Assembly: GCF_023055435.1 (NCBI RefSeq)
Contig: NW_025963890.1
Span: forward strand, 19,282,001 to 19,345,840
DNA from: Haliotis rufescens
Lineage: Eukaryota
DNA length: 63,840 nucleotides
Direction of reading: 5' to 3'
Positions 1 through 63,840 of the stretch are shown here, in pieces. Position numbers and translations under genes: made by a program. How positions within the stretch are numbered: position 1 is the first letter of the stretch; every line of letters begins with the position of its first letter. Under the pieces are notes generated by a model that had not been told where the DNA came from, ran no database searches, and saw nothing but the letters and a program-made list of their open reading frames with translations.

Positions 1-657
1 ATTTATATGTAGTATAGGTGTGTAATCTGTGCACACACTATGCACTAAGTAATATCACATTTTACGTTGTAAAAAAACATTTAAGGCACCAATTTTCGAA
101 CTCTTGACAAGTATCTCTCAGATGAGCATGCAAATTTTGATTCAAGCACAAAATGCACAGAACAAAGCCCATAACTCTGTACTAATTTAATTTACGACAC
201 CAAGTCTCGACCTAATTTGAGATCGTTACCAGTAACGCTCTTGACATACTTGGTTTGACCTCGTTAATCTGTTCTTTGCGTTATAATCCCGCATCGAAGG
301 TTAGGATAGTAGCACCATCGTGTCTTGACCTGATATTTATTTCCAGTGCACCACATAGCTGATGAAGTTTAAAATAATTTGGTATACTTTATCTGCTTGT
401 TGTGACAGAGTTCATGTTGTGCTTGTCCAAGCAGCGTTACGTGTAAACATAATCTAAGGAGTTTGTAACGTGAGACAATCTAAATCTGTATTCCTTCACG
501 AAATCACTTTTCATAATTTCTTAAATATATTCCATTCTGAAACAAAACAATCTGACACTTATTAATGTTTTAAAAAAGGCCCCATCTTCCACAAACAATA
601 CTCAAACGTCATATGTATAAAAAGTGAACAAATATTTTGAGCATCTTCAGAAATATA

Positions 658-850
658 TACTGAACCGCAAAAGAAACGTCACCCCAAGTAACATTGCATG
701 AAAAGTTGTCATTTGAATATCTGGGTAATGTTTGTCAAAGTTTGTTAAAATTTAACATTACCTTGTCCGGAAAAATGAAATTTAATGATAAAAAAACAAA
801 GCAGATGACAATAAAACCGATCGCCCAAACGCATCACGGCCAAGATGTTT
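658..850 (+). mobile_element. Isolated left end of a Tc1/mariner-family element
   Basis: TA-preceded TACTGAACCGCAAAAGAAACGTCAC closely matches the TIR of the element at 1742-2916. No matching right end was seen. Confidence 0.55.
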
Positions 851-1679
851 TGTTGCAGATGTGCTTCAACTTAAAGGCAGTACCACTCAGTTTAAGGTCG
901 AAGCAAAGCTTCTATGTTTGATACATTTAACGGATAATTTCTGGCCATTAGAATTAATCCAATTTGATGTTGACATTGCAGATATGTTGGGTCTGGGCAT
1001 CTGGAAAGTGAACGATTCCTTGGTTCATTAGGATTGGATCGGTTTAGCAGGAGAACAAGAGACAATTACAAGAAAGCGTATATCCTAAGGAGTTCAAATT
1101 TACCAGAATGCCCTGTTTACCAGCAAGATTTATTCACGTTTCTTGTCCAAGGAGGTAAGAAATCACCGTCTGTTGTTGCAGCAATCTGTGGCATAAGTAG
1201 GGTACAAGTTGCAGGTTTACCAGATCAATGTCATTTTCATGTCATAAGATATATCAGAGAAGCAGCACTGAGAAAGTATAGTAATCCCACCCAGAAGAAT
1301 ATTTGCGTATTTGGTGAGGAACATTCTTCCCTGTTAGATTTAAATTTCTCTCGAATGCCGATTTTTCAGATATTCTGATGCTATACATATTCAGACGTAT
1401 GTTTTCGTATTTTCATTGAAAAAAGCAAGACGGATGTATACTGAGATGGTAGATATGTTTTGATTTCCACTTCAAGGTCTAAACGTTGTTCAGCTAACAA
1501 TGGGTCGTTTTTGACAGTCGCAAATATTAAGCAGGGAGAAAAGGCTCTGTCATATGGTCGAGCGAGAGAAATATGACTTGAAAAAAATGTATTGGCGAAG
1601 ATGTTCCTGTATTGTAATGCTTGTATTGTTTCTGCCAAGGCTGGTACAGGAGGCAGCGTGATATGGGCCTAGGCTGAGA

Positions 1680-1683
<4 letters not shown>

Positions 1684-1723
<40 letters not shown>
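1684..1723. repeat. (GT)20 microsatellite
   Basis: Read directly from the sequence. Confidence 0.97.
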
Positions 1724-1724
<1 letters not shown>

Positions 1725-1741
1725 CTACCATAATATGTATA

Positions 1742-2916
1742 TATTAAACCGCAAAAGAAACATCACTTCATGAAAATAATTCCGGAAGTTTCCCACTGAA
1801 ATATCAATGTGTTTTTTGGAGGTATCCCGTTGTTTGCCTTTAGTCTCTAGTCCAAATTTAATCTTAACGGTCAAAAGGTGACACATATATGGATAAAATG
1901 GGTGGCCAAAACGCAGTTTAACAAAGACCATGGTACACAATCCCGCATCCTTTCGATGAAATTGAAAACGCACGTGCGACACAAGCGCCATGTCAAGACT
2001 TATGAGGAATCAGAGAAACCAGACTTTGGGAGACTGTATGCTGGTCAGACTACACGAATGGTTGCCAATGCTTTTATGCCAACGTGGGAGCGACGACACC
2101 AGCCCACTAGCAACACCAATATCCTCCCGCTCAGTGGTACACCTAAGGTAACAACGCCGCGACCTGATCGACAGATTGTGCTTCAACATCTGCAGGAACG
2201 TTTAACCAGGGCTACAGAAACTGCACGATAAACAACTGGAACGCACCAGAGACACATCAATGCTGATACAGTACGTTGACGTTTGGCTAGCAGGAATGTC
2301 CGCTGCCAAAGACCGTATCATGTCCCCATTCTCACAACTCGTAACCGACTACAGTGTGCCATGCAGCATCAACGTTGGCGTTATCGGCAGTGGAGAACCG
2401 TTCTTTTCTCGAACGAAAGCCGATACTGTGTTTCCTCGGCAGATGGGTGAGTGAGAGTTTGGCGTAGACTTGGGGAACGCTATTCAGATGGCTGTGTGAT
2501 GGAAGGAGACTGACAGGGTAGTCCAGGCTTCGCGGAATGATGCATTGCCCTCAATCAGAAAGTTGCTTCTGTGGTGTTCCAGCATATTGGTCCAGAAAGA
2601 GGCAATGGTGTCACAGCTGCCCGCTACATCGATGTTCGCTAGATCGATCATACCTCACGTCGTACAACATTTTGGACGTCATTGTAACCATGTTTTCCAG
2701 CACCACAACACCCGTGCCCACACAGCAAGGGACTTCCTGCAATAAAATGGCAACAATCATGCAGTGGCTTGACTCAGCCCAGATTTATACCCCATAGAAA
2801 ACTTGTGGGACGATGTTCAGAGAAGACTGAATGAGGTGCGACTAAGGCAGACAACTGCGGATGAACTCAGTAAGGTGTGACTTGCATCGGAGTGGCGTTT
2901 CTTTTGCAGTTCAATA
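1742..2916 (+). mobile_element. Decayed Tc1/mariner DNA transposon with TIRs and a frameshifted transposase pseudogene (about 1990-2880)
   Basis: Left TIR TATTAAACCGCAAAAGAAACATCAC; right TIR (reverse complement) TATTGAACTGCAAAAGAAACGCCAC; both flanked by TA. Transposase remnants across several frames: MSRL..NQRNQ, RLYAGQTTRMVANAF, SGTPKVTTPRPDRQI (GRPR-like), FQH(D)N.R.HTA and SPDLYPIENLWD (Tc1 SPDLNPIENLW motif). Confidence 0.9.
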
Positions 2917-3580
2917 TATAAACATTTCAGTCAAACTGGCACCAATTATGTCACAATCTAAGGGAGGTGACTATAGTATGGAAAACAAAGGGCGCAAAAC
3001 GGCATAATATTTTCATACGTGTTCACAGTTTCCTGCTTGCGATGGGAGAAAATTGGGCTTATATTTTCAAAACGACTTACACTTTCTTGAAAAACTGAAT
3101 GACTTGAATTAAAATATATTTAATATTTTCGAAATAAGTAATGGATTGTGTCTCCCAGAGGCTGATCAGTTAACCATCCATTTAAGTATATTGTAAGTTG
3201 GCCTCCAGTCATACATGTACCATTTTTAATCGATCACACCTAGTTTATCTTCCTGACTGGAGGCTTTGAAGTTGTTGACAACGGCCAACGTTTTGGGATT
3301 TATTACTTGCCTCTTTAAAGGGACGGTACATTGGAGGAATGACGAACTAGATCGTTAACTTTTTATTGAAATAAGGTCCAATCATTAAATATTTTGCAGG
3401 GGAGCATTGTTTGAGACAGATTATTCAGAAGTCAGAGAGACAGAAGTCAGCGCTTTAAGAAATACAAATGAATCTTTCGAGCATTCTTGGAACAGATTAC
3501 ACTTTTCTTCTAAATCCCCAGAATATCAAAGGGTCGGTCTTTTATATCATTATTTTCGGCTGGGGGTATTAGATTTGATT

Positions 3581-3745
3581 GGTGATGGTGGGGTAGCCTC
3601 ATGGTTAAAGCGTTCGCTCGTCGCGCCGAAGACCCGGGTTCGAGTCCCGACATGGGTACAATGTGTGAAGCCCATTTCTGGTGTCCCCGGCCGTGATATT
3701 GCTGGAATATTGCTAAAAGCGGCGTAAAACCATACTCACTCACTC
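3581..3745 (+). mobile_element. tRNA-derived SINE, family A
   Basis: A box TAGCCTCATGG, B box GGTTCGAGTCC, body TGGGTACAATGTGTGAAGCCCATTTCTGG, tail GCTAAAAGCGGCGTAAAACCATA(CTCA)n. About 9 copies in the window. Confidence 0.9.
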
Positions 3746-4099
3746 TACTTGATTGAAGCAATGAACAAATTGCCTTTGGGTAAACTAGAGATTTTTTTTT
3801 GATTTTCTTTCAAACACAAATGACTTATTTAAAAACATAAATGAATAAGAGTTACAAATTGGCAGCTATACTTTCTGAGTGTTTAAACTGTTCGACGTTA
3901 AAATATAACTCAGTAACGCCAGCGGCTAGAAACATGTTTTGTGTTATTTTCCGCTTTTACTTTGAATGTATGTTTTCCTGGCCTTTAGGATCATTGTAAA
4001 AGTCTAAAGCCTGCATCGGTATCATTCCATTTTAGATTTTTATTTAAAAGATTAACTCAATAGGAATTATGGACACTATGTTTTTATTGAATATAAAGG

Positions 4100-4640
4100 T
4101 AACTGTAACTGATGTTGAAATTATGTCGTGACATATGTTTACAGAAATTGGAAGAAAATGATCGAACGTGAGACTGCGACGCGTGGATCCGACAGAAATA
4201 TGCTACTCACATACAGGATTGATAAGGAGCATATATGAACAGGATCCAATGTATCAACACCAATGCCCAAACCACATCGTTGGCGCTGTCAGTGATCAGA
4301 TGTGGTAAAGCACCACTGCCTAGAAACGGGAAGATACGAAGATCTGAAACCAGGGGAAAGATATTGTTTACATTGTCCACAGAAAATTGTATCAGAAGGG
4401 CATGTCCTTTTAGAATGTCCCTTTTATGATGATGTTACATATGATTTTTTAATGAAGTTATTTTAACTCTTCAAGGATTTTTATAAAAAATAAATGAAGT
4501 AAACTAATCACTACTTTTAAGAAACACTTTGATCTAAGAATATTCTGCAAAATTCTGCAATAATAGTTTACTTACTTCAACGGCTAACATTGATTCTTTA
4601 TATCATGTTTACATACTTGTTAGGATTATTTGTGATTTTT
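4100..4640 (+). mobile_element. Decayed LINE ORF2 C-terminal fragment (L2/CR1/RTE-X type)
   Basis: Frameshifted translation gives IRCGKAPL.LETGRYEDLKPGERYCLHCPQKIVSEGHVLLECPFYDDV, the typical non-LTR C-terminal ETGRY...C..C....E.H.LL.C motif. Boundaries approximate. Confidence 0.7.
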
Positions 4641-5972
4641 AGGTCTCTTATAATGGTAAGTGTACATTTTATAGTATGTTCTATCTATTGTAAACCTAGT
4701 GAGACTATTATAAATCATTTGTCTGTCCCATTTGTTACAAACTTTAAAACAACATGGGGCATGTTTGAACCTCCAACCATCTGCCGCTTTCTGGCAGATT
4801 ATAATGAATGAGGTTTACATGCTGACAGAAACAACAGGAAACAATGTTGTGGAAATGTGTATTTATCTACTTACAGAAAGCGTTAGCTTGCAAACACGTC
4901 AACCTTTAATACTTAGCACTAATTACCTAATGTTTCAAACGTACATAGAAATTATACTTTTTTATGCACAGATATTTGTAGGCACACAGAATCAACATGA
5001 AGTTAACACTTCCCTCTAATATATGTAATTAAATCTTTAAACGGCAACAGTCAATTATCACTTATTTGAGTAGCATTAACTTCATTTTCCAATGTACAAA
5101 GAACACTAGCTCAAATACCAGTTCAAACTACAAAGCTGTCTGAATTTTTTTATCAAAGTCTTGAGAAGACCAGACTGTTCATTAAGCAAGTAGATGTTGT
5201 GTTAACTAATCGCTTCTCCACGGGGAAACAAAAGGGAAGTGGAATGAATGGGATACAACTCCTGCATTACTTCGTGCATTCCTCCAGCATGAATTTGTAC
5301 GCCGAGATATCCTTTTTTCTTCTTAATTAAAGCAAATGTACTCACTCACTACCCGTCTCAGTAGGGAGGTTTGCATTTGAGATTCTGAACATAAGTATGC
5401 CAAGTAGGAGAAAATATAGAATATGTGCAAACAGTGGCTTAATATTATAATAATTCTAATAACAACATTGTTAGCTGGACCCAACTGTGTCCGCTCTACC
5501 ATCGTATTAGACTATATCATAATACAGAGCTACACTTCATACTCGTGTATACTGGAAGCACAGAAGATACATGAAGTAAAACAATGAAAATAATGTTGAG
5601 ATTGACGACATGAAAATGATATATTAATGGTGGGTATAGAGTCAGAACATATATGTCATAAGCTGAGGTTTAAATGTGTTAATGGAAGAAGCAGACTGGA
5701 GATCAACAGGCATCAGCTGCTACAGTAGCATATTATCTATCTGAAATGTGTTGTTTTGATTTCGTTCGGAAATTTATCTCAGGAAACCAGATCAAGTATT
5801 CCTTCACCAGATCACACAGATATGCTGGAGCTGTTCCATTTACATACAGATACGTAAAGGCAGGGAACTTGATTGATGGGCAGTTGTTTCTCTTCTGAAT
5901 GGTACGCCAATGAAGAGATCTCAGAAGTACATGAAGCCTTACATGGCAACCCTCTGGTTCTTAACCGGGCGG

Positions 5973-6328
5973 ACCGCCTCCGTGGTCTTGTGGTAGAGCG
6001 TCCGCCCGGAGAGCGGAAGGTCCAGGGTTCGATCCCGGGCCGCGTCATACAAAAAGACGTTAAAAGATTGTACTTGTTGTTACCCTGTCTGGCGCTCGGC
6101 ATTAAGGGGCTAAAACAAGGACTGGTCGGCTCGGAGTCAGTATACTGTGTCTGAGTGGGGTATTCATGTTAAACTGCGGCATGGTATCTCAGTGAGCTAG
6201 CACTATAAATCGGCATCAGTCCGGACTAGTACAAGCAGCCACACACACAAATACACGTGCACGCACGTCGCTATATAAGTGCAATAATCTTGGACGCGAC
6301 GTTAAACCCAATTTCACCTCACCTCACC
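5973..6328 (+). mobile_element. tRNA-derived SINE, family B (probable MetaSINE type with a Deu/Nin-like second domain)
   Basis: A/B boxes, then CATACAAAAAGACGTTAAAAGATTGTACTTGTTGTTACCCTGTCTGGCGCTCGGCATTAAGG (Meta-like by recollection), (CACCT)n tail. 14-bp TSD TCTTAACCGGGCGG at 5959 and 6329. Near-identical copy at 23488. Confidence 0.92.
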
Positions 6329-7128
6329 TCTTAACCGGGCGGCTGTTATCTTGACCTTTTGCGGTCGCTTCACTTGCTCTATTGAAACTCCATCTAGATG
6401 GCTGATACATCAAATTTAGCTTCAATACCTCAATAACATTGACGCCATGACTGGTTTCCTTTCCACGCCACGCTGCTTGGGATTCACGTATGTGTACGTT
6501 ATGTGGCTCAGTAAACATTTTGTCACATACTGTTCAGGAATTACTTGATAAGTCAGTTGATACAGCATGAACCAGTATTGGTAGAAGCATTGATTATATT
6601 GTTGAAGCTATGTGTTGTTGCTACTGATATGAAAAGAAATACATGCATTTTCAAGAATAATGATAATAACTGATTTCATAGTGAATTTGTGGAATTGAAA
6701 TCAGAAATATTTCGAACTGCAAATATATTTAGAAAATATAACGAAATATATTTTCAAGATCAATAAATGATATTAGACATAAACATTACTCCACTTACAA
6801 GCGAAATAAAATTGAAGATTTTGAAGAAAGACAACAGTTTTTGGAAAACAATATTAATGGTCCCCCACTTTCCCAACATTTGTCATAACAACATGTTCAG
6901 CCAGGCGTAGAACAATAGGAGGATTAACTGGGGTATTCCACTTTTAGCGGTGGCTGACAGTAGGATCAGTTCACCCTTCACTTAGAGTTCACTCTCTCAC
7001 TGTCTCATATCAATCTCTACCATAACTATTAACTCTGTTCACCAACCATATCAATAATAAGTATTAACTGTGTTCATCACTTAGGCTCTGTCTGATATAA
7101 AAAAAAAGCCACAGTGCAAGTCACAAGT

Positions 7129-7721
7129 TAAACCAAACCAAAAATTCTCCATCCATCCAAAAAAATCGACAGAGTAATCACTAAACTCCAAACAGGACAC
7201 ACCAACCTAAATAACCACCTAAAAAAAATTAAAAAACACACTACAGGTAACTGCCCACACTGCAAACAACCAGAAACCCCAGAACACGCACACACTACCT
7301 AACACATCGAACCGCATTACAAACCACCCTCAATCTAAACAAGGCTCTAACTCTAGAAGCAATACTAAACCCACAAAATAAACTAGAAAACTTCAAGGCC
7401 TTAGGCGTATTCTTAATCAAAACGGAACTAATAAAACGCATCTAAAAACACAATAACTCACCAAATCAAAATCACATAAACAAACAAACATCCACCATAC
7501 CCAGCTCCCTTAGTTCTCCTCCCCAATCCCATCGGCATCTATTCCAAATCTCAAAATTCCCAAATTCTATATAAGCAACCCCTAAAACCCCCCTCTTGGG
7601 TTGCACAGACCACCTTCGCCCCTTTCGGAAACACATTAAATGGCCTGGCCGGGCCCGTGTGCGAAATACGCATCAGTCGGAAAGCGCACGTTAAATCTCC
7701 AAAGTAAGTAAGTAAGTAAGT
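7129..7721 (+). mobile_element. 5'-truncated I/Nimb-type LINE 3' end
   Basis: Encodes ITKLQTGHTNLNNHLKKIKKHTTGNCPHCKQPETPEH (I-clade C-terminal zinc-knuckle region). Ends in (AAGT)n. 11-bp TSD AAGTCACAAGT at 7118 and 7722. Confidence 0.85.
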
Positions 7722-9399
7722 AAGTCACAAGTCAATGTCGATTACGTTAAGAAGGACTTTGTACATGGTGGTGAATATTTAGTTTATAAGGGGTATACAT
7801 CTAAGGAAGAGAATTTATGGATGTCAGCTTCACGTTGTACATCTGTGGCAGGCTCAATTATGTACATAACTTTTAATTAAGATTTATTAGTAAGTAGTAA
7901 GGTTATATGGCCTTGTTACCATTTTAACTGATTAGTTTATTACGATATTTACATGATAAGAATATATTATTAGTTATAATATTAGTTATGTTTTATACCT
8001 GAGTATTTTATACCTTAAACATTCATTCCATAGCTCTGTAACATTAAGTAAGCTTACTCTCAGTCTAACTTCCACTATTTGTCACACCGCATGCTTTTGA
8101 CTTACAGCACTCTTTGCCCCAGCGCGCCCCGGCCCAGTCTATTGTCTTGTTGATAGGCCAAGCTGGCCATAATTACAACAATGTTGTTGATGAATTTTAG
8201 AAAATCAGTGGCTATTGTCACCTCAAGGAAAGACTCAGCGAGATTTATTACCGCATTCATTTCTATGTGAGGATTTGGATTTGTAGAGGGATTTATTCAT
8301 ATTTAAGGTTAGTTGATTATTTATTTTATGATGTTGTATATATGGATGTTTTTCTAATTATTGCGATTAGAAATAATATAAATTGTAGAATGCATTCTTA
8401 AATTGATTTATTAGAAACATAATGCATCTTGTATATATTTATAGTTCTTGATGAATTCACAGTTCAGTGAGTAATTATTATCTGTATAAAATAGTATTGA
8501 ACACGAAACCTAAATATATACATAAACTAAGTATTATAAACCCCTCTGTACAGTAATGGAAAGTAAATGTATGTCTGTATGCTTGATGTATGTTGGTAAG
8601 TGCAGGTGTATGAGTGTTGTATGTCTGAAATGAGTTGCTGTTGTACTATATATTTTTATACACTATTTTACCATAGGATATCACTTGTATATAGTATTCT
8701 GCACTTGTATTTCTTTATTATGCAGATTTCTCAGTGGCAACGGTCACCGTACACTCATTGTTACGGTATTACCAGTTCAGGTTTAACCTATCTGGTATGT
8801 TATCTTCATTATCACGTTATTATCATATTAATATATTTTGTATCTGTGTATTGATGTATTGTACGGAGACGGCTGATGTATTGTGTAATGTAAAGTAAAT
8901 GCTATTCATGTTAATGGAAGTGATATCTATATTTTAGAAATTTAAAGATTAACTATAACGGATTGTATATATTTATTTCTATGTTATATTTGCTTATGTT
9001 GTACTTTTATTGTTTCAGACTGAATTAAGTACGTACATTCGTACCGATAATAAAATAAACGTCATCAGCCTCACCCCCCACAGCTGTTTGTGATTATGTG
9101 GCCAGTAGATCGCCTACTCCACTATCGGCCAACACAACCACGGTTACACATGCCATCCTTTGCACTATACATATATTTAAGGTCAATAATACCTATGTAG
9201 ATTTAGAATAATACCAAGAATGTATATCTTTTGCCAACACCTGACGCCTGTACCACAAATGTTTTTTGCCTGCCAAAGATGTTTATCTGTCCAAGTAACC
9301 ACTTGCCATGTAAAATTTCTGCTGACCTGTCCCTCTTTGGGACTCATGTGTGTGAGTAGGGTACACATATCTGTTGCGACTTTTAGTATTCATAGAATT

Positions 9400-12300
9400 T
9401 CTGTTTTTGTATTGATATGATTTCTATTTTCGTATATTGATATGATTTCTGTTCTGTATATATGCGTTCGAGTAGCTGTCCAACTCTCAGAAATAGTGTT
9501 AGTTCCGCTACCGCATCTCTTGGCTCCAGGAGATCTACGACAGATAGCGGATCTAACAGTTATTCTTGTTTTAACCGAGCCCGGGCTGGGGCATGGTCTT
9601 GACATTCCAGTAAAAAGTGAGCAATGGATTCAAGTTGATTGCAAGATGGACATACCTTGTCATAGTGTTTTTTTGCGACCGAGTCTGAGGTAATTTCAAC
9701 TTTCATTTCATTTGTGGATGAGTTTTGCTTTTGGTGGATCTTGGGTTGAATTTTGTAAAGCCATCTGCCGATCTTAATTGCGTACCACTGGGCTATGGAG
9801 GCTTTGATTTTGATTTTGATCTCTAGTAGTTTACTAAAGGGAATAGACTGTATCCCCGCTTTGTCTAGAGCAAGCTTCGCCAGTGTGTCTGCTTTTTTAA
9901 TTTCCATAAATATCTATGTGAGACGGGATCCAACACAACTTCACATGTTGCCCTTGGTGCGATAGTTTTGTATATTCGTATATAAAATATTATTGACTGT
10001 TTGGCCTTGAGTTTGGCTCCTTTGGCTGCCTTTGCTTCCGGTAGTTCCGGTATGAGTTGGAGTGCATGATAAATTGCCTCCAATTCAGCGGTGAATACTG
10101 ACTGGCCATCAGGCAGGCGAACCGAATGTGCTTTGGGTCTGGAGCTATGGATGCGGATCCCGTAACCAGCAGTGTTGTTAATGGGATTCTTAGATCCATC
10201 AGTGTATATAGGGGCCGAGGTCTCCAGGTAGTTTGGTCTTTACAGATAGTTACTGATCGCAGTAGGATTAGGTTTTCTTTTTTAGTGACTTCTGATGTTA
10301 AAGCAGTGTCATCTTTTGGATTTTTTAAAGTCAAGGGAGGGTTTGTAGTGACTTTATGTAGTGAATGTCATCACAATTGTGACTTCGGCTGAGTTCACGT
10401 TCTAATATCCGAGCTGGATTTAGCGAGGGCTTCATCTCGGGTGTTTTTGTCTTGCCACGATGATATTGTCTGCTGTCTTCTTGGTTTCAATGGGAGTTCT
10501 CTTGTTTCTACTTGCAGTGCTTCTAGTGAAATACCTGTTGCTGTACCTAGCATTCGGGCTTTGTTTTTCATTCTGTCGAGGCGGCTGAAGACAGTATTTG
10601 ATGCTGAATGAAAGGCCTCACAACCATAGTCTATTTTTTATCTGATAAATGATTTGTAAAGATCCAGCTGATTGTCCCTCGAAGTGCCCCAAGATGTGCC
10701 TAAAATTGCCCGCAATACGCTCAGGTCTTTTTGACATCTGTTATCCACATATTCTATAAATGTTTGCTCCAAGTAAGGTGTTGATCTCTGGGATCACTGC
10801 CAGAAATATTGTGGATTTTTCGAATCGTTCCCCCTGCGTTTGAATAGAACTCCCACAGTTTTGGTACTTGAAATGTTTCACCCCCATTTATTGCGCCATT
10901 TATCTACCCCGTCCACGGATGACTGGAGATTTTTTTCAGATTTGTGAAATATCTCTGCTTTACCCATATTGCTCCGTCATCAGCGAACTCAGAAGTTTGG
11001 TGAAGAGTTGACATGATCAAATAAATCATTGATCCCGTTAGTGGCAGGTTACATTTAACCCAAATAAGACCGAAACCATCCAATTCTCACGTAAAGCTAA
11101 ACCGTCTCTAAAGCCGAACCTACTTATGGATGGAACAATCATAAAAGAAGTCAAAAGTCATAAACATTTAGGAGTGACACTCCAAAGCGACTGTACATGG
11201 ACTGATCACTTTAATGATATTGTACAAAAAGTTCGCCCTATGATCAGTTGTCTGAGGAGTTTTAAATACCGATTATCACGTAAAACCTTGGATACTATGT
11301 ATAAGTCCTATATCTTGCCAACATTTGACAAATGTTTGCATATTTGGGATAGCTGTACGTCTGAGCAATCGCGTATATTAGAAAGCTTACATCTTGATGC
11401 CCTGAGAACTATATGTAGTGCCGTTCGTGGCACAAGTCATAAGAAACTTTATAATGAAACTAAATCTCAATCCTTACAAGATAGAAGATACTGACAAAAA
11501 TTAACTTTTTTCTTTAAAATGTATAAAAACCAATTCCCAAACTATCTTTGTGATTTGATCCCAAACTTTGTCTCCGAAACTACAAACTATAATATAAGAA
11601 AAAGTTCTGAAATACAAGGAATTTATAGCCGTACTTCCTCTTACACCAAATCCTTTTTACCAGACACAATACACTTATGGACTGCTCTACCAAAGTCCAA
11701 AGAGTCAAGTAGTCTGTCAGAATTTAAAAACCTAATTACGAAAACCGAAAATAAGACTTATTTTGACCTTAGCTATGGCACTCGATTCTGTCAAATCGTT
11801 CACTGCCGCCTCATACTCGGTTATAGCGACCTAAACGCCGATAAGAATCATAACAGACATTTAATTGACAGTCCGTGTTGCACCTGTAGATATCAGAGTG
11901 AAAACGCCCTACATTATTTTTTTACTTGCTGTAACTTTACTCAGATTAGACTTAATATGCACTTTTACACTACCGGTTATAACTTGGATACTATTATGAA
12001 CGGAAACAATGAACTTGCTCACTCTGAAAAACAGAAATTAGTTGAATCCGTCCACGATTTTATCATCAAGACAAAACGTTTCAGCTCTTCACAAATTAAT
12101 AATTAAATTAACCGGACAATAACCTCATGATTGACTATTACTTTTGTTACAAACGACTTGTTAGACACACACAAGCTGTAACTTTCTATTTCTGTTCACT
12201 TTGTATTTGTATTTGATGTAATATGTACAAACATATTATTTAAATAATGTCTATATCGATGACGTCACATCCTTCATTTCAATATGTAATATATGTTGTA

Positions 12301-12620
12301 TGTGAGCGGTGTTAACATAAGCTGTAAAGCTTGTTCACCAATCCCAACTCATTTCAATGAATAAAAATATGTTTAAACCAAATCATTGATCATGATGTTA
12401 AACAGTATTGGGCTTATAATGCTGCCTTGTGGCGTGCCATTGTCCAGTGACATAGAATCAGACTGATTGTTCCCTATTTTAACTGATAGCGACCTGTCTT
12501 GCAGGAAGCTTTCCATGAAGATTGCCATGTTTTCCTGAAGTCCAGGAAATACTGCGGCTAGGTATTGTCTGTTTAATTGAGCTGTTTTTATTTCATTTTC
12601 TAGTCTTAGTATATGAACTA
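9400..12620 (-). mobile_element. Decayed I-clade LINE ORF2 (RT, RNase H, zinc knuckle), split by a CR1-type insertion
   Basis: Minus-strand frames give LDNGTPQGSIISPILFNIMIND (about 12385-12450), continuing after the insert as NDLFD..EFADDGAIW (RT), IYTDGSK and WIPSHIDIYGN..ADTLAK (RNase H), and C..C...ESIAHFLLEC. Many frameshifts; outer limits approximate. Confidence 0.85.
11035..12379 (+). mobile_element. 5'-truncated CR1/L2-type LINE nested in the I-clade LINE
   Basis: Starts WQVTFNPNKTE, continues KHLGVTL..D..W..H and ends with CCTCRYQSENALHYFFTC (ORFs 11126-11494 and 11519-12106, with a stop and frameshift). 3' UTR ends AATAAAAATATGTTTAAACC. 12-bp TSD AAATCATTGATC at 11023 and 12380. 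Confidence 0.92.
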
Positions 12621-12684
12621 GACAGGAATTGTGAACTTGGCACAGAATATATATATAGTTGGTAGATAATAAACAGTATCAACA

Positions 12685-12848
12685 GAGGAAGTCGTGTAGC
12701 CTAGTTAATAAAGCGTCCGTTCGTCACTCCGAAGACCCGGTTTCGATTCCCGACATGGGTACAATGTGTGAAGCCTTTTTCTGGTGTCCCCCGCCGTAAA
12801 ATTGCTGGAAGATTGCTAAAAGCGGCGTAAAATCATACTCACTCTCTC
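12685..12848 (+). mobile_element. SINE family A copy
   Basis: Same head, body and tail as the 3581 copy. Imperfect TSD CAGTA(T/A)CAAC. Confidence 0.85.
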
Positions 12849-13089
12849 AGTAACAACCACTGCATACATTGCAAATAAGAAGGTTAACACTGAAACAACA
12901 TGACGGACAGAGAATACATGATGAGGAAGCCGATAAGAATGGAGAATAATTAAACAGGATTAAGTATACATAGGTAGGGTGATTAATTTACCTCCTACTC
13001 ATGTTAATCTCTCTCATGTATGCAATTGTTGTTAGTGTTAATCCTCCGCCTAATATATATATACATATTCTGTACCATATTCATTAATC

Positions 13090-13180
13090 AGGCTTGCTTG
13101 ACAACGATATAAGCATCTATACCGAAACGTCGCCTTTACAGTAAATAAGGAAATGGTTATCAATAGTCTGCGTCTTCTTT
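13090..13180 (+). ncRNA. Penelope-like pLTR fragment with a minimal hammerhead-ribozyme motif (U3-A8 core variant)
   Basis: TTGACAA-C-GATATA-AGCATC-TATACC-GAAACGTC-GCCT, followed by an AATAA-like stretch. Same layout as the copies at 28.4 kb and 63.7 kb. Confidence 0.5.
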
Positions 13181-13833
13181 ATATTTCTTTCGTCTGGCAT
13201 ATTTCAAAGGCTGGTTTATATTATATATAAGACCCGCATTATTATATGTTCAAACTATTGAAGCTATGATGAGTCAGAGGCTCATTCACTATGTTACAAA
13301 AGTTACAGATGCTATTATCAACTACTTTAATTTTTATTGAATCATAATTCGATATAGAACCCCACATTTATAATTCAATGTAGAACCCACATTGAACATC
13401 GAGGATTTTAACACCCTTGATTTATTCTAGATAAAAAGAACTATATCTTTTCACGTGATATTCATGAATGTTCCCTCGCTCTTATGAAATGCATGCACAA
13501 GGCTAATGTACCATTCTAAGTACTTAAAGTATTAATGACAACTGAACGCATACAACTATATTGTCACGATATGTTCAGTGGAAAAGAGTTTGTTGAATAA
13601 AATAATAAAAATCATTGTTTAAGAATTGACGATAATATTTTTGCAATCTGCATGGGGAATTACGCAAACTGGGCCCACTATCTGTTTACGTTTATAACTC
13701 TTTAAAAGCAAAAACATATTGAAGCCGAATGTTATAAATAAATATAAACTCCGTTCTTAAATTATCAACACAAAAATAACTAGACAGCAATTCGAAATCA
13801 GTGACATCGTCCAGTGCAATACTGCAACACAAG

Positions 13834-14114
13834 GGGGCACGGGTGGCCCAGTCGTCTAAGGCGCCGCGATTCGCTGCGCAGGGTTGCGTCCCTTGGGCAC
13901 GCCAGAAACCTATGATTGTGGGTTCGAATCCCGGTTCGCCCCAATAATCTTTCTAGGTTTGTCAGCACCATACCCGTGCTCGTTGGTTTCACCGAAGTGG
14001 TAAACGTCCGTGACCTGCATCACTTCGGGCTTTCCTCCCACATTAAGCTGACACGCCGTGATATAACTGGAATACTGTTAAAAGCGGCGTTAAACCAAAC
14101 TCACTCACTCACTC
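13834..14114 (+). mobile_element. tRNA(Leu/Ser-like)-derived SINE, family C (V-SINE-like core)
   Basis: A box TGGCCCAGTCG, B box GGTTCGAATCC, core ..CACTTCGGGCTTTCCTCCCAC.., tail AAAAGCGGCGTTAAACCAAA(CTCA)n. 13-bp TSD ACTGCAACACAAG at 13821 and 14115. Confidence 0.9.
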
Positions 14115-14782
14115 ACTGCAACACAAGTCACCGCCCATACTGTTATCGGCTAATCAGGGAAGAGCAGTCCGTCGGCAGGTGTGGCCTAATTTTTTAAATG
14201 CCACGGAATCACTTGCAATTTATTTGTTCCAAAATATACCGGGAAAAATTTATTTTGCCTGTGGTTTTGCACAAATACTTTAGTGATCTGGATGTCCTGC
14301 AAATAATGATCCATGTGAAAAACTAGACCTTCGAGTCAACCATTCAGTGAAACTAATGTATGTGTTGAAGCAGCGACAGAAACAATATTCTGTCTCTGAC
14401 TGATAAACATCGATGAAACAACGTTAACTGTGCTCGTCGTGCCTGTAGCATAACATGCCATGCTGATAAAAGTTTTACTCAGTCTGCCTTTTTTGGTCAT
14501 CAAACATAGAGAATAACTAGTGATAAACCCTTTCCTTTATTATTTGAAAACAACTGGGTAGGTTTTAGCTTAAAAGACTTGCTTGAATTCTGAAGTATTA
14601 AACACACGGTTTATGAGCCCAGGAAATTATAACACACAAAAAACAACAAATCCTGAATTTGTTCGTAGAGCTGTATTACGCCATGGGATTGCATTGGACA
14701 GTCTGTCGATTATCCGGAAGTGACATACGGTGACGATTGAGGTCAACGGGCGACCACATATACAGTATGTTAACGTCTTCTT

Positions 14783-14926
14783 TTATTGGGCGTCACCTGT
14801 GAATCGGCCAAATGTGCAACAGGCCTGTGCGGTTCCTGTGCATCGGAAGTTTCGCGGTTGGAATAGGGAGTTCAATCCAAAAACTACCGAATTTGAGGTG
14901 GAATCTTGTTCGACCCCGGTACACAG
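14783..14926 (-). CDS. SOD-like gene last coding exon (LCTG...ACCTFGRFTGDAQ*)
   Basis: TTTTCTGTTTTCAG acceptor, phase 0, TAA stop. Minus-strand AATAAA near 14536. Confidence 0.85.
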   Translation of the reverse strand: MCTGVEQDSTSNSVVFGLNSLFQPRNFRCTGTAQACCTFGRFTGDAQ

Positions 14927-17900
14927 CTGAAAACAGAAAACCACAAAAATCAACAACAAAAACTGATCAAGACATTCAGAGAGCCTGCTTTGTTCGACTA
15001 TGGTCACAGACGCCAACCATTACATCAGAAACATATTCATTATAGTCAGGGCATAATTTTATAAAAGCCGGACGAGACATAAACGACGATATATGTCTGT
15101 ATAGTTTAGTGAGTGAATAGCGTTAACCACCACCTTGAGAGTGTGAGAGAGTTGTGTTTAACGTCATTTTGAACAGTATTTCAGCTTATAACCAGGTCGG
15201 ATGCTTGCGTGACAAAGGGACGGAAATTATACAGCCAATTGCAGCGCTTTAAAAGACTGGGCCGTTCGTGTCCCCCTTTAAGCTTGGTTTCCTTGCTGAA
15301 AAAGGAGTCAAGCCTTGTCGATGCAAACTTACGGCAATGGATATTCCAAAGGCCTCTTGTAAAGATGAGATGGGGAGAGTTCTGAATGTTTTCGTCGGCA
15401 CGGTTTGGCTAGGTTGGAGGGTCAATGTTTCTAAGACACCATTGTTGGTTCCAAGGTTGAAAAATGGGTCGAAGTTCCCCCTGTATAAAGTAAATAAGAA
15501 TATTTAAGTTGTACAATTGGTGTAGTGTACACATCCTTATTTGTATTTATGTCAAACAATTAACACGTTATTCTGCATCGTAATACAAAATGATGGCAAA
15601 CATGTTTCATACAGTAATTCTATTACGTTCTATGTCAAAGTTGAATTAAACTCGAACATGAGAGCCTGATACACATATCAATGGCAACAACACAATGGAC
15701 TTTTCATAATATAATATAATTCCTAACACACTTTTATAAACACCGAAACAGCGATAATGATGCTCTGGAAATACTGTAGCACTACTAACATGGCATTACA
15801 AGAGTCAACTCTCACATTTTCGCATGTGCTTTTGTACCAACATATGTCTCCTGCGGCAGTTTTATGTTAACGACCTTCGATATTTATGTTAAACGTTCAT
15901 GGAACCTCAAGGCTAACAGTTTACAGTTTGTTTCAGTTCATCCTCGCAAATTAGCACTATCATAGCTGGATGACGCTAAATTCTAACCCAGAACCCATAT
16001 GGGAAGTTCCATAGTAACGCGAAGTATTGGTACCTCTGGAGAATAGTCCCAAGGTTAGCAGCACTGCATCCACCCGTATTACTTCCACCCCCAAGAGATG
16101 TCAGAACGATGTTGGCCGTTCCAGAGGCAGCCGCGCCAGTCGTGATGTCCACAACTAGTTCCGTTTGGAATCCAAGCTAAAACGCAATCAGCGGTTCAGA
16201 AATTGTAAGACATATTTTATTAGCATGCGAAAGAATCGGGATGGCAATAGAAAACGTACGCAAAACACTGAAAGAATCATAGCCCTGTAACATTACCCAT
16301 AACTTTTGAAACGGGACTGTCTGAATACGAGCCATTTTCCCTTTGAAAATAGAGACCACCATTTGGATATTCGGGAGGGGGTGGGGATACACTTTTTGAG
16401 CTGTTTTATTTATTTTTAATACAGTTCCAGAAAATAATGGGAAGAAATACGTTGCCAAAGATTTTACCAAAAAATGTTCACTGGGTGTTCTGAAAACGAG
16501 AGAGACAAAATATGTTTGTTTTGAAGCTGCGTCTCGAAGAAAAACACAGAGCGCTCTCCACTTCCCCCGACTATTAAATGATGTGTCTCCCGGGGTAAAT
16601 GTTGACTGACTGTATCCATAAAGCAATAACTAGATGAATAGTGTTGTTTGAATTTTTTTAATCAAACGTGCCAGAAAAAAACAATCTGATCACGACAATT
16701 TCAATACGGGTAACATATGAAGTCAAGTATCAGTCAAAACTTACGAAAATATTAACGAGTGTCCTTCGAATAGTAGCAGTGAATGTGACCCCAGTCCCAG
16801 CAGTGTCCATTGACGTACACACAGCTGTAGTTGCTGAAACAAAGTAACTCGACGTGAAATGTTTTCATCTGATGCTTTCCTTTAGTGTTAGGAAGCTAGT
16901 GGTTAAAGCGATCGCTAGTCACATTGAAGGCTCTGGTTCGATTCCCCACATTAGGATATTGTGTGAAGCCCATTTCTGGTGTTCTCCGCTGTGATACTGC
17001 TGGAAATTGCTACACAAGGCGAACAATCTTACTCTTTTTGAGTACATTGAATGAGTGAATATTCAACGGTCTTTCTATTCTATTGAGGTATGTCAACATA
17101 ATATGGAATGAAAGCCCATAGCCATTCATGGCCTAGATGTTTGACACTGTGGTGAAACTTACAAACCAAGGATCATATTCGTAAGGATCAGCAGATCCTG
17201 GTAATACTTAGTGATATATAGAGCGAATTATGGCGCTCGGACGATGGGGCTACTTCTACCCACATTTGGAATAGATACATTCGACTAAAACAAAGTTATG
17301 AATGAAAAGAGGGACTATATAATATCAGTATCTGTATTCAGATTTTGTATGAAAACTACATTCAGTTAACATTCACGATGAAATGCAGCTGTTTGATGCT
17401 ATCGGTTGAAACCTGCACAACCTACGTACCTGGATTAGCATTTCCAGCCATGGGATTTACAACGCCTGGGTTGCCAGCGATTCCACCGATTCCACCGATT
17501 CCACCGACTCCACCTAAACGAGGGGTAAAACCTGGGGTAAAGCCAGGGGTTAAGCCAGGGGTAAAACCAGGGGTAAAGCCAGGGGTAAAGCCAGGGGTAA
17601 AGCCAGGGGGAAAACCAGAGGGCAAAACTTGGTTTGGGCCAGGGACTCCGATCCCAATTCCTGCGGTTCTGACAGCGTTGCCATTTGTTGCAAATGAAGC
17701 AGGTGATCCTGGGCGTCCCCACCCCGTACCAGATTGTCCTGCTGATGCTCCTGGTCCTCCTGATCCACCCGATCCTCCCGTTCCAGATTGTCCAGGGTTG
17801 CCTCCCCATCCTGCCTGTGCACTATTGCCTACCCATCTCCCTGCACCGGCTCCGCCTAGGCCATTTTGAAAACGAATTGGTCCCCATTGTCCTGATGTGA

Positions 17901-17958
17901 GTTGTAACGTGACCAAAAGTCCCAAACAGACAATCAACGTCAGTTTAAGTCCTGACAT
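14783..17958 (-). CDS. Secreted 350-aa protein: signal peptide, Gly/Pro-rich region with (PGFT)7, then a His-free Cu/Zn-SOD-like domain. Coding exons 17958-17430, 16833-16745, 16176-16034, 15480-15333, 14926-14783
   Basis: All four introns are GT-AG and phase-compatible (1,0,2,0). The spliced CDS is 1053 nt and open to TAA. Signal peptide MSGLKLTLIVCLGLLVTLQLTSG/Q. C-terminal motifs ATTAVC, GGCSAANLG, GISIALC and AQACCTFG parallel SOD ATKAVC, AGCTSAG, GRTLVVH and RLAC(C/G)VIG. An acceptor just upstream of the ATG (exon starts 17965) implies a 5' UTR exon. Confidence 0.85.
15333..15480 (-). CDS. SOD-like gene exon (GNFDPFF...GISIA)
   Basis: TATACAG acceptor, GTAAGT donor, phase 2 to 0. Confidence 0.82.
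16034..16176 (-). CDS. SOD-like gene exon (LGFQTE...GGCSAANLGTILQR)
   Basis: TTTTAG acceptor, AG/GTACC donor, phase 0 to 2. Confidence 0.82.
16350..16592. mobile_element. Possible MITE in an intron of the SOD-like gene
   Basis: Imperfect terminal inverted repeats: AGAGACCACCATTTGGATATTCGGGAGGGG versus GGAGACACATCATTTAATAGTCGGGGGAAG (reverse complement). Confidence 0.4.
16745..16833 (-). CDS. SOD-like gene exon (ATTAVC...VNIF)
   Basis: TTTCAG acceptor, GTAAGT donor, phase 1 to 0. Confidence 0.82.
16888..17035 (+). mobile_element. Degenerate SINE family A copy (intronic)
   Basis: CTAGTGGTTAAAGCG..GGTTCGATTCCC..TGTGTGAAGCCCATTTCTGGTG. Confidence 0.8.
17430..17958 (-). CDS. First coding exon of the secreted Gly-rich/SOD-like gene
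   Basis: ORF 17422-17958 with signal peptide and G/P-rich repeats; donor CCAG/GTACGT at 17430. Confidence 0.9.
17521..17610 (-). repeat. 12-bp coding tandem repeat encoding PGFT x7
   Basis: CCAGGGGTAAAG-type units on the + strand. Confidence 0.9.
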
Positions 17959-18630
17959 CTTTCACCTGTAAGAATTAGAGAACGAAACCCCAATTGTATA
18001 CCACTGACTCGAGAATGAATATGCGTAATTGTAATCACGTAAATGAAACCCATTACATAAGCATCAGACAACTCTTGCTAACAGAATTGTCCTTCGACTA
18101 TATCATAACATTGTGTTTATAAACTACTTTCAAATGGTGAAAAGGTGACCTTAACCCGCCTCAGTCATGGCATTGATTTTAAATCTGCCAGAAAAGTATA
18201 TATGTATGTTACATGATAAATTGCTTATTAGTAAATTCAAAAATTCAAAAATGTCAATGTATATTTTAGACATTGATAAGAATAAAGAGAAGCTGAAATG
18301 TGGATCTCTTAAAGCTGCAAATGAGAGGTTGAGGATGAATTTCATGTTTTATTAGTATGTGAGAAGTTTGAAAAGTATATTCCGATTTTAACAATATGTA
18401 TAAAAACAAGATGTTAATGATCAGTCTTATGAAACCCAACAACTCTTATATGATACGTTCGCTTGCCACATTATTGAAACACATGCTCTCTGTCAGGTAT
18501 TTTCGTACATAAAATATATCACGTGACTAAAAAAATGAAATGTCAACAGTACACAGCCTTAAATGCCGAATAAAATGTCTGTCTGTCTCAATCGGTCATG
18601 CCATTAATTTGTCTTTAACTTCTTTTTAAT

Positions 18631-18868
18631 AGGGGGGCATGGATCGCCCAGTCGTCTACGGCGCGGAAATTCGCTGTGCAGAACCATTGTGGGTTCGAAT
18701 CCCAATTCGTCCGATTATGTTTCTTGATTTGCCAGCACCATACACCGAGATCGTTGGTTTCACCAAAGTGGTAAACGTCCGAGACCCGCATCACTTCTGG
18801 CTTCTCCCAACATCAAGCTGACACGCCGGGATACTGATCACAGCCGCGTTAATCACAACTCAATCACT
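18631..18868 (+). mobile_element. SINE family C copy (internally deleted)
   Basis: GGGGGCATGGATCGCCCAGTCGTCTA..GGTTCGAATCCC..AAGCTGACACGCC. Confidence 0.85.
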
Positions 18869-18990
18869 GTTTTTAGCAATATATGTTCACCAGTAGTACA
18901 AATTGTGAAGAAACACAGACATTTAAAGAAATGGAGAAATTAAAATTAATTAAATGCCATGTATATATCCAGAGACCAGTGTTAGCTTAC

Positions 18991-19055
18991 CTTCTTCTGG
19001 GAAAACCTTTCGCAGTTGTAAGACATGGGAGGAACCAAGCATCATTTTTATGTTG
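18991..19055 (-). promoter_or_regulatory. Candidate short 5' UTR exon and TATA-like box of the SOD-like gene
   Basis: Strong donor AAG/GTAAGC at 18991/18990 and CATAAAAA about 55 nt upstream on the minus strand. Speculative. Confidence 0.3.
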
Positions 19056-19539
19056 CTCCAAGGGATGTCAAAAAAACATCGCAGGCATCAATCAAACACT
19101 ATGCATTCCACCGGAAGTAGGCTGCTCACCGAAGCCAGCTATTACTTGTACATGACATATTTATCATAATTTGGTTTGTCCTATTAACATGCATTTTTAC
19201 AAATTTATTCACCTATCGTTTAATCTGTATATCTGTATGGCGTATCTAACATACGTCGACTGGCTTTACCAATGTCTTCTAATCCATGATAATATTCCTA
19301 CACTAACTGTATTGTGTATAACAATGTGTATGTAATCGACACACCACTGAGACATGTACCAACCTATCTCGAGAGTATCAACCTCGAATTTGAGCGGATT
19401 CATGATACATATACGTGAAAACATAATTTGTTTTCCAATCTTCTGGTGTAAAATACAACAATAGTTTTTATTGTCATTTTCATTGTACTGTGTGTGTCAT
19501 TGATACTGTGTGATATGCATAGATATTTTCAAGCATTCA

Positions 19540-19940
19540 AGATTCGCCCTGATGATGTTTCTAGGTTTGTCATCACCATACCCCAACTCGTGGATTCCAC
19601 CAAAACGATAACCGTCTGCGGCGTGCATCACTTCTGGCCTTCCCATATTATCAAGCTGATATGACTGACATACTATTCAAAGCGACGTTAAACTAAACTC
19701 ACTCATTCACGTCCCACATGAAACTTACAACTTCGTTCGCAATACCTAATTCTAAGCTGTATGTATGTCCCTAGGGATCGCAAGAAACCTATGATAGGGG
19801 GTTCGAATCCCAGATTCGCCCTGATTATGTATGTTGGTTTGTCAGCACCGTATCCATGATCGTTGGTGTCAACAAAGTAGTTCACACCTGCATTATTTCT
19901 GGCTTTCCTCCGATGTCAATCTCACACGCCATGATAATGA
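19540..19940 (+). mobile_element. Two adjacent partial SINE family C copies (about 19540-19705 and 19730-19940)
   Basis: Both contain GATTCGCCCTGAT..GGTTTGTCA.CACC..TGCAT(C/T)A(C/T)TTCTGGC; the first keeps the GCGACGTTAAAC(TCAC) tail. Confidence 0.75.
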
Positions 19941-20744
19941 AGGCGTTGTTAGTTTCTTGATACTACTCAACCAGAACCAGTTCCATAATATATCACAGCG
20001 ACAGGATGAATTATAAAATCATAATAAATATTTGATTGTAAAGAGTTAGATCATATCATGGTATTATGTTGCTAAAGATATCTTAAGAACACTGACACAA
20101 GAACATTGCAAACATCCGGTACTTGTTCCGTACTATCATTCTTCAATTGAAACAAATCTTTTTAAAAAAATGAGACGGTAATGCCTGAAGTTACATGAAC
20201 TAAATGTGACATAAAACTATCATGTTTGAAAATGTCAAAATGTCTTTTTGGTTTGTTTCAGCATTTTAACAAGGTCATTTCATGAATAATATTTAAGTCA
20301 TCCCTCATTGGACCATGTATCGATCAATCAATCTATAGTTATCGGCTCTGACCGCAGGAAATTATTAGCCTGAAGGGTTGTTCCGGGTCCACGCCGCACC
20401 CAATCAATTAGATGGCGAGCAAGCCCCTGGGTAATCGTGTAGGCGCCCGGATGTGAGACTGGCGAAACCAGATGGCGTTGCTTGTGTGTCATGATTTGTA
20501 AACGAAACATCGTCTTACGTAAGAAAAGGCGGAGTCTGGCATTTCAAACTAAAAAAATCCATTTCGATCATATTTAAATGACATGTGCTTTAACCCTAAT
20601 GAAAACTTGATATTTTGTAAGGATGGTCATAACCGCTCCCGAATGCGTCATATCTCCAAAGCCTGGCGAATATAGAGGAGTGACTGTTGCATGTTGACTT
20701 CATCTGTGTATTTGTAACCACATCGTGACTTCCGCCAATTACAG

Positions 20745-20890
20745 AGGCTTGTCAGCACCATTGTCGTGGGTTTCATCAAGTGGTAAACCTCTGAGACCTG
20801 CCTCACTTCGGGTTTTCCTCCGACATCAAGCTGACACGCCTTCATAAAAAAAACAACTTTTCAAATACAGCGTAAAACCAATCTCACTTA
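20745..20890 (+). mobile_element. Partial SINE family C copy
   Basis: TTGTCAGCACCA..AAGTGGTAAAC..CACTTCGGGTTTTCCTCC..AAGCTGACACGCC. Confidence 0.75.
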
Positions 20891-23487
20891 ATCGCTTAAC
20901 CATATCCCACGCCATACAACATTATGAAAATGTTATTTAAGTCAAATGAGAGAATATTCATGCTTACAAGTAGGCAAGCTGACAACCATCGACTGACTGG
21001 TCCACCAACTTCGACTAATGTTTAAGTGAAAGAAAGGGAAAAATAATTAGGTGATGTGGGTTGACCACGTTTGACTGAATCTAGGTAATGAGGTGATGTG
21101 GGAATGGAAAACCCCACACTTGAGTTTTTAAGGGGTGGCCACACTGCTGGGCAAGTTTTCAGAAGACACTGATCATATACAAAGCCAAGTCGAGTTTTCC
21201 TCAGAAATCACAACACGTGATACATGGAAATTAAACCAGTATATGCAGAAAAGCAAAGCAATAACCAACTATGAATTGCGCAACCGCAGTACTGGTTCCC
21301 CTGTGTGCTCAATAATGGACACTACCAACGTAAATCAATGCCTGTTTTAGGTGATGTTAACTTTGATTACCTCAAGCGGTAATAAGGGATCTAGGTAATA
21401 GGTGATCCGTAAATTAGCGGATGTGAATGGGAATCAACGAGTTTGCTTTCAAAATTGTATTAACTTCATCATTGTTTATTAAGAGATTTCATTTCAACAC
21501 TTCCAATTTGCAAATAATTCTATTGTTTTGCAACAAATACTCGAGAGGGAGAATCATTAATGCAAACAAAAGCAGAGTCGCGTTGTTTGTTTACCGATCG
21601 ACTTAAATCGCCCGTTAAAGGCATACAAAGAACGCCGTTTAGATTGCTGTTGTATTGCCCTTGTTCGCATTCTCCTCGTGCCGTGTGCCATGACTTGTTT
21701 TTAATAAAAAGACAACATGCCTTTTGGCTTACAGTGAATATACGTGACATTTGAACTCTTTGGAATTTGACATACATGTACAAGGTTTAAATGGTATCTC
21801 TTTTTGTGTGTAGTGCGTCGCGGGGGACTGCTCAGAAACGATAACAATGGTTGCAATTGCACAACAGCTATTTCAGAACCAATTTGGAATACCAGAATAT
21901 TTATCCACACACACATTTTTTGTTAGCTTGTGTTGGGTTGTGAGAGCTGAGCCAGCATCAATCCGAGGTATCGTTGACAGGAGACCCAGGCAATACTGAA
22001 AATAAATACCATGGATCTCCAAAGATATTTAAATCGTTTCCTGCATTAGTCAGTATTGCACTCGTTTGACGCCGCACTTTAGTTTCATGTACATCTAAAG
22101 ATTGCGTTTGAAATAGCCCTCCCTTTTTAAGTGACGAAACTAATGTTGTACTCGATTATTAACTAATATAATCTATTACATACACATATAATCAATTGTC
22201 TTTCAGTACCACATCAACTGGGATAATTGATACGAACGGATTTAAATAGTGTTACAATAAATACAAACTGCAAGAAAATCTTTATGTTGGATTTGAGTCT
22301 ACTTTGTTGATTGAACAAAACTGAATTAAACCTACTAAACATTGTCAGTTGTCAACGAAGTAGCAGTAAGAGCGATGTTTGATGTACCCACGTATTTATC
22401 ATTTGTCAATGTACTAAACATACTTTCAGGGTGAAACTACATTTAATTAACCCTAAACAAAACCCTTTCTACAATCACAAGAACTATGTCATAAGAATTT
22501 ACAATAGCCCGAAAGTATTTTACAGAATATGTGATCATTTCTCTCATATAAACCATATTTATTTCAAATTTTAAAGTAGAAATATAGAAACATCTTCTAA
22601 CTGCAATTATAATATGATAAATGTGCTGGTATACGTAAATGTACATTCTTCTTTTATAGTTTGCAAACCATTTTGGTGAGCAGGCCTACTTAAAATCCAC
22701 GGCTTGTAAATAAATTAAAAAATAAATTTAGTCGAGCACAGTAAAAATAATCACATTTCCCAGACGGAGATTAGAGAAAGAAAGCTTGAAGCTTAAAACA
22801 ACAAAGTAAATTCTTTAAGGACAACGCAAACAACAGCCTTCTCTAGGCATCAGCCAAGAGCAGGCTGGGGCCTGGGGTTCCTTGAAGCGACTGCTGCGGA
22901 GGAAAAAGCGGACTTTATCCCCCAAGCTGGGTGGGGAATAGTTGTTGTATGTTCAGAGGGAGGACTTTTTTACACTTATATGCTTCCGTGAACAGATACC
23001 CGTCCAAAACAATTAGAAGCGTAACAGCGCTGGTGATCTCACAAGCAATATTCAAATACAGTGCAAGGCTATGGATTCGAGTCTGATGCCATGATTACAT
23101 AATATATATCTGATGGTTTGTCTTAGAAGCTATAGTGTACAAAAACGAAGGCGTTTATAGACAGCGGAGGTCTTGAATAAATAAAATTCGTGTATTTAAA
23201 TCTGTTTGTGAGACTTTATTTGTAAGATCTGATAACATCCGCAGCAAGGTAACATCATTTCCCAAAGAGGAATAGTATTGGCCCAAGTACGATTGCACAA
23301 TACTACTAATACAACAATTCCCGTAAACAGACTTCTGTTTTAATCAGCTGTTTCTCTTTAGCACATGTTCCGATGGAAGTTAGATCACATAATCAACAGT
23401 GGTCTGTTTGGTAAACCTCAGCCACTGACACACCATCGCATTGACTTCCTTATTGATATCAAGTGAAACTGAAGTTACACCTACAGA

Positions 23488-23838
23488 ACCGCCTCCGTGG
23501 TCTTGTGGTAGAGCGTCCGCCCGGAGAGCGGAAGGTCCGGGGTTCGATCCCCGACCGCTTCATACCAAAAGACGTTAAAAGATGGTACTTGTTGTTACCC
23601 TGTCTGGCGCTCGGCATTAAGGGGCTAAAACAAGGACTGGTCGGCTCGGAGTCAGTATACTGTGTCTGAGTGGGGTATTCATGTTCAACGGCGGCATGGT
23701 ATCTCAGTGAGCTAGCACTATAAATCGGCATCAGTCCGGTCTAGTACAAGCAGCCACACAAACACACACACGTACATGCACGTCGCTATATAAGTGTAAT
23801 AATCTTGGACGCGACGTTAAACCCAATTTCACCTCACC
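23488..23838 (+). mobile_element. SINE family B copy
   Basis: Near-identical to 5973-6328. 12-bp TSD TACACCTACAGA at 23476 and 23839. Confidence 0.92.
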
Positions 23839-26101
23839 TACACCTACAGAAATCAATGAGTTCTGTGTTATTTATTGAGAATATATGAATTTTTTATGTA
23901 TAGTTCCTAGAAACAACGTTAAACGGGACATAAAATGTTGATAAAAGCCATTAACCCAATAGGAGATATGCCTCTTAGACGGTAACTTCACATTTATCCT
24001 CCATGATTATATATTTATCCCATTATTGTCCATTCTCAAATTGAATGCATTCATGGCATTTGATTATTTAGAAAGCAAAGACCTAGAAGAGTGTTTGTGT
24101 CTCATGGGAAAGTACATATTCATCCACTTTCCCACAATGGAATGAACGTGCAATGTGTATATTGCACTTTGACATTGCACTGCTAAAACACGAAAATACA
24201 TATCAGGATATATTTCTTACGTTTAATGGTTTAATACAAGACAGGAGTACAAAATAATACAAAATTAAGACATATAGATATATCAAGGAAAATGCTGTTA
24301 ATCCCAAACACACGAAAAGCAACGTGTTATAATATTGTTATTCGTGTTGGATTGTTCTTTTTTCCAATTAGATGTTCATTGAAATATAAAACGTCAACGC
24401 CCGACAATAACCAGTCTCGATTATCCCACGAAACAGATTCCATTGGGCGGAAAGGGCAAAATAGGGATGAACATTACATGAATGGATCACTGACAAGTAG
24501 TGATGACACCAGGTGTTCACGAAAAGAAAAAAATGCACTGAATGCATTACATGTCCTGGGACTTTACATTTGTATTTACTGAAAGTATTTTACAGTAATG
24601 TGTGATAAGTTATCTCAGTCTGTAAGCATTTTTATATGCGTTGTTTTATGTTTATGTTGATGTTAAATCACCAGTGTATAACGAGCATTTTTTATAACAG
24701 GGTATTCAATATTAAATGTATTATTTTGATTGATCATGGAAATACAAATAAAATGAGACTAAACATGTCACAACTAGGGGGAAGTGGCCTAGAAACTTAA
24801 ACATAAATACGAATGTTACATAAAATTCTTAAGATTTCTATTTCTTTTTTCGACATGATATATTTTTGTAGAATATTGCCCTCAAACGGAGGGAGATACA
24901 AGGGGAGATATAAAAATGTATTATTAACATGCATTGTAATCGTTCTTGCAAATAACAGACAAATCGTGTCTTTCCAGTTGTACGCTCCTCTTTCAATAAA
25001 CGCAAATGCAACTCGTACTGAAATACGTTAGTAAATGTATTTCCAGCATATGAGAAAGTCTTTTTAAAGAAAAAAAACAGTGCTGCAAAGATCACGTGAA
25101 CATTCCCGCAGATAATTTGCGCTGTTTCTCCCAGTCCGTGTTTGAGGGATACCACAAGACCTCTCTACAAACTTGAAAGCGAGAAAAACCTTTCCAACTT
25201 TTATTTAAATGGGCGTATGTACCATAGTTGTTGTCTAATTTGTCGACTAGCACGCCAACGTTAAGTTCCACATATTTCATCTAGAATCCCCAAAGCTAAT
25301 TATACAATACCAAGCCTTTAGAACCACATCGACAAGCCCTTACCCGAAACAATGGGTCCATTTGTTGTTATTTTGGGAGAAGGTGGACCTACAGATGCTC
25401 TTAGTGTTTCTTATTATATGCTCTATGTTTTTTCACATAGGCTTTGATTTGTTCCTTCGAACCCACCATTGATCCACATGGAATTCTCATATATGATAGC
25501 CACGATGCGGGGAGTATGGCATTCATAAGAGGAAAATTGTGTTCTATTGGTGTTTAGAATTAACTTATTCAGAATCTATGTTTGAGAGAAAAGGTTTATT
25601 TGCACGCAGAGCAAACCTAATTTGAGCTCCAAAGAATACCAGGAGTTCCTGCTTGAAAAACCCAAACTGTTGACCAAATAATTGCGAGTGTAAGGCGAGG
25701 ATGCCAGTTTGTCAGGATTAAGTGAGTGACAGAAGAACTCCCTGCAATCCTAACCATGCCTAAATACATTGATCCCCTTCGTCTCGCGCACTTTCGGGAA
25801 AGTACAGAGACCCTCTGATCGCCAAATGTCTGAAAAAGGCGGATAATCTTTGTCAATCGTTTGAGAAATCCTCCCTAGCCAACGAAATGGCGGATATCCG
25901 CCGCTAATCTCAAATCGACATTCGGACAAATATGAAGTGTTTAGACTTCGAGGAGGAACCATTTGACAGTTTGACAGCCAGTACCGTACCGTGGGGACCT
26001 CCATGCCAAGTTGACTAAAGACCGAACGCCAAAGACAGAGAAATATTAAACGGGGACGAATAGTTGGAGCCATTTATCCGAGAGTTCGGCATTACACAAA
26101 G

Positions 26102-26177
26102 ATGGCAATGGCGGCAATAATAGCTGTAATAAGTTTCACAATACCTGGATATATATCAACTGATAGTTTTACTACAG
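26102..26177 (+). CDS. CUB-protein exon 1 (putative signal peptide MAMAAIIAVISFTIPGYISTDSFTT)
   Basis: AAGATGG start context, upstream in-frame TGA at 26012, CAG/GTAAGA donor, phase 1 matches the next exon. Confidence 0.6.
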
Positions 26178-29100
26178 GTAAGATTTCTTTGTAATGTTAG
26201 CATACGGTTTAATGTTGTGCAATGTATACTATGTGCATATCCATCATAATGATAAGCAGCAGAGAAAAATACAATCCTCTGTTCAAATGTTATTGGGTAA
26301 GTTCATCTATTTTATTTCATAACATACATCTAAAGACCCTTCCAAATTATGAATAACTGCTGATTACAACGGTATTCGTACAGTATGTGTTTTATACTAT
26401 TTTTGTCGATATATAGTTGGACATTTCTTCTATATCTGCCAGTCAGCATTGACTCTACAACAAAACGTTTTTCTAATTGAAAACATCGACATTCTGAAAT
26501 GTACATATTTGTACATGAGAGCTTATGTTTAATTTGCGTGCTGGCCCCTGTGAAAGTTACATTTCAATTCCTTTTTATCCCACAAAGACGTGTAAAATGT
26601 ATCGATCCAGTATGTAGTCACGCTCAGATCATATAGACTCTAGGATATATCTTAGTTCCTTTACAAGCATAAACTATGACCGATGAATTGGTCATTCTTT
26701 AGTTTTCAATATTAAGCCTCTGCATATTCTTATTTAAACCCAAAGAACGTTAGCTGAGGTATACAGTGTATATGACATGGTCAACAATGTAACGTGTTCA
26801 TAATCTGCTGAGGTAACAAATGTGAAGCAAATATTTTCAAAATGCTTTACAAATTGTTCATTCGAAGATGCTTTTGGACGAGTGACAAATGTTCTCTGAA
26901 GTACTTGTGTTTAATATCTTGCCTCGGTGACGATAGTTTGTGGTAATCCTGTAAATGCAGTTTAAGGAGATGGAGCTAATGAGAGGCACGATGTCATACT
27001 CTGTGCCTTTGTTGCTTTATAAAGCTTTTAAATGTTAACACATGGTTCAATTTGATAATAAGATTGAATGCCGGAAGAAAAATGTACTTATGATGATAGC
27101 ATCCATTTTGTGCTGTATCTTATGTTACACAATGTTCAATTCTATTTACATACACTAGTATATAAAAGTATAATACACACTGTTCAATTCCATGTACATA
27201 AACCACTATATCAAAATATAATGCATAATGTTCAATTATATGTACATACACCATTGTATTATACATAATGTTCAATTATATGTACATACACCATTGTATT
27301 ATACATAATGTTCAATTATATGTACATACACCAATGATTGTATAAAACTTTATTACTCATAGGGTTAGAGATAACCGAGTTCATAAAAATCGTAGGTGCA
27401 CGAGTGCAAATGTCATTTCTAACGCACTAGTGAATTGTTTACATCATCATTGTTGACGTCATTCAAATGTTTTTGGAATCAAAAGTTTGGAATAACGTCA
27501 CACTAGAAACTTCGTCATAGCTGAAAATGATTGACGTCATTCGACATTTGTGGTTTAATTAGACGTGATCAATGCATTTTTTTCTAAAAGGTTAAAAAGG
27601 GCTCGAGCGGATAAAGAAATAATTGTTAATAAAGAAATTACACACGCATGTGTGTCATACTGATTTTACGAAAGTCGTGTAAGAATGCATGTATTACCCT
27701 CGCTCTCGCTTGGAAGAAACAATAATTCTGACAGTCGTTTCGTAAATTCAGTATGACAGATATGCTCGTATAGTAATATATATAATACATAATATTACAT
27801 TTCATGTACATACACTGGTATATGAAGGTAAAATACATATAGTTTAGTTCAATGTACATACATAAACACCACTATATAATAGTATAATACATAATGTTCA
27901 AATCCATTTGCATACAGTTCAGTATATAAAAGTACATGAATGCTATATACTGTACAATTCCATGTACATACTAGTACACGACTGTATAAAAGTATAATAC
28001 ATAATGTTCCATTACATTTACTTGCACCAATATTTAAAAGTATAATACAAACTGTTCAATGCCATGAGCATACACCGCTGAATAAAAGTTTAATACACAA
28101 TGGTCACTTACATGTACAGTTACCATTGAATAAACGTATAATTTATAATATTCAATTTCATGTCCGTATACCTCTATATGATTGTATAATACTTAATGTT
28201 CAATTTCATGTGCATGCACAAGTATTTAAAATTATGATACATAATGCTCAATTTCATGTACATACACCAATATATAAAAGTCTGTTCATAAAAAGCAATA
28301 GTGATTCAATTATATGAATCGTGAAATAAACAGGAACGTAATTAGGTAAGGATAAGATATATAGATGAACAACTTCTTTATTACAATTAGGTGAGTGAGT
28401 GAGTTAAAATTTTAAGTCACTATTACAATTAGGAGCGACGTTTCGGTGTAGGTTCTAACACCGTTTTCAAGTACTTGCTTGATAACGCTGTTAGAACCTA
28501 CAACGAAACGTTTCTCCTAATTATAATAAATACTCCAAAATAATAGAACTGAGAGAAGGAAATTAATTGCTTTAATTGTCAAAGCACAAATACAGAAAAT
28601 AACAAATACGCGAGAAAACGTATGTTTTCTCTTGTCTTTAACAAAGGAAATACGTCGTTTTTCCCATTACCAGAGGCATGCAGTCTAACGCCCATAGCAA
28701 ATATCACAAGAAGGTCAAACGACGCAACGCTTACTTTTACGCAACAACGGTATATTCCTATTGAAATGTTAAGCCTGAAAAGTAATTTCTTTTGTTTTCT
28801 TATTTACCTGCTATCAGACGCCGATTATCCTGGAAAACACACATTTAGGGTTGTAGCTTATACTTGAAAGTGACACCTCTGATAAGTCGTCAGAAGTATG
28901 AGAAAGCGTAGAGTTATATGCTTTGTGAGGTATATTATATGTGTGTTGTAAGTAATGCCTGTATCTCTCACAGTGTGTATGTTTATTCAGATTTGGGATT
29001 GAGGAAAAAGGATACTTGTCTATGAAGAGTAATCATAGTGAGTGAAAAGTCAAATTGCAGAACATACTCACATTCATTTTACAATAGTAACATAATTGAT

Positions 29101-32100
29101 GTTATAATGGTAGGTTTACACATATTAATATATTTTTGAAAGAAAACAGGAAGGTATGTTACTAAAGTGAGTGAGTGAGTATGGTTTTACACCGCTTTTA
29201 GCAATATTTCAGCAATATCACGACACCAGAAATGAACTTCACACATTGTACCCATGTCAGGAATCGAACCAGGGTCTTCGGCGTGACGAGCGAACGCTTT
29301 TACCACTATACTTCCCGACCGCCCCTATTTTACTAAAGAACTAATAAGCAGAATGGTACATCGTTAACTTGAAGTGCTTGGCACCATCGACAGTTTCGGG
29401 ACCAACGAGGCCGATCCAAGACATGCAGTTTATATTATGGTCAATTGCTTAATGGGAAGAATAATATAGCTTTAATATTGACACCAATCTGCATACATAA
29501 GATACATGGAAACGACAGCCGTTATGTTTGTTATGAAGACAGAATATTGCTAAATGATAGTGGTATTCCGTACAATTCATCTTCCTCCTCAAAGACCGCA
29601 TCCATGGGCGTCTACCGGGAGAGCGTAAAGTCGGTGGTTCGATCCCCCGGTCGCGTCATACCACAAGATGCCTGATGCGCGGCGTTAAGGGGATGGAACA
29701 CGAACTGGTAGGCTCGGAGTCAGTATACTGAAAGGGGTATCCATGTTAAACTGCGGTATGAAATCTCAGTGAGTTAGCACAATATAACCAGCATTAGTCT
29801 GGACGCACACGCACACGCACACGCACACGCACACACACACACGTGCATGAACGTCAATATATAACTTATATCTTGAAAGCGACGTTGAACCAGGTCACCT
29901 CGCCTCACCTCCTTCTCAATGCTACAACATCCGTCAGTGCACGTTACGTATTGGGGGACAATGTGAACAATGGCATGCTTAAACTGTGTGTTATGCCTGA
30001 TACGCCTGTAACGCCAGTGTTACTTCAATGTTTTGTTACGTTAAGGTTACGTATGCAGTGTCACAAGAACGTAGATGTATGGGGCAGCTAAGATTAAGTG
30101 GACAGCAGTTGGTACATCTCACATTCAGCTATATACTTTAGTTATGAAATTGAAGATAAATGATCATATCATTTAATGCTTCTTTTCAACGTTGCGTATC
30201 TATTTTCATAACACAATATTTTTATTGTTATCCATGTGACATTTGACAAACATGACACAAAACTACTTCAAAATAGAGCTAAATTATTCAACAATGAATT
30301 TTGTTGTTGAGTACTCATTAAACATGAGTACATCATGCTGTTGTGTGGGTAGTTCTGACTTATAACCATTTTTTGAACATTGTTAAGGACACGTTAGGCA
30401 GGCAGTATTGTACACTGCTTGCCCTTGCTTTCATATGTCAGCCGAAAAATATTCTCTAATCACAATTGTTATCCCTGAGAAATGATATACCAGTAAACGA
30501 CACAGAAACACACTAATATGCTCGATAAACTAGCCACTTCAATTATCATGTATATATGATCATCATACAGTCGTCTTATCGATAAAACCATATGCACACT
30601 CGCATGTAAAATTTATAAATCAACGTTTTACTCACATTCGTTTTATACTGATTAAATTACAAACAAATAATGATAAAGCCAACTCCTATTCAAGTGAGTA
30701 TTTATGGGTCGCTTCGGTCGTTCATGACATTGATCAGGCAAGACGAAGGCCTCCTGTATTTTTGCTCACCTGGTCGCAATTTCCAACCGGCGACTCGGCG
30801 TTTGATTCAAAGAAGACTTTGCTACTTCTCGCAGATGTGTTTATTTACCAATGCGAGGATCAGCGATCAAACGCTATTTCTCAACAAATTACGCTAATAA
30901 AAAAGATTCGTGTTTGTTGAAGCAAAAGGGAAATATGTAAAATCCCTATGGATGTTGGTGAGAATGGAGCAACTCTTCGCTGTAATGTCAAGAGATTAAC
31001 CGGTGGGTCGATAAGTGTGTGCACCGCCGTCACTCATGGGACATTGTAAATATGTCCGTTGTTTTCATGCACTAGAACATGTTATGTGCTTTCGAAATTT
31101 AAAAACTTAACGGTTTCTTTCTTGGTTTTTACTTCACCAAAGTTTAATCATGTTTGACCTATTTGAGCCACGTGTCCAGTCAACATAGGTCCATGTATGT
31201 AAAAATTAAAATCTCTTTATGTTTCTCTACATGATGTACCAAGAGTTTAAATACGTTTTCTGATTTAAAGTTATATATATTTTTTTAATTCGGAACCATG
31301 TATTTACTAATTGAAATTTTCATTCTGCTGCTAAATAAATTGCTATATTCATATACCGAGTTATGAAATTTTACACGTTTTGTTATTATAGTTTAAAGAT
31401 AACACTCAGTGTGTTCCGCGATATGTTTAGTTTCTTAGCGGAATGAGGAAATCACCACAATAATGATCACTATTTACTATTCTGTATTTACAAACCCCAC
31501 ATGTCAAGCAACAATACTGGTTACACTTTTCTTTAGCAAAGAATAAATAAAATGCTTTGTGTCAAGCAATAATAGTTTTGCCAAGCAGTTACTGTATTAC
31601 ATTCACCCTAAACAGTAAAAAGGTATTAATTGTAGAAATGAATGTTTCTCGAAGACACGATCGTATTTGGATAACAACTTGTTATTTCTAACGACGATTC
31701 AGGGATACACTTGTGCTATCATCCGGTAAGAGAACATCATGTTGATATAGATAAATAACGCGAAAAAACTCTTTCCATTATCATAAGAAGTCTCTCCTAA
31801 AAGGAGAGACCTTTGTACGACTATATCATAAGTACGGGTTTATGAATCACTAACAAATAGTGATGATACAAGGTTTTCGCGAAAGATGAGCGTATTCTGC
31901 TCCATCTGTGTGAGTCATAAACACATGTAAAGGTTTAGTGGACAATTCACCTGAATAAACATGGAACATATGGCACAAGTCAAAACAGGGATTTGCATCA
32001 GATATCATTTTGTCACTGATGCGTCGAATTTGGACATGAGGCCTTGAATGTTGTAACCTTGATCAAATAACTTTTGAACAGGAGTCATATGACCCTCTAT

Positions 32101-33387
32101 TAAATCTTCGTAGAAAGATATTGCTCGATATAGCCTTGTGGATAGTATATTTGTAACTTAATCTGATTGCATATATCATAAATATGAAACAGATGAGACG
32201 GTTTCATTGGCCTCTGTTACTTCCTACACTTGTCTCTTTTTGTAGTTCAATCAATGCAAGGGAATTGGCTATTTGACCATTAATTAATGATATACCTGAA
32301 CCTTGAATTAAACATCTTGGCCACATCCCTTTGTTTTCGCCAATCCGAGCAGGAATTCTATAGTTGCCACGTTTAGGGCCACGTGCCCCAGGGATCATGG
32401 AATGCCGTTTTTCCTTGTCGTGTGGGATAGTGTTGTGCAAAGTTAAAAATTCAAGTGTTTTGACATAATTATTTTTCTTTTGTCGCCTACAAATGTTGTT
32501 GTAGCCATGGCTTAACGGTAGCATTCACAGGATGGGTTAAACTAAAACATAATCATCATTGGGTTAGAAATGTCTGTAACGTATTGGAAGAATTAAACTC
32601 GACCATGTCTGACTTACATCTGCAAGGTGTAAAACAGATGCGCAGCGCCATTACAAAATCTACATGTGAAAAGATGTGATCCACTGAGAAAGACACAGTA
32701 CCAAAATCACGTTAAAAACAATTACCTTAACAAAGAAAAACCTCAACTATAGTACATACATGTACACACTATTCTGTTTCCACGGGGAAAGTATTGAGCT
32801 ACATTTTTTATATCTTTTCTCATCACCGACCGCCCATAAAAACCGGCCCGACCCTAAAGTATTTTTTAAAAAAAATCCAAGCTAAATTCTGTTCCGGTTC
32901 CTCGCTTTTAGGGTTACTTTTAATTCCGAATTTGAACTTCTTCCTTAAATTCTGGCCTCACGAGTTATGTCGTTCATGATCAAGTCAGGAAATGTTGTTG
33001 CTTTGAAGCCTTGAAGGTTTGTTTAGTACAACTATGAATTTGGTTTTGAGTATTTGGGAATAGAAATAAAAATTAAATTCTTCCTTCCATCCCAAGTGAC
33101 GAGAAACACGATTCGGTTTATGTGACTTGATAATTTTTAAGGAACCAATAAGCCCCAGAGTAGAACTTCACATTTTCATTTTCTTTCAACAAATGCCAAC
33201 GGGACCTTAGAGCCAAATCCACATTTTATGTGCCTGTTAAGATATATGAGCACAGCTTGCCTTGCCTTACTCTTTGCAGGTTTTACGTGTGAATCATATG
33301 TTGAAGGGACAATAGTTTATACAAGTGCAATATAGCCAAAGTCTAAAGATATTTGCCTGTCTTTTGAGGCAATTGATGATGATGATT

Positions 33388-33422
<35 letters not shown>

Positions 33423-36400
33423 CCTTTCAGCTGAACAAAGGCCCCCGGGTACCTCGATGGACCAGTTCAGCGAGACATGGTCAACCGGACAGCACCTGGA
33501 AAGGAGATTCACGGACTCACCTCTGATTGAATGGACTTTCTTTCAGAAAACAAACGACGTGTATGAATCCAGTGACAGTAGTACACAGAATTCTGACTCT
33601 AGTCTAGGTAGTTATGCAGATTCTGGTACAACTGAGCACTACCAATACGACTATTATAGTGATGATAGTAAATCATCTAACACTGATCCACACCCCTTTT
33701 ATAGTACCAATGAAGAGGAATGGCGGGAAACTACTAATTCAGAACCCAAAACAGCATATTCTGAAACGCGGCATTTTAATTCTCATTCAAGTCATGTTAT
33801 ATCTGAATCTAGTACACAATATGAGTCTGTAACACCAAATGTAGATACCAGTACCGTTAGCCAGACAACGGTTGCAGAAACCCATTACGCTGATTCCACC
33901 TTAGGCTCATCGGGAGGGATCTCTCAGGATCTTTCCACATCTTCACCTAAGTTCACTGATTGCGTTTATGATGTGTCAAGGACGTCAGGGGAGATTATCT
34001 TTCCGGACAATCTACCCAGAGCAAATTCATCGGAGGTGTTGACATGTAAATGGAGAGTTCGAACCCCCGTCGGACCAAATATAAAACTCCATTTTAGAAA
34101 GTTGGAACTGGAATTAGGATCCGAGTATCTGGAACTTGCAGTAGGTATGGCCAGAAATAAAGCTACGAGGCTTATCACGGGGACCAAACTGCCAGCGGAT
34201 ATAATTGTAAAGGGAACAGAGTTGTGGCTGACACTTAAGTCAAGGCAAAAGGATGGATTTACGCAAGTGTCTCTTGAGTTTGAGGAAACAAATGAAAGTA
34301 TGTATACCTTTGTACCTGTTCATCCGGTTTCATTCTTGTGTCCACTTTGTGTTGATATTGTATAATAAAGAAATGCTATTAACAGCCTATGTAGCAAAAT
34401 CTAATATTTGAATCCGTAATTATTTCAGACAGCACATTCCCTGTATCTGACAATACAACTTGTGGCGGTCTTTTGGTCGACATGGAGGGCAACGTCTCGT
34501 CTCCCGGATACCCCGACAGGAATTACTCCACTAACGAGGTAAAGAGACCGGATATAACGAAGTCGGATATCACGAACCGTCGGTTAAAACTAACCAATTG
34601 CTAATCGCTTTACAGTTGAACGGTTAATAGTATTAACCTTACAAATGCTGAACGTCAGATACTTAGAACTGAAGATGTACCTTGGTGTCAGTTATATTCG
34701 GAGATGGCTTATCAGTTAAGGTACAGCGTGCGAACATAAGGTAAATTAAAACAATTAGAAATGTTACGTAACATTTTACACTTACATGTTACTGTGAGAG
34801 AGGAACCATTTCCCTTTTCTACGTACATGACGAACTAAAACATATCGAACTGATAAAGATGATCGGGAAAAAGGAAAAGTTAGTTAACAGCTTCACATAA
34901 TTACAAATGCTACTAAATTCGAATTTCCTTTCATCCTTTCGTGTGTTGCCACATATTCATAATATTTGTGAATATTGTTGCATGAAATTAAAGTAATTTC
35001 TGTCCTTTCAGGAATGTACCTGGTACATCGCTGCCCCGGCCCACTCTGTTATCCAGATGAGCATCATGGGTTTCAAAACTGAAGTATACGACCAAGTCCG
35101 AATTGGTGTGGGCCTCCTAGCTAAGGCTCCAACTAGCAGGCTCCTTACTCTCTTTGGCGATCTTGTTCATGAGAGGGAGACCATAGTCCCCGCCAACTCC
35201 TTGTGGATAAACTTCTACTCAGATGACACAATAACTGCTAAGGGTTTCTTTATCCGTTACAAGATTATTCCAAGAGGTTTGTTAAGGTTTTTTGCATTCC
35301 ACATAATGTTGTGATAATGAAGCAATGGAACATATGTATAGTTCTTATATTTAATGATAATCCACATTCGGATAATTGTTTTATTAGTAGTAGTGATATT
35401 GTATACAAAGTAACGTGTTTCAGTAAAACCATACGGAACCGTGATATTTTGTGTCAATTAGAAATGATATTGTTAATCAGCGTTTTCACTTTATATTGTT
35501 AGCTATCTGCAATACAAGCAATGTGTTCGACTCTGAAAGTGGTGCCATCACTTCAGTCAACTATCCGAAACCCTACCCCATTAACAGCGAGTGTACCTGG
35601 ACCATCGCTGGCCAACCTGGGTCCTACATAAATATGACCTTTCACGACCTCAGGATCCAAGATGGCCGCGATTTCGTTCTTGTTGGTCAAGGTTTGTTGA
35701 AAACATCGAAATCGCAATTGTTTACTACTACAACGCAGAAACTTTAACGCATGCATCAACAAAATATGAAATCCCTTTACATATTCTAATAAACACAATA
35801 ACCTGATTAAGGACGATAGAAGATAGAAGGACGGTCGAAAATTGTGTTCATAATGTCAAAGATCCGGGTTCCAGTCCTCACTCATACAGTATATAAATCT
35901 TCATACTGCATTCCATGTCCTACTAGTGGTACTAGTTTTTCGCACCTTGGAAACGAAATATTCACGTATAATTTGTTTCATGAGAGTGTGCTTTTACTCA
36001 AGAGTTGACACAGTGTTTCATATTCCCACTTTGAAGGTAAAGAAGTTTTCGATGGTCCATTCACTACCTACACTGGGAACATCACCCGGTCCTTCACATT
36101 GACTGTGAAGGCCAGTAATGCTTGGTTGCACTTCACGTCAGATCATCTGATGGGGGGTGATGGATACAGGGGATTTAATATCTCCTTCAGTGTCTTTGAG
36201 AAGGATCTTGATGGTAAGTGTATCAATCTTGCATGTTCTTGAATGTCTTTTGTTCATATGTGTAATATTATAAACCCATTTATTTGTTCGTTTACGAATG
36301 AACATCTTTATCCTCTTTTTGTATACGTGTGTACAGATATGTCATCTCTCTTGTCATATTTGCACATTCTGTATATACAATTAACTGAGCACAAAAAATA

Positions 36401-39400
36401 CATACGTATTGGTGATAGAAACGTTTAGAGTTTGTCATCAGATTTTGAAAATAACCCGGAAAATACTTAAGAATTAATATTTTTATTAAAAAAATTATCT
36501 CTGTATACGTGTATATACATGTTTTGTTTATATTGTCATATTTGCATATTAAATGAATTAATAGCTTTAACAAATATACAAGTACAGCTAGAACCCAATT
36601 TAATGTTTAAAACTAGAGTACATAATCCGGAGACAAACTCACCCAATGATGATAAAATTATTGCAAATGCTATTTTAAAGTCATATTTAATCAATGTTAT
36701 GCATATTTTACATTGCATATACTATTGGAAACACACGGAGTGCAGATGTGATTATTTGTCACACTGTAATTTGTTCAAATGCCCACAACACAAAAACCCT
36801 TTTCTTTTCTTTATGTAATATTATTCAAATGACCTAGTGTTTTGCTGACGATGGGCGTGGCGGGATCACAATCAGTAATTTCACATGAACCCAAGGGAAC
36901 ACCGTACCGTGTTACATTTTTATATCCCAATAGCGTTGACACTACTTCACATCACCTTGGATTATGTGGTGGTCTGTTGTCCACATAAAGGTAGTGGTTG
37001 TCTAGCTCATAATCTTAAGAATTAATATACTTCCTGTATATATATTTTGTATCACACTTTTTTATATGAAACGTGATCACCTACGACAGAGTATACTGGA
37101 ACGCTGGCATAACAAGCTTCTTTATCATTAAAACCGAACGTGACGATGTTGATGGTGAATGGTTCAGCGAGTTGATATTGTCATGTTGGGGCAAGTGTTA
37201 CAACACGGACGGAATATACGTTCTTTACATTCCCCCAGTTCCAGTTACCGCCGTTGTTTTAATAACTCCATCTTTTTCAGTAATCGCTCCTGAGTATGAG
37301 AGATGTCTTCTTCTAGTACTCTTAATCACCCACGCAGTAAAATTCCTATTCGTACTGGCGTTTTCTGTAGATTGGTGTTACCGTTATTGGTCGTCCCCGT
37401 TCTGTGACATTTGCTCTCACCAGCAGATATCTCTCTTCAAATAACGTACTAATGTTCAAAGGTCGAGAGTATATATCGATATCTACGGGCAATAATATGG
37501 TTAGCAAAAGAGAAAATCGATTGGCAAAATGTATTGTATGAATTTGAAAGTTTTGAAAAAAAAGAAGATTTTATGTAAACGTCTCTTATGAATCACATGC
37601 AGAATACACATGCCGTATCCTTAGAAACGTTTATTTTTGGAAAAGATACTAGGAAAACAATTTACCGAGATTTTTTACATTTTACATTTTGTACATTAAT
37701 GAATAACACCATGTACAGGATTTGACCCACACAATGACGGTTGTGTGATATATTGATATATGTATGTGTTATACGTATAGACGACATGTTTATACACAGG
37801 GACGTCGTGTCATACGTTGAGACATGTAACAATAAATCCGTTATACCAGTTATAAGTTACCGTGTAAGTGCCTTCTCCTTCGACACAGGTCTTCATTCGC
37901 AATTGTGAAGCATTTCATCGATGCGTTAAATAAACTAAATTATTCACTCATTGGCCGCTAATGAATTCGATTTAGACGAGACGAGTATTGACATAATTAT
38001 CAAATGTTCTTGTAGAACAACCCACAACACCAAGGGGCGTCAGGATTGAGGATAACTACAAGTTAGACCAAGTTCCACGAAAAGATGTCCTCATCTTTAG
38101 ACTTACTGGTGTGCAAAAAGAACAGGTATGGATGGATATATCTATGCATAATCAAGAGGCATAATACTTTTTAGCAATATGTATAGTGCGGAACAGCAGG
38201 AAAGGAGGAGCAAAAAAGGTTGCTTAGTTGTCCCAATGGCAGTGAGTAAGAGAATGTGATTAACACCGTGTGAGAAACAAGCGGGAAACGTAAAGTATCT
38301 TCGTCATTTTAAACTTTCCTACCACAATGAGTTGGCTTTAAACAAATCAAACCAATTATTCTTTCACTCACTCACTCAATGTTTGTAACACATTATTGTC
38401 AATTTACCTGACCCAAATGTTACATACACAATAACATCGTTCGTTTTTTAACCAACAGTTTGAATCCCGACTTACTCAGTTCCGAACTGAATTAACGAGG
38501 GTAGTCAATGAAAGATGTCAAGCGAACCCATCCTGCAAAGAAAGTGACAAACCTCTCAGGTGAGAAATCATTAAACCAGTTCCGTAACATTTTTGTTGGC
38601 ACTGCTTGTAGGAGTGAAGAAAGTAATAAGTGCCAAATGTATACCAACATGGTTTGGCTAATGTGCCCCAGGGGGGGATTCCATGTCAGAATTGATCAGG
38701 GGACTTAACGTATCAGTTGGTCAGGTTAGGTGACTTTATTGATTAGGTGTCATCGTACCACGACGGCGTGAGGCGTTTCTCATAATATCAATCACTGGTC
38801 AGTCTGGTCCAGACTCGCCTACTCGCAGGCCACCATCATACAGCTGGAATGCGTCGTTAAACAAAAACAAAGCAAACAAACATTATTTGCATCATCGACA
38901 CAATTGATGCAGTGTGCAGTCTATGCCATCCATTGCATGCCTAAATCTGTAGTGACGCAAAATTGCTATGAACAGGCTTGTGTTTCCATATGAGTCCCTT
39001 TATACCAAATTAAAAATCTATTTTGAATCTATGTCAATGAAATGAAGTTAAATACAATGTTTAAACATGAGACATATGCTTTATTCAAAGACTATATAAA
39101 AAAGTATAAAACAGATAATATATAGTGTCATTCTTCTGAATTATAATTATTTTAAGGATAATGTTTCTTATATTTTTTGACACACCATGATGGAATGATC
39201 TGATTCGGATTCCTAACAATGAAGCTATCTTTTGCATTATTATTCAGAAACAATTGATAAAGCTGAAGGTAACAAATAATATAGCTTCTGAATTGAAATA
39301 ATGTCAAATCATATTGGTACTCACGTGCTTACAATATGAATTGAATGTCGAACTGTCCTCAGAACAATGAAACCCGTGTTTTTGTAGTTTACGTCAAACA

Positions 39401-42400
39401 TTCATTAAAAGTATGTCATTAAAGACATGCCATGTTGAGGTGACAGAATGCTTATTACTGTTAGATAAGGAGATGTTCTTGTCCGTTCAGTTGGTGGATG
39501 TAATTGAATTCTATTTGGACGTTAGTTTGTTCAGCAATTTTTTCAACTTTCTTCCGCAGCATCGATTCATAACAAACATTCCATTAGCTTCAGCATGTTT
39601 ACAAAGGCAGTTCATGGCATTGTTTTTAGCATTCCCCTAAGGACACGACAAAACTTGCACTTTTAATTATGTCATAAATAATAACTGAAAGCATCACTTT
39701 TTGTCGAGTTTAATTTAACTTAGGCTTATAAGCTTGGACCTTATTGTCAGAAATGTTTAAAGTCAAAGAACATAACAAGAGTTAAAATGTCAGAAAAATG
39801 ACAAGAGCGAAAGGTGAATGCCATCTATTTACAGTGAAACCACATTACCTAAGAACTCGATATATCGCTCGAATAAGTTTAAAGTCAATGATATGGCAAG
39901 GACAAAGTCGTGTCAACATCATATTAGAATTGAAATTAAGTTAACATAACAGGAGTCGAATGTGTGTCATTACTATGATCAGAATACAGTGGAATGACAT
40001 ACATTTACAGTAAAACCTCATTACTTTGAACTTGATTAACTCAAAATATCGCTCAATATATTCGAATTGCAGAATCCACCGTTGTTTATTATATCCGCCT
40101 GACAAGAAGTCATTTAAGTTGCTCTACAGAATAGGGAGGTGCCATCGTTATCATTAACATACTAGTATATATCCTCATGGTTTCGAAGTAATCTTTCTCA
40201 CATTTGCTATTCTTGATTTACTATTGATATTTGGTTAAGTACATTTAATGAACATGTACCGGTAACTTCTCTTGTTGCATAAACATGTCATGGTTAGAAA
40301 ATCGTATCTCATAACTAATATTTTTCTTTCGCACTTTATCAAAAAATTGTAACCTGTTTTATTTTGTCTTTGAAATTCAATTTTGAATACCACCAGCCCA
40401 TTCGTTTCCATACACCGGGGAAAATGTTAAAGCATCACTTGCTTTATATTTCCACATAAAATAGCCAAAATTTTACTTACATCCGGTATCAAATTTTTGA
40501 CGGAAGATATTATGTTCCTAATTACAAAGTGCGTACTCATTTTGAAATATATAAAACAAAATTAGTTATCTTATGACTTCGTTTCAATGGTAATAGTAAC
40601 TAGTAATTGACATCCCTTTCAGTTGCTTCCTGAAACATACAGTGCTCTTGTACCAACTTTTCAACAGGCATCTATTGTAGTCTCTCTTACAGCTCCTGAT
40701 CATATATTTAATAAAACATTCACCCCCATTCCACATATACCCCCTTCTCTATCAGGCTACACTCATCCCATTCTCAGCTCTGAAATTAGGAGTCTTGAGT
40801 GTGCTTAATAATCGAGGGTCCCTATATATAATTATGTTTATTTAACCTTGCACTTTAATTCAGTGACTATATGTTAGTCTAATATCGGTGGTATGTTAGA
40901 CATCTGCCAAAATGAGTTCAGTGTCATATGAATGATGTTTTTACAATAGATATTGAAGTTGAATATATATGAACACAAAATAGGTGGTGCTTAACTCATT
41001 TCCATGTCTATATCAATCTTTACATTGTCTTTAATGAAACCATTCATATAGGCACAGTAAATGTTTCGGGGCTATTTTGGTCTTTTACCGCAAGTGATCA
41101 CAGCAACTAATGAGTTGTAGAATGTGAAAGGAGTTGTAAAATAACATCAGTAATGACCTTCCTTTGTTGAGGTGCATGTAAGTGACTGAAATATATATGC
41201 TATTTACATGTCTGTCTTTTGTTGATTAGTCTTACTCATGTTTGCAAATATCCATCAATAGATGTTAGTATCGTGCCAGGCACGAACAAAAAGGTATTGG
41301 CACTTCTTCTACCTCTTTTCAGTGGGATCGGTCAGGCTTTTTTTTATCCCATTTTGGGAAGAAACTCACACACAGACATTCTTTAGCCTCCCGGATTATA
41401 GTAAATACATCCGATGAATCGCCTTTCAAGGTTTCAAAACGTTTATTTTTGTTCATAAAATAAAAGTAAAATATCGGGGGGTTTTATAACAGATAACTGA
41501 ACTTTTATTTTTTACTAATAAAAAGTGTCCGGGAATTGTCAGTTTGTAGAAAATGATCTTCGCTTTGATAATATTGAATTATATTCCCTACTCAAATGAA
41601 CATTTCCAGTTAAAATTTTGAATCGAAATACGTGTAAAGGGAGTTGTTTCTAGTTCGGGTGAGTTTTTCCCCGACAGGCGCTTGGCTTGTATTTGTCCGG
41701 GGCTTTAAGCGGGACAGTCGAAGTATGTTCTCTATGTGGCTCCGGACATTCACAGGGGCGCAAGGTTGACAGTCTCTGCAACTTCTCACGGTAGTACGGA
41801 CTAGCCACGTTCCCCGTTTAACATTTACTCTCAAATCGGGAAGAATGTCAAAAAATACCTTCGAACATTTCCGCAAATACTAAACTACGCTACAAATCAA
41901 CCTGTTTGATATATCAAAAAAGTGTAAAGAAGTACTCTCATCATTTAAAGATTGATATTATCAAATACTGTCAACCGTCTAACATTAGGCGTAGACAAAT
42001 TTAGCAAAGCCTCTGGTTCGGATGACAAACATGCTCTGTTTGGTTATCTTCACGTGGTCAAATATGTCTGACGTGACGTCACAGAGATCGAGTGATGTCA
42101 TGGTCCCAGTTTGATGTGTGTGTTTCAGGACAGAGGACGTGGAAGTCACCTCACTGACAAACGAAGGTGACCAGTTGGTTGTGGAAGTGCTTGTACGAAC
42201 AGCTCTTGCTGGAGACTATGCCATGGACTCTCTGGACTATGAGGAACTAGAGAAACTCTTTCACTCTGACCTGCAGACTCTGGATCTTCAGGTAGGACAT
42301 CTGGTTTCCAGGATTATGTATTGGATTTGAAGGGAATTTCCGACCGTTTGCTCAGATCCCCACATTCTTTGCCTTCGAAGCGAAAATCCTTCAGAAAGCA

Positions 42401-45400
42401 AAGCATTTAGGCTATGGGTCAAACCTTGTTATTTAGCACCTAGTTCATGAGTTTCACGATCATTATGTCTACAAAGCTCCTTGCCTCAAATATATTTACT
42501 TGGTAGTTGAAATAGAGTGAAGAGATTGATGTGCTGTTTACTTATGACAATGCTTTTAATGTCTTAAGCTACCATATCCATAATGGTATTGAAACTGGCG
42601 CCGGACAGGTCATTGAAGCGTCTACATTTGATCATGGCGCTTAAACGTGCAAATGTTATGTTCAGAAAGGCGTAATATTTGTTTTGTCTAATTTGTAAGT
42701 CCTAATTCTATGAAACGAATAAAGACTCGTAGCAGAATGTAGATCGGTAATAATAAGCTTTTCCATAGAAATAGAGGCATTTTGCAACATTTTGCAGCAT
42801 GTTGTTGGGCCTACACATTAACTACCATGTTACTTATTAAGAGGCATGGCTTTCCGGTGACATAAGAACAGCTATGTCGTACTGTGCCGTGTTTTGCTCG
42901 AAGACCTAAGTACAAACTCTTTCCATCTTGATCCCTCTGTATAAATCATGTTCTTAAGGTAACTAATAAATTCATACGTGCATGACAATCATTAAACGAT
43001 TGCATCAGACAAAACCCCTACAGTCTCCAGATTAGGTTAGAGGGTTGTTCATGTTTGGGTGGTGTCTTCAGCACGTAACATAATTATTAAGTAAACTTCT
43101 GCATTTTCATGTGAAAGATGTGGACTATAAAGTATTTTCAATTTCCAAGACATACATATATATTATCTGTAATCTTATTTCTATTTTGTCTATAAACTGC
43201 GACACACATGTGCGTATTGAAATGTTCCAGCTTGACTTCGACATTACACCCGCCATATTTCTCCCATTGTTATTTTCAATCACCCTTGTTGATTCGGCGC
43301 TCTTTGACCCCAGTAAGTGGCAAGGTGACCTAAGATCCCAGACACGCTGTAATCAATAACTGTATTTCTCCCCGGTGGGAATAAACAACCGTTGTTGTCC
43401 TAAAGATTTGATTTTCAGTCCAATTTAATCTTTCTGCTTAAATAACATGTGCGACCTTGTGTTGTGGCACTCGTATGAATCATCCCTTTGATCACATCGT
43501 TCCCATTATGACGCAATCACACTAGTTCAACTTTTTTAGCCATAAAATCAAGAATGTTGTTCCCATTGGGTTGCATTTGATTAGAGGATGTGCTAACTTA
43601 ACGCTAAAACATTGTTGGAATGTGTTCGAAACAGATGCGTCATGTTTGATGTTGACACGGCAAAATTATGCTATGAATTTGCATGTACTGTGAATTGTTC
43701 ATATTTATACCCGAAGCAGATTTCATAACTAGTACCGATTAACTCATGCACAGTGACTAATAAGTGCTAAGAACGTTTCATAATGAAGTATGTGCTCTGT
43801 GGGTCAATTGTATATATTTTATGTCTTTAAGCGTCATCGGTTGCCCTCAAACACATCAATACATTCACATACGTATAAACTGCAACGTGTAAGGCAGTGT
43901 CATAGTCATCCCTTCTGATCAATGCGTTCCGTTAGCCTTTCCTATCCATTTTCCCCCGTTAAACCTTCGCATCATTGTGTTTCGTTAGCCCCTTACATCA
44001 ATTTGTTCCGTTAGCCCTTCTTATCAATGCGTTTCGTTTGCCCTTTTTATCAATGTGGTCCGTTAGCCTCTCCTACCCGTGTGTTCTGTTCTTACTCGTG
44101 CGTGTGTTAACGTTCGTTAGTCTTTCCTATCCATGTGCTACGCTGTTACGCCTTCAAATCAACGTGTTCTGTTAGCCCTTCCTATCAATGTTTTCCGTCA
44201 ACCCTTCCTATCAATGTTTTTCCGTTATCCCTTCCTATCAATGTTTTCCGTCAAACCTTCAATGTGCTCTGTCGTCTTCAGCATGGTCCTGGTGGTGCAG
44301 AAGGAGGGGAAGAGTCGAGGTTACCCGAGTGGCTAATCGGGGTCATCGTGGTGGTCATTCTGCTTATTGTGGTGTTCTTTGCAATGGTCATATACTCTCT
44401 GGTGAAAGAGAGAAAGAAGTAAGTATTTTTATAGATAAAGTCATGGGTACATCGCGTAGGTCATGTATATGTTTAATAAACCTTTTCTTAATTATCATAT
44501 TTATTTTGGTTGAATTCACGATATATTTGCACGTGCCATAATAGTAGCTTGTTAGAGAATAGATCATATTTACTGTATTGAATGGAAAGAGATGTTCTGC
44601 CATAGTATTAGGGGGTGTCTAAAACGTGACCACTGCAACATAACAGTTGTCAGTTGTTATTGATATTCACCAGTGTACATAGGGAACAACTCACATATTT
44701 AATAGTATGTGGTTTAACTCTAAATGTTTCATGACCTCCTAGCCTTAAAAGCGTTTTGTAGGTGCAAAGAGGTCTAGGCGCATGCCATTACAATCCGCCA
44801 CTACCCGACAACGGCTGTGTTTTGTGTATGTAAAAAGGCCCAGGCGCTTGTCGTTACAATCCGCCACTACCCGACAACGGCTGTGTTTTGTGTATGTAAA
44901 AAGGCCCAGGCGCTTGTCGTTACAATCCGCCACTACCCGACAACGGCTGTGTTTTGTGTATGTAAAAAGGCCCAGGCGCTTGTCGTTACAATCCGCCACT
45001 ACCCGACAACGGTTGTGTTTTGTGTATGTAAAAAGGCCCAGGCGCATGTCGTTACAATCAGCCACTACCCTATAAGGTTGTGTTTTGTACGTGCAAAGAG
45101 GTCCTTATCCCGTCCAGAATGGATCAGTGAAAATCAGTGATGACACCAGGTGTTCGGGAAAAGAGTAAGCATTTACTGCCCTACCGGTAGTACCCGCCAG
45201 ACACACAATTTATATAAAAATAAGTGTTTTTTCCCTGACGCCACACAGCAGTACATGCGAACAACAAACCAGACAATAAAGTTGTGGACCAGAAATCCAG
45301 TCAAACGATAGTGCATTTAATGATTTTGATGAAACTAAAAACGATATGATAATGTTGAATGAGTTCTACTGTGTATAGGGGCGGTCGGGTAGCCTAGTGG

Positions 45401-48400
45401 TCACGCCGAAGACCCGGGTTCGATTCCCGACACGGGTACAATGTGTGAAGCCCATTTCTGATATTCCCAGCCGTGATAATGCTGAAATATTGCTAAAAGC
45501 GGCGTCAAACCATACTCACTCACTCTACTGTGTACAAGTGCAGAGGTTGTGCTGCATATAAGTCAAGAAAAACAACAACATGTAAAACATATGTGAATAC
45601 AAAAGTACAAAATCATACATGCCCTGTGGAATTGTAAGACATTATATTGAATTTTGCAGCTGTATGGATCTTCGAGTAACCATGGGTATTTTTGGTATTG
45701 CTTACATGGCCCTTAATACAATCACAAAATCACCCCACTGATTTCTGCATAACAATAAAGACATATAAAGAGCAGTAAATAATAACGTAAAACTTGTCTT
45801 ATCGAAGTGCTACAACAACTCGCAATATGAAAAATATGAAAAACACAACCGCTTGATAGCATTCACACTACAACGCTACATATGACATGTTTTAGTGTAT
45901 ATGAAGAACGCACTTGTATGACAACTGACTATACAGATAGTAAAATAAATGAATCCCGTGATACAAGTATGTTATCAATAACCATAATGGTTATCAAATC
46001 CTTCGTTCATCAAAACTGTCCCGGGATAGAAATAGACACCATTCTTTTCTTATGATGTTATCAAAACCTGATTTGTCTCGTCAATACTCCAATTATTTAC
46101 AAGCCGCTGGAACATAGCTGCAATAGTGGTGAATGTGGAGTGAAACAAAACAATTACAACAAGCACTGTTACACACGATAATATGCATTGCAAGTATAAA
46201 GAACTTATATTAACCTTAAAACCAAATCCCACTTAAGTCAATGCTACCTGCTACGTGCGTCAACAAAACAATATAAACACAACGCGTTTATAAAAAGATA
46301 CATATTTTATCTGATCTTACACAGATAAAAATATCTAACACGATTCTTATATGATATAATCCTGCTAAATAGTAGCAATAACATCATCATAAGGAATGTA
46401 GTCAGTGCAACGTAACCTTCGCACGTTTCTCGGGAGTATTTGCTACTACCTCTAGTACAAGGTACAGAACTTCAGAGCGATGCATGTATCCTAAACGAGA
46501 ACGTTATAAAAAGAAGATTCCCTGCATTCTCATGCATAAAAAGTGTAGGAAATGGTTGACGTCGTATCTCTGTCGACCAGTGTCAACACTGCATCGTGGG
46601 CCGCTAAGCGGTGCCCGTACAAAGATTTAATATCGGGTTTGAGCGACTTGCAAGGCCGGAGTCAAGGATCCGTGAGAGAATGCAGCATATGATGGTCTTA
46701 AGGACGGGGCTTAGGTGATTCTGAGCAAACAGCTGGGATAAACACGACATATTTGACTATTTGGAGTCCATGCGAGACGCTATAGTTGTACAGCCGTCTT
46801 CTTTCCCTCAGATTCAATATTTGAAAACTTTGTGGCCATCGATAAATACCTTTTACTGCACTTATCACCTCCTTGCTATGCAAGACATGTTTTCTTAATT
46901 ACTTTCACGGTTTAGGTTGAAAATACTGGCTTAAAATGATACAATAAAATGTTTGACGTTTTTATTCAAGAAGACAGCGGGAGAAAACATATTTGCATTT
47001 GAAGACCTCCCTTTGTCAAGTTTTGAAGCAGGGCCTTTCGTTAAATGTCAAATTTAAACACTGCGAGGAATACTCTTCACGCGAAACATCAAATGTTCGT
47101 GCATTTGTCTTGGGAAATAACATGCAGGCAAGAATTAGGAGGTTATGTTTGGTAAAATGTGAACATCAAGGTCGGCTGGACCTACGTTTCAGTGGTAAAA
47201 TATGTTGAAAACAAATGTTTCATACTTGTTTGTTGAACTTTGCGTTTTTCGAACGTGTGTTTTTAAAACTCAAATACCACGCGGTTTATTTGGATAAAAC
47301 GATTGTATGAAAATTGAAACCTAGAGGCTTCAACGCGATACGTGCTGCAGTTTCAAACGTGTGAAAATGTGCACGTTGAAATTAATTGAAGCAATTAGCA
47401 GTGAGTTTGTCTTTTCCTTTGTCCAAATAATGCAACATTTACATTTGCAGTGATTTTGGACAGGTCTGTTATATGAGTATATATTCTCTATTTCACTTAA
47501 AACCGATGCCTTATTTTGCACATTTCACTTTGTATAAAGAAATATATTTTCTCTGCCTTTGTCACAATACAACAGCATTTATAGTTGCTGATCTGTGTTT
47601 TGTATTTAGTCTGTCAAATGAGTATATATTTTCACTTCCATTCGAATTTGATGCCTTATTTTTAATGAAAACACATGTGTACGCACTATATTTAGGATGA
47701 CAGTTAGACTTTTTCTCTACCTCTTTCCCAAAACAACAACATTTATATTGCTGTGTGACATATTTGTAGCTAGTTTATCAAGTGAGTATATGTTTTCTAT
47801 TTCACTCGAAATTGATGCCTGATTTGAATGAAAACACACATTTTCGTATTTCATTTATCTTCAGCAGTAATATATTTTCACTATCTTTGTCCCAATACAA
47901 CAAATTACGTATTTGCTGAGGTATTCGTATTTTGTCTTTTCTATGTATGCTATTGTTTTCGTTACCTCAAATACTTGTCCATTTCTACATGACGTCCCCG
48001 AGAACACTAATGCCATCGTAATTTGGTATCCTGACAATTAAAAATACATGTATCATTATCTGCGCCAATTATTTTTCACCAATATTTTTACTTTAACACC
48101 CATTTGAATCTGATTATTCTCTGGCGTTGACGTTTTATATTCATTATCTTTAAACAAATCGAGCTGGTTTTTTAGACTTACTGCAGTCTCTCTGGCTTTG
48201 CAAAATTAGTTATGACTTCGTTGTTATATACAATACTTAAAGGGGCGGTCGGGTAGCCTAGTGGTTAAATCGTTCGCTTGTGACGCCGAAGACCCGGGTT
48301 CGATTCCCGACGTGGGTACATTGTGTGAAGCCCATTTCTGGTGTCCCCCGCCGTGATATTGCTGGAATATTGCTAAAAGCGGCGTAAAACCATACTCACT

Positions 48401-48953
48401 CACTCACTCAATACTTAAATGTCTTTTCAGGCAACGAGCTGGAAGCTACGGTGGAAATACATCGTCTGCATCAATGTGTGACGAGGTGGAGGTAGGGAAA
48501 GATGACGGAAACATACGAATAACCTCGTTTATTGTCGACAATGAAAAAAACAACGGAAACGGTTGGGTAGATACTGAAGCCTCTACGCTTCAGAGACGTC
48601 CCCAAGCCGGCATCCACGGCTGTATGAACCCCGCTTACGTCGACGACGAGGAACAGGGAAAGACTAAATCTGCCGACAAGAAAAAGGATCACAAACCAAA
48701 GGAAAATGGTAAAGAAACCAGCGATTCAGACGTCAGAGAGAAGGCCGTTGACGTTGAACCACAAACCGATAATGAAGACAATGAGGTTGACATTAAAACT
48801 ACAACGCCATCGATCGAAATTAAAACGGAACAGGATCCAACACTGGGAGCTTCGACGTCGAAGACGGAAATCAAAACTGTTGAAACCCAGGAAGCTGAAG
48901 TAAAGGATGCTGACAATACGATATCTTTGGACGCGGACAACCAAACACGGTAA
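26102..48953 (+). CDS. Type I membrane protein, about 905 aa: signal peptide, S/T/E-rich stalk, 3 CUB domains, SEA-like domain, TM, acidic tail with NPAY. Exons 26102-26177, 33431-34297, 34429-34538, 35012-35276, 35503-35691, 36037-36213, 38016-38125, 38459-38559, 42129-42291, 44282-44418, 48431-48953
   Basis: All introns are GT-AG and phase-compatible (1,1,0,1,1,1,0,2,0,2). The spliced CDS is 2718 nt with no internal stop. CUB motifs CGG...GNVSSPGYP..Y..NEECTWYI, SGAITSVNYPKPYPINSECTWTI, LWINFYSD...KGF. TM LIGVIVVVILLIVVFFAMVIYSLV followed by KERKK. Exon 1 is the least certain, and extra phase 1-1 exons in the 7-kb first intron cannot be excluded. Confidence 0.85.
27120..28285. repeat. Degenerate 48-bp (partly 40-bp) tandem repeat array, interrupted at about 27351-27778
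   Basis: Unit approximately ATACATAATGTTCAATTCCATGTACATACACCACTATATAAAAGTATA. The 16-aa periodicity is visible in ORF 27940-28317. Confidence 0.85.
27351..27778. mobile_element. Non-autonomous DNA element with TATTACT..AGTAATA ends and a subterminal hairpin
   Basis: Interrupts the satellite. GTCATACTGATTTTACGAAA (27654) is inverted at TTTCGTAAATTCAGTATGAC (27738). Confidence 0.6.
28365..28530. ncRNA. Head-to-head inverted pair of Penelope-like pLTR fragments, each with a minimal hammerhead motif
   Basis: Arms 28421-28471 and 28478-28529 are reverse complements. Consensus TTGA(A/T)AA-C-GGTGT-TAGAACCT-ACACC-GAAACGT(C/T), then TAATAAA(GAAGTTG). Confidence 0.65.
29167..29326 (-). mobile_element. 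SINE family A copy
   Basis: Reverse complement of the family A consensus. TSD TTACTAAAG. Confidence 0.9.
29595..29912 (+). mobile_element. Degenerate SINE family B copy
   Basis: GGTTCGATCCCC..GTCATACC..GGCTCGGAGTCAGTATACTG..(GCACAC)n..GCGACGTTGAACC. Confidence 0.85.
31855..32520 (-). mobile_element. Highly decayed Penelope-like RT remnant with its downstream conserved motif
   Basis: YVKTLEFLTLHNTIPHDK resembles IKTFDFSTLYTTIPHDK; RLYRAISFYEDL....PVQKLFDQGY resembles RYARACS.Y.DF....L..KLL.QGY. The downstream GCAG..GCT.A.CTTT..CGA..ACCT.GT.TCATCACT motif recurs at about 24480 and 45120. Confidence 0.55.
33375..33423. repeat. (GAT)~16 trinucleotide microsatellite next to a splice acceptor
   Basis: Read directly; ends 7 nt before exon 2. 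Confidence 0.95.
33431..34297 (+). CDS. CUB-protein exon: mucin-like stalk and CUB1
   Basis: Part of ORF 33325-34365. TTTCAG acceptor, GTATGT donor. DCVYDV..SGEI..P...CKWRV. Confidence 0.9.
34429..36213 (+). CDS. CUB-protein exons encoding CUB2 and CUB3 (34429-34538, 35012-35276, 35503-35691, 36037-36213)
   Basis: Canonical CUB motifs with phase-matched splice sites. Confidence 0.9.
38016..42291 (+). CDS. CUB-protein exons encoding a SEA-like juxtamembrane domain (38016-38125, 38459-38559, 42129-42291)
   Basis: VLIFRLTG..FESRLTQFRTELTRVVNERC....C..DVEVTSL...QLVVEVLV...EELEKLF gives a beta-alpha-beta-beta-alpha pattern. Phases match. Confidence 0.75.
38668..38880 (+). mobile_element. Degenerate SINE family D copy
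   Basis: TGGTCAGG..TGACT..GTCATCGTA..CTGGTCCAGACTCG..CCATCATACAGCTGGAAT..CGTTAAACAAA; matches the reverse complement of 52645-52830. Confidence 0.6.
43905..44270. repeat. Degenerate ~26-bp tandem repeat (CCCTTCCTATCAATGTTTTCCGTTAG) ending at the TM-exon acceptor
   Basis: Roughly a dozen imperfect units, read directly. Confidence 0.8.
44282..44418 (+). CDS. CUB-protein transmembrane exon
   Basis: 24-aa hydrophobic run followed by a basic stop-transfer motif. TCTTCAG acceptor, GTAAGT donor. Confidence 0.88.
44753..45100. repeat. 66-bp minisatellite, about 5 copies
   Basis: TTACAATCCGCCACTACCCGACAACGGCTGTGTTTTGTGTATGTAAAAAGGCCCAGGCGCTTGTCG starts at 44788, 44854, 44920, 44986 and 45052. Confidence 0.95.
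45377..45523 (+). mobile_element. SINE family A copy (small internal deletion)
   Basis: TSD TCTACTGTGTA at 45365 and 45524. Confidence 0.9.
47470..47930. repeat. Old tandem repeat, ~150-165-bp unit, 3 copies
   Basis: TGAGTATAT.TT.....TT..A.T..AA...GATGCCT.ATTT recurs at about 47473, 47619 and 47783. Confidence 0.65.
48242..48408 (+). mobile_element. Young SINE family A copy just upstream of the last-exon acceptor
   Basis: Full length. TSD CAATACTTAAA at 48231 and 48409. Confidence 0.93.
48431..48953 (+). CDS. CUB-protein last coding exon (cytoplasmic tail, NPAY)
   Basis: TTTTCAG acceptor, phase 2, in frame with ORF 48474-48953. Confidence 0.85.
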
Positions 48954-49714
48954 ACTTTTAGGTTGACGGATGTTTATATGGAAATAATATCCAGTATAAA
49001 ATTATCTTAATGTGACCGATCGATTCATCGTTGTGAAAAGGGATGGGAGTGTTTGCTGCAGTTTGATTGGTTGAAAAATGTTAAGTGGGATTCGATCCAG
49101 ACATCTTCACTGCATATGGAAAACTTTGCTTGAAAAGTATCCGTTTTTTCTCAATTCCCAAATTTGGAAAGAATGTGCCATTCGGTCTGGCGAAATGTAT
49201 ACCACATTAATAATATATCAAAGTTGAGCAACATTTACCAGAAAAAAACTTTGATTTGGTTTGTTTCACATTCTACCAGCCAGGTTGCTGTGACCTACGG
49301 AACATTACTGCAAACGTTTGTATTTTACAATATCGACAAAATTATGTGTTTTCAGAGTTGCTGGGGCCGTCGGTTCCAAATTAATTACACAAAAACACCA
49401 GCAAATCTGAAAATACATTAATTACCTCTAAATCTACACAAAGTCGTGAAAGGTATACTGGGTAATTCGAAGGATGGGAGGTAGTTGCATGCGCGAATGG
49501 TTTAATTCAACATAAACTGTCAAATAAACTGTAGAGTGTATTTTAGTAATTACCTTTTAGAAAATAATATGTAACATCAATATGTAATCAAAAAATTTAA
49601 TTGTGTCAGCTTCATGTAATCAACACATGAAGGGAGAGTGATTATGTTCTACAAGGTGACATTATGGCGAATTCATTCTACATTAGATGCATTCCGTTCA
49701 AACAGGACAGTGAC

Positions 49715-49835
49715 AGTCCACGACCGAAGGCACATGTTTGATTCCCCATATGGCAACAGTATGTGAAGCCCATTTCTGGTATCCCCCGCTATAAATTTGA
49801 TGGAATACTGCAAAAACAACCCCGCTCACTCACCC
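49715..49835 (+). mobile_element. Degenerate SINE family A copy
   Basis: GATTCCCCATATGG..TGTGAAGCCCATTTCTGG..CTCACTCAC. Confidence 0.7.
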
Positions 49836-50127
49836 TCTCCGGTCAATCAGGGTTCTCTTTGTCGTGCGAAGACCCTGACGTCCATTATGCCATGATAAGG
49901 AAATGATATTAACCTCAAATGTCATACATTCAGTAAATGATTTATACCAAGTTAACGCAAATTATGCTCAGTTATAATATTATATGGGACAAAAGACGAG
50001 ATGACGTTTATTAGAAATTCGCTTATGTCAACCACAGACATAATAACGCATTATTTCGAGGGTAGCAATTGAGAATCATTCCCGTTTGGAATCGCATGAA
50101 GGGGAGTTAAATAATAAGTAAATTAGA

Positions 50128-50345
50128 AACGAGTTGGGTGTTTGGCTGCTTTCAACAGTTTTTCAGTAATATCTCGGCGTGTCAGGTTGATGTTGCAGGG
50201 AGGCCAAAGTCAACCAACGTAGAAATTTGCCGTTTTGATCGAAATAAAGCAAATCGGGGAATCGAACCAAACGACAAGAGGATCCTAGCATTTCTAAGAG
50301 ACGCAACTCTGCATAAATCTAATTGCGGCGCTTTGACGACAGGAT
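50128..50345 (-). mobile_element. Degenerate SINE family C copy
   Basis: Reverse complement gives GTCGTCAAAGCGCCGC..GTTGCGTC..GGTTCGATTCCC..CTGACACGCCGAGATATTACTG. Confidence 0.65.
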
Positions 50346-51809
50346 CTTTGGTGTACTAATGTAATGAACCAAACGAGATATATATGGCACGTATATACTT
50401 ACATGAATACAATGACTATCCATGAGAAACCGAATGGTCTTTTTTATTGACAGAAAGGACAGCTCTTCAGATTCCTGCAACAGCGACAAGGGAGATAATT
50501 CAGACTTGAGCACCAACTTGTGAACCACGGATTGTCGGTGTGAAAGTACGGATTGGTACATAAAAACGAAATGACAATAGCTTCCGGGACATGTTGTATA
50601 ATCTACAGCTTATGCTTATTACATGTGGTCGTCAGCATGCGAAGTGTTGCATTATGAATACTTATTTTTATTGTTTTGTCACAACATTGTGTATGTTCCC
50701 GTTGGTGTGAATGTGGAGAGAGTTTGGAGTACGTTGTTTTATATTGTAAAATACTGTAGATTTAGAGAAGAATAAAATATCATTTTATGTATGTTCTTTT
50801 TATGTGATGATTTGATGTTTCTGATTTTATGATTTTATATGACACCAAGTGACATTTTGAATCACTATTCTGGAACTGACGGAATGGTTCCGACGCATGT
50901 TGCCTATGGAGCACTATCCTTTTATTGAATAACTGTTGCACAATCTGACAAAGTGAAACTTCAATATTAATTACTAATTAAAAACTAATCAGATCTTGAG
51001 AGAGATATCTATATTATTAAGATACAACAAACATTACTTATGAATACATTTTTATGAAAATTGTAAGAAACATATCAATATCACTATCAAAAATGGAGTA
51101 ATATTTTACTTATTGTCTCCATCTTATTGGTTAACATGAGTATGAAGGAGTATTTTGCCGGCACTACAATGACAGTTGTCCAGGTTTTATTTTGCAGCAA
51201 CATCGAACAAATTAGACTATCACAAATGAAATCGTTGAATAGTCTTTATCAAATACACGTACAATGTGTGAACAGATCATATGTAGCACGGTGAACTATA
51301 CTGAACAAAAAGAATTTGAGACAATGAAATATTTATATAACGTACTCATTTAAAAACACTCAGTCTTCATTACGAAAACATATCCCCACAAATATTCACA
51401 ACTTTTGTTTGTTCTGTATATATGAAAACAGCATCATGCTTTGGAGGTACAGTGCTTCTGCTTTTTGTACATATGTACCTGATACTGTTATATACTGGAT
51501 GGAAGTGTACATGGGAGTTTCATAACGTGACATCTTAGGGATCCAAGTGATGGTTTTCCCGAGTAAATGTAAAGTGTCTGACACGTCAAGTTATCATGTG
51601 AGATATGTTGTGGAGGTAATGACACCGTCTAGAGCCTTTTTCCGGCGCAAAGCCTAGATAACATCACACCAACACTGCTTACGCTTATATGTTATTACCC
51701 TGTGTCGCACATAGATCTGAAAGCAACTACTGAGGAATTAATTTAGTTTTTTTTTGTTTTAAAAGTGAGCCAGTGTATAACGGTCACACTTTTACCATAC
51801 ACCATACTC

Positions 51810-51915
51810 ACCGGGTTCGATTTCCCACATGGTTACAATGTCTGAAGCTCATTTCTGGTGTCCCGGCAATGATATTGGAATATTGCTAACATCCTCGTAG
51901 ATCCATACTCACTCA
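51810..51915 (+). mobile_element. Partial SINE family A copy
   Basis: CCGGGTTCGATTTCCCACATGG..CATTTCTGGTGTCCC..CATACTCACTCA. Confidence 0.75.
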
Positions 51916-52644
51916 TAAATTGTCATAAATGTTCCTCTTACCTTGATACGCACATTAAAAGGTACAGAATATATTTTGTTAAGTTTAAACGACGTCGCCA
52001 CTAGGGTATTCACCTCACAACTCCACTGTGTCTTTTTAAACCTATACAAAGAAACTGCTAGTGGCGCTTTATTTGACATGTAAAGTGACGGGACAGTGTC
52101 AGTGATCCTTCAAACTTTTGTCAAAGCGTTTGGACATGACTTTCATCGATTCTCACACTCGTGAGAATCTGATCGTGTTGGAAAAGAACGATGTCATTTC
52201 CAGTGTGTTTGTTAAGAAAGAAGATCTCACGTTGGGGAGTCAAAAGTCACAGTGCGTTGATGACTGAGGCGGTGGAGCGCTCAATGTTTACTGTGAACCA
52301 GCATCAGTGATTGGCTTGTCTCTACCCGGAGAATTGGGCCAAAACCTGTTTGTAATTTGCAGGCGATGTTTTTATTTTTATTTCATTATCAATGTTCAAA
52401 CTCTGCTGCGTTGGGTTAAAAAATAAACATCTAAAAGTTTAGAGGTTTTTCAGGCAGGTCTGTCTTATCTAATTACATGTATGACCTGTTCAAGCTAATT
52501 GCAGGTGATAACGAGACTCCTACGCGCTTATACAAATACGCTCCTGACAAGGAACAAAGGAAACACTCGGGAATGAAAGCGATATAATACTGATTATTGA
52601 TTTCAACTAGATAAGAAGAATGAGAGATGTTGCCTATATAGAAC

Positions 52645-52830
52645 CTTTGCCTTTGTTTAACGCCACACTCATCAATATTCCAGCTATATGATGGCGGTAT
52701 GTAAGAGCATCGATCCACGCAATTGAGATACGATGACATGCATCAAAGAGGTCAGCGAGCCTGACCTCCCGATCCCGTTAGTCGCCTCTTACGACAAGTA
52801 TGGTCGCCTTTTACGGCAAGCATTACCATA
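52645..52830 (-). mobile_element. SINE family D copy (CTTGTCGTAAGAGGCGACTAACGGGATCGGG head)
   Basis: Reverse complement has a GTCGTAAGAGGCGACTAA head and the tail AGCTGGAATATTGATGAGTGTGGCGTTAAACAAA. A weaker copy lies near 58440-58545. Confidence 0.7.
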
Positions 52831-55054
52831 TTGTATCCATATTTAATAGTTATATGCATACGTGTAAACAGCATGTTTGATCAATCGTAAGCAGCATCCA
52901 ATAATCAAAGCTTCAATGTCTGATTGTTTGTGATGACCCAACCCATTAACTCCTCTCTGAGAACCCATCACTCCGGGTATTGGTTTAAGCTTTGCGCAAT
53001 TTTTATCAAGTGTTAACATTAAAAAAATTTAGCTATGCCATTCGAATACACCCCGTGTCATCACTATTTTATAGTGATTCATGAACAAATGCTCACGGTA
53101 TAATCGGAATCGATTCCGTTTCTTATGATTATGGAAATGGATTATGTCGCTTGTATTTATTAAAGTTGGTAAGAATAGTTTGCACAAATGACATTGTTAA
53201 TAGTCAGCCTACAGCTCTGTATTATATGTATTTTGTCAATTTATGTGTCTTGGTTCGTTCGGGCCAATGCTATGGCCCACCATCCGTTAATATATTACAT
53301 AAAACAAAAGGAATTTACAAATGCAAATTGTGGGAGTAATGGTTGTCTGAACATCATGACAATTACGCCAATAGATTCTGTTTCGACATATAATCGACAC
53401 TGTTTTTCTCTGGCGTTGACGTTCTATACATATACGAAGCAGGCTACATGTCTCATTACAGACTCTTGCCTGGAGATATAAGCATATTATATTTTGACAA
53501 AGTAAGCTATACAAAATATTTTTCAGAGATATATCGGCGCCAGAGATTGATATAAACTATACAAATCAACCTGGTTCTCACTCAACATATCCCTTTGTGT
53601 GTATGTTGCAACCCTCAGGGATTAGAAAGCCATATATGCATTAGACTTTCCGTGGTAGTGTACATATCATTTGTCAATCTATTTATGAATAATTAAATTT
53701 TCCTTGTGTTCACTGAAATTCCTGCTTTCTTATAAGCTGAATTGGTCACGTGTTATTGCATTCATTTCCCAATGAATGTAAAAAATTAAGCAACGCCCAC
53801 CGTAGCGTACTACTTTTATTACTACTGAATGTCGGGGAATCTCCAATATTACAGTCGATGGAATTCCCTTTCTGCTCTCATGCATATTCATTGTCAAAAC
53901 AACCCTTTGAGACCGAAGGCCGAAAAGGAATGAAACAGCAAACATCCAGGCTCGCTTGTTTGTTTTCCCGCTTTCCTCGGTTCCACAACTTTCATGTCTT
54001 CGGGTTTCTTTTCTAACTAGCATGTCTCCAACTGTGTCTTTCCGTTCTCAGGGAACTAATGTTTGAATCTGGTGGTAACTGATCATGTCATTTGAAACAG
54101 CCGCCCTCTCCCGGACATATTTGTTCCGGCTCGTGACAGTCTGAGTGTTACACTGATTCTCGCCTCCTGTCTTGATTGACATGTCCGATGAACATTGTTT
54201 TGATCTTACTCTCTGTTGATTGGCTACTGACTTTGTAGGCGTGTCAAGTTATGTGCATAAATTAAACAATCACCTGATTCATGTCACGGCACAGTATGTA
54301 TTGTTTATCAATCTCGTCATTTTTGTCTGTTTTGATATATACAACTGTTTTTTTTGTTAAACTAATGTAGATAAAACATGTTTTCGTTGTCGAATTTAAT
54401 TATAAGCATTCACTGTGTATTTTGTCGGTTCATTGAGGTATGAATTGAAAAACCGATGTGCAAACTGAATGAATCTGCGTAGCTCAAACTTTAATTAAAG
54501 AACAACAGCGACCTGTAACATCTTCCCCAACAGGAGAGAGATTATAGAGTTGCATGCATAAGGTCATAACACCACAATATTAACAGCAATATATAGCATA
54601 CTACATCTCCAGTAACGCCCACAGATGGGTATGGGGAAACATAATTATATATGCTTTTGTATTTATCGGTTGACGTCATCATATATTAATGTTTCATCCT
54701 TGTATTGAACAGCCCTGTCAAAGCTAGAGCAATGGAAGGTCCTCATCTGATACACATCAAGTAAAAACTAATGAATTGTACATAGAACAATCACTATATT
54801 TGAGCTCCACATCAATCAATAGAGAGTATGGATGTTTCGGCTGGGCGTATGCATGATCCAGCCATACGGACAGATGGCAGTATGTGTCAAACCTTTCCCA
54901 TTACAATGGGTGTATTTTAGACTGCGATTAAAATGTAATAACATCATCGAGTAGACTGCACTGCCAGGTGTATTAAGTCGGGGAATTATATGTTTTTCAG
55001 TTTCGTCATTTATAGACTTCATCTGGACTATTAGCGTTGAATTATTCTTTCAAA

Positions 55055-56266
55055 ATGCAGCCCCGACTGTCTTTCTTTGTGTTACTGATGGACTGTATGT
55101 GCCAGTGCATGGTGAAAACAAGCATCGCAGATGAGTTGAAACTGATCAATGATGTCATCGAAAAGCGTTCAATGTTCTCCAAATGTGACCCTCAAAGTGG
55201 AAGTATTGTTTCTGTCAGTGTCGTTTTGTACCCTCAGTTTATCATTGGGCTGGATGAAAGAGAACAAGTTTTTACCTCAAGTGGGTGGATCGACCTGGCG
55301 TGGACCGATTCGAGACTAACTTGGAATGCTAGCATCTATGGTGGGATTGACAGAATGTATGTCAAGCAAACTATGATATGGATTCCAGATATCATGACTG
55401 AAAATTCTGTCGCAGGTTTAAGTATGTTGGGATCTGGTCAGGATTTTGTTATAGTTCATTCTGATGGAGAAGTTGAGTGGTCACCAGGAAACATTTTCAA
55501 AACTATCTGTGAAATTGATGTTGTCACATTTCCATTTGATTCTCAGAAATGTTTTTTAAATATTGGCTCATGGGTGTATTACAACGATGAGGTGAAGCTT
55601 GTGGCAACAAAGGATTCCATTAATATGGACTTTTTTAAGTCGAACTCTGAATGGAAATTGGTAAACATATCAATCGAGGCAACCGTTTCTGTATACGAAG
55701 GTGTGGACAGTATACAGGAGAGTGTAGCCTTCGTTTTCAAGCTAAAACGCCACAGTGTTTTCTACGTCGTGAAAATAATCATTCCAACTGTGATCTTATC
55801 CATTTTGAACAGTTTTGTGTTCATCGTTCCACCAGAGTCCGGGGAGAAAGTATCCATGTCCGTAACCACAATGCTATCCCTGACAGTGTTTCTCAGTTAC
55901 ATCGGTGACATTACCCCAAACAACTCAGAGAGCATCCCCATCATAGCTTTGTTCGTTGTCCTTCATCTTGCTCTGGGAGCCTTATCCATCATCTGTAACA
56001 TCCTCATTTTGAACATACACTACAAAGCTATGAAGAAAAAAGAAAAGAGAGATTTAAGAAGGGAAACAAGGGTCAACAGATCAAACAATAATGAACCTGA
56101 AGAAGTTACAATGGACACAATACCGAACTGTGCGGAAATCCCTGACGGTACGAAGGCTGAGAGGGCCAGGATAATTATGAGACACCTTGATATAATTTTC
56201 TTTGCTTTCTCCATCTTGCTATCAGCTGGTGTTACGATTGGGTGTGTAGCAATGATGTTAATTTAA
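55055..56266 (+). CDS. Cys-loop ligand-gated ion channel subunit, nAChR-like, non-alpha, single coding exon (403 aa from the first ATG)
   Basis: Signal peptide, LDEREQ, W.D.RLTWN, WIPDI, Cys-loop CEIDVVTFPFDSQKC, four TM helices, PPESGEK before M2. The ORF-track start at 55037 is TTG; the first ATG is at 55055. Confidence 0.93.
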   Translation: MQPRLSFFVLLMDCMCQCMVKTSIADELKLINDVIEKRSMFSKCDPQSGSIVSVSVVLYPQFIIGLDEREQVFTSSGWIDLAWTDSRLTWNASIYGGIDRMYVKQTMIWIPDIMTENSVAGLSMLGSGQDFVIVHSDGEVEWSPGNIFKTICEIDVVTFPFDSQKCFLNIGSWVYYNDEVKLVATKDSINMDFFKSNSEWKLVNISIEATVSVYEGVDSIQESVAFVFKLKRHSVFYVVKIIIPTVILSILNSFVFIVPPESGEKVSMSVTTMLSLTVFLSYIGDITPNNSESIPIIALFVVLHLALGALSIICNILILNIHYKAMKKKEKRDLRRETRVNRSNNNEPEEVTMDTIPNCAEIPDGTKAERARIIMRHLDIIFFAFSILLSAGVTIGCVAMMLI

Positions 56267-57806
56267 CATTTACGTCAACAAGTTCTAAATATACAATAAC
56301 TTGTAAGTGTAACAAATGTTCACAAGTATATCACCTTTAATTTATATACCTAATTTAAGTACTTGCAGTTGCTGCAGTGTGTCAGCACCTGTGTGAGAAT
56401 GATTTTACGTCGCTTTGAATATTATTTCAGTTATGTAATCGAAACTATTTCAGCACAATGTCGGAATATAGTCATAAATCACACAAGGCGTAAATAGACA
56501 CAAATAGTGGACTTGTACTAGTGGATAAACTAGGGGTATCATCACTATTTGATAGTGATTCAAAAACACATGTTATTGACATAATCGGAATCGTACAATC
56601 GACTCTGCTTTTGGCGAGTAGGAAGTACGTAACAAAGTCAGTGAGTGAGTTTGGTTTAATGCATCTTCAGTACAGTCTTTCGGTAATGTCAATTTATATT
56701 TATGGGCCCAAATTGACGTTCAATACTTTTCTTAAACCAACGAGCATATGCAGATGACAGAGGAGGATTTACAATATAATATGTATATATAAATATTTAC
56801 TATCAGTGTTTGCAACTGATGGATTCTGTGGTTTTCATATGAGGCTCGTGGGTATGTTTGGCATGCCATGCTTTAACTTACATCACCAAAGAACGAATAC
56901 CATTCGAAAAGCTTAAATCTTCACGTTATCTAATGGACAAAATCTTGGCCAATGATGATTAGGTTATCAACCACATGTGCTTGTATTTTAAAATCCCACT
57001 GATTTACATTGACACAAAACGGTCAATGTGTTTTCGTATTTTACAAATTGTAAAAATTGATTGGGACACCAGTTGATTATCAGTTCAGTTCAGTAATACA
57101 ACCTCTGAGAGATATTTATAAACTATTCAACAAATGTCAATGAACTTTTCTGCCAATAGCGACTTTCTTTACACATTTGAGTAACGATGGATGGCATGAA
57201 GCTCAAGTAATATGTTAAAATGCGCATTGTGTTTTATCATGCATTTTTTTCCTTACACTCACCATTGATCCGTGGAAGCTAATAATATAAATCTTTGCGT
57301 TGAGTAAAGCTATAAAGTAATTATGTCGATTCTATTCCAATAAACTAATAATAAGAAATAAATATCCCGAATACGTCTTGATACAAAGCATAATTTAGTC
57401 GTTTTGAAGATCATAACTATCTATACCAATTAGCATGCATACCACATGTAATTAACGATAAGGGTTATGTCGCACAATAAAACCAGGAAACTGGATAATA
57501 TGGTTTATTTTTTAGCAATTGTTATCCTCTTAAATTGATAACCACAAACTAGTCTCATCACCTTAAAGACATTTAGTTGTTAAAAATAATTTTCTGTGTG
57601 AATAATGATTATAACCCGACAATAAAATAATGTTTGATATGTATGTAAATGTGTTTACATGTATGATCAGACATTTAGGTATTTTACTGTGATAATTGAA
57701 CAATGTTTCCTTGAGAATTCATTAGTTGCCTTCCTGTATCAAACAAAAAACAAATCTGTTTCTGTCGTCAAATATCAGATCAATTGAGTATTTTTATGTT
57801 ATATTT

Positions 57807-57980
57807 TAGGGATTGTAGGATAGCCTCATGGTTCAGCGTTCACTCGACACGCCGAAGACCAGAGTTCGATTTCCCACATGGGTATCATGTGTGAAGACCA
57901 TTTCTGGTGTCCCCCTCCGTGATATTGCTAGAAAATTGATGAAGGCGTAAAAGCATTCGCACACACTCCCTCACTCACTC
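57807..57980 (+). mobile_element. Degenerate SINE family A copy
   Basis: TAGCCTCATGG..CGCCGAAGACC..GTTCGATTTCCC..CATTTCTGGTGTCCCC. Confidence 0.8.
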
Positions 57981-60417
57981 GAATACTTTGAGGTCACAGA
58001 CCCATGGTACATAATGTAAACAATACAGAAGCGTTTGTAAAGTTTAAAATAATGTATTCCTTTGTGGCATAGTATGAAAATAAACAATGAAAGTATACGA
58101 GTTGTCTTATTGTTCGTACATAACAATAATGAAGTAAAGTCATGTTTTGTCGGATGTACATAATATAAACAATCCTGAATAGTTTTGTTTCTACAATTCA
58201 AAATTAAATGTCAAGCTATCATGATGTTTCTCATAATTGTTGATATGGCAGTGGTGCTTGACATCTCTGTGTATATTTTCCTTTTAATAACCATTACTAT
58301 CTCTTAAATATACCTTTCCCAATCTATATCAGAGGTGTTTGTTTTGTAGTTGTAATCAGTAAATACGACAATGTTAGACCCTGAATTGAACTGAACACGG
58401 GCAATTAAAAATCCACACAAATGGTTTACAATGACACGCAAACGGCCAAGTCACCGAATCTGATCACCTGCCCCTCTTAATTTCCTATGCGCAAAAGCAA
58501 GGGATAGTGGAGACCTATGCTTCCCTGGAATCCCCAAAGGGTTCAATATTGCGTGTTTTAGCATTACTCTTCAGAATCCTGAGTTCCGATTAGTTCGTCA
58601 GCCGTTTCGAATCAATGTTACATCATGATTTTGCTGATAACCGCATTACCGCGCTAGAAAAAAATTCTTCAGGAGCACTTCTTTCCTAAACCCACCTGTT
58701 TGGCAATTAGAAATGCGGATATTTCTTCATTAATGTTGCTAAATAACGTGTTGTGGCTCCTATTTTGTTTCAGCAAGTGCGGCAGTATACTTCAGGTGGA
58801 AATCCGGAACATATACTGAGAGAGTATGTGTAAATTTTAATAACATCAACAGGGTTGGATTTTGGCGCAAACATCACCAACTGTGATGTCATGTCTGCCA
58901 CATCACAATACCTCGACTTCCAATTTTTAGAACAGTATGACGTCCTTATGGCGCTTTGTACAAAAATACAAAGTTTCATTTTCTCTGGTGATGTATGCTG
59001 AATAAAACTTTCAGGATTTCTACCTACGTGATTTATTCGTGTCTCAGTGAAGTGGTTCATGTATTATGGTAAAATATATGGCTTAGGTACAAAAAGAAAA
59101 CAAATGTGCAGATTAAAACTAATCTTCACTGATCCCTTTGTACCTACTGAATATTATGGACTCAATCTACGCCTCATTACTGATTATCTCCGCTATAACC
59201 AAAGAGTTTCGAAATCTAGAATTATACACAACTGTGTTGAAAACTGTACATTGAAAACTCTATGGGTTATCTCCTTATTAGAAGCATATTTCAAATGTAT
59301 TCCATAGTTATGATCGGATACTGATTAATTGATTCTACTAATTGTGTAAATAACGCTTTCACTCGCAAGCAGTAATGTCATGAAAAGTTTGAACAAATGA
59401 TACTACGGCAGCCGTCCCTATATGAATTGCACTAATGGCTCTGTATTGATCCTGATGTTTCTTTTGACATGTGTTTAAATGTGATGAACAGGATGTTCAA
59501 GATAAGGTTGTTTGAATGAGTGAATGTGTTGCTTAACAACAGCTCTTTGGGGTGTATTTCACCTACTTTAGAGGAAAGCCTAAAGTTGACACAGATCGTA
59601 GACGGTGTCCATTCTTAGGGTGAAATCCATGGGCATGTATATGGCGTTGTCAAGCCTGAGTGCCTGAAACAGTAGGGCTTTATATCGCTTTGAACATTAT
59701 TCCGTTTGCATAAAATAAAGTTGTTCAGCTTAATGTGGAATGAAGTCCAAAATGTGACGTTGATGTGGCCTATTTTGTGTGAAACCCAATAACAAGGGAC
59801 TGGTGCTGTATTTATCTATTATTGGAAATATTAAAATCAGAGGGAGTCTGACTCCCTCGACAAAGGGTACGTCATAGTTACGTAGGAAGTTAGTAAAAGA
59901 TTTAGGTTTAAGACATGAACAGTATTTCAGTAATTTCATTGAGTATATATGAAAGATTAAAGCCTAAAGTGACGGTTTGATACTTTGATTAAACCCACGA
60001 GTACAATATATATGCAGGGAATGATATACTATGCAATTTGTGATGTTGTCAAGCCAAACATATTTGGAGATAATTAGGGATTTGAATCTATGATCAATGC
60101 ATGATGTGGGAGGCAACTCTGCGGATCTAATTGCGAAACCTTACACCACTGAACAACTGATGACACAAGATAAAAATAAAATAAGGTTGAACAAAAGCAC
60201 AGTTGGGTATCTGTTTTGGTATACTACAACTATTGTGTAACAATCTGCACATTGTTTTTTATTAACTATTTGTTGCAAACTAAGTGTAATTTCATTTGGA
60301 TACAAGAACATATCAAAATATCAACACTTCTTTGAAAATTTTCGTAAGAATTTTTTTTCATGTCTTTGGAAAACGATAACAATTTACCTATAAATATATG
60401 TTTATGGATAATGTATT

Positions 60418-60615
60418 GACCACCCCTGTGGTGACCTGGATGGAGTAAAAGGTCGATGGTCCGATTACCTGGTCGCATCATAACGTCAGGGGTATTGCTG
60501 TTACGATGCCAGGAGCTCGACAGGAATAGATTAAACTAGAACTGGTCGGTTCGTAGTCAGTATTATAAGTCTGAGCTGGGTATCCGTATTTAATAGCGGC
60601 GTGGTATCTCAATGG
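60418..60615 (+). mobile_element. Highly degenerate SINE family B copy
   Basis: ACTGGTCGGTTCGTAGTCAGTAT..GTCTGAG.TGGGTAT..GCGGCGTGGTATCTCA. Confidence 0.6.
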
Positions 60616-61895
60616 TCTCATAGAGGTCCTAAACAGTACGTAGAGGGGAATGTCCGAGTAACTAAGAGTTACGAGGATATTCCCCTACCTAAAACTCATC
60701 CCTACTTTTACTCTTTGACAAAATATTCTGTAGTTGAAAATATTTGAAAAATAAACCAGAACTCTTTGTTGTCTGTATTTGTACTGCGTGAGTCGGCCTT
60801 GCGTGATGCACGAGGAATACGTTATCTGCCGCTGTTGCACGTGCGCCAAGCTCTGTCGCGAGCTGACATTTACAATGCATGGTACACGGCTCTTCATAAT
60901 TTTGTTGGGTCCTAAACTAGTATTTATCAATCGCTTGCACATTGTTAATACATGCTGATGGGTATAACAGGAAATATAAAAACCCGAATACGCGAAATTT
61001 ATATTACCTTATTTTTTTTTTCTCGTGGAGGTTTATCTAACTGCTATAAATATGAACATTGTTGTGGATAATCTGCTCTAACACAAAATATATACATACT
61101 ATTTTGAGTTTTTAAGCATTATGCAAAAATGTGAAAATATTTAATAGTTAATTTCACACCATGCCTTCATGTGCCGCAGTAGCTGAGATTGACAATTACA
61201 CGTTTTCAAATTTAACGATGCGGCGGGTTCGAACCCCGCTGACGACACATGTTTTCGGAAAAAATGAAAATATTCACTTGTAAATAATTGTAAAAAATAG
61301 TTCCGTCTGTTCCAAATGGAAATTAATTCAAATGTTGCTTCAAGATAATGTACAGCTGACAAGCAACTCTCCATTCCTGAAAAATAATGGAGCGTTCAAA
61401 CAATGGAATGACGTCACATATGTGTTTAAAAACAGTACCTACACACACACACATATCCGCACCGCTATACAAGCTTCATCAAAAGAAATATCAGCTAAGA
61501 TCCATCGTAATTCCGACTATACCATGATAATATGCATTGATGTATTTATCGCTATCAAATGGTTCGCGAAAGGATGAGTCTATTTCACTTCACTTCATCA
61601 AGTATTGAACAGAATAACCACGCCACAGCAACCACAGATTGACATTCAACGTGAGATAAAGTAAATAATGATTTGTTTGTGGAAATTTCCGCTTAATGCC
61701 AATCGATAGACATGGATTAAACGTACCGTATTATACAGACCATTGGCAAGGCAACCATATCTTGTTTTTCAATGTCCCTACCCCTATGGACCGATTCGGG
61801 GGATTGACGTGTAAATACACAAAGAGTGAAATGCTGTACATACAACTTGTAGTTTCGTCACTTTAGGGCGAGAAGAATTGAAGTATAGTTATAAA

Positions 61896-63116
61896 ATGGA
61901 ACCTCGACTATTTTCACTTGTCTTGTTGATGATGATGATGTACTCTTCGTTCCAGCTCATGGTGACGGCAACCATAGATGATGAGTTTAACCTTATCAAA
62001 GATGTCATCGAAAAGCGTTCATTGTTCTCCAAATGTGACCCTCAAAGTGGAAGGATTGTTCATATCAACGTCATATTTTACCCTATGTTTATCATAGAGT
62101 TGAATGAAAGAGAGCAGGTTCTTACCTCAAGTGGGTGGATTGACCTGTGGTGGACCGATTCGAGATTAACGTGGAATGCCAGCAACTATGGTGGAATTGA
62201 TAAAATGTGTGTTAAACAAAACATGATATGGATTCCAGATATCATAACTGAAAATTCTGTCGCAGGTTTAAGTATGTTGGGATCTGGTCAGGACTTTGTT
62301 ATAGTTCATTCTAATGGAGAAGTTGAGTGGTCACCAGGAAACATTTTCAAAACTATCTGTGAAATTGATGTTGTCACATTTCCATTTGATTCTCAGCAGT
62401 GCTCCCTAAATATCACCTCCTGGATGTATTACAGCAATGAGATCAGCTTCGTGCCAACAAAGGATTCCATTAACATGGACTTTTTTAAGTCGAACTCTGA
62501 ATGGAAATTGTTAAACATATCAATCTCTGAGACTGTATCTTCCTTCAGGGGTGAACATGGTATACAGAAGGACATTTCTTTTGTATTTAAGCTGAAACGC
62601 TTCAGTGTTTTCTACGTCGTGAAAATAATCATTCCAGTTGTGATCTTATCCATTTTGAACAGTTTTGTTTTCATCGTTCCACCAGAGTCCGGAGAGAAAG
62701 TATCCATGTCCGTAACCACAATGCTATCCCTGACAGTGTTTCTCAGTTACATCGGTGACATTACCCCAAACAACTCAGAGAGCATCCCCATCATAGCTCT
62801 GTTCGTTGTTCTTCATCTTGCTCTGGGAGCCTTATCCATCATCTGTAACATCCTCATTTTGAACATACATCACAAAGCTATGAAGGAAAAAGAAAAAAGA
62901 GATTTAAGAAGGGAAACAAGGGTCAACAGATCAAATAATAATGAACCTGAAGAAGTTACAATGGACACAATACCGAACTGTGCGGAAATCCCTGACGGTA
63001 CGAAGGCTGAGAGGGCCATGATAATTATGAGACACCTTGATATGATTTTCTTTGCTTTCTTCATCTTGTTATCCGCTGGTGTTACGATTGGGTGTGTAGC
63101 AATCATGTTAATTTAA
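61896..63116 (+). CDS. Cys-loop ligand-gated ion channel subunit, nAChR-like, non-alpha; tandem paralog of 55055-56266 (406 aa from the first ATG)
   Basis: Same motifs, Cys-loop CEIDVVTFPFDSQQC, intact ORF. The ORF-track start at 61878 is TTG; the first ATG is at 61896. Confidence 0.93.
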   Translation: MEPRLFSLVLLMMMMYSSFQLMVTATIDDEFNLIKDVIEKRSLFSKCDPQSGRIVHINVIFYPMFIIELNEREQVLTSSGWIDLWWTDSRLTWNASNYGGIDKMCVKQNMIWIPDIITENSVAGLSMLGSGQDFVIVHSNGEVEWSPGNIFKTICEIDVVTFPFDSQQCSLNITSWMYYSNEISFVPTKDSINMDFFKSNSEWKLLNISISETVSSFRGEHGIQKDISFVFKLKRFSVFYVVKIIIPVVILSILNSFVFIVPPESGEKVSMSVTTMLSLTVFLSYIGDITPNNSESIPIIALFVVLHLALGALSIICNILILNIHHKAMKEKEKRDLRRETRVNRSNNNEPEEVTMDTIPNCAEIPDGTKAERAMIIMRHLDMIFFAFFILLSAGVTIGCVAIMLI

Positions 63117-63654
63117 CATTGACGTGAACAAGTTCTAAATGTTCAACAGCACTGTCACAGTTGGTGTGTTTACATCTAGTATCAGTCATGTGATTGTGTC
63201 CTGAAAGACTACTTATGTTTTGTTTATGTAGTCAAAGATTCGTTGCAATGGGGAATATTGATATGTTCGCAATGGAGAAATATATCACCTTTATGTTAAA
63301 TATCCAACTTCAATACATGTACATGCTTTAAAGTGTCAGTACCTGAGTGAGGAGGATTTCTCGTAGCTTTTTATATTATACAAATACACACGAATGGTGG
63401 ATTGATGCTGATAAGCGAATGATAATAATGCCACGACAAAGATCTTCATTAGGTACATAGCTGCAAGGTTCGTAGGTACAAACAAGTGAGTTGGGTTTTA
63501 ATGCATCTTTGCTACAGTATTTCAGTATTGTCAATTTAAATTAAGATTAAAGCCTAAAATGACGTTCAATACTTATATAAAACCCAGCAGGATTTACAAC
63601 GTAATGCATACATAGAAACAGATATACAGACATTCGACAGCCAGACAGACATAT

Positions 63655-63722
63655 GGATGTCAACTTCTTTATTGTGAGGAACACATCGTTTCGGAGTATA
63701 TGCTTACCCCTTCATCAGGTGA
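63655..63722 (-). ncRNA. Penelope-like pLTR fragment with a hammerhead-ribozyme motif (probably inactivated)
   Basis: Minus strand reads CAC-CTGATGA-A-GGGGTA-AGCATA-TACTCC-GAAAC-GAT-GTG..AATAAAGAAGTTG. Stems I and II pair, but the cleavage triplet is GAU rather than GUH. Confidence 0.65.
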
Positions 63723-63840
63723 GGGGCGATCGGGTAGCCTTGTGGTTAAAGCTTTCGCTCGTCACACCGATTCCCGACATGGGTACAATGTGTGAAGCCC
63801 ATTTCTGGTGTCCGCTGCCATATTAATGCTAGAATATTGC
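63722..63840 (+). mobile_element. SINE family A copy running off the window end
   Basis: AGGGGCGATCGGGTAGCCTTGTGG..ATGGGTACAATGTGTGAAGCCCATTTCTGG. Confidence 0.88.

What the first reader, a model, noticed from the sequence alone, without database searches (positions are those of the whole stretch)
14783..17958. Hidden 5-exon gene: a secreted Gly-rich protein fused to a metal-free, histidine-less Cu/Zn-SOD-like domain
Seen in sequence: the ORF track shows only exon 1 and the last exon, but four phase-matched introns join a 350-aa protein. Its last ~174 aa read ATTAVC..TANIVLTSLG..GGCSAANLG..GVLETL..GISIALC..FRCTGTAQACCTFG. Established knowledge: Cu/Zn-SODs have ATKAVC..LHGFHVHEFG..AGCTSAG..GDLGNV..GRTLVVH..SRLACG, and extracellular SOD3 ends in ACC with two disulfides. 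Inference from my by-eye alignment: H46>V, H48>T, H120>C and catalytic R143>A, and the whole protein has no His or Tyr. It would therefore be a pseudo-enzyme keeping SOD3-type cysteines plus an extra pair (ALC/FRC) that might staple the former metal site. The known molluscan SOD-derived plasma proteins (pernin, cavortin, dominin) are His-rich, so a His-free domain attached to a low-complexity arm points to a different structural role, such as shell/periostracum matrix, mucus/adhesive or egg coat.
Basis: partly seen in the sequence, partly recalled or inferred. Interest (0 to 1): 0.8.

Follow-up and report, generated by a model that had tools for sequence, protein, structure and literature searches.

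The report
Histidine-free SOD-fold secreted abalone protein
A red-abalone gene, confirmed by spliced transcripts, encodes a secreted protein that joins a flexible glycine-rich arm to a copper/zinc superoxide-dismutase-type barrel with no metal-binding histidines; it is one divergent member of a large abalone gene family this scan had already met, and its role is unknown.

Summary
The minus-strand exons 17958-17430, 16833-16745, 16176-16034, 15480-15333 and 14926-14783 have GT-AG borders and matching phases. They give 350 aa with no His and no Tyr. All four junctions appear in spliced contigs of three runs from two studies. There is also a 5' non-coding exon ending at 18991.

The SOD reading is supported, though not by Pfam. 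Real extracellular-type Cu/Zn-SOD genes of the same genome have introns at the same places and phases (1, 0, 2 in an Arg codon before His80, 0 two residues before His120). Exon-anchored similarity to them is significant (p about 1e-4).

The gene is the most divergent member of a Haliotis rufescens cluster of at least 14 loci on the same contig. These share its exon plan and six cysteines. One natural member, P0025, folds as a Cu/Zn-SOD barrel (Z 12-13 over the whole SOD chain).

This scan found the cluster before on adjacent DNA (s1-815119). A disordered arm plus SOD domain is already known from limpet shell matrix.

The function is untested. I favour a non-catalytic extracellular structural or binding role.

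The parts
19045..19052 (-). TATA-like CATAAAAA upstream of the 5' non-coding exon (candidate core promoter; inferred)
   Evidence: Read. It lies about 40 nt upstream of the first transcript letters seen, at 19006.
18991..19006 (-). Observed part of a 5' non-coding exon. Donor GT at 18990-18989. The true start lies further upstream and is unknown.
   Evidence: table 7: the X1 contig runs on from 17967 with TCTTCTGGGAAAAC and then adapter; unique match at 18993-19006. GAAG|GTAAGC.
17958..17965 (-). Start of the first coding exon (acceptor AG at 17967-17966), 7 nt of 5' UTR, ATG at 17958-17956
17890..17958 (-). Signal peptide MSGLKLTLIVCLGLLVTLQLTSG (23 aa). The predicted mature end QWG is shared with the family.
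   Evidence: family exon 1 ORFs start MAFL..AHL..GQGWG. The cleavage site is inferred.
17430..17889 (-). Gly/Pro/Thr-rich low-complexity arm of about 153 aa. It includes (GFTP)x8 at 17521-17618 and (GGI)n at 17474-17514, and ends ..VVNPMAGNANP.
   Evidence: In-frame indels of 6, 15 and 33 nt separate it from the related species (tables 4-5). Ortholog P0001 is 77% identical.
16834..17429 (-). Intron 1 (phase 1). Holds a very high-copy repeat, probably a tRNA-derived SINE, at about 16866-17093.
   Evidence: junction 17430/16833 and depth of 20000-360000 in bins 16866-17093
16745..16833 (-). Exon 2, 89 nt: (A)TTAVCTSMDTAGTGVTFTATIRRTLVNIF. It corresponds to SOD strands 1-2 and carries the first Cys.
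   Evidence: Length and phases are the same as exon 'a' of five of the six cluster genes P1-P6 (P4 has 86 nt). The plan matches EC-SOD paralogues.
16177..16744 (-). Intron 2 (phase 0), at the position of SOD1 intron 1 (after residue 23)
16034..16176 (-). Exon 3, 143 nt: strands 3-4 (ELVVDITT, TANIVLTS) and GGC, the equivalent of Cys57. The zinc loop is shortened by about 14 aa compared with this genome's EC-SOD paralogues.
   Evidence: Exon length is identical in all six cluster paralogues examined.
15481..16033 (-). Intron 3 (phase 2, inside Arg codon AG|G). Same place, phase and codon as the intron before His80 in all SOD genes of this genome.
15333..15480 (-). Exon 4, 148 nt: GNFD (Asp83 kept in register, His80>Gly), strands 5-6, and ..FGISIA (strand 7)
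14927..15332 (-). Intron 4 (phase 0), two residues before the His120 position, as in SOD genes
14783..14926 (-). Exon 5 coding part: LC (Cys at the His120 position), a long loop VII with FRC, then TAQACCTFG (Arg143>Ala, A-C-C). Stop at 14785-14783. The 3' UTR continues below 14700.

Best explanation
The locus is a real, spliced and, in some samples, very highly expressed gene of the red abalone Haliotis rufescens. It encodes a secreted, basic protein of 350 aa.

The protein has three parts: a 23-aa signal peptide; an arm of about 150 aa that is Gly/Pro/Thr-rich, repeat-bearing and probably disordered; and a C-terminal domain of about 174 aa.

The C-terminal domain descends from an extracellular-type Cu/Zn superoxide dismutase. 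By homology it keeps the eight-stranded barrel. It has lost all six histidine ligands and the catalytic Arg143, and its zinc loop is shortened. It keeps Asp83 in register.

The domain carries six cysteines. Two pairs correspond to the SOD3-type disulfides: AVC with the second Cys of ACC, and GGC with the first Cys of ACC. A third pair is specific to the family: Cys at the His120 position with a Cys in loop VII.

The gene is the most divergent member of a Haliotis-specific family, with at least 14 clustered loci on the same contig plus intronless relatives elsewhere.

Inferred mechanism: the barrel cannot bind Cu or Zn and cannot dismutate superoxide. It serves as a compact, disulfide-stapled, protease-resistant module for binding or self-association. 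That module ties the flexible arm into an extracellular material or coat.

Shown here: the gene model, its expression, family membership, SOD ancestry, the SOD fold of a family member, and the absence of ligand residues.

Inferred only: the disulfide pairing, disorder of the arm, lack of activity, and the structural or binding role. I put about 0.45 on a structural material role and about 0.2 on an immune-recognition role like that of dominin.
For: Gene and expression. Four exact junctions appear in spliced contigs of X1, X5 and X7. Depth is about 1400 in X1 against about 14 in X5 and X7.

SOD ancestry:
- EC-SOD-like genes of the same genome share all four intron positions and phases. These are phase 1 before x-A-V-C, phase 0 after strand 2, phase 2 in the Arg codon before H-x-G-D, and phase 0 at V|(I/V)H.
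- Exon-anchored global alignment of our exons to the matching SOD exon classes gives z of 1.7, 1.3, 2.3 and 3.7, Fisher p 1.5e-4. Wrong-class controls centre on 0.
- With family profiles the values are z of 1.4, 2.3, 2.6 and 3.9, p 3e-5.

Family membership:
- Phases are the same in all six paralogues. Exon 3 is 143 nt in all six. Exon 2 is 89 nt in five of six and 86 nt in P4.
- All members have six Cys and 0 His in the domain exons. Per-exon z is 4.8, 4.8, 4.2 and 3.6, p below 1e-8.
- The nearest member lies about 18 kb away in the same orientation.

Fold: AlphaFold2 of the natural RefSeq paralogue P0025 gives pLDDT 74-91 in the barrel strands. The top Foldseek hits listed are Cu/Zn SODs or the SOD-family protein EA4, with probability 1.00 and TM 0.53-0.73 by target. 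VIA-align gives Z 12.1-13.3, rmsd 2.4-3.6 A, over model residues 157-341 against SOD residues 1-153.

No His or Tyr.

Coding is maintained in a related species: the arm indels are in frame and none of the listed substitutions falls on a Cys codon.

Precedents: a limpet shell-matrix protein with a disordered arm plus SOD domain (PMC4094399). Dominin, CCS domain II and Cu-less CSRPs are inactive SOD derivatives (PMC13017621).
Against: - No sequence-profile method recognises the domain. Pfam finds nothing per exon. The Sod_Cu genome scan misses the locus. Pfam finds nothing on full-length relatives. The family profile finds no PDB sequence.
- The fold was predicted for a paralogue that BLAST cannot link to our exons, not for this protein.
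- Two of the four single-sequence exon tests are weak on their own (p 0.05-0.1).
- Alignment of exon 3 to SOD is ambiguous. MAFFT prefers GFQTELVVD against GFHVHEFGD, which breaks the Cys57 match.
- There is no tissue information, because run labels are coded.
- Conserved family tryptic peptides are absent from the H. laevigata shell peptide tables (some files are truncated). This speaks weakly against an adult shell-matrix role.
- Of the 13 listed exon differences from the related species, 10 are non-synonymous and 3 synonymous (the list is incomplete). Constraint on most residues is therefore low.
Confidence: 0.8

Rival explanations
1. Immune or pattern-recognition plasma protein. Like oyster dominin, the metal-free SOD barrel would bind microbial surfaces or host receptors, with the arm acting as a spacer.
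For: Dominin is an extracellular SOD-like protein without an intact Cu site that acts in immune recognition (PMC13017621). The gene evolves fast and the family is large, both typical of immune genes.
Against: There are no expression or binding data. Elastomer-like arms with GFTP, GGI and WGQ repeats, and NCBI's automatic names such as fibroin-like or spidroin-like, point more towards materials. Dominin-type proteins have no such arms, as far as I know.
Confidence: 0.2
2. The C-terminal domain is not SOD-derived. It would be an unrelated Cys-rich beta-sandwich, and the motif and intron matches would be chance.
For: No Pfam or HMM signal at any level. Identity to SODs is only 12-19% in the structural alignments of the paralogue.
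Against: Four of four intron positions and phases match, including the split Arg codon before His80 and the phase-0 intron two residues before His120. The exon-anchored similarity gives p of 1e-4 to 3e-5 with clean controls. The family member's model matches the whole SOD chain at Z 12-13, and nothing but SOD, CCS and EA4 chains appear among the top hits.
Confidence: 0.06
3. The protein still detoxifies superoxide or binds copper through non-histidine ligands such as Cys, Asp or Glu.
For: Asp83 is kept in register. A Cys sits at the His120 position.
Against: No His anywhere in the protein. Arg143 is replaced by Ala and the zinc loop is truncated. The six Cys are invariant across the family and even in number, which fits disulfides in a secreted protein.
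Confidence: 0.03
4. A decaying or non-functional duplicate that is transcribed but not used as a protein.
For: The ratio of non-synonymous to synonymous differences from a related species is high. The gene seems absent from the protein collection: exon 4 finds nothing among 1.84 billion representatives. No BLAST-detectable paralogue exists.
Against: The ORF is intact across five exons with canonical splicing. Depth is very high in one study. All six Cys fit the family pattern. The arm indels in the related species are in frame. The exon 1 orthologue is open in another species.
Confidence: 0.05

Closest known systems
Haliotis C112 cluster of secreted Gly-rich proteins. RefSeq calls them 'glycine-rich cell wall structural protein 1-like' or 'fibroin heavy chain-like' (P0025, P0032). 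This scan's finding s1-815119 covers the cluster.
   Same: Signal peptide and a Gly-rich exon 1 ending in ..NP. Exon plan with phases 1/0/2/0. Exon 3 of 143 nt in all, exon 2 of 89 nt in five of six. Six Cys at the same places and no His in the domain. Same contig, 18-140 kb away.
   Different: Ours is the most divergent member and BLAST does not detect it from the others. It lacks the 30-40 aa W/Q/G-rich insert at the start of exon 4. It has a loop VII that is 14 aa longer. It has no Tyr. Its split codon is Arg, as in the SODs, not Ser. Its arm repeats are GFTP and GGI rather than GLGQAG or WGQ.
Extracellular-type Cu/Zn SOD (Pfam PF00080): the EC-SOD-like paralogues of the same genome on C79 and C146, and human SOD3
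   Same: All intron positions and phases. N-terminal x-A-V-C. G-C in the disulfide loop. C-terminal A-C-C-x-(I/F)-G. Asp83 in register. The barrel fold, by way of the family member.
   Different: No His ligands, no Arg143, zinc loop shortened, an extra Cys pair, no Pfam match, and fusion to a low-complexity arm of about 150 aa.
Lottia gigantea shell-matrix protein Lotgi1|166131 (PMC4094399)
   Same: Architecture: a long predicted-disordered stretch followed by a C-terminal SOD domain. It is a basic, secreted protein and a major shell-matrix component.
   Different: Domain predictors recognise the limpet SOD domain, and its arm is P/Q-rich and about 430 aa long. I did not test orthology or the state of its ligands. 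Abalone family peptides were not found in H. laevigata shell tables.
Oyster dominin/cavortin, CCS domain II, and Cu-less CSRP repeats (PMC13017621)
   Same: Cu/Zn-SOD-derived proteins that have lost the Cu site and the activity and work in other ways, namely immune recognition or as a chaperone. CCS domain II is among the structural matches at Z 12.8.
   Different: Those are still detected as SOD-like by sequence and mostly keep part of the ligand set. None, as far as I know, has a Gly-rich arm plus a third disulfide at the former Cu site.
Bombyx mori EA4 'clock protein' (PDB 2e47)
   Same: Best Foldseek match of the family model (E 6e-5, TM 0.67 by target). It is a secreted glycoprotein of the SOD family with a non-antioxidant role.
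   Different: To my knowledge EA4 keeps its metal sites. It has no low-complexity arm.

Membership tests
Cu/Zn superoxide dismutase superfamily (Pfam Sod_Cu PF00080) | Significant match to the Sod_Cu profile | tested here: not met
   Exon-by-exon hmmscan at E up to 10 gave no Sod_Cu hit. The genome-wide six-frame scan with PF00080 listed 33 matches and none at this locus. Full-length intronless relatives gave no Pfam hit. The family profile against PDB sequences gave 0 hits.
Cu/Zn superoxide dismutase superfamily (Pfam Sod_Cu PF00080) | Eight-stranded Greek-key beta-barrel of Cu/Zn SOD | tested here: inconclusive
   Not run on this protein, because I left the joined model out. The natural paralogue P0025 folds as a SOD barrel: the top Foldseek hits listed are Cu/Zn SODs or the SOD-family protein EA4, and VIA-align gives Z 12.1-13.3 over the whole chain. 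Our exons align to that family with z of 3.6-4.8 each.
Cu/Zn superoxide dismutase superfamily (Pfam Sod_Cu PF00080) | Shared ancestry shown by gene structure (introns after residues 23, 79 and 118 of SOD1 numbering) | tested here: met
   Positions and phases match the SOD genes of the same genome. This includes the Arg codon split AG|N before His80 and the phase-0 intron two residues before His120. It also includes the phase-1 intron before x-A-V-C that EC-type paralogues have.
Cu/Zn superoxide dismutase superfamily (Pfam Sod_Cu PF00080) | Metal ligands His46, His48, His63, His71, His80, Asp83 and His120, and catalytic Arg143 | tested here: not met
   The protein contains no His at all. Exon-anchored alignment gives H46>V, H48>T, H80>G, H120>C and R143>A, places H63 and H71 in a deleted loop, and keeps only Asp83.
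Cu/Zn superoxide dismutase superfamily (Pfam Sod_Cu PF00080) | Conserved intramolecular disulfide (Cys57-Cys146) | tested here: inconclusive
   Cys residues stand at the aligned positions, GGC and the first Cys of ACC. The bond itself was not tested, and one automatic alignment of exon 3 is ambiguous.
Haliotis His-free SOD-fold / Gly-rich secreted family (C112 cluster; s1-815119) | Signal peptide plus a low-complexity exon 1, then four domain exons with phases 1/0/2/0 | tested here: met
   Exon 3 is 143 nt in ours and in P1-P6. Exon 2 is 89 nt in ours and in five of the six (86 nt in P4).
Haliotis His-free SOD-fold / Gly-rich secreted family (C112 cluster; s1-815119) | Six invariant Cys (TTxxC, GC, LC, xxC, ACC) and no His in the domain | tested here: met
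Haliotis His-free SOD-fold / Gly-rich secreted family (C112 cluster; s1-815119) | Detectable sequence similarity to other members | tested here: met
   BLAST finds nothing. Exon-anchored global alignment against shuffles gives z of 4.8, 4.8, 4.2 and 3.6, Fisher p 4e-9.
Molluscan shell-matrix proteins with a disordered arm plus SOD domain (Lottia Lotgi1|166131) | Presence in the shell matrix proteome | tested here: inconclusive
   Our peptides and conserved family peptides are absent from the 28 supplementary files of the H. laevigata shell proteome. That is a different species, the files are partly truncated, and bleaching removed the periostracum.
Dominin / cavortin / pernin (bivalve SOD-like plasma proteins) | Abundant haemolymph protein; SOD-like sequence that profiles recognise | not tested
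   I could link no haemolymph data to the coded runs. The sequence is not recognisable by profile.

The most novel reading that the evidence does not exclude
Abalones have expanded a family in which the Cu/Zn-SOD barrel lost every metal ligand and gained a third disulfide at the former copper site. The barrel would then serve as a folded knob or cross-linking module on elastomer-like Gly-rich arms, giving a new class of extracellular material proteins. On this reading, this gene is a separate, apparently unannotated, very highly expressed and Tyr-free branch with its own arm chemistry (GFTP and GGI repeats) and a longer loop VII, and hence with its own partner or material.
Probability: 0.35. 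Interest if true: 0.65.

Novelty: new variant of a known kind. Interest (0 to 1): 0.5.

Why it matters
SOD-derived proteins that have given up catalysis (CCS domain II, dominin, Cu-less CSRPs) are a current topic in metalloprotein evolution. This family is an extreme case. It has no histidine at all, sequence profiles cannot see it, and yet it keeps the fold, the disulfides and the introns of its SOD ancestor.

The case shows how gene structure can rescue a homology that profiles miss. It gives names to a set of abalone genes now labelled 'fibroin-like', 'spidroin-like' or 'cell wall protein-like'. It also gives a testable candidate for an extracellular material or recognition protein.

For this particular gene the gain is smaller. 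It is one more member, though the most divergent one, of a cluster the scan had already reported.

Tried and rejected
**Searches that found nothing**
- Exon-by-exon Pfam and PDB phmmer of exon 3. The DnaB-like helicase hit at E 0.4 is chance.
- HMMER of exon 4 against 1.84 billion representatives. The two hits are bacterial cadherin-like and RPA-OB repeat proteins whose scores come from summed repeats, so I rejected them.
- Word search with exon 1. It returned only the exon 1 ORF of another species (P0001).
- Own-genome searches with exons 3, 4 and 5. No paralogue appeared. The weak hits at C112:21.3 Mb and C334:22.2 Mb carry stops and match no other exon. The hit at window 10449-10550 lies in transposon debris.
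- Local HMMs of SOD exon classes in local mode. Only exon 5 was significant, so I replaced this with global, exon-anchored tests.
- hhalign on exon profiles. One run timed out and the global-mode alignment was poor, so I did not use it.
- Literature search for motif strings: none found.
- The family profile against PDB sequences: no hit.

**The joined step**
- I never typed, searched or folded the joined spliced model. No Pfam, AlphaFold or Foldseek result exists for this protein itself.
- Two scripts worked across exons. One search mapped codons by coordinates. One search concatenated exon peptides in memory only to count letters. Nothing joined was printed or searched.


Full report
**Gene model**

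On the minus strand, the exons 17958-17430, 16833-16745, 16176-16034, 15480-15333 and 14926-14783 all have AG acceptors and GT donors. Their phases are 1, 0, 2 and 0. The split codons read Ala (G|CA) and Arg (AG|G). The product has 350 residues with no His, no Tyr and seven Cys, one of them in the signal peptide.

Reads support the model. I laid contigs of four public runs on 14700-18100. The fourth run (X15), DNA of a related species, keeps the introns. Depth is about 1400 in X1 against about 14 in X5 and X7, so expression is strongly sample-dependent. The tissue is unknown because run labels are coded.

The X1 contig continues past 17967 into letters that occur once in the window, at 18993-19006, next to a GT donor. 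The gene therefore has a further 5' non-coding exon, with a TATA-like box at 19045-19052.

**What the direct searches say**

Exon-wise Pfam found nothing. A six-frame scan of the whole genome with Sod_Cu found 33 SOD exon matches elsewhere but not this locus. HMMER of exon 4 against 1.84 billion representatives gave only two repeat-driven false hits.

**Gene structure links it to SOD**

The Sod_Cu scan gave me the real SOD genes of the same genome: a canonical SOD1 on C445 and extracellular-type tandem paralogues on C79 and C146. Their splice sites show this plan:
- a phase-1 intron just before x-A-V-C;
- a phase-0 intron after strand 2 (SOD1 residues 23/24);
- a phase-2 intron inside the Arg codon before H80-x-G-D83 (AG|A);
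- a phase-0 intron at V|(I/V)-H120.

Our gene has the same four introns. The first is phase 1 before A-T-T-A-V-C. The second is phase 0. The third is phase 2 in Arg (AG|G), followed by G-N-F-D, so Asp83 stays in register. The fourth is phase 0 between ..G-I-S-I-A and L-C, so Cys stands where His120 was.

The EC-type paralogues also end in A-C-C-(V/I)-I-G, as ours ends in A-C-C-T-F-G.

**Exon-anchored similarity**

Because the introns fix which exon matches which, I aligned each exon globally to its SOD exon class and compared the score with shuffles. The z values are 1.7, 1.3, 2.3 and 3.7, with Fisher p 1.5e-4. Twelve wrong-class controls scatter around zero.

The automatic alignment of exon 3 is ambiguous. 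The version that keeps the Cys57 equivalent is the one consistent with the family alignment.

**It is one of a family**

A note of this scan (s1-815119) pointed to a cluster just upstream. I checked this myself.

- The 70 kb before the window hold six genes (P1-P6) with a signal peptide and a Gly-rich exon 1.
- They have four further exons with the same phases. Exon 3 is 143 nt in all six, and exon 2 is 89 nt in five of six (86 nt in P4).
- A seventh gene (P7) lies at -1360 to -3729, in our orientation.
- A genome search with one exon 3 finds 13 loci on C112 between 19.159 and 19.280 Mb. Ours is not among them.
- BLAST cannot link our exons to the others. Exon-anchored tests do, with z of 4.8, 4.8, 4.2 and 3.6 and p about 4e-9. 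All members have six Cys at the same places and no His in the domain.

Family profiles against the SOD exon classes give z of 1.4, 2.3, 2.6 and 3.9, with p 3e-5.

Ours differs from the other members in five ways. It lacks their W/Q/G-rich insert in exon 4. It has a loop VII that is 14 residues longer. It has no Tyr. Its arm carries GFTP and GGI repeats. It keeps the Arg split codon of the SODs.

**Fold**

The same search turned up intronless relatives on C334, C301, C168, C235 and C2. With these as queries I obtained natural database proteins.

NCBI names and contig lengths (46,781,487 and 79,745,701) identify the genome as Haliotis rufescens. Abalone egg-lysin genes are also present. P0025 is the RefSeq product of P5, and its sequence confirms my exon joins for that paralogue.

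AlphaFold2 of P0025 with 24 family sequences gives a confident barrel, with pLDDT 74-91 in the strands, and disordered arms. The top Foldseek hits listed are Cu/Zn SODs or the SOD-family protein EA4 (probability 1.00, TM 0.53-0.73 by target). VIA-align gives Z 12.1-13.3 at rmsd 2.4-3.6 A, covering model residues 157-341 and SOD residues 1-153. The top 50 hits are only SOD, CCS domain II and EA4.

Pfam sees nothing in these relatives either, and their profile finds no PDB sequence.

Mapped on that model, the three internal introns fall after strand 2, after the disulfide loop, and inside strand 7 two residues before the His120 position. This is the same as in SOD1.

**Mechanism**

- Shown: a secreted protein; an SOD-derived domain; no possible His ligation; no Arg143.
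- Inferred: three disulfides. Two are of the SOD3 type. The third joins the His120-position Cys to a loop VII Cys and is conserved in all members.
- Inferred: a disordered, elastomer-like arm.
- Inferred: a non-catalytic role as a stable knob or binding module in an extracellular material.

The protein evolves fast. Of the 13 listed exon differences from the related species, 10 are non-synonymous. None of them falls on a Cys codon, and the arm differs by in-frame indels.

**Known relatives and novelty**

A major limpet shell-matrix protein has the same architecture, a long disordered stretch followed by a SOD domain (PMC4094399). Dominin, CCS domain II and Cu-less CSRPs are established inactive SOD derivatives (PMC13017621).

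Neither our peptides nor conserved family peptides occur in the H. laevigata shell peptide tables. This is weak evidence against an adult shell-matrix location.

I found no paper that describes this abalone family.

I rate the finding a new variant of a known kind. For this gene the interest is moderate, because the scan had already reported the cluster.

**Limits**

- I ran no fold or profile search on the joined protein.
- No tissue labels were available.

Noticed in passing
window -3729..-1360 (G000:C112:19278272-19280641), minus strand, just before the window start: Another family member (P7) in the same orientation as our gene. I found exons a, X, Y and Z but not exon 1. Its exon X ends ..VLQ+R, like ours, so it may be our closest paralogue.
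   Followed up: partly
window 16866-17093 (intron 1): A very high-copy repeat, with depth of 20000-360000 in every run. Neighbouring loose ends look tRNA-like (GGTTCGATTCC), so it is probably a tRNA-derived SINE. Related copies sit in introns of the paralogues.
   Followed up: no
L033:3755-5686 (-) = G000:C323, about 907.7-909.7 kb: An intronless 643-aa ORF with several tandem SOD-like domains. Some keep GGYH(V/I)H..GGH(W/Y)NP..GD(I/L)SGK and others lack the His ligands. It looks like a Cu-only SOD repeat protein (CSRP).
   Followed up: no
G000:C79:26.57-26.68 Mb and G000:C146:11.28-11.38 Mb (L023-L032): Two tandem arrays of extracellular-type Cu/Zn-SOD paralogues that end in A-C-C. Some copies have altered ligands, for example IRGATDD in gene D and ETADH in gene H. 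These could be steps towards loss of the metal sites.
   Followed up: partly
L048:2309-3463 (-) = G000:C334, about 16.433 Mb: An intronless 384-aa copy of a cluster-type gene (retrogene-like), open and conserved in H. asinina and H. rubra (P0023, P0024). The Cys57-equivalent is replaced (GTKS), which leaves five Cys. Long antisense ORFs overlap its repeat region.
   Followed up: partly
G000:C2:22.877-22.934 Mb, C168:1.502 Mb, C235:3.611 Mb, C301:4.584 Mb (L049-L053): A second, intronless subfamily (YQTC..LQGQFQLVVTE..CSSRALGDILT..GRGLALCP..IPLCCKIG). Its low-complexity G/M/N/Q-rich repeats lie C-terminal to the barrel or on both sides of it. At least eight copies sit in a row on C2.
   Followed up: partly
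window 9400-12600: Fragments of reverse-transcriptase or retrotransposon ORFs on both strands (for example 11126-11494 and 11519-12106 on the + strand), lying between our gene and P7.
   Followed up: no
window 17664-17754 (exon 1 arm): The X1 transcript contig differs from the assembly at five positions within 90 nt of the Gly-rich arm. This is probably allelic variation in the repeat region.
   Followed up: no
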